Part shown: in pieces, positions 1 to 64,000 of the stretch
Position numbering within the stretch: the first letter of the stretch is position 1
Layout of the letters: each line of letters starts with the position of its first letter
Assembly: GCA_046292385.1 (NCBI GenBank)
Contig: JBKBRF010000008.1
Location: 95,499-159,498 of the forward strand
Origin: Armatimonadota bacterium
GTDB taxonomy: Bacteria > Armatimonadota > SYMT01
Length of the DNA stretch: 64,000 nt
Direction of reading: 5' to 3'
Translations under genes and position numbers: made by a program
Notes under the pieces: model-generated
The model's input: the letters and a program-made list of their open reading frames with translations, nothing else
The model's database searches: none
Told to the model about the DNA's origin: nothing

Positions 1-440
1 AGCTTCTGGAGGGGACGTCGCGGGTGGACCACCGCGAGGTAGAGGTCTCGGTGCGGGACTCCGTCGTCACCCTGCGGGGTCAGGTCGACAGCGCCATCGA
101 GAAGCGGTACGCGCGCGAAGTGGCGGAAGAGACGCCCGGGGTCCGGCGGGTGGTCGACGAGATGACGGTAAAGAACTTCGTCAAGCGCTCCAACGCGGAG
201 CTGGCGGAGGCGGTGCGGCACGCGCTGGCGCGAGACGCTTACGCGCAGAACGGAAAGATCGAAGTCTACGCCAACCACGGCGAGATCCGGCTGGACGGCA
301 GCGTGCCGGACTACCACACCCGAAAGGCGGCCGGCGACGTGGCGTGGTGGACGCCCGGCGTCATCAACGTCGAGAACCTGCTGTTGGTGACGGAAGAGGA
401 GTTCGTCGACGTCTCCCCGCTCGAGGTGCCGAACGCGTAG
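1..440 (+). CDS. BON-domain (OsmY-like) protein, probably 5'-truncated by the window edge
   Basis: Two BON-like units (VTLRGQVDS...GVRRVVDEM; IRLDGSVPD...GVINVENLL). The frame is open back to the window start. Confidence 0.85.
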   Translation, partial: LLEGTSRVDHREVEVSVRDSVVTLRGQVDSAIEKRYAREVAEETPGVRRVVDEMTVKNFVKRSNAELAEAVRHALARDAYAQNGKIEVYANHGEIRLDGSVPDYHTRKAAGDVAWWTPGVINVENLLLVTEEEFVDVSPLEVPNA

Positions 441-444
441 GGGG

Positions 445-611
445 CGTATCTCGTATCGCGTATTCCGTATTGCGTAGCGGCGCGCCGGTCCCGCTTTACC
501 TGACATCGTGCCGGGCGAAGCGCTGCCAACTCCCTCTCGCCCGGCACGATCTTGCGGTCGAGCGGTAGAGGCGACTCGCTACGCAATACGCAATACGAGA
601 TACGGAATACG
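445..611. repeat. Inverted pair of heptamer tandem arrays, (CGTATnn)x5 ... (nnATACG)x5
   Basis: 445-479 reads cgtatct cgtatcg cgtattc cgtattg cgtagcg. 577-611 reads cgctacg caatacg caatacg agatacg gaatacg. Confidence 0.85.
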
Positions 612-636
612 ACATCGCGGGCGCGGGAGGAAAGCC

Positions 637-1455
637 ATGGCGGAGACGATCGCCTCGACCCAGCTTTACGTCTGGAGCCAGGTGCTGGGCCGTGAGGGAA
701 AGCGGCTGGAGGAGCACCTGGACGCGGTGCTGGGCGAGGTCAGGGCGGCGGGATTCCCCGCGTTCGAAGGCTATCTCCAGTTCGCCGATACGCCGGAGAG
801 CACCGCCCGGCATCGGGAGCTGCTGTCCAAGCACGGCTTGAAGATGCCGAGCGTCTACACCGGCGGCAACCTCTACGACGCGGAGCAGGCGCCGGCGACG
901 GTTGAGCAGATCGTCCGGCGCGCGCAGCATGCCCGGGCGCTGGGTGTGGCCGGCATAACGATGAACCCGGACGTGATCCGCGGCGGAAAGACCGACCTCC
1001 AGCTCCGCACGCAGGCGGACTGGCTCAACCGGCTGGGCGGAGAGCTGCGGAAGCTCGGGATCGGGCTCTGGATCCACAACCACGACCCCGAGATGGCGAT
1101 GGACGGCCGGGAGGTGCGCTCGAACATGGACCGCACCGATCCGGAGAAAGTCGGCTTCTGCGCGGACACCCACTGGATCTGGCGCGGCGGCGGCGACCCC
1201 TACGAGTATCTGGAGCGGTACGGCAGGCGCCTCGGCAATCTCCATCTCCGCAACTCCCGCGGCAAGGTCTGGAGCGAGGAGCTGGGCGACGGCGACCTGG
1301 ACCACCGCCGGATCGCCGCCATCCTGAAGGAGCAGCGGTTCCGCGGCCCGCTAATCGTGGAGCTGGCGATCGAGCAGGGCACCCCTCAGACCCGTCCCCT
1401 GGTGGAGAGCCAGCGGATCAGCCGCGCTTACCTGCGGGAAGTGCTCGGCGTCTGA
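637..1455 (+). CDS. Sugar phosphate isomerase/epimerase (IolE/AP-endonuclease-2-like TIM barrel)
   Basis: Motifs HNHD.E, ADTHW, LHLR, LGDGDLD and IVELA. GGAGG RBS precedes ATG 637. Confidence 0.85.
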   Translation: MAETIASTQLYVWSQVLGREGKRLEEHLDAVLGEVRAAGFPAFEGYLQFADTPESTARHRELLSKHGLKMPSVYTGGNLYDAEQAPATVEQIVRRAQHARALGVAGITMNPDVIRGGKTDLQLRTQADWLNRLGGELRKLGIGLWIHNHDPEMAMDGREVRSNMDRTDPEKVGFCADTHWIWRGGGDPYEYLERYGRRLGNLHLRNSRGKVWSEELGDGDLDHRRIAAILKEQRFRGPLIVELAIEQGTPQTRPLVESQRISRAYLREVLGV

Positions 1456-1924
1456 CCGGCTTTCGCACCGCAGCGCTGCCGCCGCCCGGCGACGAGGCGG
1501 GGCGAGAGGAGGAGCCCCTCCCCCCTCCCATCGCGCCCGGCTCCATATAGCCGAGCTCCCAGAGGTGCCCGTCCGGATCCTCGAAGGCGTGGACGTACAT
1601 GAAGCCGTGATCCTGCGCTTCCCGGGGGATCTTCCCGCCCGCCGCTGCGGCCTTCGCGACCGTCTCGTCTACCTGCTCCCGGCTGTCGCAGGAGAGGGCG
1701 ACCAGCACCTCCGTGCAGCGGGTCGCGTCACACAGCTCTTTGGGGGTGAACGTTTTGAAGGCATCCTCGGCGAGCAGGTGGACGAAGGCGTGGTCGTCGA
1801 TGACGATGCACGCCGAATGCTCGCCCGTGAACCTGGGCTCGAAGCTGAACCCCAGGGCGGTGAAGAAGGCGATGGAGCGCTGCACGTCCTTGACCGGCAG
1901 GTTGACGAAGATCTGACGGGGCAT
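1418..1924 (-). CDS. VOC/glyoxalase family protein
   Basis: IFVNLPVKD...FFTALGF and DHGFMY..AFEDPDGHLWE. A low-complexity tail overlaps the convergent gene. Confidence 0.88.
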   Translation of the reverse strand: MPRQIFVNLPVKDVQRSIAFFTALGFSFEPRFTGEHSACIVIDDHAFVHLLAEDAFKTFTPKELCDATRCTEVLVALSCDSREQVDETVAKAAAAGGKIPREAQDHGFMYVHAFEDPDGHLWELGYMEPGAMGGGRGSSSRPASSPGGGSAAVRKPVRRRALPAGKRG

Positions 1925-2122
1925 TCCTGGGCCTCTCCCTTTCATGGTGCGTGAGTCGGGGTCTGGAGCTGTCGAGGACGAGTGGCTCCGGCGGCTGCAA
2001 CCGGCGTCTTAGTCCCCTCTGTGCTGCTCACGCCGAGATTCCTCTAAGGATGCGCAGATTCTGCCGGCGGTTATCGCGCCCGTGACCTTGCAAAAGGGGA
2101 GGGGCCGGTCTGGAGGCGTCTT

Positions 2123-2400
2123 TGCTTCTCTTCGAGATGCAGCATCGAGCCCGCGACCCGACCCCGCGCCCTTGTGCCGGGAGGCAGCCCTCCCGCGACG
2201 CAGGCCCTCCGCGGCCTTTTCACACTCCGCTGCGCTCCGTTAGCAGGCCGCTGCGGGAGTAGGCTCCGGTAAGCCCATCCCGCGCCAGGAGGCGTAACCC
2301 GTGCCGACAGGGAAGCTCACGGGCTGCCTCCCGACCCTTCGAGCGACCACCCCTGCCACCCAGGGGTGGTCACAACTGGCGCCCTCTGGGCGCCTGCGGT
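2123..2400 (-). ncRNA. Candidate structured RNA or dispersed element, copy A
   Basis: Collinear similarity to 2488-2777 (inverted) and 28386-28663, with covarying helices (see findings). Confidence 0.6.
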
Positions 2401-2487
2401 CTGGGCACGCTCGGCAGCCGACGGGCTACCGCGAGCCGGTCCAGCACGACCGGGCTTCGCGCCCCCGGGCGTGGGGATCTGCGAAGG

Positions 2488-2777
2488 CCGGAAGCGCTGC
2501 CGGAGGCAGGGCTGGAGGGTTTCACCTGTGACCACCCCTGCGAGGGGTGGTCGCTTGAGCCGCCCGGAGCGGCCCGTGAGTCGCCGCATCGCCACTACCG
2601 CAGGCCACAAACGCGGAGCGCAGCCTACCGAAGTGCACGCCCGGAGCAGTCCGCTAGCGGAGCCGCAGGCGGAGCGTGAAAGGACTGCGGGAGGGCCAAA
2701 CACGCGGGAGGGCCGCTCCGGGTGGGGAGGGCGCGGGGTGGACCCTCGGCGCGATGCTGATCTCGACTAACCAAGCA
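2488..2777 (+). ncRNA. Candidate structured RNA or dispersed element, copy B
   Basis: Hairpin 2528-2554, long-range stem 2566-2575/2710-2719, and stem 2646-2652/2682-2688 enclosing GCTA...GTGAAA. Confidence 0.6.
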
Positions 2778-3149
2778 TTCTCCCGCCGCCTGGAGGTTGG
2801 GTGCGGCATCAGCCGCGTGGTGAGTCTGTCGAACGCTTTCTCGTGAATTCGACAGTCTCCCCGACGAGTTTCTCTTGCCAGAAGGAGACGCGCAGCGGGA
2901 GTGCTCGGCGCCTCTCCCGGCACTACGGTCCTGCCACGAGGAAGCGGCCTCTCGCTGCGGAACACGCGATACGCACTACGCCCCCACCCGCCCCGCGGCA
3001 GCATCCCACGGTTCCGGGCACGGCTCACCACCAAGGACAACCCGCAGCGAACCCGTGATACAAATGGTTCGGCCTGGCGGGCCTGGCTCCGGCGAGAGGA
3101 GCCCCGCCTGCCGACACAGATTTTTCCGCCGGCGGACCGGGAGTCTCCG

Positions 3150-4112
3150 ATGATCGTACCGACAAAGACGCTGTTCGAGCACGCCTACGGCAAGTACGCC
3201 CTGGGCGCCTACAACATCAACAACCTGGAGCAGATCATGGGTCTGTTCCGGGGCAACATCGACTCGAAGGCACCCTTCATCATTCAGCTTTCGAAGGGCG
3301 CGCGGGGCTACACCGACAAGCGGATGCTCGAGGCGATGATCCGCGCGGCGGAAGAGATCTTCCCCGAGGCGGTCTTCGCGGTGCACCTGGACCACGGCGA
3401 CGAGAAGACCTGCTACGAGTGCATCGAGAGCGGCTTCTACTCCTCCGTGATGATCGACGCTTCCCACGAGTCGTTCGATGAGAACATCGCCATCACCCGC
3501 CGGGTGGTCGACGCGGCCCACGCCCGCGGCATCTCCGTCGAGGCGGAGCTCGGCATGCTGGGCGGGGTGGAAGAGGACATCGCGGTCGACGAGGCCCACG
3601 CGTGCCTGACCGACCCGGACCAGGCGAAGGAGTTCGTGGAGCGCAGCGGCTGCGACTCGCTCGCGGTGGCGATCGGCACCTCCCACGGCGCCTACAAGTT
3701 CTCCGGCGGCCAGGGCATCCACTTCGACCGCGTGCAGGCGATCCAGCAGGAGCTGCCCGGCTTCCCGTTGGTGATGCACGGCTCCTCCTCCGTGCCGCAG
3801 GATGAGGTCCAGCGGATCAACGCCGCCGGCGGCAAGCTGAAGGAAGGCGCCAAGGGCGTCGACCCGGCCCAGTACCTCCCCGCGGCGCGCCTCGGCGTCT
3901 GCAAGGTGAACATCGATACGGACGGCCGCCTGGTTTGGAGCCGCGTGCACCGCGAGTACTTCCGGGACAAGCCGGAAGACTTCGACCTCCGCGGCCCCGG
4001 CAAGCTCTTCATGGCGGAGTACGCCAAGTTCATCGCCAGCCGCAACGAGCTCCTCGGCTCGGCCGGAAACCTGGACCAGGTCCGCGAGTTCGTGAAGAGC
4101 AAGCAGGCCTAG
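3150..4112 (+). CDS. fba: Class II fructose-1,6-bisphosphate aldolase
   Basis: Motifs VHLDHG, SSVMIDAS, VEAELG, GTSHGAYKF, LVMHGSS and KVNIDTD. Confidence 0.96.
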   Translation: MIVPTKTLFEHAYGKYALGAYNINNLEQIMGLFRGNIDSKAPFIIQLSKGARGYTDKRMLEAMIRAAEEIFPEAVFAVHLDHGDEKTCYECIESGFYSSVMIDASHESFDENIAITRRVVDAAHARGISVEAELGMLGGVEEDIAVDEAHACLTDPDQAKEFVERSGCDSLAVAIGTSHGAYKFSGGQGIHFDRVQAIQQELPGFPLVMHGSSSVPQDEVQRINAAGGKLKEGAKGVDPAQYLPAARLGVCKVNIDTDGRLVWSRVHREYFRDKPEDFDLRGPGKLFMAEYAKFIASRNELLGSAGNLDQVREFVKSKQA

Positions 4113-4363
4113 CTCCCGGCTGCAACGGAGAGACGGAGCGACAGAGGGACGGAGAGAGCCGGGCACACGCGCCGGCTTCTCTCCGTCCTCAGCCTTTCTC
4201 AGCGCTTCGGATGGGAGACCGCGGCGTCCGGGACTCGCTCCCCTCCAGGCGAGGACGTGCCGGAAGCACCGGCGCCAGCGAGCAAGAGCAGGAGTAGGAG
4301 CAGGAGTCTCCGTGTACGAGGGGTTCGGCTTTAGCCTTTAGCCTTCTGCCTTTTGCCTTTCAG

Positions 4364-5149
4364 ATGTGGGTCCTTCTCTACCTCGTCGCCATCATCGCGA
4401 TCCTGCTCGTGGGGCAGACGATCATCCTGCGCGCCTTCGGTGAGCCGCTCAAGTGGACCTACGGCGCCACCAGCGAGCAGCCCAAGTCGCTGAAGCTTGC
4501 GCTCAAGGCGCTACTTCAGACCACCCTCATCGGCTCGATCTTCCTCTTCCCCTACCTGGTCGGCCGCACCCCCGGCAGCTTCTACGGTCCCCTCTTCCGC
4601 GCGGACCAGTTCTACCTCTTCCTCTACGGGGAGGGGATCGCGCTCCTGCTGCTCTTCCTGATCTACGGGATCGAGCTGGCCGGCGGCTGGCTGAAGTGGG
4701 AGCCGCGCTGGAGCACGCAGAAGAAGCTCAGCAAGAGCGGCTTCAGCGCGCTCAGCTCCCTCACGGTCGTGGCCGTGGAGGAGCCGTTCTTCCGCGGGAT
4801 CATCCTGCAGACACTGCTGCTGAGCCAGGTGCCGGCCCTCGTGGCGATCCCGGTGAGCGCCGTCGTCTTCTCCCTGGCGCACTTCATCCGGAAAGTCCGC
4901 ACGTACTGGCCGGCAGTCGGGCTCGCGGTGCTGGGGCTCTGGCTCGGCGTGGCCTACTACAAGACCGGCACCCTCTGGCTGCCGATGGGCCTGCACAGCG
5001 GCGGCATCCTCTCCATCGGTGTCCACCGCTGCTTCACGCGCTACGCCGGTCCGGAGTGGCTGATCGGCACGCAGACCTTCCCGATCGCGGGGACGATTGC
5101 CATCGTGATCATGCTGATCGGCACCGCCGTCACCTACTGGATCTTCTAG
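4364..5149 (+). CDS. CPBP (Abi/CAAX) family intramembrane metalloprotease
   Basis: Multiple TM segments with EEPFFRG, FSLAH and GLH motifs. Confidence 0.88.
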   Translation: MWVLLYLVAIIAILLVGQTIILRAFGEPLKWTYGATSEQPKSLKLALKALLQTTLIGSIFLFPYLVGRTPGSFYGPLFRADQFYLFLYGEGIALLLLFLIYGIELAGGWLKWEPRWSTQKKLSKSGFSALSSLTVVAVEEPFFRGIILQTLLLSQVPALVAIPVSAVVFSLAHFIRKVRTYWPAVGLAVLGLWLGVAYYKTGTLWLPMGLHSGGILSIGVHRCFTRYAGPEWLIGTQTFPIAGTIAIVIMLIGTAVTYWIF

Positions 5150-5320
5150 CGGGGGCAGGATCCGTCAGGCCGCGAGGCATTGAGCTACCTCGCTCGTCGT
5201 CCTCCGGCCCAGCGTCCTCCGGACGACTGGAACAGGTCCATCTGAGTGCCCGGCGGAGCTCCCCGTTCGGGGGATAAACTTCGTGCCGTGGTTGCCGCGG
5301 TTTCAACCGACCGGAAGGGT

Positions 5321-5342
5321 TGATGTGAATCATTTCACATCA
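5321..5342. promoter_or_regulatory. Palindromic operator, CRP/FNR-type (TGTGA-N6-TCACA) or Rex-like
   Basis: TGATGTGAA-TCAT-TTCACATCA has perfect 9-bp arms and lies upstream of a -10-like TACACT (5383-5388). Confidence 0.65.
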
Positions 5343-5456
5343 TTTATGCGAGCGGCTGCATCCCAGGCGGACGGCTGAATGCTACACTATCGCTGGCCCC
5401 TCCCGCTGTAGCAGCCGGTCTTTGTCTCGGCCGGCTGCGGGCACCCAGTGAACCTG

Positions 5457-7535
5457 ATGAACAAGCGTTTACGTCTCCGCCCCCGCCCCTCCGTCTCCGC
5501 GCTGCTGCTCTGCTCGCTGGCCCTGGTGCTGGCGATCCTGACCGTTCCGCCGCGTCCGGCGGAGGCGCAGCTCGCCGCCGCCCGGCGCCCCAGCCCCTAC
5601 TCCGCCTGGCTGCAGGTAGAGGAGTTCACGGTGACGTACGAGTCGTCGTTCAACGGCTCGTTCAGTATCCCGTGGGACTGGCACGGCTCGGTCCACGACT
5701 ACACGGTGAACCAGAGCGGCCGGGCGACCGGTAAGATCAAGCGCTTCGGAAACTGGAGCTGGGAAGGGAACCTCAAGTTCGAGGGCACGCACTCCCTGGA
5801 CGAGCACTGGTACACTCCGGAGAAGACCCTCGGAAATACCCACGAGCGCGCAGAGGGGAAGGACTACCAGGGCTCCGGGCTGTTCTTCCGCCTGGAGATC
5901 AACCCGGAAACGGGCCGGTATTCGGTCATCATCTTCGAGACGATGGGCATCAACGGCACCATTGAGTGGGTCGACGAGGATGGCTCCTTTACCCGGGATG
6001 ACCTCTGCTACGTCCTCTGCCCCGGCCCGCAGAATCTCCCGCTGCCCTCTGACCGGCCTCCGCTTAGCTTCTCGGAGAAGATTGCCGTCAATTCGACCAC
6101 AGCGGGCATCGCGTGGCGCCTGGCGGATCCCTACTCCCCGGAGATCGACGTCCACTTCACAATTGCCCCGGTGGGCCCCAAGCCGGAGTTCCTGCTCAAG
6201 CCGGTGTCTCCTCGCTGGATGCCGGAGCCGGACGCTGCGATCAAAGCCGCCGTAGTGCCCAAGCGGAAGAACCAGGCGCCCGCGCCGGTGCGGTTCGTGC
6301 TGGAGGAGATCACCCGCGAGCCGGGGACCTGCCTGAACAGCCCGGAGACGGACACCGCTCCGGACCTGGAGTTCGATCCGCTCGGCAGCCCGACCGCCTT
6401 CGACGAGCCGGAGCTGGTGGGCGAAGCGAGCTACGTGATGCAGACGGAAGATCCGGTGACGGCGGCGACCGCCCTGGTCCGCGCTCGCGACTATGGCGCC
6501 TGGGGCAAGCTGCGTGCGGAGGCCTACGTGGATGGCGGCTGGAAGCCGATCCCGGTGGAAGGCTCCAGGTTGGGATACCTGACGCTGCCGTACGACCGGA
6601 ACGAGAACAAGATCTCCGACCAGTGGGAGAAGAAGAATAAAGCCAAAGGCAAGCCGGCTACCTGGGACGAAGAGACCCAACCCAGGCTCGACGGGGTGCC
6701 GGGAGACGGCCTCTCCCTCTACGAGGAGTACCGCGGCCTGCGTGTGAAGGGGAAGCACACCCGCTTGAGCCCGAAGCTCAAGGAGCTGGTGGTGGAGAAC
6801 CAGATCGGGGCCCAGGCCGACCCGGGCATCAAGCTTCTGGGCGCTGCCTCGAAGCTGAAGGTCTACGCAGTCAACACCGGTGAGCTGCCGGTGAGCCGCC
6901 AGGTGAACGCGAACTCGAGCCTCGCTCGTACGCGCGACCAGTACGGCCTGCGCCTCAAGGACGTGCGGCTGGCGGAGGGAACGCTCGGCGGTGCGCTGCC
7001 GCTGGAGAAGACGAACAAGCGGCCGAAGGACTGTACGGAGGTGCAGGTCGACGTCACCCAGATCCTCGCCTCTCCGCCGGGCTACAACGCGCAGGCGGAG
7101 TTGGAGAACACCATCGCGCACGAGCTGGGGCATGGGATCGGGGCGAGCCACCACGGCGAGGCCGGCGCCCCGCTCATCGACCGGTTCCTCACCGATCGCC
7201 ACCAGCCGCCGGCGCACATCGTCTACGGCAGCGACGGCAAGGTGATCCCGGACCGCCCGTTCCGGATCCAGGGGCTGCTCGGCGGCCTCGGCAGCCTCGC
7301 CAGCGGCGATGAGGGCTGCATCATGTGCTACAACAGCTACTACCAGTGGGCGGTTCAGCGCACCGCGCAGGGCGAGTACCGCTACTACGCCCAGCAGTAC
7401 CGCCTGCCCGGCCGGCGCTTCTGCACCTCCGCGGCCGGGACCGGGGTGAACGACAAGAAGCACCGCCCCGCGCCCTACTTCGGCAATGCCGAGCGGGGCA
7501 ACTGCCTCGCGCAGCTCGGCCCGAAGGACCGCTAG
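5457..7535 (+). CDS. Secreted hypothetical protein with C-terminal zincin-like HExxH motif
   Basis: Signal peptide ending AEA, DGLSLYEEYRG, TIAHELGHGIGASHH and a downstream CIMCY Met-turn-like segment. Confidence 0.7.
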   Translation: MNKRLRLRPRPSVSALLLCSLALVLAILTVPPRPAEAQLAAARRPSPYSAWLQVEEFTVTYESSFNGSFSIPWDWHGSVHDYTVNQSGRATGKIKRFGNWSWEGNLKFEGTHSLDEHWYTPEKTLGNTHERAEGKDYQGSGLFFRLEINPETGRYSVIIFETMGINGTIEWVDEDGSFTRDDLCYVLCPGPQNLPLPSDRPPLSFSEKIAVNSTTAGIAWRLADPYSPEIDVHFTIAPVGPKPEFLLKPVSPRWMPEPDAAIKAAVVPKRKNQAPAPVRFVLEEITREPGTCLNSPETDTAPDLEFDPLGSPTAFDEPELVGEASYVMQTEDPVTAATALVRARDYGAWGKLRAEAYVDGGWKPIPVEGSRLGYLTLPYDRNENKISDQWEKKNKAKGKPATWDEETQPRLDGVPGDGLSLYEEYRGLRVKGKHTRLSPKLKELVVENQIGAQADPGIKLLGAASKLKVYAVNTGELPVSRQVNANSSLARTRDQYGLRLKDVRLAEGTLGGALPLEKTNKRPKDCTEVQVDVTQILASPPGYNAQAELENTIAHELGHGIGASHHGEAGAPLIDRFLTDRHQPPAHIVYGSDGKVIPDRPFRIQGLLGGLGSLASGDEGCIMCYNSYYQWAVQRTAQGEYRYYAQQYRLPGRRFCTSAAGTGVNDKKHRPAPYFGNAERGNCLAQLGPKDR

Positions 7536-7614
7536 CGGCTCCTGACCTCGTAAAGGCCCCGCCTCTCGTCCTGCAGTAGGAGAACTGAGAGGCGGGGTCT
7601 TTCTTGTGCTTCCC

Positions 7615-8646
7615 CTACCGCGGCACCACGGCGCGGAACCCCTCCCGCTGTCCCGCCGGGTTGATCCCGGTTCCGACGATCACGGAGCCGTCCGCCGAGA
7701 CCCCCGTAGCGGAGAGCAGCGCCCACTCCCGCACCTCGGTGGCGCCTCCCTTCAACAGCAGCTTACGGAGACTGCGCATCCCGGCCCGGCGGGTCCAGAC
7801 GAACGCTTCCACCCGGTTGCGCCGACCTTCCGCCGCGCCGACTACCAGCGAGCCGTCGCCGTCGGTGCCGAATGCCCAGCTCTGGCGACCGCCGAGCGTG
7901 CCGAGGTTGCGCATGCCGCCGCGGTCGGTCCAGCGGAACGCCCTCCACGGTCCCCAGCGGCGGAACATCGCCTGTCCCACCGCTACGCGTCCGTCGGCGG
8001 AGAGATCCCACGCCCGGCTCTCGCTGGCGCCCCGCCGGTGAATGCTGCGGAGCCCGTCCTGTGCGGTCCAGAGGAATGCCTGGGCTCCGGAGTATCCGGC
8101 CGCCGCGCTGCCATCGGCGGAGAGGGCCGCCGTCCAGGCGCCTGGCCCCAGCTCCAGCGTCTCGCCACCGACCGACCACCTCACGTTCATCCCGACCACC
8201 TGGGAGCCATCGGTGGAGAGATCCATCGCCCGCGCCATGGGCAGCCGCTGCAGCCCCTCGGCCTCGCTCCAGCGGAAGGCGCCGTCCGCGAAGCCGACCA
8301 CCACGCTGCCGTCAAACGAGGCCGCCGTGGCCCGGCTGTCCGGCCCGACCGGATCGGTGAGCAGTTGATAGCCGGTCGATTCAGTCCACCGGAACGGCTG
8401 CATGGTGGTGCTGAACTGGTCGCCCCCGAGTGGGGTGACGATCTCCACGTGTCCCACCACCACCGAGCCGTCGCCCGAGACCCCGTCCGCACCGCTGGAG
8501 TGCCCCTCCGGCAGCGCACCCAGTCCCGTAAACGTCGCCCCGGAGCCGATCTCGGCCTTGGCTGGGCCGGCGTGGAGAGAGGCAGACAGATACACGGCGG
8601 AGACAGCCGCCACGCTGTCCCTCAAGAGTCTCCTACGAGTGCGCAT
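7615..8646 (-). CDS. Secreted HAF-type extracellular repeat (beta-propeller) protein
   Basis: Repeated S.A.(G/D)(V/L)SADG.V.VG / AFRW / LGTLGG units and an N-terminal signal peptide. Confidence 0.85.
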   Translation of the reverse strand: MRTRRRLLRDSVAAVSAVYLSASLHAGPAKAEIGSGATFTGLGALPEGHSSGADGVSGDGSVVVGHVEIVTPLGGDQFSTTMQPFRWTESTGYQLLTDPVGPDSRATAASFDGSVVVGFADGAFRWSEAEGLQRLPMARAMDLSTDGSQVVGMNVRWSVGGETLELGPGAWTAALSADGSAAAGYSGAQAFLWTAQDGLRSIHRRGASESRAWDLSADGRVAVGQAMFRRWGPWRAFRWTDRGGMRNLGTLGGRQSWAFGTDGDGSLVVGAAEGRRNRVEAFVWTRRAGMRSLRKLLLKGGATEVREWALLSATGVSADGSVIVGTGINPAGQREGFRAVVPR

Positions 8647-8744
8647 ATGGATCCCCTGTGACCTCGCGGGGAGCCGGTCTCACCCGCGAACGCATCCAGA
8701 GGAGAAAAGGCGGCTGGTCGGCAGCTTGATACATAGGGCTACTT

Positions 8745-9781
8745 TCAGAATGGTCCCAGCAGTGCGGCACGAAGGTTGAGCTGAGCCCGGGGAGGGATCC
8801 GCCAGACGTGAACTTCCCGATCGGTCTTGACGAGCAGCATGGATGAGTCGGGTGAGAAGGAGAGCTCAAGCGCCAAGGATGGGAAAGGCAATCTTGCCAG
8901 CTCTCGACCGGTGCTCACGTCGAAGACCTCAACCGCACCGTCGCTCCCCGCCGCCAGTAGCTCTCCCTCGGCTGAAAAGGCGAGCGAACTAGCACTCATG
9001 GATCCATTCGCGATCCGTCGCAGAACCTGCCAATCGTCCGTGCGCCAGAGGGTCAGCACTCCATCCCGAGCGACCGCTGCTGCTTCGGTTCCCGTAGGAC
9101 TGAAGGCGAAGGCTTCAGCGGTGAGCGTGTGCACTCGCCTTCCGGTGGTTGGGTTCAGGAGATGGATGGAGGCGCTGCCCCAGCGGCCGGTCCGCGCAGC
9201 GAGCAGGCGCGAATCGGGAGAGAACCCGATTACCGACGCTGGGAGCACGCATCGTGCAACCGGCTCCGGCCTTGCGGTCCTCCAGATCTTGATCTCCGAT
9301 AGACTCTCCCGAGCAATAGCGATCCATTTCCCATCGGCAGAGACGGTCATTGAGCTATCGAAACGACCAATCGGCCATTTCCATCGCTCAACTTCCGCTC
9401 CTGTTTCCGAGTCTCGCAGTCGCGCGAAGTCGTCCGGATCTAGGGTGAGCATCATCTCCCCATCCCCAGTAAACTCGCGAATCGAGCCCACGAATGGGAG
9501 TTCGCGTTCCAGACGCCAGTTCGTAGTGTCCCAAATCAGAGCGGACGGGATACCGGGCGGATAGCCGGCGCCCCTCATCTCAGCACCGGATGTGACAAGG
9601 TATTTTCCATCTCGCGAGAATTGCGCGCCCGACAGCCACCATTGGAGCACTCCCGTTCGCCCGGTCCGGTGAGTCAGGACTGCGATTCGCCGGGCGGGGA
9701 GAGCACCGCGCGCAGCACCCACGTCGTGCCGAGCACGAGCGCAATGGTTAGTGTGAGGGTGACGAAGCGACGGCGGCGCAT
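8745..9781 (-). pseudogene. WD40-repeat protein with an apparent 1-nt frameshift just after its signal/anchor peptide
   Basis: WD40-like units FSRDG/FSPDS/FSAEG...WD. ATG 9781 encodes MRRRRFVTLTLTIALVLGTTWVLRAVLSP in a different frame. ATG-to-stop span is 1037 nt (3n-1). Confidence 0.7.
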
Positions 9782-9790
9782 GTCCGTCCC

Positions 9791-10747
9791 CTACTCCTCC
9801 GGCGGGTCGGTGGGGCGGTTCGGCTTGTCGTCGAGGTTCTGGTAGAGCTCCGCGCGGGTGACGGTCGACTCGACTCCCTGCCGTGGAACCGGAAGCTTCG
9901 TGAGCCAGACGAGGGCGTTGAGCACCAGCTTTCGATAGCTCGGGTCGCCCCAGTTCAGGTGCCCGTGCCCGCCGGTGAAGCCGAAGCCGCGTCCGCCGTC
10001 GGGGCGCTCCACCGCCCACAGCAGCAGCTCCTCGCGCCCGCTGGCGGCGACGATGTGGTCGTACGGTCCCGCCGGGTAGACGTAGGGCCCGCGGCGGACC
10101 GCGTCGGAGGGTACGGCGGTGAGGATCGGGGTGATGCCGCGCAGCTCCGGCCGGAACCGCATGTTGAAGTACCACTCGTCCTTCACCCGGAACGGCTTCA
10201 CGCCGCGGGTAATCGGGTGCTCCGGCAGCGCCTTGATCTCCGGCTCCCACATCGGGTTGACGGAGTAGAGGTGCTCGTAGTGGCCGCCGACCCATTCCTG
10301 CCACTGCCGGCCCGCCTTCTCCGCGGGGACCTCCAGCGCATAGTGCGCGAACCCGAGGCCGGCTCCGCGGCGGGCGAGCCCCTCCAGCACCTGCAGACGG
10401 TCGCCCTGGATCGCGGGGTGGTTGCCGCCGCCGTCCATGTAGAGGAACACGGCGTCGGCGCGGTCGAAGGCGCGCGGGTCGTCCGGCCAGCCGCCGGTAT
10501 GGAGCGTCGTCTCCAGGCCCGGCACGCCCCGGAGGCACTTCTGCAGCAGGAGGCAGCCCGCGCGGAACTCGTGCATCAGGGTCGGGTGGCTCGGCGCTCC
10601 GGCGACCAGCACCAGCTTCCGCGGCTGCTGGGCGGCGGAAACGCTCTGCCCGGCGGCGGTGAGCGCCGCCGCGCCGCCGACCGCTCCCAGCAGCAGCGCG
10701 CGGCGGGACTGGACCTGCTGCAGCGGCAAACGGGCCTCGGGGTTCAT
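9791..10747 (-). CDS. ThuA-like (class I glutamine amidotransferase-like) Tat-exported protein
   Basis: Tat motif SRRALL, then LVAG..SH...HE..AG, HPITRGV.PF...DEWY and RGFGFTGGH. Confidence 0.88.
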   Translation of the reverse strand: MNPEARLPLQQVQSRRALLLGAVGGAAALTAAGQSVSAAQQPRKLVLVAGAPSHPTLMHEFRAGCLLLQKCLRGVPGLETTLHTGGWPDDPRAFDRADAVFLYMDGGGNHPAIQGDRLQVLEGLARRGAGLGFAHYALEVPAEKAGRQWQEWVGGHYEHLYSVNPMWEPEIKALPEHPITRGVKPFRVKDEWYFNMRFRPELRGITPILTAVPSDAVRRGPYVYPAGPYDHIVAASGREELLLWAVERPDGGRGFGFTGGHGHLNWGDPSYRKLVLNALVWLTKLPVPRQGVESTVTRAELYQNLDDKPNRPTDPPEE

Positions 10748-11943
10748 GGCTGCTCCTTCTTTCGCTTCGCGTCTTCGCTCCAGACCTTGATCCAGTGGTT
10801 CCGGAACTTCGGCGAGGTCGGGATATCGACCGTCTGCCGCGGCATATGGCAGGTCACGCAGTCGCCCGCCGGCTCTTTCGGGCAGGCGACGTGCCCCGCC
10901 GCTGCCGGGGTGTGGCAGGAGACGCACTTCTGGTTGTACTCGAGATCGGTCGTGCTGTCGGCGTTGCGGTGGGGGTCGTGACAGGTGACGCAGGAGAGCT
11001 TTCCCGCGCTCTTCCGGTAGCAGTCGCTCCGCACCATCGCCACGCTCTGCAGGCGCGCGAGCTGGCTTTCGTCCATCGGGGTCGGGGTGGCGCCCATCGC
11101 ATTGTCGGGGGTCCGGTGGCACTGGCCGCACAGCTCTTCCGTCAGCCGCTCCCGCTGGTCGGAGAGGCGCGCGATCAGAAGGTTCCGGTCCCCGCGCCGC
11201 GCCGCCTCGATGTGGGCGCGCCCGGGGCCGTGGCAGCTCTCACAGCCGACGCCGAAGATGGACCGCTCCGGATCCACTTTTCCGTCTCGGGTTGCCAGGG
11301 CCGTGACGTGGCACTGGAAGCACTGCTCCACCAGCTCCGGAGTCATGGAGCGCCCGACGGGCGTCTGGATCGGCGCGCCGATCGGCTGTCCCGGCGTGAA
11401 GTGCCACCTCCCGCCGTCGCGGTAGTAGCTGAGGCGCAGCTCCACCGGCTCGCCGTCGAACCGGCCGAGGTAGGTGACCCCGCGGTTCCCGGAGCCGAAG
11501 GCGTATTCCGCGCGGATCGACGCGCGGTGTTTCCCGCTTGTCGCTTCGAGCACGCACTCGGAGCCTTTCAGGCGCGTGGTGTAGGTGACGTCGTAGTAAT
11601 TGTCTTTGAGGCCGGAGGGCCGCTGGAACCGCGGGCCGTCCACTTCCGCGCTCACGTTCGCCAGGGTGAGCGCGTGGTGCGTCTGGAGCTGGCCCGCATA
11701 GTCGGGGTGACAGGAGATGCACTCCTGGCTGCCGGCGTACTGGTCCAGCTCCTCCACGGAGACCGGCTTGAGCACCGGGATCGGGAGCGAGGGGGCGGGC
11801 GACGGACCGGCTGCGGGCCGGCACCCGGGCAGCGCGAGCAGCGCCACCGGGGCGAGGACCAGCGCGGCAAAGCCGATCCCGACGAGGGCTCGCGGCCCTC
11901 GGGCGGGCGGGCGGGGTACACGCGGTGGGTTGGCGATTGCCAT
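10744..11943 (-). CDS. Multiheme c-type cytochrome (c554/c552-like)
   Basis: Seven CxxCH motifs, VGCESCHGPG..H signature and an N-terminal hydrophobic/lipobox-like segment. Confidence 0.9.
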   Translation of the reverse strand: MAIANPPRVPRPPARGPRALVGIGFAALVLAPVALLALPGCRPAAGPSPAPSLPIPVLKPVSVEELDQYAGSQECISCHPDYAGQLQTHHALTLANVSAEVDGPRFQRPSGLKDNYYDVTYTTRLKGSECVLEATSGKHRASIRAEYAFGSGNRGVTYLGRFDGEPVELRLSYYRDGGRWHFTPGQPIGAPIQTPVGRSMTPELVEQCFQCHVTALATRDGKVDPERSIFGVGCESCHGPGRAHIEAARRGDRNLLIARLSDQRERLTEELCGQCHRTPDNAMGATPTPMDESQLARLQSVAMVRSDCYRKSAGKLSCVTCHDPHRNADSTTDLEYNQKCVSCHTPAAAGHVACPKEPAGDCVTCHMPRQTVDIPTSPKFRNHWIKVWSEDAKRKKEQP

Positions 11944-12224
11944 GACGCAGCGTGAAAACCTTCGCCACCATGGCGAAGGGGAGAGGGGGGTGATACCTGC
12001 TCCCCCCCCCGTTCGCCAGAAACACTTCGGCCACCCCTCCGCACCGCGAGATAAGAACCGATCCGAAAAGGACTTATTGGCTGCAGCCGGCTGCGAGCCG
12101 ACCATGCGTCGTCCGGAGTGGGGCCCCGGCCATGCTTCGAGGCCGGCCCCCCACTCCCTCCTAGCCTGCTCGCCTCTCGCTCGGCTTCGCTAGCAATCGA
12201 GCCCGTCCGGATCGGCTCTGAGGC

Positions 12225-13250
12225 TCAGTGATTGCTCTCTTCGTACCGGTTGAAGTCGACCACGTACTTCCACCAGTTCGCCAGCTTGCCGTCCGGGCCC
12301 CGGCCCGGCGCCTTCGGCAGGCGGGTGAGCCACCACTTGTGGTGGAGGCGGATATCGCCGCCGCCCCAGTCTTTGCTGGTCATCAGGCGCTTCTTGCCGG
12401 TGAGGCGGGGATAGGTCAGCCAGTCGTCCGCGGTGCTCCAGACCGGGGTGTTGTTGCCCCACTCGTAGTCCTTGGTGCTATTGGGAGCGAAGTGGACGTT
12501 CCCGCACGCCGCCTTGCCGGGCGCCACCTTGTCGTAGAGCGTGAACCGGTTCCACATGTGGGTCTCTTCCGGCTCCCAGCTGCCGTAGACGTGGCGCATG
12601 ATGCTTTCGGTGCGGTGGCCGATGTCTTCCAGCATCTCCCCCACCCCGCGCTCGTAGTTGAAGCCCATGATGACGAAGATGCGGTCCGCATCCACGCCGG
12701 TGAGCGGCGGTGAGTTGCAGAAGTAGGCGCCCTTGCCGGCCATCGTCGACTCGTAGAGGCCGGAGTAGGGCATCCCCTGGATCCAGACCTCGTCGATCTC
12801 CCGGCGGTTGACGCGGCGGGCCAGGTCGAACTCGTCGATGATGGCGTGATAGTCGATCGCGTCCGGCTGGTGCCAGCCCTGCTTCGACCGGAACGCCTTC
12901 ATGAACGACTCGTCGGTGTAGCGGAAGCCGTCCTTCTTGACCGGGTAGTTGTCGATCACCCGGTCGTCGACGATCTGGTACTGGACGAAGCCGCCGCTCG
13001 TCTCCTTCACGTCGGCGATGTAGTCGCGCGTCAGCCGGGCGGGATCGTTCCAGCCGCAGACCTCGTGGAGGCGCTTGCCGCCTTCGGCCTCGATGATCGG
13101 GTTGTAGGTGAGGACCAGCACCTTCGGGCGGATCGGGCGGTCCTTGGCGGGAGCGGTGTCGGCCGCTTGCGGCGCGACCGCGGCAAGCGCGGCGGCAACC
13201 AGCAGGGCGAGCACACTCCAGAGGGTTAGCTTCTGTTTCATGGTTTGCAT
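12225..13250 (-). CDS. Secreted hypothetical protein
   Basis: Signal peptide, typical codon usage and a globular Trp/Tyr-rich body. No family recognised. Confidence 0.75.
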   Translation of the reverse strand: MQTMKQKLTLWSVLALLVAAALAAVAPQAADTAPAKDRPIRPKVLVLTYNPIIEAEGGKRLHEVCGWNDPARLTRDYIADVKETSGGFVQYQIVDDRVIDNYPVKKDGFRYTDESFMKAFRSKQGWHQPDAIDYHAIIDEFDLARRVNRREIDEVWIQGMPYSGLYESTMAGKGAYFCNSPPLTGVDADRIFVIMGFNYERGVGEMLEDIGHRTESIMRHVYGSWEPEETHMWNRFTLYDKVAPGKAACGNVHFAPNSTKDYEWGNNTPVWSTADDWLTYPRLTGKKRLMTSKDWGGGDIRLHHKWWLTRLPKAPGRGPDGKLANWWKYVVDFNRYEESNH

Positions 13251-13371
13251 AGGCGGAGTCCCGTCCGCTACGCACTGGTTCGGGCCGGCGAAACGCTCCT
13301 CCTCCGGCGGCGGCGTAGGAAGGCGTTAGCTTCGGCCGCAACGGAGCGGCAATGACGGAGGGGCCGGTACG

Positions 13372-13405
13372 CGAAGACGGGGAGCCGCGCGGCTCCCCGT
13401 CTTCG
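13372..13405 (-). terminator. Hairpin downstream of tig
   Basis: CGAAGACGGGGAGCC-GCGC-GGCTCCCCGTCTTCG. Confidence 0.6.
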
Positions 13406-13428
13406 CTGTGTCCGGATGAAGCTTGGGC

Positions 13429-14739
13429 TTACGCTTCGACGTCGCGGATCTCCGCCGTCTCCTGCAGCGTCTTCGCCACCTTCCCCATCAGGATGTTGTG
13501 GCGGATCACGTCGATCTCGCCGGTCTCGTTGGCGAGGCGGCGGACCTGCGAGAGCTTCACGCTCTGCTGCTCGGCGCGGATCTTGAGCTCCGCTTCCACT
13601 TCCTTGTTGTCGACGGTGAGGCCGCGCTCGCGGGCGAAGTCGAGCAGCACGAGGGTGTGCGTCAGGCTCTCCAGCGACTGCTGCTGCAGGCTCTCCTGCA
13701 GCGTCTGCAGGTCGGTCTCTTCCGCCTCCAGGTACTGCTCCAGGGTGAGACCGCGCCGCTCCAGCGCCTTGATCAGGTCCGCCATGCGGCTGGAGACCTG
13801 GCGCTCCAGCATCTCCGGCGGGAAATGGACCTCGGAGCGCTTCACCAGCTCTTCCACCAGGCTGTCGTTCAACTCCCGCTCGGCGGTGATGTCGGCATGC
13901 TGCTGCAGCAGCCCCCGCACCCGCTCCCGCACCGCCTCGGCCGTCTCGAAGCCGGCGCGCTTGGCGAACTCGTCGTCCAGCTCCGGCACCTCGCGGCGCC
14001 ACACCTCGCTCACCTCGATGTGCGCCTGCGCCTGCTTGCCGCGGTACTCCTCGTCCTGGTAGTCCTCCGGGAAGCTGAAGTCGAAGTCCTTCGTCTCGTT
14101 CGGCTTCACGCCGCGGAGGCCGGCGTCGAGCGTCTCCAGGTTGGCGCCCACCTCGATCAGCGTCGGCTCGGGGAAGCTGACGTCCGGGATCGGCTGCCCG
14201 TCTACCGTCACCGCCACGGTGGTGCGGATCCGGTCGCCATCCTGGCTTGGGTCGTCTACCTGCTTGAAGGTAGCGGCGCTCTCACGGATGCGAGCCAGCT
14301 CCCGCTCCACCTCTTCATCGGTTACCTGGGTCACCACCCGGCGGGCGGTGAAGCCATCCAGGTTGCCCAGATGCACGTGCGGCTCCAGCGAGACGGTGGC
14401 GGTGAACTGGAAGCCGTTGGTCGGATCGATCTCTTCTTCGCCGAGGTCGACTTCCGGCTCCGCGTAGCGGTACGGCGCCACGCCGGTCTGGCGCAGCGCG
14501 TCGCGGTAGGCGTTGTTCAGCACCCGCTCCATCGCGAGGTCGCGCACGCGGCCCTCGTCCACGAACCGCTCGATCAGGTGCTTCGGCGCCTTGCCCGGGC
14601 GGAAGCCGGGGACGGTGGTCCGCTTGGCGAACTGCTGGTAGACGGAGTCGATCGCCTTCTGGACCTCCTCCGCGGGCACCTCGACTTTGAGCTTGACCCG
14701 GGTGTGGTCCAGAAACTCGTGCTCTACTTGAACGGCCAT
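13429..14739 (-). CDS. tig: Trigger factor
   Basis: VPGFRPGKAP ribosome-binding signature, FKBP-like FPEDY..E.YRGK and PELDDEFAK. Confidence 0.96.
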   Translation of the reverse strand: MAVQVEHEFLDHTRVKLKVEVPAEEVQKAIDSVYQQFAKRTTVPGFRPGKAPKHLIERFVDEGRVRDLAMERVLNNAYRDALRQTGVAPYRYAEPEVDLGEEEIDPTNGFQFTATVSLEPHVHLGNLDGFTARRVVTQVTDEEVERELARIRESAATFKQVDDPSQDGDRIRTTVAVTVDGQPIPDVSFPEPTLIEVGANLETLDAGLRGVKPNETKDFDFSFPEDYQDEEYRGKQAQAHIEVSEVWRREVPELDDEFAKRAGFETAEAVRERVRGLLQQHADITAERELNDSLVEELVKRSEVHFPPEMLERQVSSRMADLIKALERRGLTLEQYLEAEETDLQTLQESLQQQSLESLTHTLVLLDFARERGLTVDNKEVEAELKIRAEQQSVKLSQVRRLANETGEIDVIRHNILMGKVAKTLQETAEIRDVEA

Positions 14740-14857
14740 TGGCTATCCCCTGAAAAGAATCCCCGCGCCGGCAAGGCTGCCGACACATAAGAACACCCCG
14801 TCAACCCATTGGGGGAGACGAGGCGTCGGGACTAGGAACGAAACCTGATTTGAGGAA

Positions 14858-14929
<72 letters not shown>

Positions 14930-14956
14930 GTGTCTGGGGCTTTAACCCGGATCCAG

Positions 14957-15038
14957 TGGGCGAGGAGGGACTCGAACCCTCACGGATTGCTCCACTAGAT
15001 CCTAAGTCTAGCGCGTCTGCCAATTCCGCCACTCACCC
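14957..15038 (-). tRNA. tRNA-Leu(TAG)
   Basis: GGGTGAGTGGCGGAATTGGCAGACGCG...CTTAGGA, long variable arm, GTTCGAGTC. Confidence 0.96.
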
Positions 15039-15055
15039 CCGGGTGGTGCCGGCGA

Positions 15056-15128
<73 letters not shown>

Positions 15129-15173
15129 AGGTGCTTTGTGTCCTGACCGGACCCGCCGCCCCCAACGAGCCGA

Positions 15174-15202
15174 AGTATAGCACGGGGTCGGAAGGCGTGC
15201 AA
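15174..15202 (-). promoter_or_regulatory. Sigma70 promoter of the tRNA-tig operon
   Basis: TTGCAC-17 bp-TATACT with an extended TG. Confidence 0.75.
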
Positions 15203-15472
15203 GAGCGAATTTACGCATAGGGAGCCGCGCTCGCGGCGGCCCGCGCGCAGCCCTCTCGAAGTAGGCATGGAGCCCGCGGCAAGGGGCTTCAGGCGCGGCG
15301 GGGAGGAAAACCGCTCTGCACGGGGCGAACTCCCCCGTTAAGATTTAGGCGTCGCGCAAGGCGCAGCGGCTGCAGATCGCCGGCCGCTTCCCACAGCCGG
15401 GCCCGGTCGGCCGCTCACCCGGCGGCGGGGGGCATCGGTTCCACGGAGTACCGGAAGGAGCACAACCAGATC

Positions 15473-16627
15473 ATGGCGGGCGTGACCCTGCGCAAGCTGA
15501 CCAAGGCCTTCAAAGAAGTCGTTGCCGTGAACAGCGTGGACCTGGAGATCCGGGACAAGGAGTTCATGGTCCTCGTGGGTCCGTCCGGCTGTGGAAAGTC
15601 GACCTGTCTCCGCATGATCGCGGGGCTGGAGGAGTCGACTTCCGGCGAGATCTACATCGGCGACCGCCTGGTGAACGACGTCTCTCCGAAGGACCGGGAC
15701 ATCGCAATGGTGTTCCAGAACTACGCGCTCTACCCGCACATGACGGTGTATGAGAACCTCGCCTTCGGCCTGAAGCTCCGCCTGCTGGGTGGCTTCTTCT
15801 GGCAGATGACCCACATGGCGGAGGCGAACAAGGTCAAAGCCGATATCCGGGAGCGCGTGATGCGGGCGGCCGAGATGCTCGACCTGAAGCACCTGCTGGA
15901 GCGGAAGCCGAAGCAACTCTCCGGCGGCCAGCGGCAACGCGTGGCGCTGGGCCGCGCCATCGTACGGGAGCCCCAGGTCTTCCTGATGGACGAGCCGCTC
16001 TCCAACCTGGACGCCAAGCTGCGCGTCCAGACCCGCGCGGAGCTGATCAAGCTGCACCGCCGCCTCGGCATCACCACCGTCTACGTCACGCACGACCAGG
16101 TGGAGGCGATGACGATGGGCGACCGGATCGTGGTGATGAAGGACGGCCTGATCCAGCAGTGCGACACGCCGCTCAACCTGTACCACCACCCGGTCAACAT
16201 GTTCGTGGCCGGGTTCATCGGCAGCCCGAGCATGAACTTCGTCGACGCGAAGGTGGTCCGGTCCGGAGACGGCTACCTGCTCGACGCCGGCAGCTTCCAG
16301 GTCGAGGCGCCGAAGCGCGGGGTGGAGGCGTTGAAGGGCTACGAGGGCCAGACCGTGGCGTTCGGGGTGCGCCCTCCGGACATCTTCGGGAAAGACATCC
16401 TTCCCCCTAAGCTCCAGCCGCACGCGGGCAACACGATCAAGGCTCTGTGCGAAGTCACGGAGCCGATGGGCGACCGCATGCACCTCTACCTGAGCGCTGC
16501 CCCGCACAGCCTGGTCGCCGACGTGGACGGCGAGACGCAGGTGAGTGAGGAGACCGAAGTGGAGCTGGTCCTCGACATCGAGAACACCCACGCCTTCGAC
16601 AAGCAGACCGAACAGGCGTTGTATTAG
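15473..16627 (+). CDS. Sugar ABC transporter ATP-binding protein (MalK/MsmX/UgpC family)
   Basis: [31 protein letters not shown] and a C-terminal TOBE region. Confidence 0.95.
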
Positions 16628-16756
16628 GGGCCAGGGTTCAGGGGATAGGGTTTAGGGACTGCGGGGCGGCTTCGCCGCGGGTTCCAGTCCCTGTTTGCGA
16701 GGGCGGGGGTGGCGCTTGGGGTGCTCTCCCGCCTTCTGCTTGTACGGGTGGCATTG

Positions 16757-18094
16757 ATGACCTATTCCGAGGCAGTTGCTTATCTCGATTCGCTGGCGCA
16801 GTTCGGGTGGAAGCTCGACCTGGCGCGGATCGAGCGGCTCTGCGAGCTGGCCGGGCATCCGGAGCGGCGGTTCCCCAGCATTCTGGTCGGCGGGAGCGCC
16901 GGTAAGGGCTCTACCTGCGCGCTGCTCTCCGCCATCCTCCGGGCGGCGGGGCTGAGGGTCGGCACCGCGCCCAAGCCGCACCTGCACACGCACCGGGAGC
17001 GCGTGCAGATCGACGGCGAGCTGATCCCGGCGGAGCGCTTCGCGGAGCTGATGGCGCGGATCCGCCCGCTGGCGGAGCAGGTGACGCGGGAGGAAGGCTC
17101 CCCCACCGTCTTCGAGGTGATGACCCTCCTCTCGTTCCTCCAGTTCGCGGAGGAGCGGGTCGACGTCGCCGTGGTGGAGGTCGGCCTCGGCGGCCGGTTC
17201 GACGCCACGAACGTCCTCACGCCGGAGGTGGCGGTGATCACGACGATCGGGCTCGACCACACGGATCGCCTCGGCGACACGGTGGAGCAGATCGCCTTCG
17301 AGAAGGCGGGGATCATCAAGCCGGCCGGGCGGGTGGTCACCGGCGCCGTCGGCGGCGCGCTGGAGGTGATCGAGACCGCGGCCCGGGAGCGCGGCGCGGA
17401 GATCCGGCGGCTGGGTCACGAGGTGCGTCTGGAGAACGTCCGCGCGTCGGCGGCCGGTACCCAGTTCGACCTGCTCGCGCCGGAGGGTGAGCTCTGCGAT
17501 CTGCTGACACAGCTTGCCGGCGAGCACCAGGCGCACAACGCGGCGCTGGCGGTCGCCGCCGCCCTCTGGCTCCGCCCCCGGTGGCCGGTACTGACGGACG
17601 GGGCGATCCGCCGCGGCCTCCGGGACGCCGCGATCCCTGGTCGCCTCCAGGTGGTGCGGGCAGAGCCGCTCGTGCTGGTCGACGGCGCCCACAGCCCCGA
17701 CCGTGCCGACGCACTGGCCCGGGCGCTGCGGCAGCTCTACCTGCCGGGACGGGCCGGCCGCGTGACCCTGGTGATCGGCTGCTCGCAGGGACACGCGCCG
17801 GCGGAGGTCGTCTCCCGCCTCGCGCCCCTCGCCGACCGGATCCTCGCCACCCGCAGCCGCCATCCTGCCGCGATTTCAGCCGCAGACGTAGCGGAAGCGG
17901 TGCGGAACGCGCCCCCGGGGGCTCGAGCCCGCGTGATCGAGGCGGTGGAGCCGGTCTCCGCCGCCGTCGAGCGCGCCCTGGCGGACGCCGGGCCGGGGGA
18001 CACGATCGTCGTCACCGGCTCGCTCTTCGCCGCCGGCGAGGCATTGGAAACCCTGGGCGCTGAGCCACGGGACCGCCTCGAGTCGAAGCCTTAG
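16757..18094 (+). CDS. folC: Folylpolyglutamate synthase/dihydrofolate synthase
   Basis: GKGST, PHL...RER, EVGLGGRFDATN, IAFEKAGI, DGAH and TGSL. Confidence 0.93.
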   Translation: MTYSEAVAYLDSLAQFGWKLDLARIERLCELAGHPERRFPSILVGGSAGKGSTCALLSAILRAAGLRVGTAPKPHLHTHRERVQIDGELIPAERFAELMARIRPLAEQVTREEGSPTVFEVMTLLSFLQFAEERVDVAVVEVGLGGRFDATNVLTPEVAVITTIGLDHTDRLGDTVEQIAFEKAGIIKPAGRVVTGAVGGALEVIETAARERGAEIRRLGHEVRLENVRASAAGTQFDLLAPEGELCDLLTQLAGEHQAHNAALAVAAALWLRPRWPVLTDGAIRRGLRDAAIPGRLQVVRAEPLVLVDGAHSPDRADALARALRQLYLPGRAGRVTLVIGCSQGHAPAEVVSRLAPLADRILATRSRHPAAISAADVAEAVRNAPPGARARVIEAVEPVSAAVERALADAGPGDTIVVTGSLFAAGEALETLGAEPRDRLESKP

Positions 18095-18149
18095 AGGCAC
18101 TCCGGTTGCCTCCACTTTCCGCAGACACCAGTTGGCATGGCGTGTTTGT

Positions 18150-18285
18150 CGGAGTCACGCGCTCGCGCGGCCCTTCTATCGGAGTGAAGTGGTTCTCGCG
18201 AGATCATGCCCGAACTCCATCTTTGAGGCTGCCGGTGAGGAGGTGATGCACTGCGATAGGGATGCCGCGCGAGCGCGTCACTCCG
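18150..18285. repeat. ~37-bp imperfect inverted repeat (MITE-like hairpin)
   Basis: 18150-18186 cggagtcacgcgctcgcgcggcccttctatcggagtg versus the reverse complement of 18249-18285, cggagtgacgcgctcgcgcggcatccctatcgcagtg. Confidence 0.75.
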
Positions 18286-18414
18286 CGAGCATTCGGTCCC
18301 ATTTACTTGTTTGCCCGGTGGCTCACCGGCCGCTGCATCCGCATTCAAGCAGGGAGCGACACGCGATCCTGGTAAGCTACTTCCGTGAGGGACAGAACCC
18401 TCGGAGAGACGACG

Positions 18415-19194
18415 ATGCTCGGGCCGTTTCCGGGAATGGACCCGTATCTGGAGGCGCCGGACCTCTGGCGTGGGCTGCACCTGCAGTTGATCGCCGCCGT
18501 GGTGACCGACCTGCAGCCGCAGCTCGTGCCGCGCTATGTAGCCCGCGCCGAGGAGCGGGTGCTGCTGGAGCCGTTGGCGCGAGAGATCTGGCCGGACATC
18601 AAGGTGCGGGAGCGCGGCGGAGCGGAGCGCGCTACCGCGGTGGCCGCGCGTCCGTCTCTGGAAGAGGTCGCGGTTCCGGAATACGTGGCGGTGCCGGAGC
18701 TGGGTGCGCCGTCTCGTTGGGTGGAAGTGCTCGATGTCCGAGACCGGGCGGTGGTGACCGTCATCGAGCTGCTCAGCCCCTGGAACAAGAGCGGCCTCGG
18801 CGCGGAGCAGTATCGCCGGAAGCAGGAGCAGCTTCTGTTTTCCGGTGCCAACCTGGTGGAGATCGACCTGCTGCGCCGCGGCCGGCATACGGTGGCCGTA
18901 CCGGAGGCGCTGATCGCGAAGTCGGATTACCGCGTCTGCCTGCACCGGGCGGGCTCGACCGGTTTCGAAGTGGTGCGGTTCGGGGTGCGGGACCCGCTGC
19001 CGAACACCGCGATTCCACTGCGCGCCGGAGATGACGACGCGGTTCTTCACCTGGGCGCCGTGTTCGAGTCGTGCTATCGCAGCGGCGCCTATGCCTTCGA
19101 CGTCGACTACTCGCGCGAACCCGAACCGGCGCTCTCCGCCGACGACGCGGAGTGGGCACGCGAGCGGATCGAGCGCTGGCGCGAGTCCGGCTAG
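18415..19194 (+). CDS. DUF4058 family protein
   Basis: PFPGMDPYLE N-terminus, VTVIELLSP.NK and LVEIDLLR.G. Confidence 0.92.
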   Translation: MLGPFPGMDPYLEAPDLWRGLHLQLIAAVVTDLQPQLVPRYVARAEERVLLEPLAREIWPDIKVRERGGAERATAVAARPSLEEVAVPEYVAVPELGAPSRWVEVLDVRDRAVVTVIELLSPWNKSGLGAEQYRRKQEQLLFSGANLVEIDLLRRGRHTVAVPEALIAKSDYRVCLHRAGSTGFEVVRFGVRDPLPNTAIPLRAGDDDAVLHLGAVFESCYRSGAYAFDVDYSREPEPALSADDAEWARERIERWRESG

Positions 19195-19203
19195 GACAGG
19201 CGC

Positions 19204-20673
19204 CTACCAGATATCGAGCGGGTAGAGCGGGCGGCGGATCTGGTGGTACTCGAACTTGCGGACGTCGCCCGCGCAGCTTCCCGGGGTCTCCACCTCGAGC
19301 ATCCGGCTGGCGATCGGGGCGTAGGCGGCGCGGTGGGCGACGGCGCCCTTGCAGACGATGATCCTCTGGCGGGCCGGCTCGATCCCGAGGGAGCGGAGCT
19401 GCTCCAGGTTCCACATCGGGAGCTTCCGCTCGGTGAGCACCAGCGTGATCCCGCCGAGGTCGAGGACGGCGGTGCGGCCCATGTCGTCGACCAGCCCGTC
19501 GCGCATCGGGCCTCGATTGGTGAAGATTCCGTCCGAGAGGAGGCGGACGGTGCCCTCTACCGTCACCGGATCGCCGTGGGCGCGGTCGACTTTCCCTCCG
19601 ACCGAGAGCCGCACCCGCTCGCGCACGCCCGCGCGGAGGCACTCCCCTACCGCTTCGGGATCGGCGAGCATCACCACCGCGCCCGCGGCACCCTGGCGGA
19701 GCAGCTCCTGCAGCATCACGGTGCCGTCTCCGGGCGAGCCGCCGCCGACGTTATCCGCAAGATCGGCAAGCACGACGGGCCCCGGGTCGCCGGTGGAGCC
19801 GATCGCGGCGCGGACCGCCGCCTCCGCGTCCGGAAGGTCGGCGCGGAACGCCTCTCGGCGCTCCCAGGCGGCGTCACCCAGCTCCGCGGCGACGTCGGCG
19901 GCGAGACCGCCGTCCTCTTCCGCGGCAACCACGATCCCCATCCCCATCCGGGGCACGTCCGCGTAGGCGAAGCCGGCGGCGACCGAGACGCGCAGCACCC
20001 CCGGCTCCCGCTCCGCCGCGCGGGCCAGCGCCAGCAGCTCCGCCATCGGGCCGTCGGCGGTGCGCTGCCGGACGATGTGCGGCATCAGCGGCGGCTTGGA
20101 GAGCGCCATCCGGGGGCGGAGGTCCTCCCGGAGCATCCGGACGATCAGGTGCGCCGCCTCGCGGCCGCGCGCGTGCAGGTCGACGTGCGGATAGGTCTCG
20201 TAGCCGATCAGGACGTCGCACGACGAAACCATCAGCGGGGAGAGATTGGCGTGCAGGTCGAAGGTCGCCACCAGCGGCACGCCCGGCGGCAGGCAGGAGC
20301 GGACCTCGGCGAGGATGGAGCCGTCCGGGTCATCCTCGCTCTCCGTCACCATCGCTCCGTGCAGCGACAGGAGCACGCCGTCCACCGGCTGTGCCGCGTC
20401 GATCTCGCTCTTCAGGCGGTCCAGGATGGTGCGGAAGCAGTCATCCGTCAGCGGGCCGGACGGCCAGGTCCAGGCGTAGTAGGTCGGCACGACCTCAAAG
20501 CCGAGCTCCTCGGAGGCGGCCAGGAAGCCGCCGACCTCGGTATCGGTTCCGGCCAGCGGCGCGAGCATCTCGCCCCGGGTATAGAGGCGCGTCCGCTCGT
20601 AGTCGGCCAGCGTGGTGAGCGGCCGGCAGAAGGTGTTCGATTCGTGGAAGAACCCGCCGATGGCGATGCGCAC
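19204..20673 (-). CDS. M81 family metallopeptidase (MlrC-like)
   Basis: HESNTF, LHGAM, DLHAN, YPHVD and DNVGGG. AAGGAG RBS precedes GTG. Confidence 0.93.
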   Translation of the reverse strand: MRIAIGGFFHESNTFCRPLTTLADYERTRLYTRGEMLAPLAGTDTEVGGFLAASEELGFEVVPTYYAWTWPSGPLTDDCFRTILDRLKSEIDAAQPVDGVLLSLHGAMVTESEDDPDGSILAEVRSCLPPGVPLVATFDLHANLSPLMVSSCDVLIGYETYPHVDLHARGREAAHLIVRMLREDLRPRMALSKPPLMPHIVRQRTADGPMAELLALARAAEREPGVLRVSVAAGFAYADVPRMGMGIVVAAEEDGGLAADVAAELGDAAWERREAFRADLPDAEAAVRAAIGSTGDPGPVVLADLADNVGGGSPGDGTVMLQELLRQGAAGAVVMLADPEAVGECLRAGVRERVRLSVGGKVDRAHGDPVTVEGTVRLLSDGIFTNRGPMRDGLVDDMGRTAVLDLGGITLVLTERKLPMWNLEQLRSLGIEPARQRIIVCKGAVAHRAAYAPIASRMLEVETPGSCAGDVRKFEYHQIRRPLYPLDIW

Positions 20674-20675
20674 CG

Positions 20676-22154
20676 CTACTCCTTCGGGTCTTTGTGGCGC
20701 AGCACCGCCACGGAGCGGGGATCCTGCGAGAGGTACGCGGCGAGGGCGCGGAGCGTCGGGTCCGGGAGCATCCCCTCCGTATAGTCCGGCATCGCGATGC
20801 CGTCCGGCTGCAGCGGTCCCCGTACGAAGCCCTCGAAGCGGTCCCAGTAAGTGAGACGCGCCGCCCGAGGGTGTTGGTTCGGGTCGGAGAGAAACGTGGT
20901 CAGGCCGTAGCCGGAAAGGTCGCGCGCGGTGCGGCCGCGGTAGTCGTTGTAGGCGGCGTGGCACCCTCCGCACATCGCGAACGCCTGGCGGCCCTCTGCT
21001 ACCAGCGCGGCATCGAGCGCTTTCCGGCCGCCGTCGGTCACGTGAGCGTAGAGGCTGTTCGAGGGGGTCGCGTTCGGGTGGAGCAGCGCGTAGGCGCGGA
21101 CCGTAAACCCGACGACCCCCAGCACCCCGAACGCGAGCCCCGCCATCATGAGCGGGCGGCGCGAGGGACGACGGTCCGGGCCGCGGTCGAGCCACGGCAC
21201 CAGCAGCAGCACCGTCGTGGCGATTCCCGGGATCACGACCGCCCCCACCCACTGGATGCTGCCGATCACCGGGATGTTCGCGAAGTCGCGGAGGAACTGG
21301 TAGAGGAAGATCAGGTTCCAGTCCGGGTGAGGGCTGTAGGTGGGATCCGCCGGGTTCGCCTTGAACTCCAGCTCCACCGGCCGCAGCACGGAGAGGAGGA
21401 AGACGACGGCCACCACCGCCAGGCCGGCGAGCGCCTCCCGCAGTACCTGCCGGCTCACCGTGGGCCCGTCTGCGGTCGGCTTCTCCCCCACCCGGCTGCC
21501 GGGTACGGTATGGCCCGCCCGCGCGGCCAGCCAGACGTGCAATCCCAGCAGCGGCAGCAAAATCATCGGCAGCAGCACGGCGTGGAGCGCGTAGAAGCGG
21601 GTGAGGGTGAGCGCGCCGACCTCCGGCCCGCCCAGCAGGAGCCGCTGGAGGACCGGGCCGAGCCCGGGCACGCCCGCCGCAAAGCCGCCGCGCACGCGGG
21701 CCGACCAGTAGGCCTTCTGGTCCCACGGCAGCAGCTCCCCGGTGAAGACGAATCCCATCGTCACCAGGAGGACGATGACCCCGGTTACCCAGACCAGCTC
21801 TCGCGGCCGCTTGTAGGCGGCGTGGACGAAGGTGCGGATCAGGTGGAGTGCCAGCACGATCAGGAGCGCGCCGGTGGCGTAGTAGTGGATGCCGCGCACC
21901 AGGTTGCCCAGCGGCAGGCGGCGGTCGACGTACACCATCGACTCGTACGCCGCGTCCGGGTGCGGCGAGTAGTACATCGCCAGTAAAACGCCGGTGAGGC
22001 CGACGATCACCAGGAGCAGCATGGCGACCGCGCCCAGGGTCTGTGGCCAGCCGATACCCCGGGGCAGGCGTCGCCGCAGGGGCGTCAGTGGATCCGTATC
22101 GAGGGCAGCACGCTCGTAGAGCCAGTCGCGCGCGCTGACGAGCCGCTTCCTCAC
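20676..22154 (-). CDS. qcrB: Cytochrome b (b6 + subunit IV-like) fused to a c-type cytochrome
   Basis: Four heme-b His ligands, LPWDQKAYW, LTRFYALH, HPDWN (PEWY variant) and a C-terminal CGGCH. Confidence 0.9.
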   Translation of the reverse strand: MRKRLVSARDWLYERAALDTDPLTPLRRRLPRGIGWPQTLGAVAMLLLVIVGLTGVLLAMYYSPHPDAAYESMVYVDRRLPLGNLVRGIHYYATGALLIVLALHLIRTFVHAAYKRPRELVWVTGVIVLLVTMGFVFTGELLPWDQKAYWSARVRGGFAAGVPGLGPVLQRLLLGGPEVGALTLTRFYALHAVLLPMILLPLLGLHVWLAARAGHTVPGSRVGEKPTADGPTVSRQVLREALAGLAVVAVVFLLSVLRPVELEFKANPADPTYSPHPDWNLIFLYQFLRDFANIPVIGSIQWVGAVVIPGIATTVLLLVPWLDRGPDRRPSRRPLMMAGLAFGVLGVVGFTVRAYALLHPNATPSNSLYAHVTDGGRKALDAALVAEGRQAFAMCGGCHAAYNDYRGRTARDLSGYGLTTFLSDPNQHPRAARLTYWDRFEGFVRGPLQPDGIAMPDYTEGMLPDPTLRALAAYLSQDPRSVAVLRHKDPKE

Positions 22155-22660
22155 GCTTCCCGCACCTCCAGCTCGCCCTGCGAGTTCACCCGCGCCTGCA
22201 GTGTTTTCAGCGGCTGCGAAACCGGCCCCGCGACCGGCGCGCCCTGCGCGTCGAAGACGCCTCCGTGGCAAGGGCACTGGAACTGCTTCGCTTCCTCGAC
22301 CCACTTCACCCCGCACCCGAGGTGGGTGCAGGTGGTGTCGACCGCCACGAATCCGTCGTCGCGCTGCATGGCCACCACGCGCCGCTGCCGGGTGGCGGCG
22401 TACCAGCCCTCCGTCTGGGGATACTGGTACGTCGCGGCGACCGGGTGTTCCCGCACGCTCTCGGCACTGATCCCGGTCGGGACCCAGAGCTCCGAGTCGC
22501 CCTTCTCCTCCAGCACCGGCGCCGCGAAGAGTGCCAGCGACGGTACTCCGATCAGCGCCCCGACCACTCCCGCGGCGGCGCCCATCGCCAGCAGGTCGCG
22601 GCGGGTCGGGTCGCCTTCTGGGACTTCCTCGGGGGCCTGGCGCGATCGATCGTCTTCCAC
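22151..22660 (-). CDS. qcrA: Rieske 2Fe-2S subunit
   Basis: Tat motif TRRDLL plus TM helix, CTHLGC and CPCHGG. Confidence 0.93.
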   Translation of the reverse strand: MEDDRSRQAPEEVPEGDPTRRDLLAMGAAAGVVGALIGVPSLALFAAPVLEEKGDSELWVPTGISAESVREHPVAATYQYPQTEGWYAATRQRRVVAMQRDDGFVAVDTTCTHLGCGVKWVEEAKQFQCPCHGGVFDAQGAPVAGPVSQPLKTLQARVNSQGELEVREA

Positions 22661-22991
22661 TCGCAGTTCCTCTGCAGCCGCGCGCTCACTATCCGGCGCG
22701 CGGGTATCTGCGTCTATTCAGTAGGAGGCAGTCCTCGCCCTTCCGCGGGAGGCCATTCCGAGAGCCGGGGACGCAGCCGGCGGCTGCGCGGTGCGGAACA
22801 GCAGCGGTTACCCCGCTCTGTATGGCACAAAACTCCGTTTCAGGACAGGATAGGGCCGAATATGGGTCTAAGGACCCGGGACGGCGTCCCTCCCCTCCGC
22901 GTAATCTTTATATCGGAGTGGAAAGAAGCCGCGTTCAGCACACCGCTGCGCGGCAAACGCCGCGGACACTCGCGGCGAAGAGGCAGCAGCT

Positions 22992-23876
22992 ATGCACGCA
23001 CTTACCCTGGCGCGTCAGCGCATTCGCGACCGCATTCAGAATCCGTCGACCCCCGCCCAGGTCCGCCTGGCGCACGGGATGATGGAGAACGGCCGCACGC
23101 GGTACCTGCCCGTGCTCTCCAGTGCCCTCGCGCAAGACATTCTTACCCGCGGATACGATCCTCGCACGCTCGAGCGGATCTACGCCAACCGGGCCGATGG
23201 TGAGCTGGGCCCCGTCGGCAAGGTCGCCGACCGCCTGGTCCTCAACCTCCCGCTCCACGAAGCGCTCCGAGAGCGGCTCGAGGCGGCCACCGGCGAGATC
23301 GCCGCGGCCGTGGCGCTGAGCGTCCGCGCGGGCGCCGCCGATTTCCGCCTGCTCTCCGCCCCGTGCGGCCTCGCCAACGAGGTGCTCGGCGCCGCGCGCC
23401 GGCTGCAGGCCCGCCATCCGGAAGCGCTGTGCGTCTTCCGCTGCTGGGGCGTCGATTCCGACGCGGACGGCTCCCTCCTGCCGGAGGCGCGCCGCCGCGC
23501 CGCTGCCGCCGGGGTCCGCGCGACCTTCATCCACGAAGACCTCCGCCGCCTGCGGGAAGTGCGGGGGGTGGTCGCCGCGGAAGGACGCTTCCACTTCATC
23601 TCCTGCGTCGGCCTGCTCCAGCGCTTCAGCCTGACGGAGGCGCGGGCGCTCGTGAAGTTCTACGCCGAGTCGCTCGAGCCGGGCGGCACCCTGCTGATCG
23701 ACCGCTGGAACCGCACCGCGCCGACCCGCGTGGCGAAGGGCCTCGGCATCGAGCCGCCCGCCCTTTCGGAGCGGGAGCTGCGGAGCCTGCTGGAAGACGC
23801 CGGCCTGGCGCTGGAGCGGGAGCACCCCTCCGGCGAAGGCGGCTGCGTGCTGGTGGTGGCGCGTAAGCCCGCCTGA
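22992..23876 (+). CDS. Class I SAM-dependent methyltransferase-like protein (Methyltransf_20/YnbC-C-like)
   Basis: GYD..TLERIY.N...G..GK..DR segment, LLSAPCG motif I and LEPGGTLL. Confidence 0.7.
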   Translation: MHALTLARQRIRDRIQNPSTPAQVRLAHGMMENGRTRYLPVLSSALAQDILTRGYDPRTLERIYANRADGELGPVGKVADRLVLNLPLHEALRERLEAATGEIAAAVALSVRAGAADFRLLSAPCGLANEVLGAARRLQARHPEALCVFRCWGVDSDADGSLLPEARRRAAAAGVRATFIHEDLRRLREVRGVVAAEGRFHFISCVGLLQRFSLTEARALVKFYAESLEPGGTLLIDRWNRTAPTRVAKGLGIEPPALSERELRSLLEDAGLALEREHPSGEGGCVLVVARKPA

Positions 23877-23970
23877 TCCCGATTCCGCAGCCAGTCTCTC
23901 AGCGGGCCGGTCGCCGGGGTTGGCGACCGGCCCGCACTCGTTTCCCGACTCGATCTCTGTCGGCGGGGCG

Positions 23971-24000
23971 TTGACGGATAGAACATCTGTTTGCTATAAC
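23971..24000 (+). promoter_or_regulatory. Sigma70 promoter with a LexA (GAAC-N4-GTTY) box in the spacer
   Basis: TTGACG-18 bp-TATAAC, with GAACatctGTTT at 23981-23992. Confidence 0.8.
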
Positions 24001-24060
24001 CTCCTCGTAGAACCCAGCCGCTGATTGCCCGCTTTTGGGGCTCAGCACGAGGAGCCGCCG

Positions 24061-25146
24061 ATGTCGCAGTCGAGCCTCTTTCCCGACGCGTTCGCCGAGC
24101 GATCGTCCTTCCCGTCGCAGCGAGTTTCCGCGCGCGAGGCGAGCTTCGTGCCGCTGGCGGAGCTCGCCCCTCCCGCCGCAGGAGCCGCCGCGAAGGGGAT
24201 CGCGCGGCTGGCGGCGGACGCGCCGGAGCTGGACCACCGCAACGAGGTGGAGTACCGCGACCTCCCCTGCCGCAGCATCCTCAACCGCGTCCAGAGCAGC
24301 CGGGTGCCGTTCGAGCTGGGGATCAACCCGTACCGGGGCTGCGAGTTCGGCTGCGTCTACTGCTACGCCCGCTACACGCACGAGTTCATGGAGCTGGAGC
24401 AGTGGCTCGACTTCGAACGGCGCGTCTTCGTGAAGCGCGGCGCTCCGGAGGCGCTGCGGAGCGACCTCGCCCGCATGGATCTCGACGGCAAGTGGATCGC
24501 CATCGGGACGGCGACCGATCCGTACCAGCCGGCCGAGCGGCGCTACGGCGTTACCCGCTCCCTGCTGGAGCTCTTCGCCCGCCGGCGCGGCATGCGCCTC
24601 TCGATCACCACCAAGAGCGATCTCGTCACGCGCGACCTCGACCTGCTCCAGCGGATCGCAGCCGCTAACGAGATCGAGGTGAACGTCACCGTCACGACGC
24701 CTCACCACGCCCTCTCCCGGCGGATCGAGCCGCGCGCGCCGCGTCCCGACCGGCGCCTCGGAGCGGTGAAAACGCTCTCGTCCGCCGGCATCCGCGCCGG
24801 GGTCTTCGTGATGCCGGTGATGCCCCGGATCAACGACCGCCTGGAGGATCTCGACCTCCTGATGCGGCAGGCCCGCGTAGCCGGCGCCAGCTACCTCGCC
24901 GCGCAGGTGCTCTTCCTGCGGAGCTGCTCCCGCAAGCGGTTCTTCCCGTTCATCGAAGAGGAGTTCCCGGAGCTGCTCCCCCACTACCGCCGCCTCTACG
25001 GCTCCCACCGCACTCCCGCGCTGGCGGAGTACACCCGCGGCATGACGCAGTCGCTCCAAGCGCTCAAGCGGAAGCACGGCCTGGCCGGCGGCGGCCGCTG
25101 GTGGGACAAGCCTTGGCTCTCGCCGGACCAGTTGACGCTGCTCTGA
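24061..25146 (+). CDS. Radical SAM protein, Rv2578c/PA0069 (spore photoproduct lyase-like) family
   Basis: INPYRGCEFGCVYCYA, GTATDPYQPAE and ITTKS. C-terminal QLTLL resembles a clamp-binding motif. Confidence 0.92.
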   Translation: MSQSSLFPDAFAERSSFPSQRVSAREASFVPLAELAPPAAGAAAKGIARLAADAPELDHRNEVEYRDLPCRSILNRVQSSRVPFELGINPYRGCEFGCVYCYARYTHEFMELEQWLDFERRVFVKRGAPEALRSDLARMDLDGKWIAIGTATDPYQPAERRYGVTRSLLELFARRRGMRLSITTKSDLVTRDLDLLQRIAAANEIEVNVTVTTPHHALSRRIEPRAPRPDRRLGAVKTLSSAGIRAGVFVMPVMPRINDRLEDLDLLMRQARVAGASYLAAQVLFLRSCSRKRFFPFIEEEFPELLPHYRRLYGSHRTPALAEYTRGMTQSLQALKRKHGLAGGGRWWDKPWLSPDQLTLL

Positions 25147-25559
25147 GGTGGGGTGGCGGCTTGGGGGCCGGGCCGCCTCGGACTGAAGTAGTCGGGGCTA
25201 CCGGTGCGTTCTTCCTTTTCCCGGCTGCCCCCCCTCGACTGAAGTCGGGGCTACACGGAGCAAAGCCCGCCTTCGCGGGCTGAGTGATGCTTGATCGGCA
25301 GCCTGGCAGCTCTCGTGTCCTCCTCCCTGGCGCTACTCCGCAGAAGGCGCCGGAGTTGGGGCGTCCGGAGGACGCTTGGCCGCAGGCCTACCAGCGAGGT
25401 ATTTCCAATGCCTCGCGGTCCCGCGGGTATCGAGCTGGCGTCCCAGTACTGCGCGAAGCTTCATCGTTCTCTCAAGTCGCCGCGGGCGTCCCGCCCAAGT
25501 ACCTGGCTCGCCAACCGGAGCGGGGCAGTCAACTGCGCCCCACTCTCTCCCCGCATCTC

Positions 25560-25982
25560 TTACGGATTCGGCGGCGAGGTGCAGATCAGGATCTCCAGTG
25601 TCTCGTCACCGGTGTTCTCGATCCCGTGCTCGCACCACGGGGGCAGGTGGATGAAGGTGCCGGCGGTGACCTCCAACTTCTCCCCGGCCAGAGTCATGGT
25701 GCCCTTGCCGCGCATGATCACGTAGCACTCCTCCGTCCAGTGGCTGCCCGGCTCCAGCACCACGTGGGGCGGGACGTAGAACATCACCAGCCCCAGGTTC
25801 TTCGCGGGGGCGTTCGGGTTGACCGGGTGGACCACCCGCACGCCAAGCCCTTCACAGCCGGGGTACTTTACCGGGACGCCGTCCTGCACGCGGACGACGT
25901 TCGGCTGTACCGGCTCGTTCGGGCGCGGGATGGGGGCTTCTTCGGTGGAGGTGTAGCCTTTGAATTCCGTGATCTTTGCCAT
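25560..25982 (-). CDS. Cupin domain protein
   Basis: H..EE.Y.I..G.G and G..I..PP...HGI.NTG. Confidence 0.88.
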   Translation of the reverse strand: MAKITEFKGYTSTEEAPIPRPNEPVQPNVVRVQDGVPVKYPGCEGLGVRVVHPVNPNAPAKNLGLVMFYVPPHVVLEPGSHWTEECYVIMRGKGTMTLAGEKLEVTAGTFIHLPPWCEHGIENTGDETLEILICTSPPNP

Positions 25983-26011
25983 TTCTGTCCTTGAAGTGTG
26001 ACGAGGAGCGA

Positions 26012-26806
26012 CTACCATTCCCGGTGATAGCCGGCGGTCCAGCCGCCGTCGACCACCAGCACGTGGCCGTTGACGTAGCTCGCCTCCGGCGCCGCCAGGA
26101 AGAGCACCGCGTGCGCGATCTCCTCCGGCGTCCCGGGGCGGCCGAGCGGGATGTGCGAGAGCAGGCTCGCCGCCTTCTCCGTGTAGGCGCCGTCGGCGCC
26201 GTAGAAGAGCGCCTCCGTGCCGCGGGTGAGGGTGGAGCCGGGGGCGACGGCGTTCACCAGGATGCCGTGGGGGCCGTACTCCAGCGCCATGGAGCGGGTC
26301 AGGTTGGCGACCCCGGCCTTGGCGGCGACGAACGCGCTCTGCAGCCGCAGCGGCACCAGGCCGGCAATCGAGCCGATGTTGACGATGCGTCCCTCGCCGG
26401 CGGAGAGCATCTGCGGGATCACCGCGCGGCTGGTGTGGTAGACGCCGGTGAGGTCGACCGAAAGGATCCGCTCCCAGTCGGAGGCGGAGTACTCGTGGAG
26501 CGGGACGCGACCGCCGCCGGTGTTGATCCCGGCGTTGTTCACCAGGATCCGCACTGGGCCGAGCTGCGCGGCGGCCTCGGCGGCGACCGCTTCCATCCGC
26601 GCGGCGTCGGTGACGTCCCCGGCGAGAAAGAGGCACTCCCCTCCCCCGTCGCGCACCTCCCGCGCCGCCTGTTCCCCCGCGTCCCGCTCCCGGTCGACGA
26701 TGGCGACGCGGGCGCCGTTGTTGGCGAGCGACTGCACGATGGCGCGGCCGATGCCGTTCGCGCCGCCGGTAACGAGCGCCGCGCGCCCGTGGAGATCGAC
26801 TTGCAT
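26012..26806 (-). CDS. SDR family oxidoreductase
   Basis: TGGANGIG, LVNNAG and NAVAPG. The catalytic YxxxK reads FVAAK. Confidence 0.92.
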   Translation of the reverse strand: MQVDLHGRAALVTGGANGIGRAIVQSLANNGARVAIVDRERDAGEQAAREVRDGGGECLFLAGDVTDAARMEAVAAEAAAQLGPVRILVNNAGINTGGGRVPLHEYSASDWERILSVDLTGVYHTSRAVIPQMLSAGEGRIVNIGSIAGLVPLRLQSAFVAAKAGVANLTRSMALEYGPHGILVNAVAPGSTLTRGTEALFYGADGAYTEKAASLLSHIPLGRPGTPEEIAHAVLFLAAPEASYVNGHVLVVDGGWTAGYHREW

Positions 26807-26816
26807 AGAGAGCTGC

Positions 26817-28262
26817 TTATCCGAAGAGGGCAGTGACCGGCCGGCCGCCCTCGATGAGCGGGGTGGGCCGGCCTTCCGGGTCGGGGACGTGCATGTGGGG
26901 GTCGAGGCCGAGCGCCTGGTAGAGGGTGGCCGCGAGGTCTTCCGGGCTGACCGGGTTCTCGGTGGGGAATGCCGCTTCCGCGTCGGAGGCGCCGTAGCAT
27001 GTGCCGCCGCGAACGCCGGCCCCGGCAACCAGCGCCGGGAAGAGGGTGCTCCAGTGGTCGCGGCCCCAGCGGCCGTTCGCCTTCGGAGTCCGGCCCATCT
27101 CGCCCAGCATCACGACCAGCGTCTCATCGAGCAGGCCGCGGTCGTGGAGGTCTTCCAGCAGCGCGGAGGCGGCCTGGTCGGTGGTCGGCATCAGGTGCTT
27201 CGTGACGTCGTCGCTGTGCACGTGGGAATCCCAGCTATAACCGTCGCAGCAGTCGTAGTGGACCGTTACGAAGCGGACCCCCGCTTCCACCAGGCGGCGC
27301 GCCATCAGGCACGACTGCCCGAAGAGGTGCCGCCCGTAGCGGTCCCGCAGCGCGGCCGGCTCTTCCTTCAGGTTGAGGGCGCGGTAGGTGCGGTCGGAGC
27401 AGGCGAGCCCGAGGGCGCGCTGACGGAAGCGGTCGAAGCTCGCGACGGTGGTGTCGGCGTCCAGCAGCCGACGGCGGTCGTCGAGCTGCTCCAGCAGGCC
27501 GCGGCGGCGCTCCAGGCGGTCGAGCCGCACCTCGCCGCGGGACGACTGCCCCTGGAGCTGGAACGTCAGCTCCTCGTCGGTGCAGTCCCGCCAGTACGGG
27601 TTGTCCTTCAGGTCCCGCTTGGCGACCGCCGTCGTGAGCGGGTTGTAGGCCTTGCCGAGCCAGCCGGCGTGCTCACCCGGCCGGGGGTACTGCCCCGCTT
27701 CCTGCAGGATGCCCAGGGAGTTGGGGAGGACCATGTAGGCCGGCAGAGTGCGGGCGGCACCGCCGGACGCCTGCTGCGCCGCGTACTCCACCGCGGAGCC
27801 GATGGAGGGCCAGTCCTTCGGTGTGGGGCTGAAGCCGCCGCCGATCGGCACGTGCCAGCGGTGACCGGTCTGGATATAGTGGGCGCCCCCGCTGTGATCG
27901 TTGAAGTCGTGCGTCATCGTGCGGATGACGCAGTAGCGGTGCGAGAGCTGCGCGAGCTTCGGGAGCGATTCGGAGACGAGCAGGCCGGGCGTCCGGGAGG
28001 GGATCGGCTTGTAGGGTCCGCGGATGCTGCTGGGAGCGTCCGGCTTGAGGTCGAACGTCTCGAGCTGGCTGGGCCCGCCGAAGAGAAAGAGGAAGATCAC
28101 GCTCTTCGCGCGGGCTCCCCGCGGCGGTGCTCCCCGAAGCTCTTCCGCGGCCAGCACGCGCGGCAGGCTCAAGCCAAGCAGCCCGGTCCCGGCAGCCTGG
28201 AGGAGCTGCCGGCGCGCGGTGCCGTCGCAGGCGCGTCGCGGGCGGGAGGTGATCGAGAGCAC
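26817..28262 (-). CDS. DUF1501 domain protein
   Basis: RAKSVIFLFLFGGPSQLETFD.KP, ARRLVEAGV, WDSH, GEMGRTP and GRDHW. Confidence 0.94.
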   Translation of the reverse strand: MLSITSRPRRACDGTARRQLLQAAGTGLLGLSLPRVLAAEELRGAPPRGARAKSVIFLFLFGGPSQLETFDLKPDAPSSIRGPYKPIPSRTPGLLVSESLPKLAQLSHRYCVIRTMTHDFNDHSGGAHYIQTGHRWHVPIGGGFSPTPKDWPSIGSAVEYAAQQASGGAARTLPAYMVLPNSLGILQEAGQYPRPGEHAGWLGKAYNPLTTAVAKRDLKDNPYWRDCTDEELTFQLQGQSSRGEVRLDRLERRRGLLEQLDDRRRLLDADTTVASFDRFRQRALGLACSDRTYRALNLKEEPAALRDRYGRHLFGQSCLMARRLVEAGVRFVTVHYDCCDGYSWDSHVHSDDVTKHLMPTTDQAASALLEDLHDRGLLDETLVVMLGEMGRTPKANGRWGRDHWSTLFPALVAGAGVRGGTCYGASDAEAAFPTENPVSPEDLAATLYQALGLDPHMHVPDPEGRPTPLIEGGRPVTALFG

Positions 28263-28385
28263 GCGGGATCTCCGGGGTGGCGGTTGCTCTTATCAGAGTT
28301 TCGGGAGGGGCTGCGGTTTCGCGGGAAACGGGCATTCAGCCGTATCCATGGGCGCTCGATCGGTCGGACGCCTCTGGTGGTGGAT

Positions 28386-28663
28386 CTCTTCCCCTGGGCA
28401 GCGTCGAGTCCGTGGCTCCGACCCGCGCCCTTGTCGGCGGAGACAGCCCTCCCGCGGCGAGTGCCCTCCGCGGTCTTTTCACGCCCTTCGGGCTAGCAGA
28501 CCGCTCCGGGAGTCCGCCCCGTGTGGCTCTTCCCGCGTCACTGCGCTCTACCGCGTCAATGGTAGGGTTCACGGCCTGTCTCCGCCGCCTTCGAGCGAGC
28601 CCCCTGCGCCCAGGGGGCTCACAGGTGGCGTCCTGCGGCCCAGCCTTCCGGCTGTGCCTCCGG
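28386..28663 (-). ncRNA. Candidate structured RNA or dispersed element, copy C
   Basis: Third diverged copy of the 2.1-2.8 kb element, with compensatory helix changes. Confidence 0.6.
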
Positions 28664-28814
28664 ACGCCGAAAGTGTCAGTATCGGGGGCGGTGGACCGTC
28701 GGTGCGAGGGGGCAATCGGCCGGTGGATGGGGTCGGGGAAGAGCGTTCAGGCAGGAATGCGTGCTTGAATTGGGTAATCCGATAGCAACGTCTGTTCGTA
28801 ACGAGGCACGCTGC

Positions 28815-30704
28815 ATGACCGCTACCCTGTCCCCACCTTCCACTGCCCCCGGTGTCACGTCGCTGCGTGAGGCCGGAGACCTGAGCCGGCGGCCGAAGCC
28901 GATGACGGCGCCGCAGGCGTTCCAGGCGACGGTGCGCCGGCACGGCGACCGGGTGGCGCTGCGGTACAAGGTCGACGGCGAGTGGCGGCCGATCACCTAC
29001 CGGGAGATGGGCGAGCGGGTGCGGCGGCTGGCGCTGGGGCTGCACGCGCTCGGGGTGCGGCACGGCGCGCGGGTGGCGCTGCTCTCGGAGAACCGGCCGG
29101 AGTGGGCGGTGACCGACCAGGCGGTCCTCTCCCTCGGCGCGGTGAACGTGCCGCTCTACAGCACCTTGCCGCCGCCGCAGGTGGAGTACATCGCCGCCGA
29201 CGCCGGCGCGGAGGTGCTGATCGTCTCCCACGGCAAGCAGCTCGAGAAGGTGCTGGCGGTGCGCGACCGCCTGACCGCCCTGCGCCACGTGGTGGTGATG
29301 GACCCGCCGGAGCCGCTGCCGGAGGGCGTGCTGACCTTCGCGGAAGTGCTGGAGCGAGGGGGGGCGGTCCCCGGCGGGTCGGAGACGCTGGAGCGCCTCG
29401 CCGCCGCGGTGAAGCCGGAAGACCTGGCGAGCATCATCTACACCTCCGGCACCACCGGCGCGCCGAAGGGCGCGATGCTGACGCACGACAACTTCATCTC
29501 CAACGCGCAGACCGTGGTCGACATGGTCGACGTGACGGAGAACGACACCTTCCTCTCGTTCCTCCCGCTCTCGCACGTCTTCGAGCGGATGGCGGGGCAC
29601 TACCTGCCGCTCCAGGTGGGGGCGACGATTGCCTACGCGGAGAGCGTCTTCACCGTGCAGAGCAATATGGTGGAGATCAACCCCACCATCATGGCGAGCG
29701 TGCCGCGCCTCTACGAGAGCATGCACTCCCGCATCCAGGACGGCATCGCCAAGCAGCCGGAGCGCAAGCGGAAGCTGGCGGAGTGGGCGGTGAAGGTCGG
29801 CTGGGAGCGGAACAGCCGCACCATCGAGGGGAAGAGCCCCGGCCTGCTCACGGCGCTCCAGTACGCGATTGCCGACCGGCTGGTGCTGAAGCCGCTGCGG
29901 GAGCGAGTGACCGGCACCTCGCTGCGGTTCTTCATCTCCGGCGGCGCGCCGCTGCCGGTGGAGACGGCGAAGTTCATCGCCTCGATTGGCTTGCGGATCC
30001 TGGAGGGCTACGGCCTCACCGAGACCTCCCCGGTGATCTGCGTCAACCTGCCGGAGAAGACGCGCATCGGCACCGTCGGGCCGCCGATCCCGGGCGTCCA
30101 GGTGCGGATCGCGGAGGATGGCGAGATCCTCTCCCGCGGGCCGCACATCATGCAGGGCTACTACAACCTGCCGGAGGAGACGGCGAACGCGATCGACGCG
30201 GAGGGCTGGTTCCATACCGGCGACATCGGCGTGCTCGACCCGGACGGCTACCTGCGGATCACCGACCGCAAGAAAGACCTGATCGTGCTGGCGAACGGCA
30301 AGAACGTAGCGCCGCAGCCGATCGAGGCGAAGGTGAAGGCAAGCCCGTACATCAACACGGTGGTGCTCTTCGGCGACCGCCAGCCGCAGGTGGTGGCGCT
30401 GATCGTCCCCGCCTACGACCGCCTGAAGAACTGGGCGAAGGAGCGCGGCATCGAAGGCCGGGACCCGGAGGCGCTCTCCAAACACCCCGACGTGAAGAAG
30501 CTGCTCCGCAAGGAGATCGACGAGCACACGCAGGACCTTGCCGACTTCGAGAAGATCCGCCGCTTCGCCATCCTGACGGAGGACTTCACGATGGAGAAGG
30601 GGGAGCTCACTCCCACGCTCAAGATCAAGCGCAAGGTGGTGGCGGAGCACTACGCGGACGAGGTCCGCTCCCTCTACGGCGGCGCCCGCGCGGACGCCGG
30701 CTAG
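28815..30704 (+). CDS. Long-chain fatty acid-CoA ligase (FadD15/Aas-like)
   Basis: YTSGTTGAPKG, EGYGLTET, WFHTGDIG, RKKD.I...GKNV.P and ELTPTLK. Confidence 0.94.
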   Translation: MTATLSPPSTAPGVTSLREAGDLSRRPKPMTAPQAFQATVRRHGDRVALRYKVDGEWRPITYREMGERVRRLALGLHALGVRHGARVALLSENRPEWAVTDQAVLSLGAVNVPLYSTLPPPQVEYIAADAGAEVLIVSHGKQLEKVLAVRDRLTALRHVVVMDPPEPLPEGVLTFAEVLERGGAVPGGSETLERLAAAVKPEDLASIIYTSGTTGAPKGAMLTHDNFISNAQTVVDMVDVTENDTFLSFLPLSHVFERMAGHYLPLQVGATIAYAESVFTVQSNMVEINPTIMASVPRLYESMHSRIQDGIAKQPERKRKLAEWAVKVGWERNSRTIEGKSPGLLTALQYAIADRLVLKPLRERVTGTSLRFFISGGAPLPVETAKFIASIGLRILEGYGLTETSPVICVNLPEKTRIGTVGPPIPGVQVRIAEDGEILSRGPHIMQGYYNLPEETANAIDAEGWFHTGDIGVLDPDGYLRITDRKKDLIVLANGKNVAPQPIEAKVKASPYINTVVLFGDRQPQVVALIVPAYDRLKNWAKERGIEGRDPEALSKHPDVKKLLRKEIDEHTQDLADFEKIRRFAILTEDFTMEKGELTPTLKIKRKVVAEHYADEVRSLYGGARADAG

Positions 30705-30847
30705 CCCGGCGCCGGGGCGACACCCTCCGCTACAATAGGGGCATGAGGGCCGGGCGTACCCGCGTGGAGGTGGAGGTGGTTGCGTTGACGAGCTGGGTTT
30801 CTCGCCGCAGAGCCACTTCGCTTTCGAGCCGGTTAAAACGGGAGGTG

Positions 30848-30990
30848 GGCACTTCGGCGCGGCCTAACCCCCCGATCCTCCCCCGTTCGGGGGACAAGCC
30901 TTCCCCTGAAGTGAAAGGGGGAGCAGGCTGGCTCTACACCGATAGCTCCCCTCTCCTCTCAGGAGAGGGGCCGGGGGTGAGGCCCCGTGA
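30848..30990 (+). repeat. REP-like palindromic repeat (CCCCTCTCC...GGAGAGGGG...GGGGTGAGG), copy 1
   Basis: Near-identical to 57646-57768. Confidence 0.85.
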
Positions 30991-31056
30991 GCAGCAGCTG
31001 CCCCCGCTTCGCCACCCGGTAGTACCTGTCCGCAAACGCAGCCAGGGGAGGTCCGC

Positions 31057-32289
31057 GTGAGAGCCGCCGCCGCGCTCCTCCTACTCCTGTTGCCCGCCGC
31101 GGTGGCGGCCGCGCGCCTGCCGGTAATCTCCGGGACGGTCAACCTGCGCGACGTTCGGGTAATCCAGGCCGGCTCGCTGGCCGACCGCGCCCGGGGACCG
31201 GCGGCCCTGCCGCAGCGGATCTCCGCGGAGCTGCGCGAGGTCACGGTGCGAGAGGCAGCGGAGACGCTCGGCTCCCTGATCGGGGTGGGGGTGGACGTGC
31301 CGGCGCCGCCGACCGCTCGCGAAGACGGGCTTCCCGTGCTCGACTACGAGCGCCGCGCCACCCTTTCCTGGAAGGACGCTCCCCTGGCGCAGGCGCTGCG
31401 GGAGTTCTGCGCCGCCTACGGCTGCAGCCTGGCGCGTGACTACCGCGGCAGCTACAACGTCTTGCCGGAGCCGCTCCCCTCCGGGCCGGAGCTGAAGCTG
31501 GAGGGCTTCGTCCTCTCCGTGCGGCGGATCCAGTTCGGCGACTATCGCTCGACCGGGGAGGCGCCGGACGACAACCAGACTCGCCGGGCGCTGCACCTGG
31601 AGTTCGGGCTGCGGGCGGTTGACGCGGAGATGGCCTCGCTCTACGGGCTCAATCACGTGCGGGTGGTCGACCAGAGCGGTCGGGACCGGCTCGACCCGTC
31701 CGACCCGGCACTGAACCCCACCCCCGCGGGCCGCACCGAGATCGGTCCCTTTCCGGACGAGCGGATTCAGCGTGTGGTGCTGGAGTGGCCCTACCCCACC
31801 CCGCACCGCCTCCGCAAGATTGAGGGAGACCTGGTGCTCTACCAGGCGGTGCGGCGGCGGAAGGTGGTCGTTCCCATTCCCGCTGCGAACGAGCGCCCGG
31901 AGACGATCCGCACCCAGGAGCTGCAGTTCGGCTACTCGCAGGTGTCCCACGGTCCGGAGAGCTTCCAGGCGCTGGTGCAGGTGGTGCACCCTCCCACGGC
32001 GGAGCTGCTGCTCTCCGGCTCGGCCCCGCCGGTGACGCTGGAGCTGGAGGACGGCACGACGGCGACGGCCCGGACGCTGATCAATAGCTGGGGCTTCAGC
32101 GAGGGCGTGCTGACCGGCTACGTGACGGTGAACGCCGGCCGGCTGCCGTCCCGCCCGGTGCGGATGGTCTGGGACGTGGCGTTCCGCTCCCAGGTCACGC
32201 GGAAAGTCCGCTTCCAGTGGGAGAGCTACCCGGCGATCCTGGGTCCGGCCCCCGCCCCGGCCGCCAAGCGCGCGGAGGCCGGCTTGTGA
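31057..32289 (+). CDS. Secreted hypothetical protein with STN-like N-terminal units
   Basis: Signal peptide and two strand-helix units. Paralogous to the next gene. Confidence 0.7.
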   Translation: MRAAAALLLLLLPAAVAAARLPVISGTVNLRDVRVIQAGSLADRARGPAALPQRISAELREVTVREAAETLGSLIGVGVDVPAPPTAREDGLPVLDYERRATLSWKDAPLAQALREFCAAYGCSLARDYRGSYNVLPEPLPSGPELKLEGFVLSVRRIQFGDYRSTGEAPDDNQTRRALHLEFGLRAVDAEMASLYGLNHVRVVDQSGRDRLDPSDPALNPTPAGRTEIGPFPDERIQRVVLEWPYPTPHRLRKIEGDLVLYQAVRRRKVVVPIPAANERPETIRTQELQFGYSQVSHGPESFQALVQVVHPPTAELLLSGSAPPVTLELEDGTTATARTLINSWGFSEGVLTGYVTVNAGRLPSRPVRMVWDVAFRSQVTRKVRFQWESYPAILGPAPAPAAKRAEAGL

Positions 32290-33734
32290 GGATCCCGCTG
32301 CTCTGCGCGTGTGGGCTGAGCGCACTTCTCGCGGTGGGAGCGCAGGCGGCGCCGGTGGTGACGCTCCGGTCGGAGAACGCCACGCTGCACCAGGTCTTCC
32401 GGGCGCTGCGGGAGCAGACCGGTCTCACCTTCCGCGGCCAGGACGGCGAGGGGAACCCGGGCTACCGGGAGCAGCCCGGAGCCCGGCGCGCGCGGGTCGA
32501 CTGGCAGAGCCGGCCGCTCGGGCTGGCGGTGCGGGACCTCTGCCGTCTCTACGGTCAGACCGCCGCGCCCCTGGGCGACGAGGGTTTCTGGTTCCACACG
32601 GCGCCGATGCCGGCGCGGAGCGAGACCCCGGCCGGCGGGGTCTCGGTGGGAGTCACCCGGCTGGCGCAGTCGGAGCAGTTCCTGGTGGTGCCCGGGCGGG
32701 AGGCGCCGCGCGTCCGCCGCTCGCTCCTGATGCACCTGATGTTCCGGGCGGAGGACGGCAACGGAGACTCGCTGGGCCCGCTGCGGCGGCTGGTGCTGAC
32801 CGACGACCAGGGGCGCAAGCACGAAGCGAAGGAGCTGCCCCCGGGCCGCGACGGCAGCTTCGGGCTACCGGACGAGCGGCTGCGGATCGTCTCGATTCCC
32901 TGGCAGGGAGCCCACCCGCCCCGCTTCACGGAGGTGGAGGGCGAGCTGACCGTTTACGGGGATGCCCGGGAGCACCGGCACTCGATCTCGCTCCCGGCGG
33001 TGGCGGTGCCGCAGCCGGTGCAGATGGGCCCGGTGCGGCTGGAGGTGACCCACCTGGAGTCGCAGCTCGGACGCACCCGCGTCGCCGCGCGCCTGACCTG
33101 GCCGAAGGGCTACGTGGTGGAGCACAACGGTCCCAGCGCCGTCCGGCTGCTGGTCCGCCTTTCCGAGGGCGGCCTGGAGCGCCTCTACGGCCCGTTCCAG
33201 ACGGTACACAACGCGGACGGCTCCGGCAGCCTCACGTTCGATCACACCTTCTCCTACGACCGGCCCGCAGTCGCTTTCGAGCTGTTCGTCCCCGCCCGCG
33301 GCGGCGAGGAGCGCGCCGTGCCGTTCCGGCTGCGCAACGTGGTGCTCCCGTTCGGCCAGCCGGCCCAGATCCGGACCGAGCCGCTGAACGAGCAGCCGCG
33401 CCCGGCGCCGAAAGCCCGTCCGCTGGTGCCGCCGGAGCTCTCCGCCCCAAACGGAGGCGCCCTCCTCCTCCCGCTCCCGGCGGGGGCACCGGACCTGGAG
33501 CCGAGCATCGGGCTCAGCCTGCGCCGGGCGGACGGCTCCTGGACCCCGGTCCGCTGGATCACCCCGGAAGTGAGCGCGCGCGCCGCCCGCCTGCCGGGCC
33601 TGCGCCCTGGCGTCTACCGCGTGCGCCTGCAGCTCTGGCGGCGCGGGACCGACGGCACGCTGGAGCGCCTCCCTGTCGAGGAGCGATCCGGAACGGTGAC
33701 GATCGTCGCCGGACAGGAAGCGCGCCTCCCGTGA
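32286..33734 (+). CDS. Secreted hypothetical protein, paralogue of the upstream gene
   Basis: GTGA overlap, signal peptide, and shared DQ.GR, PDER and EG(D/E)L.(L/V)Y motifs. Confidence 0.7.
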   Translation: MRIPLLCACGLSALLAVGAQAAPVVTLRSENATLHQVFRALREQTGLTFRGQDGEGNPGYREQPGARRARVDWQSRPLGLAVRDLCRLYGQTAAPLGDEGFWFHTAPMPARSETPAGGVSVGVTRLAQSEQFLVVPGREAPRVRRSLLMHLMFRAEDGNGDSLGPLRRLVLTDDQGRKHEAKELPPGRDGSFGLPDERLRIVSIPWQGAHPPRFTEVEGELTVYGDAREHRHSISLPAVAVPQPVQMGPVRLEVTHLESQLGRTRVAARLTWPKGYVVEHNGPSAVRLLVRLSEGGLERLYGPFQTVHNADGSGSLTFDHTFSYDRPAVAFELFVPARGGEERAVPFRLRNVVLPFGQPAQIRTEPLNEQPRPAPKARPLVPPELSAPNGGALLLPLPAGAPDLEPSIGLSLRRADGSWTPVRWITPEVSARAARLPGLRPGVYRVRLQLWRRGTDGTLERLPVEERSGTVTIVAGQEARLP

Positions 33735-34522
33735 GCGAGTTGAAGCTGCAGGACATCGTCTCGAGTGCCGGTATCCGCTGGGATGCCGCTGCGCCGGAGC
33801 CGCCGGTGCTGCAGCCGGGCGAGCTGCACCTCTGGGCCACCGCGATCCCGGAGGAGCTCGATCCGGAAACCCGCGAGCGGCTGCTCCCGCTCCTGAACGA
33901 GGAAGAGCGCGCCCCGTACGAGCGCCTTCGACTGGCGCGCGATCGCGACCTCCACCTCGCCGCCCACGCGCACCTTCGGCAAGTGCTCTCCCAGTATGCG
34001 GACGATCCACCGGAGGCGTGGCGCTTCACCCGCAACCGGTACGACCGCCCGTTCGTGGAGAACCCCTCCCTCCGCGGTCGGCTCTACTTCAGCCTGACGC
34101 ACACCGCCGGCCTGGCGGTGACCCTGGTCTCGACGATCGAGGAAGCAGGGGTCGATTCGGAGTGCCTGGGGCGGAAGGTCGGCATCCACCGCGTGGCGCG
34201 CGGCGTCTTCGCTCCCTCGGAGTACGCGGACCTCCTCGCGCTGGCGGAAGAGGCCCAGCGGGAGCGGTTCCTGCAGCTCTGGACCCTGAAGGAAGCCTAC
34301 ATCAAGGCACGCGGCATGGGCATGGCGCTCCCGCTGCAGCGCTTCGCCTACCGGTTCGAGGGCGGCGCCGTTGCGCTGGAGGTCGACCCCGAGATCGATC
34401 CCAACCCCGCCCCCTGGCGCGCCGCCACCTTCCAGCTCGGCCCCGAGCACCAGGTCGCGCTCGCGGTCCGCCACCCGGAGCAGGTCCCGCTCCGCCTCAA
34501 GGTGGCCGTCCACCCGGTGTAG
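33731..34522 (+). CDS. Sfp-type 4'-phosphopantetheinyl transferase
   Basis: FSLTHT, GVDSE and LWTLKEAYIKARG. GTGA-coupled to the upstream gene. Confidence 0.92.
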   Translation: MSELKLQDIVSSAGIRWDAAAPEPPVLQPGELHLWATAIPEELDPETRERLLPLLNEEERAPYERLRLARDRDLHLAAHAHLRQVLSQYADDPPEAWRFTRNRYDRPFVENPSLRGRLYFSLTHTAGLAVTLVSTIEEAGVDSECLGRKVGIHRVARGVFAPSEYADLLALAEEAQRERFLQLWTLKEAYIKARGMGMALPLQRFAYRFEGGAVALEVDPEIDPNPAPWRAATFQLGPEHQVALAVRHPEQVPLRLKVAVHPV

Positions 34523-34987
34523 TCGCCGGCACCTGGGAGGTGCGCCATAGAGCGCTGCCGTACGGCCAACCATCCGTGAAGTCGCCCCCATCTCAGGTGC
34601 CAGCGTCGCGTCCTCCAGGTGGTAGAAGTGGGCCAGCTCGTTCGTTTGATCACCACCCCCACCGGACTCGCCATTCTGACCGAAGGGAAGAATCGCGGCA
34701 GCCGTTCTGGAACGGGATGCGCATCGGGGTGAAGAGGAGCTGGCCTGCCGGTGCGCTCCCGAGCGTAGCCCCTCCCGCTCTCGGCTGGAGCGGAGTGACG
34801 TAGATCCTTCCCTGCGTTCAGGATGACTGGGGTGGGGAGACGCAGGCAGCCGTGCACGCGGCGGGAGGCTGGAGCGCGCCTGGGTGCAGCGTACTTGCCC
34901 CGGTGGCTTGGCTATCGCTGGAACCGGGGAGCGGGGCCAACCCGCCATCCCCAGCTCTCCCACTCCCCCACTCTCCCTTGCCCCCAC

Positions 34988-36316
34988 TCAGTGGGAAGTG
35001 CGGAAGCACTTCAGGTTGCCGGCGCGGTCTTTGCAGTAGAGGCGGCTGTTGGCGAGCACCACGTGCGGCCAGACTTCGGTGGCGAAGAGCTTCGGCAGGA
35101 AGACGAGCTCCGTGTACTGATCCGGGGAGCGGACGGCGCTCTCCACCAGTGCCAGGTCGCCTTCGTTGGCCCAGACGATGAGGCGGTCGTCGCCCGTCGC
35201 GATGATCGAGGCCACGTCGCCGAACTTGCCGCCGTCCCACTTCAGCTCGCCGGTGGCCCAGTCGAGGCAGTGGAGGCCGCGGCTGGCGAGGTAGACGCGG
35301 TCCTTGTAGATGACCGGGCTGCAAACGCCGGAGGGGTACGGCTGCTCCCACGCCTTGCGGAGGCCGCTCAGGGAGACGTCGAAGCGGGCGATCTTCCGAT
35401 GGTTGTAGTTGGAGGTGATCAGGACGCTGTTGCCCTGCACGGCGGGCGTGGGGATGTTGTTGGCGTAGTCGGTGGCCCAGGGGTGCGTCGCGACCGTCTT
35501 TCCGGCGTTCGCGGAATCGAGGCGGGCGACCAGCAGCCCCTCCAGCGTGAGGACGGCGACGCACGGCACGCCCTCCACCGTCATCGGCGCCAGGCCCGCG
35601 GCGTGGCCGGCGGGGACCTTGCTCTCGGAGGTCCAGCGGCGGGTGCCGGTGCGCTTGTCGAACGCCATCAGGGTGCCTTCGTCGTCGCCGACCTCCACGA
35701 TCAGCCAGTCGCCGTGGACCAGCGGCGCGGCGGTGTAGCCGTAGTCGCGCCGGCTGTCGCCGCGGCGGGTGATCTGTGGGCGCTGGGGCACCCCGTAGGT
35801 GTCGTACAGGTTCAGCTTCCAGACCGCCTTGCCGTTCTCGCGCGTGTTCCAGCAGTGGAGCGCGCCGTCGACCCCGAGCGTGTAGAGGAAGCCGGTCTGT
35901 GGGTCGTACTCCGGCGTGGCGGAGACGCCGGAGTAGAAGAACTGGTCGCCGACGGCGTGGCGGCCGTACTCCGGCGCGGGGTAGCCCTGCTCCCAGAGCT
36001 TCTCTCCAGTGGCGGCGTTCAGGCAGACGAGGCGGTCCTGTCCCCCGTGCCAGCCGAGGGTGTAGAGGCGGTCGCCGACCACCAGCGGCGAGGTGGAGCC
36101 GCGGCCGACGGAGGCGCTCCAGGCAGGCGTCTTGACCGCCCACTGGCCGTTCGCCCAGCCGGAGGGCTCCGACGTGACGCCGGTCCGCTGCTCGCCCCGC
36201 CAGTGCGGCCAGTCCGCCGCGGAGCCCGCCAGCGGAAGCAGCAGGGCGAGGAGCGGCGCCCACGGCCGGAGTGGCCGCCGGCGCCGGCTCCTCATCCTGC
36301 CGCTATCTGCCGTCAT
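34988..36316 (-). CDS. PQQ-binding-like beta-propeller protein
   Basis: ADWPHWRG after a signal peptide, with repeated C...TG...W units. Confidence 0.9.
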   Translation of the reverse strand: MTADSGRMRSRRRRPLRPWAPLLALLLPLAGSAADWPHWRGEQRTGVTSEPSGWANGQWAVKTPAWSASVGRGSTSPLVVGDRLYTLGWHGGQDRLVCLNAATGEKLWEQGYPAPEYGRHAVGDQFFYSGVSATPEYDPQTGFLYTLGVDGALHCWNTRENGKAVWKLNLYDTYGVPQRPQITRRGDSRRDYGYTAAPLVHGDWLIVEVGDDEGTLMAFDKRTGTRRWTSESKVPAGHAAGLAPMTVEGVPCVAVLTLEGLLVARLDSANAGKTVATHPWATDYANNIPTPAVQGNSVLITSNYNHRKIARFDVSLSGLRKAWEQPYPSGVCSPVIYKDRVYLASRGLHCLDWATGELKWDGGKFGDVASIIATGDDRLIVWANEGDLALVESAVRSPDQYTELVFLPKLFATEVWPHVVLANSRLYCKDRAGNLKCFRTSH

Positions 36317-36410
36317 ACGCTGCTCGCCTCGCCGCATCGGTCCCCCCCCCGCGCCGCACAAGCCCGCGCCGCACTAGCGATTTCACCTGGCGAGCGAGCG
36401 TTCTCCTGCT

Positions 36411-38096
36411 CTACATTGCCATCGGGAAGAGCGTGGCCGCCACCAGCGTCACCAGGAAGCCGGTAACGCCGATTACCGCCAGGACGGTGGTGACGTAGCG
36501 CAGGCCTTCCATCTCCGTCATACCGCTCATCTTGGTCACCACCCAGAAGCCGCTGTCGTTCATCCAGCCGATCGGCAGCGCGCCGCAGCCGATGGTGAGC
36601 GCCAGGTAGACCGGGTGGAAGCCGAGGCTCTGGCCCGCCATCCCGGCGAAGACGCCGGCGGTGGTGATCATGGCGACGGTAGAGGAGCCCTGGGCGGTGC
36701 GGATGGCGCTGGAGACGAGAAACGCGAGCGTGAGCAGCACCACCGGAGAGCTGCGCGGCATCTGGCTGATCAGCCCTGCCACGCCGGTCTGCTGCAGCAC
36801 CGCGCCGAACGCTCCGCCCGCGGCGGTGATCAGGATCACGCTTCCCGCGCTGGAGATCGCGGACTCGAGCGATTCCGCCATCTCCTCGCGGCTGGTGCGC
36901 TGCTTCCAGACCAGCGTCCCCATCGCGATGGCGGCGGCGATCAGGAGGGAGATGTTCTTGTCGCCCAGGGTATCCGCCCACGGCTTCACCGCGGGCGAAG
37001 GCTGCCAGCCGAACGTCTGGAGCAGCGTGTACCCGCCCATCAGCACCACCGGCAGCGCGATCGGGAGCATGGAGAGCCAGGTGGGGGGCAGCTTGCTATC
37101 ACCGCGCTGGGAGAGCTCCTCCAGCTCCTTCAGGGAGAGATCGGCGGAGTCCCGCAGCGGGAGTTGGTACTTGCGGTTGAGGAAGGCGGCGAAGAGATAG
37201 CCGGCCGTCGCCGCGATCGACCCGACCACCATCCCCGCCAGGATCATCTCCCCCACCGGCACCTTCAACTGCTCGGCCACCAGCAGCGGGCCGGGAGTTG
37301 GCGGCACCAGGGTGTGGGCCATTGCGCCGCCGGCGACTACCGTGAGCACGAAGAGCAGGTAGTTGCGGCCGGTCCGCAGCGCCATCGCCTTGGCGAGCGG
37401 GATCATCAGGTAGAAGACGGTATCGAAGAAGACCGGCACGCCGAGCAGGAAGCTGCTGCCGAGGAACGCGCCGGGCGCGCCCTTCTCTCCCGTCAGCCGA
37501 AGGGACGAGCGGACGATGCGGTCCGCCGCGCCGCTCTTGAGGAGGCACATGCCGACGATCGAGGCCAGCGCGATCAGGATACCGATGTTGGCGCAGGTGG
37601 CGCCGAAGCCGGCCGCCACGCGCTGCGCCACGTTCTGCGTGGCCAGCTTCTGCGCCGCCGCCAGGACCGCCGGCTGGACCGCCAGATCGCCCGCCTGCGG
37701 CTGCCAGCCGGCGCCGCGGACCGCCGCCACCGCCTGCTGGACCATCTCGCCCTTCGTGTTGGGCGCCTCGACGAACCGGTCGATCTGCAGCTCGCCGACG
37801 CTGGTCCACCGCCCGTCCGCCGGGGAGCGCCGGACCACCTGGTAGAGCAGGCCGATCCGGCCGCCCTGCTTCTCTGTGAGGCTCAAGGTCGCCTCGCCCG
37901 CCCCGGCGGAGACGACCTTTGAGGCCTCCCTCTGAAGGCTGTACCCTTCGATGCTGCCCGCCGGGGTGAGCACTCCCACCAGCAGCGCCCCGAGCAGCAG
38001 AGCTAGAAATGCGTGGAGGCGCAGGAAGAGCACCCCACCGACTACCACCAACACACCCGCGACCAGAATAGCGAGGGTCGCTCCGGCAGAATCCAT
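36411..38096 (-). CDS. GntP family permease
   Basis: LHAFLAL, PVFFD, H.LVPPTPGP, AGGAFG, AQGSSTVA and NDSGFW. Confidence 0.92.
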   Translation of the reverse strand: MDSAGATLAILVAGVLVVVGGVLFLRLHAFLALLLGALLVGVLTPAGSIEGYSLQREASKVVSAGAGEATLSLTEKQGGRIGLLYQVVRRSPADGRWTSVGELQIDRFVEAPNTKGEMVQQAVAAVRGAGWQPQAGDLAVQPAVLAAAQKLATQNVAQRVAAGFGATCANIGILIALASIVGMCLLKSGAADRIVRSSLRLTGEKGAPGAFLGSSFLLGVPVFFDTVFYLMIPLAKAMALRTGRNYLLFVLTVVAGGAMAHTLVPPTPGPLLVAEQLKVPVGEMILAGMVVGSIAATAGYLFAAFLNRKYQLPLRDSADLSLKELEELSQRGDSKLPPTWLSMLPIALPVVLMGGYTLLQTFGWQPSPAVKPWADTLGDKNISLLIAAAIAMGTLVWKQRTSREEMAESLESAISSAGSVILITAAGGAFGAVLQQTGVAGLISQMPRSSPVVLLTLAFLVSSAIRTAQGSSTVAMITTAGVFAGMAGQSLGFHPVYLALTIGCGALPIGWMNDSGFWVVTKMSGMTEMEGLRYVTTVLAVIGVTGFLVTLVAATLFPMAM

Positions 38097-38581
38097 CCGA
38101 TACTCCTCGAGCCACCGGCCACGGCCCCGTAACCGGTTAACGGATCCAGCGGCAGCGGGATCCCCCCGCCGGTGCGACTCCGCACCTGCCCCTCGATCCG
38201 GTACTACTTTCGGCCACGACGCCACCGCCGGGCCGCGCGCAAGACTATCTCACCACATCCGCCGCGGGCCGCTCTCCTACTTGTAAGGCGAAGCGGTCCG
38301 CGAGAACTCCGGGGAGCGGCTCTCTCGCCGCGAGAGGTGCTTTCCCCACGCGCGGGCGGCGGACCTCCACGCAGGCACGAAATCGGGTAAGACGCGGTGA
38401 TCGCGGGGAGCTTTCTCGCTCGCTCCACGTGGGGGTGCTCCCAGGACTTGCCAGGGGCCGAGAGTTCGGCCTGGAAGAATAAGATGCCTTGGCATCAAAC
38501 TTGCCATCCAATGAATCTCTAAGGATCGAACGGGCACTTTCTATCCGAGCAAGCACCCGCTCGCCGAGGAGAGATCATCCC

Positions 38582-40696
38582 ATGCAACCTACCGTACGTT
38601 CGCAATGGTGCAACACACTGGTACTGGGCGCCGTGGCCCTGGTGGGAGTTTTGATGGCGACCGGTCAGGGCGCCGCGCCTGCGGCTGCGGAGACCGGACT
38701 TGCTGGCCAGACTGTGTGGTTAGAACCCAACCTGGGACAGTCCGACGACCGGGTTCAGTTCATCGCGCGGAGCCCAGCGTATCATGCCATCCTGACCTCT
38801 AAAGGGATGGAAATCGCGCCTGCGCCGAGGCGTCGCGGCGCGAGAATGAAGACCCAGCTCACAATGACGGTGGTCGGCGCCAACTCGCGAGCCGAAACGC
38901 ATGCTTCGGAAGAGCTGCCGACGCGGAGTAACTACTTCATCGGCGATCGCGCGCAGCGCGAGTACCGAGACGTGCCGCAGTTCGGCCGCGTGGAGTACGA
39001 CGAAGTCTACCCCGGCGTGGATCTGGTCTACTATCGCGCCCAGAACAGCCTGAAGTATGACTTCGTGGTGGCGCCCGGCCGCGATCCGGACATCGTCCGC
39101 CTCCGGTTCGAGGGAGCGAAGCAGATTCGCGTCGCCGATAACGGTGACCTGGTCCTGCGCACCTCCGAAGGCGAGCTCCGGCACGAGAAGCCGTTCATCT
39201 ATCAGGACGTGAACGGTGTTCGCAAGCCGGTGTCCGGCGGCTATGAGCTTTCAGCGGATAACCAGGTCGGCTTTGTGGTTGGGTCGTACGACGCGAGCCG
39301 CCCGCTGGTGATCGATCCGACGATGACCTATTCCGTACTGATGGATCACTCCGGCGGGGTTGGCGTGGTGACGGCAACCCGCGTATCCACCTCGACCGAC
39401 CCGTCGCAGACCAAGATTGTCTACGTGCTGGGTACCGGAAACAACTACGTGGGTGGGAACTGGGTGCAGTGTATCGTCATTTCCAAGCACGAAGATCCTG
39501 ACCTGGACCCTTTTACCGATGCTACCCGGCCGTGGCAGCAGTATTATGGTGTCAGCACTGCTAACAGTTATGACGGCGGCATCTTCGTCGACTCGAATGG
39601 AGCTGTGTATGTGACGGGATACGTTGCCAGCAATGGGAACGACGTGTGCATATACAAGATCAACCCAACGACCAGTGGCGTCGACTATAGCTGCACCGTC
39701 GGCGGTACGGGTGATGACCGAGGATACGACATCGCCGCGGACGGAGATGGCGATATCTACGTCACGGGTTACACCAACGGCAACTTTCCGACTACCACCG
39801 GCGCTTACCAGACCAGCTACGGCGGAAGCGGCGACGCGTTCGTGCTCAAGCGTAACCCCGGCACGAACACCACCGTCTACTCCACCTACCTGGGTGGCAG
39901 CGACAATGATGCGCCCTCGCCCTTTATGGGGCTGGCGGTCGACGGCAGCGAGCAGGCCTATGTGGGCGGTACGGTGGCGACCGGCTCGGTGGACGGGTAT
40001 GTCAAGGTGCTTAACTCCAGTGGCTCGGGGCTGGTCTACAACACCTCCCTCGGTGGCAGCAGCGCCGATTACGTGTATGATCTGGCGATCTACCCGGATA
40101 CGGTCAATGGCGGCGCCTACGCCTTCGTAACGGGAGAAACGAGCTCCAGCAACTTCCCGGTCACCACTGGCGCGCTCGATACCACCTACTCGACCGGCTA
40201 TATGAGCTTTAGCCAGAGAGACGCGTTCGTAGCGAAGCTCAGCTCTTCCGGAAGCATCGTGTACTCTACGTACCTGGGTGGGGAGCGCAGCTACATGCAG
40301 TCGAGCGGGTTCGGCGACGACTTCGGCTACGGGATCGCGGTGGATGCGGACGAGAACGGCAACGTCTTCGCCTACGTGACCGGCGGGACCACCACGCAGA
40401 CCAGTCCCGGATTCCCCAGAGTCAATCCGGTTGATTACCGACCTGGCAATGGCACGATCGAGGGCAATAGCAACGCCGGTTATATGGACGTGTTCGTTAG
40501 CAAGCTCAACCACCAAGGGACCGCCCTGGAGTACTCCACTTACATCGGGGCCAATCACTCGGAGCACGGTACCGGCATCGCCGTAGATGCGGATGGGCGA
40601 GCGTTCTTCTGCGGCAGCACCTACGGTGGGATCTATCCGGCGAGCAACGCCCCGAACTACGGCTCCGGATACCACTTCCTCACCGTGTTCGAGTAA
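38582..40696 (+). CDS. Secreted SBBP (seven-bladed beta-propeller) repeat protein
   Basis: EPN.GQ, YPGVDL.Y, LKYDF.V.PG.DP and PLVIDP, followed by repeats of YVTG.T..NFP.T / DAFV.K / YSTYLGG. Confidence 0.9.
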   Translation: MQPTVRSQWCNTLVLGAVALVGVLMATGQGAAPAAAETGLAGQTVWLEPNLGQSDDRVQFIARSPAYHAILTSKGMEIAPAPRRRGARMKTQLTMTVVGANSRAETHASEELPTRSNYFIGDRAQREYRDVPQFGRVEYDEVYPGVDLVYYRAQNSLKYDFVVAPGRDPDIVRLRFEGAKQIRVADNGDLVLRTSEGELRHEKPFIYQDVNGVRKPVSGGYELSADNQVGFVVGSYDASRPLVIDPTMTYSVLMDHSGGVGVVTATRVSTSTDPSQTKIVYVLGTGNNYVGGNWVQCIVISKHEDPDLDPFTDATRPWQQYYGVSTANSYDGGIFVDSNGAVYVTGYVASNGNDVCIYKINPTTSGVDYSCTVGGTGDDRGYDIAADGDGDIYVTGYTNGNFPTTTGAYQTSYGGSGDAFVLKRNPGTNTTVYSTYLGGSDNDAPSPFMGLAVDGSEQAYVGGTVATGSVDGYVKVLNSSGSGLVYNTSLGGSSADYVYDLAIYPDTVNGGAYAFVTGETSSSNFPVTTGALDTTYSTGYMSFSQRDAFVAKLSSSGSIVYSTYLGGERSYMQSSGFGDDFGYGIAVDADENGNVFAYVTGGTTTQTSPGFPRVNPVDYRPGNGTIEGNSNAGYMDVFVSKLNHQGTALEYSTYIGANHSEHGTGIAVDADGRAFFCGSTYGGIYPASNAPNYGSGYHFLTVFE

Positions 40697-40809
40697 ACGG
40701 GGCATCGTCTCTCGCGCAATCCCGGGGCCGGCTTCGGCCGGCCCCGGGTGTTTTGCAGAGCGTTCCATGGATGGAAGCTCACCCCGCCGGCTCTCATCTC
40801 CTCCAGGGC

Positions 40810-41616
40810 TCACTCGGCGCGGGTGCCCCAGGCCTGGACGATCCGGGCGACTCCCGAGATGGTGCGGGGGTTTTCGGCGAACCCCCATAGCTCCCGCACG
40901 AGCTCCTCGATCTCCGCTGCGGTGGCCAGGCCGTCGCGGACGGGCGTCTCGCCGAGGCTCTCCATGGTGATGGGGGTGACCCACTTCGCCTCGCCCTGAA
41001 GCGCGGTCGGCTGGACGACGTCGACCTGGATTCCCTCGAACCCGGCCTCGGCGAGGATCACCGGCAGGCGGGGGCCGAGATCCGGATCCCCACCCCGCCG
41101 CCGCACCGACTCGGAGTAGAGCGCCACGTAGCGGCGGAGCGCCGGGCAGTCGGGATAGGAGAAATGGCCGGAGAAGTCGACGTCTTCCACCAGGAGCGTG
41201 CCGCCGGGCTTGAGCGCCGCGTGGAGACGCTGCACGCAGTCCTCGGGATGCGGCAGGTGGGACAGGATGAACCGGCAGTAGACGAGGTCGAATGCACTCT
41301 CGTCCAGCGACTCGCGGGCGTCCAGCCGCCGGAACTCGACGTTCTCCACTCCGGCCTGCTCCGCGTCCGACCGCGCCAGCTCCAGCTTCTCCTCATCGAG
41401 GTCGGCACCGAGCACCGTTCCACGTGGACCTACGCGGCGGCCGATCTCGAGCGTGACGTCGCCGCCTCCGCACCCGAGGTCGAGGCAGACGGCCCCGGAG
41501 GGCAGCTCCAGCCGGTCGAGGGCCGCGCGGGTGGTCGGGGCCAGCACGCGGGAGAGGAGACGCAGCCGCTCGCGACCGGCAGCGCCCCCGCAGAGAACGT
41601 AGCGCTCTGGTTCCAG
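40810..41616 (-). CDS. Class I SAM-dependent methyltransferase
   Basis: LDLGCGGG, FDLVYCRF and LKPGG. Start uncertain: CTG after AGGAGG. Confidence 0.88.
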   Translation of the reverse strand: MEPERYVLCGGAAGRERLRLLSRVLAPTTRAALDRLELPSGAVCLDLGCGGGDVTLEIGRRVGPRGTVLGADLDEEKLELARSDAEQAGVENVEFRRLDARESLDESAFDLVYCRFILSHLPHPEDCVQRLHAALKPGGTLLVEDVDFSGHFSYPDCPALRRYVALYSESVRRRGGDPDLGPRLPVILAEAGFEGIQVDVVQPTALQGEAKWVTPITMESLGETPVRDGLATAAEIEELVRELWGFAENPRTISGVARIVQAWGTRAE

Positions 41617-41695
41617 CGGACCCCTCCTGCGCGTGAAAGGACCGGGCGGTCGAGGTGACGGAGGTCGACCTCGGACCACGCGCCCGGCATGCGAA

Positions 41696-41727
41696 AAGGC
41701 CCCCGCCGTTTACGACGAGGGCTTCCG
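41696..41727 (-). terminator. Intrinsic terminator after tRNA-Ala
   Basis: GCCCTCGTCGT-AA-ACGGCGGGGGC followed by CTTTT on the minus strand. Confidence 0.65.
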
Positions 41728-41730
41728 GAG

Positions 41731-41803
41731 TGGACCTGAGGGGATTCGAACCCCTGACCTCCGCGATGCGAACGCGGCGCTCTCCCAACTGAGCCACAGG
41801 CCC
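41731..41803 (-). tRNA. tRNA-Ala(CGC)
   Basis: GGGCCTGTGGCTCAGTTGGGAGAGCG...TTCGCAT...GGTTCGAATCC. Confidence 0.95.
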
Positions 41804-41849
41804 GTATCTGATTGTCAACGCGGCGGCCGGGGGGCACCACGCAGGCACC

Positions 41850-41878
41850 ATTATAGGGACCGCCTCCGCGGGTGTCAA
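41850..41878 (-). promoter_or_regulatory. Consensus sigma70 promoter of tRNA-Ala
   Basis: TTGACA-17 bp-TATAAT. Confidence 0.85.
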
Positions 41879-42666
41879 CACTCCGGCCCGCGAATCTCCG
41901 CTCCCACCGGCGGCCGGCCGAACGCCTCCCAGGCGCTGCCGCCGCGGAGGAAAAGCTCCATCCAGCAGACCCGGGAGCCGTCCGCCCGGGGCCAGCCGCT
42001 GCTGCCGGGCGCGAAGGCGAGCTCGCCGGGGCGAACCTCGAAGCTGCCGTGGGAGATCTTCGCCTCCCGCTCCACCTCGCCGATCCGGACGCGGACCGAA
42101 TCGCCCTCGCGCAGGGGGTGGGCGCCGGCCTCGACCGTCGTCTTCAGGTTCCCGTAGCCGTCGATGTAGGCGACGCGGTCGGCGAGCGGCTCCGGGATCT
42201 CGCTCGGGTTCAGCGTCTCCCCCAGTGCCTCCGGTCGTCCCAGGGCGATGGCGGCGGCAGCCTGGGGGAAGAGGTCGCGCGAGCGGAACTGCGATCCCTC
42301 GCACGGGACCGCAGCCCAGCGAAGCTCTTCGGCGACGTCCCGCAGGAACGAGAAGGCGCAGCCGGCGTTCACGCCGATGACGCGGACGCCCGTCGCGAGG
42401 CGCGCGAAGGCGAGTCGCTCTCCCGCGTTCTCGTGCCGGGCCTCGCCGTCATCTTCTCGCGGCGCAACGTTGTGGTAGATGAGGGTCCCTGCCGGCGCCG
42501 GGTTGAGCGCGAGCTGCGCGATGCAGAATCCTGCCGCCAGCGTGGAGAACGCCGGCACCGGCGTCAGCACCGGCTCCGCGTCCGGCAGCGCCAGCTTGAG
42601 CCGCTGCACCACCTCCGCGAAGGCAAGGTCCCCGTAGCCGTAGTCCGCGATCACGTGCACCAGCAT
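41875..42666 (-). CDS. SAM hydroxide adenosyltransferase / fluorinase-chlorinase superfamily (DUF62-like) protein
   Basis: ADYG..D, F..RD.F, YIDGYGNLKT, GSSG..E and A...F. Confidence 0.8.
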   Translation of the reverse strand: MLVHVIADYGYGDLAFAEVVQRLKLALPDAEPVLTPVPAFSTLAAGFCIAQLALNPAPAGTLIYHNVAPREDDGEARHENAGERLAFARLATGVRVIGVNAGCAFSFLRDVAEELRWAAVPCEGSQFRSRDLFPQAAAAIALGRPEALGETLNPSEIPEPLADRVAYIDGYGNLKTTVEAGAHPLREGDSVRVRIGEVEREAKISHGSFEVRPGELAFAPGSSGWPRADGSRVCWMELFLRGGSAWEAFGRPPVGAEIRGPEC

Positions 42667-43120
42667 AATCCGTCCCAGACTCACCGCAGAGAACGCAGAG
42701 GGCGCGGAGAGTGAGCCGAGGGCAAACCTCGACCCAACCGAAGCCGTTGGTGAACGATGGAGCGTACCCATCCCCAGGCGCGATCGAAACCGGCGGACGC
42801 GGTAGGGCTGAGCGGCGCCTCGGCCGAGCTGCGAACGAGATACGTCGAGCAACTGATCCGGTAGGAGCACCCTCTCCGACGCGAGGTCACCGACGGTGCG
42901 GATGGGCGTCCGGAGGACGCGTGGCCGAAGGCCGAGTAGCGAGGGAATTCATTCCCCCGCAGTCGCCGGGGCTCCTCGCCGCTGAACGATGGAGCGTACC
43001 CGCGGCTGTACGCGGTTGAAACAGTCCGGTCTTTCCTCTCCGCTCTTCCACCTAAAAACCAGGGAGAGGGAGCGTGGTCTCCCACTCTCCCTCTCCCCCA
43101 TTCACCCACTCAGTGGCGTG

Positions 43121-45556
43121 TTAGTCCTGGCGCTTCGGCGGGCGGAAGCGGGCACCCACTCCGGTGCTCGCCGGGCGCGGCGGGATGTCGCCGCCCCGCT
43201 CGCCGCCGCCTTCACCACCGCCCTGCGGGCGCTCGGTGCGCTCTTCGGCCGGGGCCTCTTCCCGCGGGCCGCCGCCACCGCCGCCGCGAGGGCCGCGGTC
43301 CCGGTCCCGGTCGCGATCGCCGCCGCCGCGAGGGCCGCGGTCGCCGCCCCGGTCGCCACCCCGGTCGCCACCGCGTCCGCCGCGGTCGCCGCCGAAGCCG
43401 CCGCCGCGTCCACCGCGGTCACCCCCGCCGCCGAAGCCGCCCCGCTCGCGCGGAGGTGAGACGTGCTCCGGCACCGGCTCCGTCTCGGCGTCGAGGCAGG
43501 CCTTGCGGGAGAGGTCGACCCGTCCCTGGCTGTCGACCGAGATCACCTTCGCCTCGATCATGTCGCCGATCTTCACCACGTCGTCCGGCCGGCCGATGCG
43601 GTGGTGGCTCAGCTCGTGGGTGGGGATCAGGCCTTCCTTGCCGGGGGCGATCTCCATCATGGCGCCCTTGCCCATCAGGCGGGTCACCGGGCCGGTGTAG
43701 GTCTCGCCGACCGAGATGTCCTTGATCAGCGCCTGGATGGTGCGCATCGCCTGCTCGCCGCTCTCCAGGTCCTGCGCGGCGATGAAGACCTTGCCGTCCT
43801 GCTCGATGTCGATCTTGGTCTGGGTGTCGGCCTGGATCTTCTTGATCACCTTGCCTCCCGGGCCGATCAGCTCGCCGATCCGCTCCGGGTTGATCTCCAG
43901 GCTCAGGATGCGCGGCGCGAACTGCGAGAGCTCCTCGCGCGGCTTCTCGATCGCCTTGAGCATCTCGCCCATGATGTGCATCAGGCCGCGGCGCGCCTGC
44001 GCGATCGCGGCTTCCATCACCGGCCAGGAGATGCCGCTGATCTTGGTGTCGAGCTGGAGCGCGGTGATGCCGTGCTCCGTGCCGGTCACCTTGAAGTCCA
44101 TGTCCCCGCCGAAGTCTTCCATGCCCTGGATGTCGGAGAGGACCGCATACTGGTCCCCCTCGGTCATCAGGCCCATGGCGATCCCGGAGACGGGCGCCTT
44201 CAGCGGCACGCCGGCGTCCATCATGGAGAGCGTGCTGCCGCAGGTGCTCGCCATGGAGGTGGAGCCGTTCGATTCCAGCACGTCCGAGACCACGCGGATC
44301 ACGTACGGGAAGTCTTCCTTGGCCGGAAGCACCGCCCGCAGCGCCCGCTCGGCGAGCGCGCCGTGTCCCACTTCCCGCCGTCCCGGTCCGCGCATCGGCC
44401 GGGTCTCGCCCACGCTGTAGGGCGGGAAGTTGTAGTGGTGCATGTAGGTCTTCGACTCTTCCTCGCCGAGACCGTCGATCATCTGGTCCTCGCTGGTGCC
44501 GCCGAGGGTGGCGACGGAGAGGACCTGCGTCTGGCCGCGGGTGAAGAGAGCGGAGCCGTGGGTGCGCGGGAGCAGGCCGACCTCGCTGGTGATCTGGCGG
44601 ATCTCCTCCAAGCCGCGGCCGTCCGGCCGGACCCGGTCTTCCAGGATCATCTTGCGGAGCTGCTGCTTCGCCACCTTTTCCACGGCGTCACCCAGCTCGC
44701 GCTCCCGCTCCGGGAACCGCTCCGCCAGCTTGGCGACGATCCCCTTCTTCAGGTCGCTGATCGCGTCCTCGCGGGCCGCCTTGTCCGGGTTGGAGAGCGC
44801 GGAGCGCACCTCGGCGGCGTGCTCCTGGGCCGCGGCCATCAGCTCCGGATCGACCTTCTTCTGGACGATCTCGCCGTAATCCTTGCCGACCTCTTTTCGC
44901 CACTCCTTCAGGAAGCGGCAGATCTCCGCGACCGCCTCGTGACCGAAGCGCATCGCCTCCAGCACCCGGTCGTCCGGCACCTGGTTGGCGCCGGCCTCCA
45001 CCATCAGGATGCCTTCCTCGGTCCCGGCCACCACCAGCTCGAGATCGCCGGCGTCGATCTGCTCCCGCGAGGGGTTCAGGACCAGCTCACCGTCCACGAT
45101 ACCGACGCGGACGGCACCGATCGGGCCGTTCCACGGGATGTTGGAGATGGTCAGGGCCGCGGATGCCGCGTTCATCGCCAGGATGTCCGGCGGGTTGTTC
45201 TGATCCACGGAGAGCGGCATCGTCACGACCTGCACGTCGTTGCGCATGCCGTCCGGGAAGAGCGGTCGGATCGGCCGGTCGATCAGCCGGGAGGTGAGCA
45301 CGGCGCGCTCGCTCGGCTTCCCTTCGCGCTTGAAGAAGCCGCCGGGGATCTTTCCCACGGAGTACATCCGCTCTTCGTAGTCGCAGGTGAGCGGGAAGAA
45401 GTCGATGTCGCGGGGGGTGCTGCTCATCGTCGCGGTGGCCATCACCACCGTGTCCCCCGAGCGTACGGTCACCGCGCCGCCGGCCTGCTTTGCAATCTTG
45501 CCGGTCTCGAACTCGATGACCTGCCCACCAATGGTGAGCTCTCGCCTATTTGCCAT
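43121..45556 (-). CDS. pnp: Polyribonucleotide nucleotidyltransferase
   Basis: DFFPLT, SRLIDRPIRPLFP, HGSALFTRGQTQ and GDMDFKV, plus KH and S1 domains. Confidence 0.98.
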   Translation of the reverse strand: MANRRELTIGGQVIEFETGKIAKQAGGAVTVRSGDTVVMATATMSSTPRDIDFFPLTCDYEERMYSVGKIPGGFFKREGKPSERAVLTSRLIDRPIRPLFPDGMRNDVQVVTMPLSVDQNNPPDILAMNAASAALTISNIPWNGPIGAVRVGIVDGELVLNPSREQIDAGDLELVVAGTEEGILMVEAGANQVPDDRVLEAMRFGHEAVAEICRFLKEWRKEVGKDYGEIVQKKVDPELMAAAQEHAAEVRSALSNPDKAAREDAISDLKKGIVAKLAERFPERERELGDAVEKVAKQQLRKMILEDRVRPDGRGLEEIRQITSEVGLLPRTHGSALFTRGQTQVLSVATLGGTSEDQMIDGLGEEESKTYMHHYNFPPYSVGETRPMRGPGRREVGHGALAERALRAVLPAKEDFPYVIRVVSDVLESNGSTSMASTCGSTLSMMDAGVPLKAPVSGIAMGLMTEGDQYAVLSDIQGMEDFGGDMDFKVTGTEHGITALQLDTKISGISWPVMEAAIAQARRGLMHIMGEMLKAIEKPREELSQFAPRILSLEINPERIGELIGPGGKVIKKIQADTQTKIDIEQDGKVFIAAQDLESGEQAMRTIQALIKDISVGETYTGPVTRLMGKGAMMEIAPGKEGLIPTHELSHHRIGRPDDVVKIGDMIEAKVISVDSQGRVDLSRKACLDAETEPVPEHVSPPRERGGFGGGGDRGGRGGGFGGDRGGRGGDRGGDRGGDRGPRGGGDRDRDRDRGPRGGGGGGPREEAPAEERTERPQGGGEGGGERGGDIPPRPASTGVGARFRPPKRQD

Positions 45557-45796
45557 TGCATGCTCCTGCCCCTGCCGGCGCCACCGCAGTGGCCGCCCGA
45601 GGCGTTCGGGAGCTCCGTCCGGCTGACAACCCGCCCGCTAAGAGACAACGCCTCCCCATCGGGCCCCCGTAGAGGGGCCGTCCGAGAAGGCGTAGTCGTA
45701 TAGCACCAGCAGGCGTTGTTTGTGCCAGCACCGGGAGCTCGCTAAGTCGTACCGGCTCCCCGAGGGGAGCCGGACCGTAACTGTCTGTCCGCGTCC

Positions 45797-46066
45797 CTAC
45801 CGCCGGATTCCCAGCCGAGCGATCAAGGAGCGATATCGGCTGATATCCTTGTTGCTCAGGTAGTTCAACAGGCGGCGCCGCTGCCCCACCATCATGAGGA
45901 GCCCGCGGCGAGAGTGGAAGTCCTTGGGATGCGTGCGGAGATGATCCGTGAGCTGCTGGATGCGCGACGTAAGCAGCGCGACCTGCACTTCCGGCGAGCC
46001 AGTGTCGCCTTCGTGCGTAGCATACTCCGTGATGATCTCGTTCTTTCGCTCCGCAGCCAGAGCCAT
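45797..46066 (-). CDS. rpsO: 30S ribosomal protein S15
   Basis: [13 protein letters not shown]...[10 protein letters not shown], upstream of pnp. Confidence 0.98.
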
Positions 46067-46246
46067 AGCGTTACAGCCTCCTAGCCCCGTGAAGGGAGAA
46101 GATAGGGCCGATCGCCCCATCGACTACGCCCCTGTCTCCCGCGCGAGCCGCAGGGTGCGGAGAATGACTGGACGGAAGGCAGCCGCGCCGCGCTCCGTCC
46201 AACCATCCCACCGCACCGGCCAACGCCGGAAAGCAGAAGACACCGA

Positions 46247-46276
46247 AGATTACCATTCCCCGGCGGAGCGTGTCAA
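46247..46276 (-). promoter_or_regulatory. rpsO promoter
   Basis: TTGACA-18 bp-TAATCT with an extended TG, giving a ~175-nt leader. Confidence 0.65.
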
Positions 46277-46284
46277 ACCTAAGC

Positions 46285-46385
46285 GATGAGGGATGAACGC
46301 TGAAGGATGAATCCTTAATTCGGCAGGCGGTACGCCTCGCTTCCAGGTTCGGATTCATCTTTCATCCCTCTGCCTTCATCCCTCA
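46285..46385. repeat. Inverted heptamer tandem arrays (GATGAnn / nnTCATC)
   Basis: gatgagg gatgaac gctgaag gatgaat ... ttcatct ttcatcc ctctgcc ttcatcc. Confidence 0.8.
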
Positions 46386-47609
46386 GAGCAGCTCCACCCA
46401 CACCGTCTCTCCGGCCTCCAGGCCCTCTACGTTCTCCGGCACCACCACCACGCCGTCGGCCTGGACGAGCGTCATCATCAGGGTGCTCTTGCCGAGGAGC
46501 GGCTCCGCGGCCCAGCCGTCGTTCTCCGGTACCAAGCGCACCCGGACGTAGTCTTCCTTGCCGGCGTCGGAGGCGTAGGCGCGGGAGAGGCGCGCGGGGA
46601 TGCTGCCGCGGGAGGGCAGCGGGCGGGTCTCCCCGGCCAGACGGCGGAGGTAGGGGCGGACGAACTGGTCGAAGACGATCAGCGCCGACACCGGGTTGCC
46701 GGGCAGGCCGAGCAGCAGATGCGATCCCGCGGCCACCGCGATCACCGGCTTGCCCGGCCGGATCGACACCCCGTGCAGCAGCAGCTCCGCGCCGGGCAAA
46801 CCGAGCAGCACCTCCAGGGTCCAGTCCCGGGTGCCGACCGACGAGCCGCCCGCCACCAGCAGGCAATCGGTGTTGGACAGGGCGTCGGTGACGGCGGCGT
46901 GCAGCTCGGCACGCTCGTCGCGCACGATCGGGTACGGAACCGCCACTGCCCCGGCCTGCTCCACGGCGGCGCAGAGAGCGGAGGTGTTGATGTCGCGCAC
47001 CTCCCCCGGCCGCGGCTGCTCCTCCGGAGGCACGATCTCGTCCCCCGTCGGGATCACCGCCACCCGGGGGCGCCGGAAGACCTCCACTTCCACCACTCCC
47101 ACCCCCGCGCAGGCGCCGATATCCTGTGGGCGCAGGAGCCGTCCCGCGGGTAGGAGGAGGTCGCCGCGGCGGAGGTCGTCGCCCGCGCACACCATTCCCT
47201 CGCCCGGGGCCGCCGCGCGGGAGATCTCCACCAGCTCCCCCACCAGCTCCGTGTACTCCACCATCACCACCGCATCGGCCTGCTCCGGCACCATCCCGCC
47301 GGTCGCGATCCGGATCGCCTCGCCCCGCGCGACCGGGCGCTCCGCGGCGGCTCCCATCGCCACTTCCCCCGCCAGCTTCAGGTAGGCAGGCAAGGATGAA
47401 GACGCGCCGAAGGTGTCTGCGGCGCGGACCGCGTACCCATCCACGACGGCGCGCGGGAACTCCGGGAGCTCGATCGGAGAGCGCACCTCCGCGGCCAGGA
47501 TTCGGCCGGCGGCGCGGGAGAGGGGGACGGTCTCCGAGGGGAGCCGCGGCACGGGCCGCTCCAGCAGCCGTCGGGCCTCGGCGGCGGACTTTACGTTGAA
47601 GAAGAGCAT
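46383..47609 (-). CDS. moeA: Molybdopterin molybdotransferase
   Basis: VDGYAVRA.D, IATGG..P..ADAVVMVE, TGDEI, GGSSVG.RD, RPGKP and LPGNPVS. Confidence 0.95.
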   Translation of the reverse strand: MLFFNVKSAAEARRLLERPVPRLPSETVPLSRAAGRILAAEVRSPIELPEFPRAVVDGYAVRAADTFGASSSLPAYLKLAGEVAMGAAAERPVARGEAIRIATGGMVPEQADAVVMVEYTELVGELVEISRAAAPGEGMVCAGDDLRRGDLLLPAGRLLRPQDIGACAGVGVVEVEVFRRPRVAVIPTGDEIVPPEEQPRPGEVRDINTSALCAAVEQAGAVAVPYPIVRDERAELHAAVTDALSNTDCLLVAGGSSVGTRDWTLEVLLGLPGAELLLHGVSIRPGKPVIAVAAGSHLLLGLPGNPVSALIVFDQFVRPYLRRLAGETRPLPSRGSIPARLSRAYASDAGKEDYVRVRLVPENDGWAAEPLLGKSTLMMTLVQADGVVVVPENVEGLEAGETVWVELL

Positions 47610-47887
47610 GCAGGCAGGTGGCCGGCGCCTGGGATAGGCGGGCGTGAATCTGAGGGAACCCTTAGGGGGACCTCCGGGTCTTCCGCGGAGCCGTCCGTCA
47701 TTCCAAGCGAACTTTTCTCCAGATTCGGTATAGGGAAGCGCGGCGATAATCCGAGAATGTATTCGGGATCGGCAAGAGACGTCTCCGCGCACTCTCCTCC
47801 GCGCACGAGCTTCTGCGGGCCCTCGATTTTATCCCTGACCAGCCAGGCTACCCGGCTTCACCCTCGAGCGACAGCGGAGCGGCATCA

Positions 47888-48475
47888 ATGCGTATCGTCG
47901 AGATTCTCTTCTACGGCGTCAACAAGGTCAAGCTCGTGGTAGAGATGCCGGACCCCGACCGGTGCACCACGGACTGCAACCCCCACGTCCCCCGCGGTCT
48001 CTTCAATCTCTTCCCCCACATGGCACGCCACAAGTGCCACAACGGCAACGGCTACTCCTTCAAGCGGGAGGCCATGGCCACCGAAGTTCCCCACCTGCTG
48101 GAGCACCTGATCATCGAGCTTCAGGCCCAGGCCCAGCATCACGAGATCCTGAAGGGCGAGACGCAGTGGAACTGGCGCGTCGATCCCCGCGGCACGTTCC
48201 ACGTCCACGTGGAGTACGAGAACGAGCTGCTGGTCCTCGCCGCGATCCGGCTGGCCGAGCGGGTGGTGAACGCGCTCGACTCCGGGCAGATCGAGTCGAT
48301 CGACATGACGTGGGAGATGGAGCGCCTGAAGCAGATCGCCGACCTCGGCCGCGGCCTCCGCGCCCCTGCCGCCGGTGCCCGCCGCGTGCCCCTCTCGCTG
48401 GAAACGCCCCTCGCCGTCGGCGCCAAGGGCGGTCGCACCGGCTCCCGCCGCCGCAAGAAGGACGCGGTCGGGTAG
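47888..48475 (+). CDS. Stand-alone cyanophycin synthetase N-terminal-like domain protein
   Basis: H-K-C...F.R....T...HLLEHLIIELQ...G.T...VEYE matches the CphA N-domain pattern. Confidence 0.75.
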   Translation: MRIVEILFYGVNKVKLVVEMPDPDRCTTDCNPHVPRGLFNLFPHMARHKCHNGNGYSFKREAMATEVPHLLEHLIIELQAQAQHHEILKGETQWNWRVDPRGTFHVHVEYENELLVLAAIRLAERVVNALDSGQIESIDMTWEMERLKQIADLGRGLRAPAAGARRVPLSLETPLAVGAKGGRTGSRRRKKDAVG

Positions 48476-48844
48476 GCGGGCTTCGCCCAGGGTGTAGGGT
48501 TTAGGGGGTAGGGTGTAGGGCTGGCGTGGGCGTAGTGCGCCTCCCGGGTACGGTCGCTCCTACTCCTGCTCTTACTCTTGCTCCTGCTCGCTGGCGACCT
48601 GGTGTTCCCCGCACGCTCTCTCCAACCCGATCCACCCCAGATCGCCGGCAGTTGACTGCCGGCGGAACCCACGCGCGGAGTTCACTCCGCACCTCAGCGT
48701 TCTCACGCCTGCGGAGGTTCGCGGCACTCGCGCGGCCGCATTCGCGATCACCGGGTGCACCCCAGAAACGCGGAGAGAGGCCGGCTCTGGTAACCGGCCT
48801 CTCCCTTTCACTCTGTCACTCCGTCTCTCCGTCTCGGGAGGCGG

Positions 48845-50008
48845 CTATCGGTGCGTCCACTTCGGCTGGCCCGCCAGGAGACCGGCGCTCTCCTCCGCGG
48901 GAGGGGACGGCGCCGCGGCGGGAGCCGGCGCGTTTTCGGCGGCGAGCTCCGAAGACGACATCCCGGGCCGCAGCACGATCTTGCACGCCTCGCCCGCCCG
49001 GAGCTGCTGCAGCGCCGTGTCGAGGTCTTCCAGGCCGTACTGGTGCGTGATGAGCGGCCGGAGGTCGACTACGCCGCTTTCCAGCATCCAGCGCGTCTTG
49101 TACCACGTTTCGAAGATCTTGCGGCCGTTCAGCGCCAGCACGTTCAGGTTCTTGAAGATGAGCGCCTGGGCGACGTCGATCTCCACCGGCCGGGACGGAA
49201 TGCCAAACAGGATCACGCGGCCGCCGTTGCGGACGATCTTGAACGCGTCGGTGATCGCGCGCGGCGCTCCCGACATCTCGAAGACGACGTCGACTCCGTA
49301 GCCCTCGTTCTGCTCGCGGAACCAGGAAGGCAGATCCTTCGCTTCCTCCACGTTCACCACTTCGGTGGCGCCCATGCGCCGCGCCAGGTCCAGACGATAG
49401 GGAGTGCGGTCCGCCGCGAAGACCCCGGCGGCGCCGGAGGCGCGGCAGATGCCGATGGTGAAGAGGCCGATCGGGCCGCAGCCGAGCACCGCGACCGATT
49501 TCCCGGCCAGGTCCTGCGAGCTGGTGGCGAAGACGGCGTTGCCGAACGGCTCCTGCAGCGTGGCGATCTCCGGAGGCAGCTTGCTGCGGTCGTTCTTCCA
49601 GATCACTTCTTCCGGAACGACGGCATACTCCGCGAAAGCGCCGTCCCGGTCTACCCCGAGGATCCGGGTTGCCTCACACATGTGCGCCTGGCCGGTGCGG
49701 CAGTGAAAGCACATGCCGCAGGTGATGTGGCTCTCGGCGGAGACGTAGTCGCCCTCTCGCACGTGCTGCACGTCCGAGCCGATCTCGACCACCGTTCCCG
49801 CGAATTCATGTCCCAGCGTGAGCGGCGGCTGGATGCGGTGCTGCGACCACTCGTCCCACTGGTAAATGTGAAGGTCGGTCCCGCAGATACTCGCGGCCTC
49901 TACCTTCACCAGCACCTCGGACGGTCCCGGCCGCGGCACCGGCACGTCCACCACCTGCAACCCGGGAGCTCTCTCGAGCTTCCGCACGGCTCTCATCGTC
50001 TCCGCCAT
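48845..50008 (-). CDS. tdh: L-threonine 3-dehydrogenase
   Basis: SICGTDLHIY.WDEW, GHEF, VSAESHI.CG.C..C, QEPFGNAV, EMSG and GRK.FETW. Confidence 0.93.
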   Translation of the reverse strand: MAETMRAVRKLERAPGLQVVDVPVPRPGPSEVLVKVEAASICGTDLHIYQWDEWSQHRIQPPLTLGHEFAGTVVEIGSDVQHVREGDYVSAESHITCGMCFHCRTGQAHMCEATRILGVDRDGAFAEYAVVPEEVIWKNDRSKLPPEIATLQEPFGNAVFATSSQDLAGKSVAVLGCGPIGLFTIGICRASGAAGVFAADRTPYRLDLARRMGATEVVNVEEAKDLPSWFREQNEGYGVDVVFEMSGAPRAITDAFKIVRNGGRVILFGIPSRPVEIDVAQALIFKNLNVLALNGRKIFETWYKTRWMLESGVVDLRPLITHQYGLEDLDTALQQLRAGEACKIVLRPGMSSSELAAENAPAPAAAPSPPAEESAGLLAGQPKWTHR

Positions 50009-50129
50009 ACTGCCTCCCTACCATCCCGGCGGCACATACCGGGCACACGGACGGTCGCTCCCGCCCTACCCGATTATAGTATCCCGCGGCCTACACCCAC
50101 GAAGAACCTGCCGGCGCCCCGAACAACGG

Positions 50130-50582
50130 TTACGCAGCGGCTTCCGCCCGGCGCTTGAGGGCGGCCTGCAGGCGGTCGACGTTGTCCGACATGATCTTGC
50201 GGACCACGCCCTTGATCAGCGGGCCGATGGTGGGGATCTCCATCTCGTAGCGGACTTCGCTGGTAAAGCGGGTGCCGCCCTCTTCCGGCTCGAAGAGCCA
50301 CTCGCCTTCGTAGGCGGAGAAGTCGCCGCGCACCTGGCGGAAGCGGCAGGTGCGCTCCGCGTCGTCCCACAGGTCTTCCTCGGTCCACTTCACGGTCAGG
50401 CGGAAGCTGGGCACGGTGCCGACCCACTCCACCACCTGCCGGGTGCCGTCGTCGGAGCGCTCCAGCACGGTGATCCGCTGCACGTCCGGCATGAAGTCGG
50501 GAAAGCGCTCTACGTCCCGCGCGATGGCGTAGACCGCGTCGGGCGGCGCGGCGATGGAGATGACGTTGCGGATCGTGGGCAC
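50130..50582 (-). CDS. SRPBCC/START (polyketide cyclase/CoQ10-like) protein
   Basis: I.APPD.VY....DVERFP.FMP and GDF..YEG.W. Confidence 0.88.
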   Translation of the reverse strand: MPTIRNVISIAAPPDAVYAIARDVERFPDFMPDVQRITVLERSDDGTRQVVEWVGTVPSFRLTVKWTEEDLWDDAERTCRFRQVRGDFSAYEGEWLFEPEEGGTRFTSEVRYEMEIPTIGPLIKGVVRKIMSDNVDRLQAALKRRAEAAA

Positions 50583-50616
50583 GGGAACGCTCCTCGGGTT
50601 TCGGATCAGAACGGAA

Positions 50617-50740
50617 TGGGGTAAGTAGGGCTTACAGGATCGGAGTCGCGGCGCGAGGGTTTCCGTAGGGAGCCTGAGCTGCCTTCCGTGTGGTGCGGAT
50701 CCGCACCGCCGGATGGTCTAACCGCGGCACGACCCCAGCA
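50617..50740 (+). ncRNA. Candidate structured ncRNA, possibly 6S RNA
   Basis: GGGGT...ACCCC closing stem, internal rod containing GGGAGCC, 3' CGGCAC, and a plus-strand terminator between minus-strand genes. Confidence 0.45.
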
Positions 50741-50746
50741 CTGAGA

Positions 50747-50776
50747 CGCCGGACCTCCTGCGGGTCCGGCGTTTTC
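50747..50776 (+). terminator. Intrinsic terminator
   Basis: ACGCCGGACC...GGTCCGGCGT-TTT. Confidence 0.75.
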
Positions 50777-50849
50777 GTTCTGCCCCATTACTCACTCCCC
50801 GATTATTCACGAGTTGACGCGGCGTGCCACATCGGACCTGGGGTGTCGA

Positions 50850-51827
50850 TTAAAGGCCGCCGCCCCAGACCGGGGGCGCCCCGCGCTCGAAGATCTGCCG
50901 CAGCTCGGCCGGTGGAAGCGTGTTGCCGCCGGCGCGCAGGTCTCCCCCATCCGCGCTGGCAAGCAGCAGCAGCTCATTCGCCGCCGCGGCCCCTCCGTTG
51001 GTGGGGCCCACCACGTAGACGTGAATCGTCTGCAGCTCCGGCGCCGCTTCCGCCAGGGCCCGCGCCCGGTGGTAAGTCTGCAGCAGAAGCGTCTCGCGGG
51101 GATTGTCGCCGGCACGCGCCCAGGCGGCCGCGGGGAAGTAGAGGCGCAGGTGCGCCGCGTCGTAGCGCGGATCCAGCTCCACCCGTGCCGCCTGGATCGG
51201 CTCGCTCGGTCCGACGGCGTGCACCCGCTCCAGCAGGCGCCGCTCCTCCGGAGTGTCGACCACCGAGCTCGGAGGGGTGACGATCCGGATCGATGGCGTG
51301 CCGGCGCTGTCGGGGTCGACCAGGGGGCGCTCCGTGATGGAGACCATGGTCGCCATCACCAGCACGATGCCGCAGAGCGCCGCCCCGGCAAGCGCCCCGA
51401 TCCGCTGGAGCGACTCCCGCACCAGCAGGGAAGTGGCGACCGGCTGCGTGCGGCCCTCGATCACCGCCTCCCACTCCGCCCGCTGGCGCCGCGCCTCCAG
51501 CATCTCGTCGGCCCGGGTCAGCTTGGCGCGGTCCGCCTCGCTGGCGGGGTTCAGCTCCAGCGCGAGCTGGTACCAGGCGCGCGCGTCGTCCGGCCGTCCC
51601 TGGTCCAGGTAGATATCGCCCAGGAGCGAGTGCGCGGTGGCGTTGCGGGGCTCGGTCCGCAGCACCTGCGTGCAAACCTCCGCCGCCTCGTCCCACCGGC
51701 CCCGCATCCGCAGCAGGTTGGCGCGCGTGAGGAGCGGGCCGGTCTCGGCCCCGGCCGCGTCCTCCCGCTCCGGCAGGGTGCCGGCGGCGGTCCGCTGCTG
51801 TCGACCTACGTCCGTCTCGGAGGGCAT
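50850..51827 (-). CDS. TPR-containing membrane protein
   Basis: TPR motifs (AHSLLGDIY..QG..A..WY..ALELNP) and a central TM helix. Confidence 0.85.
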   Translation of the reverse strand: MPSETDVGRQQRTAAGTLPEREDAAGAETGPLLTRANLLRMRGRWDEAAEVCTQVLRTEPRNATAHSLLGDIYLDQGRPDDARAWYQLALELNPASEADRAKLTRADEMLEARRQRAEWEAVIEGRTQPVATSLLVRESLQRIGALAGAALCGIVLVMATMVSITERPLVDPDSAGTPSIRIVTPPSSVVDTPEERRLLERVHAVGPSEPIQAARVELDPRYDAAHLRLYFPAAAWARAGDNPRETLLLQTYHRARALAEAAPELQTIHVYVVGPTNGGAAAANELLLLASADGGDLRAGGNTLPPAELRQIFERGAPPVWGGGL

Positions 51828-51838
51828 GGTGGTTCCAC

Positions 51839-53800
51839 TCAATCGGGACTCAGGTTCTTGTAGCTGTCGTCCCAGCCGGGCGGCCTGGCGCCCGCGGGGA
51901 GCTGCGGCGCGCCGTCCTTCAGCGGGTTCGGAAGGCTGCCGGCGGGGAACTGGAGGGGGCCCGCCGGGCCGCTGCCGCCGGGGAGGAGTCCCCCTCCCGC
52001 TCTCAGCTCGCGGATCCGGATCACCGCATTTCTCGCCTCGGCGCTGGCGGGGAGCGTGGCGATCACCTGCTCGTACCGCTGGATCGCGACGGTCGGGCTC
52101 GAGGCCGCCACCTGCTCGGCCGCCTCGTAGAGCACCTTCACCTTCACCCGGCGCGCGTTCGCCGCGTCCTCCCGCGCGGTCCGCAGGTAGTCGCGATCGT
52201 ACTCACCGCGAGAGAGCCGGTCTGCGGCGCGCGGAGCCTCGTCGAGCGCGCTCACCGCGTCGTCGATCCGGCCGTCTTTGGCGAGCGCGCGCCCCTTGGC
52301 GACGTAGGCGAGCGGCTCCTCCGGGTGCAGCTCCAGTGCTTCCTCGGAAAGCTCGATCGCCTCCGTCACCTTCCCCTCCTCCACCCGATTCTCCGCCAGC
52401 AGCGCCGCCGCTCGCGCCGCGTTGACCCGGGCCGTGTGGCCCAGGTCCCCCTCGGCGCCTTCTACGACTTTACGGTAGCTCGCCAGCGCGTCCTCCAGCT
52501 TGCCGGCGTTCTGGGCCTGCACCGCCACCTCGTGGAGCCGCACCAGCTCCGATTGCCCGGCTCCGGAGCGGAAGCGGTCGCTCGCAGTGACGGAGGCCCA
52601 CACGACGCTGAGAATCAGCACGGCAACGATCACGGCCACCCCGATCCACCCGAGGATCGCGGTCGTGTTTCCCCCGCCGGCAATCGCCCGCGGTCGTCGC
52701 ACCGCTGCCGACGGCGCCGGGCGGGGAGCGGCAGGGGCGGGGAGCGGCGGCGCGGCGGTCCCCATGCGCGGCAGCGGCCGGGCGCCGACAGGCGGGCCGA
52801 TCGGCGGGCGCGGGCGCGGCATCGCGGCGCCCACCGCCGGCGCGGCGTGGGTCGGCGGCAATGGCGGCGGCGCCGGACGGGCTCCCATCGGAGGCCCGGC
52901 GGCGGGCCTCGGCGCGGTGGAGCGCGGGGCGGGAGCAGGGGGAGCGGCGACGGCACTCCGTGAGGGCACGGGCGCCGCGTGCCGCGGCGGGGCGCCGCGC
53001 CCGATCAGCCGCAGATCTTCCGCCAGCTGCGCGGCGGAGCTGTACCGGACCGCCGGATCCTTCGCCATCGCGTGTCGGACTACGGTCTCCGCTCCCGGCG
53101 GGCCGGCCGCCAGCGGGGGCGGTTCCGAGTTCATGATGTTGTAGGTGATGGTGATGACGCTGTCCCCGGTGAACGGCTTGCGCCCGGAGAGCATCTCGTA
53201 GACCATCACGCCCAGCGAAAAGAGGTCGGTGCGGTGGTCGAGCTGCTTGCCGGTGATCTGCTCCGGCGACATGTAGCTCGGCGTCCCGAAGATCTGGCCC
53301 GCAGCGGTCAGGCTCGCCTCGAACGTGAGCCGCGCGATGCCGAAGTCGGTGATCACCACCCGCCCGTCCGGCTCCAGGTGGACGTTGTCCGGTTTCACGT
53401 CCCGGTGAACCACCCCGCGCTTGTGGGCGTAGTCGAGGCCTTCCGCCACGGCGGCGGCGATGCGGAGCGCCTCCTGAGCCGGAAGCGCGCCCCGCTGCCG
53501 GAGGAGGTCCCGGAGCGACTGCCCCTGCAGGAACTCCATGGCGATGTAGTAGCGCCCCTGGTGGTTGCCGTGGTCGAGGATCCGGACGATGTTCGGGTGC
53601 TGGAGCCCCGCGGCGGCCCGGGCCTCGCGGGTGAAGCGCTCGATCCGCTCCTGGCGCGCGGCGCCCGCCAGGTTGCCCGGGATCTGGAGCTCCTTCAGCG
53701 CGATGCGGCAGCCGCGGGCGGGGTCCATCGCCTCGTAGACGATGTCATTGCTGCGGGCGATCTCGCGGATGATGTGATATCGGCCGAGGGTATTCGACAC
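51839..53800 (-). CDS. Hanks-type Ser/Thr protein kinase with Pro-rich linker, TM helix and TPRs
   Basis: ALKEL, HRDVKPDN, DFGIAR and GTPSYMSPEQ. Confidence 0.95.
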   Translation of the reverse strand: MSNTLGRYHIIREIARSNDIVYEAMDPARGCRIALKELQIPGNLAGAARQERIERFTREARAAAGLQHPNIVRILDHGNHQGRYYIAMEFLQGQSLRDLLRQRGALPAQEALRIAAAVAEGLDYAHKRGVVHRDVKPDNVHLEPDGRVVITDFGIARLTFEASLTAAGQIFGTPSYMSPEQITGKQLDHRTDLFSLGVMVYEMLSGRKPFTGDSVITITYNIMNSEPPPLAAGPPGAETVVRHAMAKDPAVRYSSAAQLAEDLRLIGRGAPPRHAAPVPSRSAVAAPPAPAPRSTAPRPAAGPPMGARPAPPPLPPTHAAPAVGAAMPRPRPPIGPPVGARPLPRMGTAAPPLPAPAAPRPAPSAAVRRPRAIAGGGNTTAILGWIGVAVIVAVLILSVVWASVTASDRFRSGAGQSELVRLHEVAVQAQNAGKLEDALASYRKVVEGAEGDLGHTARVNAARAAALLAENRVEEGKVTEAIELSEEALELHPEEPLAYVAKGRALAKDGRIDDAVSALDEAPRAADRLSRGEYDRDYLRTAREDAANARRVKVKVLYEAAEQVAASSPTVAIQRYEQVIATLPASAEARNAVIRIRELRAGGGLLPGGSGPAGPLQFPAGSLPNPLKDGAPQLPAGARPPGWDDSYKNLSPD

Positions 53801-53942
53801 CGGCCCCGCCTCTTCCCGATCAAGTCCCCGAGGCTAGCAACGGGGATGGCCCGCATGGGTTGCGTCCCGGGCGATTCTACCCAGCGCCCCGGCGGGGAGC
53901 AACAGAGGCCGGTCGCGCCGGGTTCGCGAGGCGCCGCAGCCG

Positions 53943-54971
53943 CTACGACCGGCCGAAGAGCCGCCGGACGAACCCGCCCTTGCCGTCCGGAGCGGACGCC
54001 GCGGGGACTGCCGCCGGCGACTCGACTTCTTTCGGAAGCTCCAGGGCCGGTGTCGGGGAATGCCCGTTGCTGTTTTCGGACGCAGTGAGGAGGGCCGTCT
54101 CCTCGGCCTCCCCCTCTTCCGCGGGCCAGGGCTGGAGATCGACCACGTCGAGCACCAGCGCGGTGATATTGTCCCGCCCTCCCGCCTGGTTGGCGCGGTC
54201 GACCAGGCTCCACGCCGCCGCGGAGGCGCTGCCGGTGGAGAGGATCTCCGCCAGCCCCGCGGCCGGCACCATCCCGCTCAAGCCGTCCGAGCAGAGCAGG
54301 AACCGGTCGCCCACCTGCAGCTTCACCGCCGTCAGGTCGGGCTCCACCTCCGCCGCGCCGCCCATCGAGCGGGTGATCACGTTGCGGAACGGGGACTGCT
54401 CCGCCTGCTCCTCCGACATGGCGCCGCTGCGGACCTGCTCGGCGACCCAGGAGTGGTCCTCCGTGAGCTGCTCCAGCTGCCCGTCCCGCAGTAGATAGCA
54501 CCGGCTGTCGCCGACCTGCGCGATGAAGAGATCGTCGTCCCGCACCACCACCGCGGTGAGCGTCGCCCCCATCCCGTTGCGGCCGGGCACGGTGCGCGCC
54601 ACGTCGACCACGTACGCATTCGCCTCGCGCACGGCGCTGCGGAGCGACGCCTCCAGGTCCGGGTTCTCGTCCGCAAAGAGCGAGCGAATGAACACGTTGA
54701 GTGAGAGCTCCGCCGCCACCTGCCCCGCGGAGTGGCCCCCCATGCCGTCGGCGACGGCGTAGACCCGCCCTTTGGTGGCGAGGAGGCGCGGGTCGTCCGG
54801 CTCGTAGGAGTCGAACTTGTCCTCGTTGTTCTCCCGGACCCGGCCAAGGTCGGTCTTGGCCCCGCAGACGAGGTACGCGTGCAGCCGCGGATGTGCCGGG
54901 AGGCGGCCTGTCCAGGCGGCCTGCAGCGTCTCCACCTCGAATGGGGCGGTGATCTCGTTCTCGTCTGCCAT
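53943..54971 (-). CDS. PP2C-family Ser/Thr phosphatase
   Basis: TD.GRVRENNED, VADGMGGH, VGDSRCY, LCSDGL and GGRDNIT. Confidence 0.96.
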   Translation of the reverse strand: MADENEITAPFEVETLQAAWTGRLPAHPRLHAYLVCGAKTDLGRVRENNEDKFDSYEPDDPRLLATKGRVYAVADGMGGHSAGQVAAELSLNVFIRSLFADENPDLEASLRSAVREANAYVVDVARTVPGRNGMGATLTAVVVRDDDLFIAQVGDSRCYLLRDGQLEQLTEDHSWVAEQVRSGAMSEEQAEQSPFRNVITRSMGGAAEVEPDLTAVKLQVGDRFLLCSDGLSGMVPAAGLAEILSTGSASAAAWSLVDRANQAGGRDNITALVLDVVDLQPWPAEEGEAEETALLTASENSNGHSPTPALELPKEVESPAAVPAASAPDGKGGFVRRLFGRS

Positions 54972-54976
54972 CGGTG

Positions 54977-56032
54977 CTAACTACCGCCTTCCGGCGAGGA
55001 GACCTCTCCGCTTATACCCGCGGGAGGGGCACTCATCGCCATCGTGGCATTGCCGCCCGCCATCAGGGTGACGTTGCCCTCCCCGGATGCCTCCGGCGCC
55101 GCGCCGGCGGCGTGGTAGGTGAGCGCCGTCTTGCCGGCGGTGAACTGGGCGCCGTCCTCGAGCGGGATCGGATCGTTCGCGGCCACGCGGCTGCCGTTGA
55201 AGAAGGTGCCGTTGGTGCTGCCGACGTCGACCAGCACGGCGCTGCCGTCCGCCTCCACGCGGATCTCGGCATGGCGACCGGAGGCGAACGCGTCCGCGAT
55301 CACCACGTCGTTGCCGGAGCGCCGCCCGATGGTGTTCGCGCCTTCGTAGAGCGGACGCTCGGAGCCGTCCGGCAGGATCAGGCGCGCCATGGGAGCGCCG
55401 CGGTCCGCCGCGGCTTCCGGGGCGGCCATCACCGTGACCGCCGCCTCCCCGGTCCCGGAGGGGAGTGCCGCCGGCCGGTCCCCTCCGCCCGGAAGGGTGA
55501 GCGTGAGCGCCACGCTGCCGAACTTGACCACGTCGCCGTCGTAGGCGGGCGCCTTCTCGCCCGGGGTGAGCTTCCGGCCCGAGACATAGGTGCCGTTGGT
55601 GCTGCCGAAGTCTTCCACCAGCACGCGGCCTTCTTCGAGGCTCACCTGCGCGTGGCGCCGGGAGACGGTGGGATCGGCGAGCAGCACGTCGGCGCTCTCG
55701 CGTCCGACGCTGTTGGCGCCCGGGTTCAGCGCGAGCTCCTGCCCGTTCGCGCCGACCAGCCGCGGAAGCTGCGCCGGATCCGGCATCTCTTCCACCGGCC
55801 CGCTGACGGAGCTGAAGAGCAGCCCGCAGTCCTGGCAGTACTGCTCCATCGGCGGGTTCGGCGTCTGGCAGACCGGGCAGGTCTGGGCCACCGCCTGCTG
55901 CGTGCGGTCGCCGTAGACCGGGCCGCCGGTCGCGGAGTAGGTCGGCGCGCCCATCGGATCGCTGATGACGCGCGTCGCGTCCCCGGCCTGGGGCACGGGA
56001 ATATCGGCTTCTAGGATCGTGCGGTCTTCCAC
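54977..56032 (-). CDS. Zinc-ribbon plus double FHA domain protein
   Basis: CPVC..N....YCQDCG and two GR...SRRHA/SGRHA...D.GSTNGT units. Confidence 0.93.
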   Translation of the reverse strand: MEDRTILEADIPVPQAGDATRVISDPMGAPTYSATGGPVYGDRTQQAVAQTCPVCQTPNPPMEQYCQDCGLLFSSVSGPVEEMPDPAQLPRLVGANGQELALNPGANSVGRESADVLLADPTVSRRHAQVSLEEGRVLVEDFGSTNGTYVSGRKLTPGEKAPAYDGDVVKFGSVALTLTLPGGGDRPAALPSGTGEAAVTVMAAPEAAADRGAPMARLILPDGSERPLYEGANTIGRRSGNDVVIADAFASGRHAEIRVEADGSAVLVDVGSTNGTFFNGSRVAANDPIPLEDGAQFTAGKTALTYHAAGAAPEASGEGNVTLMAGGNATMAMSAPPAGISGEVSSPEGGS

Positions 56033-56053
56033 GTGTCGCTCCTCCCGGCTTCC

Positions 56054-57388
56054 TTACTTGCGCTTCCCCAGGTCCAGGTCCATCACCGTGCCGATCAGCG
56101 TCTTCTCCGCCTCGCCGGCGCCGCTGCGGAGGTCCTGGATCGCCTGCGCCACCTCGGCAGCCTGCTCCGCGGCGCCGGACTGCTGCAGCAGCATCTGCGT
56201 GCGCTGGAGGTCGGCCATCGCCATTCCGGTGGTGAGCTGCTGCGTCTTGAGACCCATCATGGTCCGCTCCAGGCTGCGGGAGGCGCGGGCGAGCTCGATC
56301 TCCTGCTGCACCGTGCCGTTGACGCCGCTCTGGACCAGCGCCGGATCGTTAACGAAGTTGAAGACCAGGTCGCCTTCGATCCGCTGGTTGAAGGCGCCGC
56401 TGACGCAGTCGTCGTAGAGCACTTCCGCCTTCGCGACCCGGTAGGTGCCCGCGGGCCGCCGCCCCAGGCTCAGCTCCACCAGGGTGCGCTGCGTGGCGCC
56501 GCGCTCCAGGTCCGGCAGCGCCACCTCCACCGTGCGGGGGCCGAAGGTCGGCTGCATGCCGTAGACCTGCCGCGCCTCCACCCAGCGCGAGAGGACGAGG
56601 CGGAGACGGACGTTCTTGGCGACCGTGGTGAGGAGCTGCTCCAGCTCGGAGCGGAACACCTCCGGCAGCAGCTCCGGCCGGGAGATGTAGTAGTAGTTGC
56701 CGCCGCCCCGCCGCGCCATCCCGGCGAGCAGCTCTTCGTTGTACTCCGGCCCGAAGCCGAGCGCGGAGATGCTGATGCCCCGGCTCCGCTGCTCCGCCGC
56801 GCAGCCGACGATGGAGGAGTAGTCTTTGATCCCGGAGGTCGGCTCGCCGTCGGTGAGCACCATCACCCGGTTCACGTAGCCGTCCGAGCGCACGGAGGCG
56901 ACCTGCGAGGCTCCCGCGGCGAGACCCTCGTAGATGTTCGTAGTGTTCCCCGCCTGGATCCGGTTGACGTGCTCTTTGATCAGGCCCTTGTTGAGCACCC
57001 GCCGCGCCGGCATCACCACGTCGACCCGCTCCTCGAAGGTGACGATCGAGAGGATGTCGTTCGCGTCGAGCAGGTCGACCACGTGACCGCAGGCGCGCTT
57101 CACGTATTCCAGCGGCTCGCCTTCCATGGAGCCGCTGCGGTCGATCACGAGGCAGAGATTCAGCGGGAGCCGCCGCCCGCCCGCGGCGGCGGAAGCGTCG
57201 ATCTGAACCAGTCCGTGCTCCGCGCTGATGCGGCCGGCGTGGGCGTACTGGTTGCCGGGGATCACCTGCATCGAGAGCGCGGTCGGAGGCGCCCCCATCG
57301 CGGTGCGGGCCGGGTCGAACCCGCCTCCGCCGTAATCGGAGTATCCGCCCGGATAGCCGCCGGGCCCGATGATGCGCGTGCTTTCCAT
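56054..57388 (-). CDS. vWA domain protein (YfbK/Ca-activated chloride channel-like)
   Basis: MIDAS DRSGSM, TNI..GL, LTDG, GFG.EYNE.LL and GGNYYYI. Confidence 0.93.
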   Translation of the reverse strand: MESTRIIGPGGYPGGYSDYGGGGFDPARTAMGAPPTALSMQVIPGNQYAHAGRISAEHGLVQIDASAAAGGRRLPLNLCLVIDRSGSMEGEPLEYVKRACGHVVDLLDANDILSIVTFEERVDVVMPARRVLNKGLIKEHVNRIQAGNTTNIYEGLAAGASQVASVRSDGYVNRVMVLTDGEPTSGIKDYSSIVGCAAEQRSRGISISALGFGPEYNEELLAGMARRGGGNYYYISRPELLPEVFRSELEQLLTTVAKNVRLRLVLSRWVEARQVYGMQPTFGPRTVEVALPDLERGATQRTLVELSLGRRPAGTYRVAKAEVLYDDCVSGAFNQRIEGDLVFNFVNDPALVQSGVNGTVQQEIELARASRSLERTMMGLKTQQLTTGMAMADLQRTQMLLQQSGAAEQAAEVAQAIQDLRSGAGEAEKTLIGTVMDLDLGKRK

Positions 57389-57645
57389 GAGGCCTGTCCT
57401 TTCGAGACGCCGCCCAGCCGTTCGCTCGTCAGGCGCGCTATCAGGCGCTGCCTTCGTCTTACTCCGACTTCTAAACGTTCTCTAAAGTTCCGCTATCTCC
57501 GCCCATGCTCCTGCACTCGCAAGAGCGAAGATGCGAGAGGAAAGTGCCGGCCGCGCTCGCACGCCAATCGTCCTCATCTGAGTGGAATCTACGTAACTCC
57601 GCTCCTGCTTCGAAAACCGATCTCGAACGCGTACGGCGATCGATT

Positions 57646-57768
57646 GGCACTCCGGCGCGGCCTAACCCCCCAAACCCCCTTCCCTGCGAGGGAAGGGGGA
57701 GTAGGCGTGCCTGACACAGATAGCTCCCCTCTCCTCGCAGGAGAGGGGCCGGGGGTGAGGCCGCGTGA
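57646..57768 (+). repeat. REP-like palindromic repeat, copy 2
   Basis: Near-identical to 30848-30990. Confidence 0.85.
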
Positions 57769-57852
57769 GAAGTAGCTCTCCCCCTGTTTTCATCCATCCC
57801 AGGTGCCCGGATTCGGCCGCGCGACCTACTTTAGAAATTGCGCGCTCTTGCC

Positions 57853-59166
57853 CTACTGCTCCTGCTCCCCGCCGCCGGTGTCGATCGGCTCCATCGGGTC
57901 GTAGCGGAGCGCCTCCGGGTCCTCGCCGGAGTCGAGCAGGTGCGCCAGCATGGTGAGCCCGTTCAGCACCATATAGCGATAGTAGACGCTCTGGTTCGGG
58001 TCGTCCACGCCGTCGGTATCTGCCAGTGCCATCCGGCAGGTGAGCAGGGGGTCCCGGCGGTCCAGCCAGTCGAGCTTCCGGGCGAGATCGGTGAGGCGGC
58101 CGCGGAAGAGCTCTCGCCGCTCCGGGGTCACCAGGGTGCGGACTGCTTCGTCGAGCTGCTCTCCCATCCGCTCCGAGACCAGCTCCGGACCGGCCTCCTC
58201 CTCGCCGACGGCGCTCCGGAACGTCTCCAGCCACGGCTTGCAGTCGGCCGGCTCCGGGCCCCAGCTGTCGATCGTCGGCAGCATCAGCAGCTCCTCGATG
58301 CGGCGGCCCAGCTCCGCCGGCTCCGGTAGCTCTTCCCGCGGGAAGCCGGCGCCGGGATCCGGGGGCGTGTACCCCTCCGGGGCGGGACCCATCAGCTCGT
58401 CCCACTGGTCCAGCCGGTTCTCCAGCGCAAAGCCGGTCTGCTCGTTCAGCGCCCGCGCGCGGTCGACCGACCAGCGGGCGTAGTCCGCCGGCACCTGGGC
58501 GGTCAGGACGCCTTCGTTGCGGAGGCGCTCCTGCAGGTTCTTCCACAGCCCGCTCCCGTAGGAGCTGAAGAACGCCTCCTTGACGCCGGCCTGGTCGTTC
58601 CAGGTGACCGGATGGAGGTACCACGCGCCGTACCGGTCCTGGAACCGTGCGAAGAGCTGCCGGCTGCCGGCGCCGTCGGAGGCCGACTCCCACGCTTCCC
58701 GCAGGGTGTAGGCGGGACCGCCCGCTTGCCGCGGCGCCTCTCCCTCCAGCTCCAGCCGGATTCCCTGGGCCTGCAGGGCGCGGACGCCGCTCCGCGCCAG
58801 CTCCGTGCGGTCTCCATCCGCCCATTCGCCCGCCAGGGCGAGCAGGGTCTCTCCCGCGGCGCGGGTGCCGGCGGCCGGCAGCGCCCGGAGCGCCGCCTGC
58901 GCGAGCTCGTCATCCTCCCCACGCGCGACCTGCTCCAGGACGGGCAGACCGTCCCGGCCCAGCCGCCGCGCGAGCAGGGTCAGCACCGCTTCGGCGCTAA
59001 GGCTCGGGAATGCCTCCTGCAGGCGGGCCACCAGCTCGCTGCCGGCAGCGCCGGACTCGATCGCGGAGCGCGCCTGAACGCTGAACTCATCCTGAGGAGT
59101 GCTGGGGGCACTGCCGCCCCGGGGCGCCGTTTTCCGCGCGCCGCCATGCTTCGTCTTTTTCGCCAT
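57853..59166 (-). CDS. Hypothetical protein with HEAT-like N-terminus (paralogue 1)
   Basis: Shares DGAGSR, WND..GV, DYARW and GY.PPDP with the upstream gene. Confidence 0.8.
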   Translation of the reverse strand: MAKKTKHGGARKTAPRGGSAPSTPQDEFSVQARSAIESGAAGSELVARLQEAFPSLSAEAVLTLLARRLGRDGLPVLEQVARGEDDELAQAALRALPAAGTRAAGETLLALAGEWADGDRTELARSGVRALQAQGIRLELEGEAPRQAGGPAYTLREAWESASDGAGSRQLFARFQDRYGAWYLHPVTWNDQAGVKEAFFSSYGSGLWKNLQERLRNEGVLTAQVPADYARWSVDRARALNEQTGFALENRLDQWDELMGPAPEGYTPPDPGAGFPREELPEPAELGRRIEELLMLPTIDSWGPEPADCKPWLETFRSAVGEEEAGPELVSERMGEQLDEAVRTLVTPERRELFRGRLTDLARKLDWLDRRDPLLTCRMALADTDGVDDPNQSVYYRYMVLNGLTMLAHLLDSGEDPEALRYDPMEPIDTGGGEQEQ

Positions 59167-59333
59167 ACCTGATTCCGCGGCTCTCGCGAGCCCTGGTCCA
59201 TTTCGTGAGGCCGTCCGGATGGACGGGGGCATACGCCCTGAAAACAAGCGGGTGGACCGCAAGTGCCGGGTTGGGAGCACGGCCGCCCAGGGGGGCGTAA
59301 CCTGCAGCGTGCCAACCTGAAACATTTGCGTGG

Positions 59334-60617
59334 CTACCGCCGCAGGCGCGGCCGCCGCCGGGCGGGGTCTTCGCCGCGCTGGAGCATCGCGACCGTCGCG
59401 AGGAGGGTCCGATCGACCAGCGCGAGATAGAACGGATGCTCCGCGGGCGCCATTCCCTCATCCGAGGAAAGCACCACGGCAGCCGCTCTCCGGGCCGTCT
59501 CATCCTGCCCGTGCCACGCCGCCGCCCGGGCGAGATCGAGCAGGCGGCCGCGGTAGCGCTGCAGCTCCGCATCCGTGAGCAGGCTCGCCTGCACCTCCGC
59601 GATCAGCTCCTTCAGCTCGGTCCGCGCGGTTTCGGAGTCGGTCTTCAGACGGATCCGGTTCTGGAGGTCGACCCACCGCTGCGCCCACGGCACGCAGTCC
59701 GCCGCGTCCAGAAACCAGCGGGCGACCTCCGGAGTCTGGAAGAGCTTCGGCGACTCCTCCACCAGCGCGCGGCGCTGCTCCTCCGGGAGCTCTCGCACGG
59801 CCGCTACCGGGTCGGGCGGCTCGTAGCCGTCCGGAGCGCCGCCCAGGATCTCGTCCCACTTGGCCAGCCCCTGCCGCACGTCGTCGGTATCCGCCTCGCC
59901 GATCCGGCGGGCGGCGGCGAGCTGCCAGCGGGCGTAGTCTGGCGGGCACGCCACCCACTGCAGCCCCCGGTCCTCGGAATGCTCCATCCGCTCGTGCCAC
60001 TCGTGGCGGCTCATCGGGCGCAGGAAGACGTCGCGAACGCCGCGCTCATCGTTCCAGAGCACGAAGAGCGCGTGCCAGACGCCGAACTGGTCCTGCATCC
60101 GGACGGCGATGCTGCGGGAGCCGGCGCCGTCCGGGGGACTGGTGAGTGTCTCCCGGAGCTGGAGGCGGGGCTCGGCGGAGGCGGGGGCGGTCTCTACCGC
60201 GAGGGGTACGTTGACGCCCCGCGCGCGGAGCGCCGCCGCGCCCTGGCGGGCCAGCTCCTTCAGCTCCTCCTCGGCGCGGGCCGCGTGGGCCTCCACCAGC
60301 ACGTCGCCGGCGGCGCGGGTGCCGAAGACCGGCAGCACGCGCAGCGCCGAGCGGGACAGCTCTTCACTCTCGGAGAGCGCGGCGGAGCGGAAGAGGGGCA
60401 GGACCTCCTTGCCCATTCCGCGGGCCAGCTCGCCCAGCACTCGCTCGCGCTCCTCCGCGGACTTCCGGGCGAGGGCGCCGAGCGTTGCCTTCAGGCCGTC
60501 CGGCACGCGCCGCAGCAGGGCGCGCATCTCCTGCGCCGCCGCGCTGTAGCTGGGAGCGGGCGGCACGGAGGGCCGAGAGCGTTCGGAGGATTTCCGGGTA
60601 CGGACATTCTTTCCCAT
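59334..60617 (-). CDS. Hypothetical protein with HEAT-like N-terminus (paralogue 2)
   Basis: Shares the same motif series with the downstream gene. Confidence 0.8.
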   Translation of the reverse strand: MGKNVRTRKSSERSRPSVPPAPSYSAAAQEMRALLRRVPDGLKATLGALARKSAEERERVLGELARGMGKEVLPLFRSAALSESEELSRSALRVLPVFGTRAAGDVLVEAHAARAEEELKELARQGAAALRARGVNVPLAVETAPASAEPRLQLRETLTSPPDGAGSRSIAVRMQDQFGVWHALFVLWNDERGVRDVFLRPMSRHEWHERMEHSEDRGLQWVACPPDYARWQLAAARRIGEADTDDVRQGLAKWDEILGGAPDGYEPPDPVAAVRELPEEQRRALVEESPKLFQTPEVARWFLDAADCVPWAQRWVDLQNRIRLKTDSETARTELKELIAEVQASLLTDAELQRYRGRLLDLARAAAWHGQDETARRAAAVVLSSDEGMAPAEHPFYLALVDRTLLATVAMLQRGEDPARRRPRLRR

Positions 60618-60855
60618 AGATGGCTCGTTACACGAGTTCGGCGAGGCCGGCGCCGCGTTCCGCGGCGCTGTAGCGATTCGTTTGGATCGGCCGGCCGGGT
60701 CGCCAACTCCTTCGCCCCGGTCCGGGCTCCCTCCTCCTGCCGGGGCGTCCTGTCGGCAAGCATCCGTGCCTGCGGCCGTCTTTACCCCAGCCGGCAAGCC
60801 CCCGTTTAGGAAGAAGCGGACTCCGGGGAAAGCCCAGTGGGAGGGACACGGAACG

Positions 60856-61170
60856 ATGAAGTATATTCTCACAGCCCTCGGCGGCGCGATCGTCGGCGCC
60901 GGCGCGGCACTGTTACTGGCTCCGCAGAGCGGTCGCTCGACCCGGAGCTTCCTGAAGCAGAAGGCGACGAAGTACGCGCACGAGATCCAGGACTTTACGG
61001 AGAGCAAGACGCGCCACCTGCGGAACAAGGCGAAGGGCATCCGCCACACCAGCGAGGAGGCGATGGAGAAGAGCCAGGAGATGATCGACCGCGGCCGCGA
61101 GATGGTCGGCGCCGGCACTGGCTCGATGTCGACCTCCAGCGACGGCTCGATGGGCCAGACCACGCTCTAG
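60856..61170 (+). CDS. YtxH domain protein
   Basis: GAIVGAGAALLLAPQSG..TR. Confidence 0.88.
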   Translation: MKYILTALGGAIVGAGAALLLAPQSGRSTRSFLKQKATKYAHEIQDFTESKTRHLRNKAKGIRHTSEEAMEKSQEMIDRGREMVGAGTGSMSTSSDGSMGQTTL

Positions 61171-61364
61171 CGCTGACCCGTAGAGACCCTCGTGAGCGGA
61201 GATTGCAGCAGGCGGATCAGGGGGAGCGCTCCGGAGTATCCGGGCGCTTCCCCTGCTTGCTCGCGTAAGTCGTGTGGTTAGCGCCTACTTCCCCGTCGGC
61301 CTGCCCCCGTTCGCGCGGCTCCTGCCGTCAGCTGGCGCTGCGTTAGGAAGCTCCTTCACTGCGC

Positions 61365-62855
61365 TCAGGCTGCCGGTCCCGGCGTCGGCTTTCCGGAGGT
61401 CATGCTCCACTTCAGGAGCGGTGGGGTGACGAGGGTGGTGACCATCACCACGATCACGACCGCGCTGAAGACGGAGGGGCTCACTACCGGGCGCATGGTG
61501 CCGTCCGCGGCGAGCACCTGGAGCGAGAGGCCGATGTTGGCGAAGATGAGGCCGACTTCCCCCCGGGGAATCATGCCCAGGCCCACCGCCAGCCGGTTCA
61601 GCCCGCGCTCCACCACGCCGAGAGCGCAGAGCTGCTTTCCGAGCACGGCGACCACCGTCAGCACCGCCGCGAAGCCGAGCACGCCGGGATTGGCCGCGGC
61701 GCGAAGGTCGACGTGCGTCCCCGTGACGACGAAGAAGACCGGCACCAGGAAGCCGCTGATCGGGTGGATCAACTCCTCCAGGCTGTGCTCGCCCCGGTCC
61801 CGGAAGTCCTGGTAGTGGACCGGATCGAGGATCAGCCCGGCCGCGAACGCCCCCACGATCGGCGCGAGCTCGATGGCGGAGGCGAGGCGCGCCAGCAGGA
61901 AGCAGAAGCCGAGGCTGGTCACCAGCAGCATGTGTCGCACGTTCAGATAGCTGGCGAAGCGGAAGAGGTGCGGCGAGAGGAAGCCTCCGATCACGATCGC
62001 CCCTACCAGGAACGCCAGCGCCTTCACCACGATCAACCCGATGTCGAACGGGGCGAGCGCGCCGCCTCCGGCCGCGGCGCGGATCAGTCCCTGCACCACG
62101 GCCAGCACCACCAGGCCCATCACGTCGTCGAGCACCGCGGCGCCGAGCACGATCTTCGACTCGGGCCGGTGGAGCTGGCCGAGATCTTTGAGCACGCGCG
62201 CGGTAATCCCGACGCTGGTGGCGCAGAGGGTGGCGCCGATAAAGACGTGGGTCCAGACCGACTCTTGCGGCAGGAAGAGCCGGGCCGCGCCCCACCCCAG
62301 GAGCCCGGGTGCCACGACGCCGAGCGTGGCGACCAGCAGCGACGAGACGCCGACGCGCCGCATCTCCTGCACGTTGCTCTCCAGGCCGACCTCGAACAGC
62401 AGCAGGATCACCCCCAGCTCGCTGAGTGCCAGGATCGCCTCGTTGGTGCGGAGGAAGTCGAGCCCGTGGAACCCCACCTGCCCGAGATTGCCGAGAAGCA
62501 TCCCGACCAGAATCTCGCCGAGCACCGCCGGCTGGCCGATCCGCTCGAACAGCTCGCCGCCCAGCTTGGCGCCGATCAGGATCAGGATCAGGGCCAGCAG
62601 GAGCTGGTTGATCTGGCCCCCGTGCCCCGCCGACTCATCCTCTGCCTGCACTCCATGAGACGGATCGCTCGTCAGCGCGCGGTGCCCGGCGGGTGGGGTG
62701 CGCGTGGGGCTGTCCGGAGCTGCGGCGTGCGCGGCCTGCGGCGGCGCGCCGGGGTCGGGCTGCGCGCCGGCGGGCAGCCAGGCGGACAGGAGGGTGAGGA
62801 GAAGCGCGAAGAGCCAGAGTGCTCCGCGCCGGCGGGGGCCGAGAGGGAAGGACAT
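61365..62855 (-). CDS. Cation:proton antiporter (CPA2/NhaS3-like)
   Basis: QPAVLGE, LFEVGLE, ATSVGIT, AAVLDD and GMIPRGEVGLIFA. Confidence 0.94.
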   Translation of the reverse strand: MSFPLGPRRRGALWLFALLLTLLSAWLPAGAQPDPGAPPQAAHAAAPDSPTRTPPAGHRALTSDPSHGVQAEDESAGHGGQINQLLLALILILIGAKLGGELFERIGQPAVLGEILVGMLLGNLGQVGFHGLDFLRTNEAILALSELGVILLLFEVGLESNVQEMRRVGVSSLLVATLGVVAPGLLGWGAARLFLPQESVWTHVFIGATLCATSVGITARVLKDLGQLHRPESKIVLGAAVLDDVMGLVVLAVVQGLIRAAAGGGALAPFDIGLIVVKALAFLVGAIVIGGFLSPHLFRFASYLNVRHMLLVTSLGFCFLLARLASAIELAPIVGAFAAGLILDPVHYQDFRDRGEHSLEELIHPISGFLVPVFFVVTGTHVDLRAAANPGVLGFAAVLTVVAVLGKQLCALGVVERGLNRLAVGLGMIPRGEVGLIFANIGLSLQVLAADGTMRPVVSPSVFSAVVIVVMVTTLVTPPLLKWSMTSGKPTPGPAA

Positions 62856-63019
62856 TCGGTGGTCGTCTGCGCGTTTCGTCGGCCGGGAGCGTAGGTCCCT
62901 CTGCCGCAGGGGAAGTAGTACCGCGGAACAAGTCACGGGCGGCGGTCCGTGCAAGACCGCCGGCCAGTGTAACATATTGCCGGCGGAGCCCGGCGGCGAA
63001 ATGAGGAGCGGCGAGAGAC

Positions 63020-63673
63020 GTGTGTCGACGAGTGCTCGGGTGCGGGGTGGTGCTGTTACTCCTGTTAGTCGCGGCGGTCGGGCTCGTCTACTACGATCTC
63101 ACCCGCTCCGAGGCGCCCGGACCGGGGGAAGTCGATCCCCGCGTCACCGCCGACGCTCCCGCGGAGCGGGTCGAGACGCGGCAGTCGGCCCGGGAGATCT
63201 CCCGGCGCATCTCGCGCGAGGTGAACGAGGCGCTGCACCCGCAGCGGGGCGACCCGGATCCGGGCCGACTCAGCCTGCGCATCACCGAGCAAGAAGCGAA
63301 CACGCTCCTGCTCGGCACTCCCGAGGTGCAGCAGACGCTGGCACAGCAGAAGATCGAGGACGCTCGGATCCGGATGGAGCCGGGCCAGCTCCGGATCACC
63401 GGCCGGGTGCCGGTCTTCGGCGGCTTCGAGACGCGCTTCTCGATCGTCGGGAACCTGCGCGCGGAGAATGGCGAGCTGCGGCACGAGCTGCGCGACGTCT
63501 CAATCGGGAGCTTCCCGGCGCCGCAGCGGCTTACGGCGGAGCTGGAGAAGCAGCTCGGCCTCTCCCTGGAGCAGTTGAATGCGAACCTGCCGTTCGAGGT
63601 GGAGCAGGTCCAGATCACGGAGGAAGCGATCCTCCTCGAGGGGCAGGCGAGGCCGGGCTCGACGGCGAGGTGA
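63020..63673 (+). CDS. Membrane-anchored hypothetical protein (YpmS/LmeA-like lipid-binding fold possible)
   Basis: N-terminal TM helix, ITEQE.N and a beta-rich C-terminus. Confidence 0.65.
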   Translation: MCRRVLGCGVVLLLLLVAAVGLVYYDLTRSEAPGPGEVDPRVTADAPAERVETRQSAREISRRISREVNEALHPQRGDPDPGRLSLRITEQEANTLLLGTPEVQQTLAQQKIEDARIRMEPGQLRITGRVPVFGGFETRFSIVGNLRAENGELRHELRDVSIGSFPAPQRLTAELEKQLGLSLEQLNANLPFEVEQVQITEEAILLEGQARPGSTAR

Positions 63674-64000
63674 CGATCCGGCGGCGCCGGGGCGCTGAAT
63701 GGTGCCTCCGGTAAGTGGTGACAGGATCTGACGCTCCTCGTGGAGGCGCGATCCCGTGCCGGCGCGCGCTTTCGTCGAGCCGAGCCCGCAGGATGGAGTC
63801 GACTTCACCCCGCAGGAAGGGCCGCGCAAGGATACTGTTGGCGAAATCAGCGGGGCAGGAGGATCTTCGTGGCCGACCGCTTCGGCGAGATTCCCCTGGC
63901 GGGGAAGCGGTGGCAAGTGTCACACGCTGTAAAGTTGGTGCGCCCCGGGGCGCAGAGTATGTTTTGCCGGCTGCAGGGCGGGTACTCGCTTTACAGCCGG

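What the first reader, a model, noticed from the sequence alone, without database searches (positions are those of the whole stretch)
2123..2777. Multi-copy ~250-300 nt element with covarying helices: candidate new structured RNA
Seen: two diverged copies lie inverted with their 5' ends facing (A ~2123-2400, B ~2488-2777), and a third (C) is at ~28386-28663. Read in B's orientation, one helix is GCAGTCC/GGACTGC (B), GCGGCCT/AGGCCGC (A) and GCGGTCT/AGACCGC (C). It always encloses GCTA-[variable hairpin]-GTGAAA. A long-range helix is GGAGCGGCCC/GGGCCGCTCC (B), GGAGGCAGCCC/GGGCTGCCTCC (A) and GGAGACAGGCC/GGGCTGTCTCC (C, one mismatch). A 5' hairpin GTGACCACCCCT/AGGGGTGGTCGC (A, B) becomes GTGAGCCCCCT/AGGGGGCTCGC (C). 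All three keep a T-G pair that is a wobble on only one strand, which points to the functional strand. Inference: selection on a single-stranded fold, such as an undescribed ncRNA or ribozyme, a stand-alone guide/bridge-type RNA, or a non-autonomous ssDNA/RNA mobile element. I do not recognise the family.
Basis: partly seen in the sequence, partly recalled or inferred. Interest (0 to 1): 0.88.

Follow-up and report, generated by a model that had tools for sequence, protein, structure and literature searches.

The report
Large folded mobile repeat family, Armatimonadota
The three look-alike stretches are copies of an undescribed, roughly 290-base non-coding element that occurs more than 130 times in this uncultured soil bacterium, keeps an elaborate single-strand fold, and behaves like mobile DNA rather than like a gene switch.

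Summary
The family has 134 near-full copies in this 7.0-Mb genome (147 matches to the structure model). It was found in 3 of 7 genomes of one Armatimonadota family and in none of the 94 other genomes of the phylum sample. Rfam has no match.

The fold covaries strongly: 98% of cells are paired, and 18 of 45 pairs show compensatory changes within the genome (25 of 45 across genera). G-U pairs outnumber A-C pairs 609 to 87, which fixes the folding strand.

New findings:
- Copies sit in intergenic DNA, at random with respect to neighbouring genes, and positions are not shared between genera.
- Units fall into two paralogous types. 26 of 27 adjacent pairs are head-to-head and combine one unit of each type.
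- The window's A-B pair is one roughly 800-nt mobile composite (about 2019-2822). It has fixed ends, no terminal inverted repeats and no target duplication, and it inserts after CTGT.
- An IS110 element targets one of the unit's hairpins.

No transposase, reverse transcriptase, guide-RNA nuclease, promoter or RNA data could be linked to it.

Best reading: a non-autonomous element that works through a folded single strand, DNA more likely than RNA. A new large ncRNA class is not excluded.

The parts
2019..2022 (+). CTGT directly to the left of the composite; the presumed target or cleavage tetranucleotide
   Evidence: Alignment of 12 composites and 8 solo elements. Similarity begins at (T)CTGT. 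The left copy varies between insertions (CTGG, ACGT, CTAC...), while the one at the right end stays CTGT.
2023..2062 (+). Left end (LE) of the composite. The consensus is ACTACTCACCGCGAGAATCTTG..GCGCAGATTCT, with the hairpin AGAATCT/AGATTCT. The window copy is mutated (GCTGCTCACGCCGAGATTCC...), so its hairpin is weakened.
   Evidence: There are 22 LE hits in the genome, all next to A- or B-type units, and none encloses an ORF.
2066..2455 (-). Type-1 (A-type) element lying reversed inside the type-2 element. It comprises a 5' leader, unit A and a 3' extension of about 65 nt. The right limit is approximate.
   Evidence: Solo B elements read LE-TCC|CGGGGAGTGCTCC..GGAGCCCGG. Composites carry about 390 nt at that point. 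A soil-metagenome contig joins window 2065 to 2488 with 21 nt in between, which is the solo form (table 5c).
2131..2428 (-). Unit A, type 1 (T1)
   Evidence: CM R1 match G000:C8:97629-97926, 225.3 bits. Typed T1.
2474..2769 (+). Unit B, type 2 (T2)
   Evidence: CM R1 match G000:C8:97972-98267, 282.9 bits. MFE -157 kcal/mol, z = -2.86.
2770..2822 (+). Right end (RE) of the composite. The consensus is ..TTGAGTTTGGTTGCGGCATCAGCCGCGCTGT|G, with the hairpin GCGGC-ATCA-GCCGC. The window copy has 2 mismatches in the last 20 nt (2803-2822).
   Evidence: An RE-like motif lies within 130 nt downstream of 23 of 58 T2 units, against 109 of 2000 random 130-nt windows.
28390..28677 (-). Unit C, a solo type-1 copy between a DUF1501 gene and an AMP-binding enzyme gene
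   Evidence: CM R1 match G000:C8:123888-124175, 196.8 bits. Neighbouring genes.

Best explanation
The stretches are copies of a lineage-restricted family of non-autonomous mobile elements. Its roughly 290-nt module must fold on one defined strand into a multi-helix structure with at least nine helices. The module comes in two paralogous types, T1 and T2.

What the sequence shows:
- In the subfamily present in the window, the transposing unit is LE-T2-RE (about 400 nt), or the same element with a T1 element lodged head-to-head between LE and T2 (about 800 nt).
- This unit has no terminal inverted repeats and makes no target duplication.
- It lands in a fixed orientation just after CTGT and itself ends in CTGT.

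What is inferred:
- This end logic fits single-strand transposition by a HUH (Y1) enzyme, or core-sequence recombination supplied in trans.
- The folded form acts as single-stranded DNA rather than RNA, because two of its hairpins are capped mostly by C-GNA-G triloops.
- The fold is what the unknown enzyme recognises, which would explain why stems stay paired while sequences drift to 67% identity.
For: Copy number and spread.
- nhmmer finds 150 hits, 134 of them covering at least 200 model positions.
- The CM finds 147, 14 and 8 matches in G000, G005 and G006, and 0 in four other genomes of the family.
- In the phylum sample, 3 of 101 genomes have matches.

Placement looks like that of mobile DNA.
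- 11 of 134 units overlap a called gene, and the downstream gene is co-oriented in 66 cases and opposed in 68.
- The 107 loci lie in 52 tandem, 27 convergent, 22 divergent and 6 contig-edge settings. The background split of intergenic length is 60/22/18%.
- The G005 pair lies between the PfkB and NIF3 genes, while the orthologous G000 spacer (C55:5957-6112) is empty.

Fixed ends.
- Twelve composites and 8 solos share LE and RE and lose similarity exactly there.
- None of the 22 LE hits encloses an ORF.

Independent insertions.
- Four copies of another repeat (R3 MITE) carry the composite at four different CTGTG repeats of their inverted repeat, always in the same orientation relative to CTGTG. 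Other R3 copies (147-380 bp) are empty.

Fold under selection.
- Searches give the covariation figures.
- Private substitutions in the young subfamilies number 58 in 388 paired columns against 119 in 396 unpaired columns, and 26 of the 58 keep the pair.
- Strand: G-U to A-C is 609:87.

Hints for DNA rather than RNA.
- C-GNA-G triloops cap the P1 inner hairpin in 76 of 134 units (GNRA in 4).
- They cap 55 of the 60 internal hairpins that were detected (GNRA in 0).
- According to passages of the review PMC13037366, such mini-hairpins melt at 76.5 C as DNA, against 39 C for r(GCGAAAGC), and they mark ssDNA origins and ssi signals.

No RNA signals.
- The window stretch 1900-3000 has 0 promoter-like and 0 terminator-like sites.

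A possible enzyme class exists. Y1 (HUH) genes are present in G000, G005 and G006.
Against: - No mobilising enzyme could be tied to the element. The two strong Y1 genes of G000 are not flanked by units, and their flanks share no more than 7-9 nt with LE or RE.
- Y1 genes also occur in genomes where no element was found: G002, G004 and, weakly, G001.
- LE and RE hairpins do not resemble each other, unlike classical IS200/IS605 ends (read).
- There is no clear bias relative to the replication strand. 49 of 80 solos have the sense strand on the C-rich strand, Fisher p = 0.07. This rests on a crude skew proxy in a draft assembly.
- LE and RE are shown only for the A/B subfamily: 22 LE hits, and RE-like motifs at 23 of 58 T2 units. 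The ends of most T1 and T2 solos remain undefined.
- A 290-nt fold with conserved purine-rich junctions and two invariant G-U pairs is far more elaborate than any known transposase end. It looks like a functional RNA.
- 73 of 134 units are singletons at 83% identity, yet all still fold. This fits a function at each locus as well as it fits turnover of active elements.
Confidence: 0.5

Rival explanations
1. The unit is a gene for a new large structured non-coding RNA: the scaffold of a ribonucleoprotein, a ribozyme, or an RNA needed for the element's own spread in the way omega or bridge RNAs are. Under this reading the T1 and T2 units of a pair are transcribed divergently from the short spacer and may act together. 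Mobility is then how the gene family spreads, not the purpose of the fold.
For: - The fold is complex and conserved across three genera: 94.4% of cells are paired and 25 of 45 pairs show compensatory change.
- Junction nucleotides are conserved, and two G-U pairs are invariant: 43 of 43 and 21 of 21.
- Hairpins are lengthened or swapped in single copies without disturbing the rest (L019, L012, L006).
- Stems are under purifying selection even for private changes.
- The heterotypic head-to-head pairing (26 of 27) is also seen in G005.
- From recall: HEARO, also multi-copy, about 300 nt and often without an ORF, later proved to be the IscB omega RNA.
Against: - No promoter- or terminator-like site was found.
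- There is no orientation preference towards genes.
- No IscB, TnpB or Y2 gene was found in 5 genomes, and G000 has no reverse transcriptase.
- Units show no excess complementarity to their own flanks.
- GNA triloops dominate and GNRA tetraloops are almost absent.
- Copy number ranges from 0 to 147 among genomes of one family.
Confidence: 0.3
2. The units are host-domesticated single-strand DNA signals, such as priming or single-strand initiation sites, or recombination or protein-binding sites. They would be comparable in role to BIMEs, which bind IHF, gyrase and Pol I.
For: - The C-GNA-G mini-hairpins are typical of ssDNA initiation signals (passages of PMC13037366).
- Units alternate in type within inverted pairs, as the Y and Z units do in BIMEs (abstract of PMC2817692 in the listing).
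- The structure is maintained in highly diverged single copies.
Against: - The units are missing from 4 of 7 genomes of the same family and are not syntenic between genera, so no conserved host role is evident.
- No significant bias relative to the replication strand was found.
Confidence: 0.1
3. The copies are a decaying repeat without any present constraint, and the apparent covariation is inherited from a few founder subfamilies.
For: - Two young subfamilies (A 16+2 copies, B 15+6) inflate raw cell counts.
- The tool text warns that related sequences can exceed shuffles.
Against: - Seventy-three singletons at less than 83% identity still score as full-length matches.
- Slid-structure controls, which keep relatedness, fall to a covariation score of at most 0.092 against 0.312, and at most 0.088 against 0.401 across genera.
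- Private changes are half as frequent in stems, and 45% of them keep pairing, against roughly 17-25% expected by my own estimate.
Confidence: 0.05

Closest known systems
REP / BIME / REPIN elements with RAYT (Y1 HUH) transposases
   Same: - High-copy intergenic repeats that fold on a single strand.
- Two unit types combined in inverted orientation, as the Y and Z palindromic units are in BIMEs.
- Both singlets and doublets occur.
- Used as a landing site by IS110-family elements.
   Different: - The units are about 290 nt with at least nine helices, not 20-40-nt palindromes.
- The arms of a pair are only about 61% identical, so a pair cannot form one long hairpin.
- No cognate RAYT is flanked by the units.
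IS200/IS605-derived non-autonomous elements (PATEs) and their TnpA logic
   Same: For the A/B subfamily:
- No inverted terminal repeats and no target duplication.
- Strand-specific insertion after a fixed tetranucleotide, with the element ending in the same tetranucleotide.
- Subterminal hairpins at both ends.
   Different: - LE and RE hairpins are unlike each other.
- No tnpA gene carries these ends.
- No lagging-strand bias was shown.
- The element contains a large folded module of unknown use.
HEARO / IscB omega RNA and TnpB omega RNA (multi-copy, ~200-300-nt structured RNAs of IS200/IS605 elements)
   Same: - Similar size and fold complexity.
- Many copies per genome, including copies without an ORF.
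- Sits inside a mobile element of the same end logic.
   Different: - No Rfam match.
- No IscB or TnpB gene in the 5 genomes searched. The IscB control was uninformative.
- No guide-like relation to the flanks.
Structured MITE-like repeats with conserved RNA folds (ERIC/IRU of enterobacteria, bcr1 of the Bacillus cereus group; recalled, not tested here)
   Same: Dispersed intergenic repeats whose helices are kept through compensatory changes.
   Different: - Those repeats are 120-160 nt, have inverted terminal repeats and/or target duplications, and are mostly simple hairpins.
- This family is larger and branched, and has neither feature.

Membership tests
Any Rfam 15 family | Match to a curated covariance model | tested here: not met
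   - Gathering scan of the whole window: only 4 tRNAs.
- E<=10 scan of 1900-3000: one 13.9-bit hit outside the units.
- E<=5 scan of 11 loci with units from three genomes and metagenomes: 4 unrelated weak hits.
REP/BIME/REPIN | Short (about 20-40 nt) imperfect palindrome as the repeat unit | tested here: not met
   The unit has 296 model positions and multiple branches.
REP/BIME/REPIN | Inverted doublets, or alternating orientation of two unit types | tested here: met
   There are 27 pairs within 500 nt, all head-to-head. 26 of the 27 combine T1 with T2 (two of these were typed by eye).
REP/BIME/REPIN | A cognate RAYT gene flanked by the repeat | tested here: not met
   The Y1 gene at C51 is flanked by a different 23-nt hairpin. 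No unit lies next to the C51 or C22 Y1 genes. No LE or RE similarity to their flanks.
IS200/IS605-type non-autonomous element | No TIR, no TSD, oriented insertion 3' of a fixed short target | tested here: met
   Shown for the A/B subfamily only.
IS200/IS605-type non-autonomous element | Matching subterminal hairpins recognised by a TnpA encoded with the same ends | tested here: not met
   LE and RE hairpins differ. No ORF lies between any LE and RE. Y1 gene flanks are unrelated.
IS200/IS605-type non-autonomous element | Orientation bias relative to the replication fork | tested here: inconclusive
   49 versus 31 of 80 solos, p = 0.07, using a GC-skew proxy on a 91-contig draft.
Omega RNA (IscB/TnpB) / HEARO | An IscB or TnpB nuclease in the element or the genome | tested here: not met
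   PF07282: 0 of 5 genomes, and the control rang in 8 of 14. PF14239: 0 of 5, but the control rang nowhere, so this result is weak.
IS110 bridge RNA | Encoded in the non-coding end of an element with a DEDD recombinase; loops complementary to target and donor | tested here: not met
   - Units have no ORF.
- The genome's IS110 element has its own ends, called R2 here.
- No excess of exact matches of 10 nt or more to a unit's own flanks, for example 3 of 66 own against 20 of 526 control. Short split guides would escape this test.
MITE | Terminal inverted repeats plus target-site duplication | tested here: not met
   The ends are CTGT|ACTACTC... and ...GCGCTGT|G. The left CTGT varies while the right one does not.
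Retroelement / SINE-like RNA | A reverse transcriptase available in the genome | tested here: not met
   PF00078: 0 matches in G000, the genome with the most copies. The control rang in 3 of 14 genomes.

The most novel reading that the evidence does not exclude
The unit is a new class of large structured nucleic acid. It comes in two paralogous forms that work as an obligate divergent pair. It would be either an RNA (a ribonucleoprotein scaffold or ribozyme that drives its own spread without any known nuclease, recombinase or reverse transcriptase), or the folded end of a new kind of single-strand DNA transposition system whose recognition structure is ten times larger than any known.
Probability: 0.3. 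Interest if true: 0.85.

Novelty: new variant of a known kind. Interest (0 to 1): 0.66.

Why it matters
Large, intricately folded nucleic acids that persist in many copies have repeatedly led to new biochemistry. From recall: HEARO led to IscB guide RNAs, and IS110 ends led to bridge RNAs.

This family gives a clean, data-rich case:
- More than 130 diverged copies in one genome, plus relatives in two further genera.
- Defined ends and a defined target for one subfamily.
- A two-type pairing rule.

It therefore offers a ready alignment for structure work. It also poses a concrete question: which enzyme reads a 290-nt fold, and does it read it as DNA or as RNA?

There are practical points too. 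The repeats make up a few per mille of the genome, and the IS110 element that targets them lies at many contig ends. Together they explain several unannotated "ORFs" and provide a natural multi-copy landing pad for an RNA-guided recombinase.

Tried and rejected
- **Cis-regulatory leader or riboswitch:** rejected. Orientation to the downstream gene is 66 same against 68 opposite. The type of intergenic region matches the background.
- **Coding sequence:** the overlapping ORFs are artefacts of the 69% GC content. Copies differ by indels confined to loops and by paired changes.
- **Expression:** no RNA holder was listed. Laying contigs of four runs gave no usable information on transcription.
- **Guide or bridge reading:** the longest exact matches between units and their own flanks equal the controls.
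- **Link to Y1 transposases:** no adjacency and no shared ends. Y1 presence does not track element presence.
- **TnpB, IscB, Y2 and RT:** none usable. The IscB and Y2 controls rang nowhere.
- **Replication-strand bias:** not significant.
- **Precise empty sites between genera:** the spacers are too diverged to align.
- **Family members outside the phylum:**
43 of them, from other phyla, failed the CM. This is not an exhaustive negative.
  - A stricter pattern found only 4 metagenome stretches, all true members.
  - No match in the plasmid or phage collections.
- **Common termini for the many singleton units:** the flanks share nothing detectable by BLAST. Possible short motifs seen by eye (ACTC[AG]C upstream of T1 units) were not tested.
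- **Literature:** searches for Armatimonadota repeats or ncRNA and for structured interspersed repeats (listings only) returned nothing on this family.
- One phylum-wide CM search failed on the server and was repeated with n=100.

Full report
**What is in the window.**
An own profile and a covariance model place the units as follows:

| Unit | Profile | CM | Strand |
|---|---|---|---|
| A | 2131-2391 | 2131-2428 | - |
| B | 2477-2766 | 2474-2769 | + |
| C | 28396-28674 | 28390-28677 | - |

There are no other hits in the window. Rfam gives nothing:
- The whole window at gathering scores yields only four tRNAs.
- The region 1900-3000 at E<=10 yields one 13.9-bit hit in the spacer.
- Eleven unit-bearing loci from three genomes and metagenomes at E<=5 yield four unrelated weak hits.

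The neighbouring genes are ordinary. A glyoxalase-like gene and a class II fructose-bisphosphate aldolase gene flank A-B. A DUF1501 gene and an AMP-binding enzyme gene flank C.

**How many copies, and where.**
The window is G000:C8:95499-159498 of a 7.04-Mb draft with 91 contigs and 68.9% GC.
- Earlier notes of this scan call the organism an uncultured Armatimonadota bacterium.
- A same-family relative, G005, carries that label in its public record.

Copy counts in the genome:
- BLAST finds 133 places of at least 150 nt.
- A profile built from 121 copies finds 150 hits, 134 of them covering at least 200 of about 298 positions.
- The covariance model R1 finds 147 matches.

Spread beyond the genome:
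- The model also finds 14 matches in G005 and 8 in G006, which belong to other genera of the same family. It finds none in the four other genomes of that family.
- In a sample of 101 genomes of the phylum, only these three have matches.
Its 43 stretches from other phyla all failed the model.
- A stricter motif found four JGI metagenome stretches, all true members at 114-130 bits.
- Plasmid and phage collections hold nothing similar.

**The fold is real and belongs to one strand.**
On 43 copies, RNAalifold predicts 45 pairs, 18 of them with compensatory changes. The pair counts against their controls are:

| Measure | 43 G000 copies | 21 copies, G005 and G006 |
|---|---|---|
| Cells paired | 98.0% | 94.4% |
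| Cells paired, shuffles | 88.8% (0 of 500 as high) | 79.9% |
| Cells paired, slid structures | at most 53.2% | — |
| Pairs with compensatory change | 18 of 45 | 25 of 45 |
| Covariation score | 0.312 | 0.401 |
| Covariation score, shuffles | 0.136 | 0.144 |
| Covariation score, slid structures | at most 0.092 | at most 0.088 |

The cross-genus alignment was fitted to the model, which favours it. Over 73 predicted pairs in 134 units there are 609 G-U cells and 87 A-C cells.

Single copies carry extra or swapped hairpins that leave the rest of the fold intact (rows L019, L012 and L006).

**It is not a leader, a terminator or a coding region.**
- Eleven of 134 units overlap a gene called by my crude GC3 caller.
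- The downstream gene is co-oriented in 66 cases and opposed in 68.
- The 107 loci lie in 52 tandem, 27 convergent and 22 divergent intergenic regions, with 6 at contig edges. This is close to the 60/22/18% split of intergenic length.
- No sigma-70-like promoter and no intrinsic-terminator-like site is found in 1900-3000.
- The 43 neighbouring genes in G005 and G006 are metabolic, envelope or defence genes with no recurring partner.

**It moves.**
- Positions are not shared between genera. The G005 pair sits between the PfkB and NIF3 genes, while the orthologous G000 spacer is 155 nt long and empty. Other orthologous neighbours in G000 lack units or have them kilobases away.
- Within G000, clustering at 83% identity gives two young subfamilies (A-type 16+2 copies, B-type 15+6) and 73 singletons. 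Mean pairwise identity is 67%.

**The A/B subfamily has sharp ends.**
- Twelve A-B composites and eight B solos lose similarity at the same two points.
- The left end reads CTGT|ACTACTCACCGCGAGAATCTTG...GCGCAGATTCT. The right end reads ...TTGCGGCATCAGCCGCGCTGT|G.
- Both ends hold a small hairpin.
- There is no terminal inverted repeat. The left CTGT varies between insertions while the right one does not, so it is not a target duplication.
- None of the 22 LE hits encloses an ORF.

**The composite has inserted independently.**
- Another repeat, the R3 MITE, has 33 hits to its inverted repeat.
- It exists empty (147-380 bp) and in four copies that carry the composite.
- The insert sits at four different CTGTG repeats of the MITE's inverted repeat, always in the same orientation relative to that motif.
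- These are therefore independent, oriented, site-specific insertions.

**What this means for the window.**
The mobile entity runs from about 2019 to 2822. Comparing solos with composites shows that the A-type element (about 2066-2455) lies reversed between LE and unit B. One soil-metagenome contig shows the solo form of this junction (table 5c). The window's LE and RE both carry mutations.

**Two unit types and a pairing rule.**
- All 27 pairs of units that lie within 500 nt of each other are head-to-head. No other arrangement occurs.
- Units split into T1 (71), T2 (58) and 5 unclear.
- 24 pairs are T1+T2. Two more are T1+T2 when the unclear units are read by eye. One is T1+T1.
- The arms of a pair are less alike (61%) than random units (67%).
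- Only about ten of these pairs are independent events, because 12 are copies of the A-B composite.
- G005 also has three head-to-head pairs whose arms have different hairpin types. G006 and G005 also hold same-orientation arrays.

**Selection.**
In the young subfamilies, private substitutions number 58 in 388 paired columns against 119 in 396 unpaired columns. Of the 58, 26 keep the pair. My own rough neutral expectation is 17-25%.

**DNA or RNA?**
- Two hairpins are capped mostly by C-GNA-G triloops: 76 of 134 units for the P1 inner hairpin, and 55 of the 60 internal hairpins detected. GNRA tetraloops number 4 and 0.
- Passages of the review PMC13037366 state that d(GCGNAGC)-type mini-hairpins are extraordinarily stable as DNA (Tm 76.5 C), while r(GCGAAAGC) melts at 39 C. 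They also state that such hairpins occur in ssDNA replication origins and ssi signals.
- The abstract of PMC3201870 (listing) says that d(GNA) loop stability depends on the closing pair.
- This tilts the balance towards a folded DNA strand.
- The invariant G-U pairs and the conserved junctions would be more usual in an RNA.

**Who could move it?**

| Enzyme family | Result |
|---|---|
| TnpB (PF07282) | 0 of 5 genomes |
| IscB (PF14239) | 0 of 5 genomes; control uninformative |
| Y2 transposase (PF04986) | 0 of 5 genomes; control uninformative |
| Reverse transcriptase (PF00078) | none in G000 |
| Y1 HUH transposase (PF01797) | G000: 2 strong; G005; G006 |
| Y1 HUH transposase (PF01797) | also G002 and G004, which lack the element |

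- One Y1 gene in G000 is a RAYT-like gene with its own 23-nt REP hairpins.
- The flanks of the Y1 genes share nothing with LE or RE.
- Sense-strand orientation against GC skew is 49 to 31 among 80 solos, p = 0.07.
- Units show no excess of matches to their own flanks.

**Conclusion.**
The best-supported reading (about 0.5) is a non-autonomous element that is recognised as a folded single strand and is moved in trans by an unidentified enzyme. Its end logic resembles IS200/IS605 or a core-sequence recombinase.

The main rival (about 0.3) is a new large ncRNA whose genes are mobile.

In architecture, the closest known things are BIMEs and REPINs: two unit types in inverted pairs, described in the abstracts of PMC2817692 and PMC3337134 (listing). 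In end logic, the closest are IS200/IS605-derived elements. The family fails the defining tests of each.

These are probably the copies at C4:165350 and C4:170578. That note judged them 'not a jumping element', which the present data do not support.

Noticed in passing
G000:C6:73837-75364 and contig C91; MITE form e.g. G000:C40:35318-35543. In the window, the target point is about 2540 (loop of B's 5' hairpin).: An IS110-family insertion sequence and its 226-nt MITE derivative ('R2') give 84 BLAST hits, 49 of them within 400 nt of contig ends. They insert into the loop of the unit's conserved hairpin P2. Five units are cut at model positions 62-70 and abut an R2 end. In one copy CTGGCGAG appears on both sides. 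A soil-metagenome contig also shows the R2 end at window 2540. The behaviour parallels IS621 and ISPpu10 landing in REPs (abstracts).
   Followed up: partly
e.g. G000:C3:197723-197906, C9:48186-48368, C52:19779-19925: 'R3' is a 147-380-bp MITE with terminal inverted repeats TTCGACACAGAGGGACACAGAAGAACC, built from CACAG repeats. There are 33 hits to the inverted repeat. Four copies carry the A-B composite.
   Followed up: partly
G000:C51:25920-26261 (locus L076, 1424-1995): A RAYT-like Y1 transposase gene is flanked by inverted 23-nt hairpins GCGAGGGGTTGAAAACCCCTCGC. This is a separate REP system. Its 9-mer GCGAGGGGT also occurs in the unit's P2 hairpin.
   Followed up: no
G000:C40:13648-40042: Eight units lie on the same strand over 26 kb, between unrelated genes of both orientations. 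The local strand uniformity is unexplained.
   Followed up: no
G005:C3 (locus L067, 6624-12923): Four same-strand units lie inside or next to a type I-E-like CRISPR-Cas locus (Cas1, Cas5, Cas7 hits). A 3.5-kb stretch beside them has no called gene.
   Followed up: no
G000:C55:5957-6112 and the 5' flanks of several units: Short tandem heptamer-like repeats (CAGGTTG/CAGGTTC...) fill several spacers.
   Followed up: no
G006 records (JANPLG01...): The public title calls this MAG 'Actinomycetes bacterium', while the genome set used here places it in the same Armatimonadota family as the window's genome. The submitter's label may be wrong.
   Followed up: no
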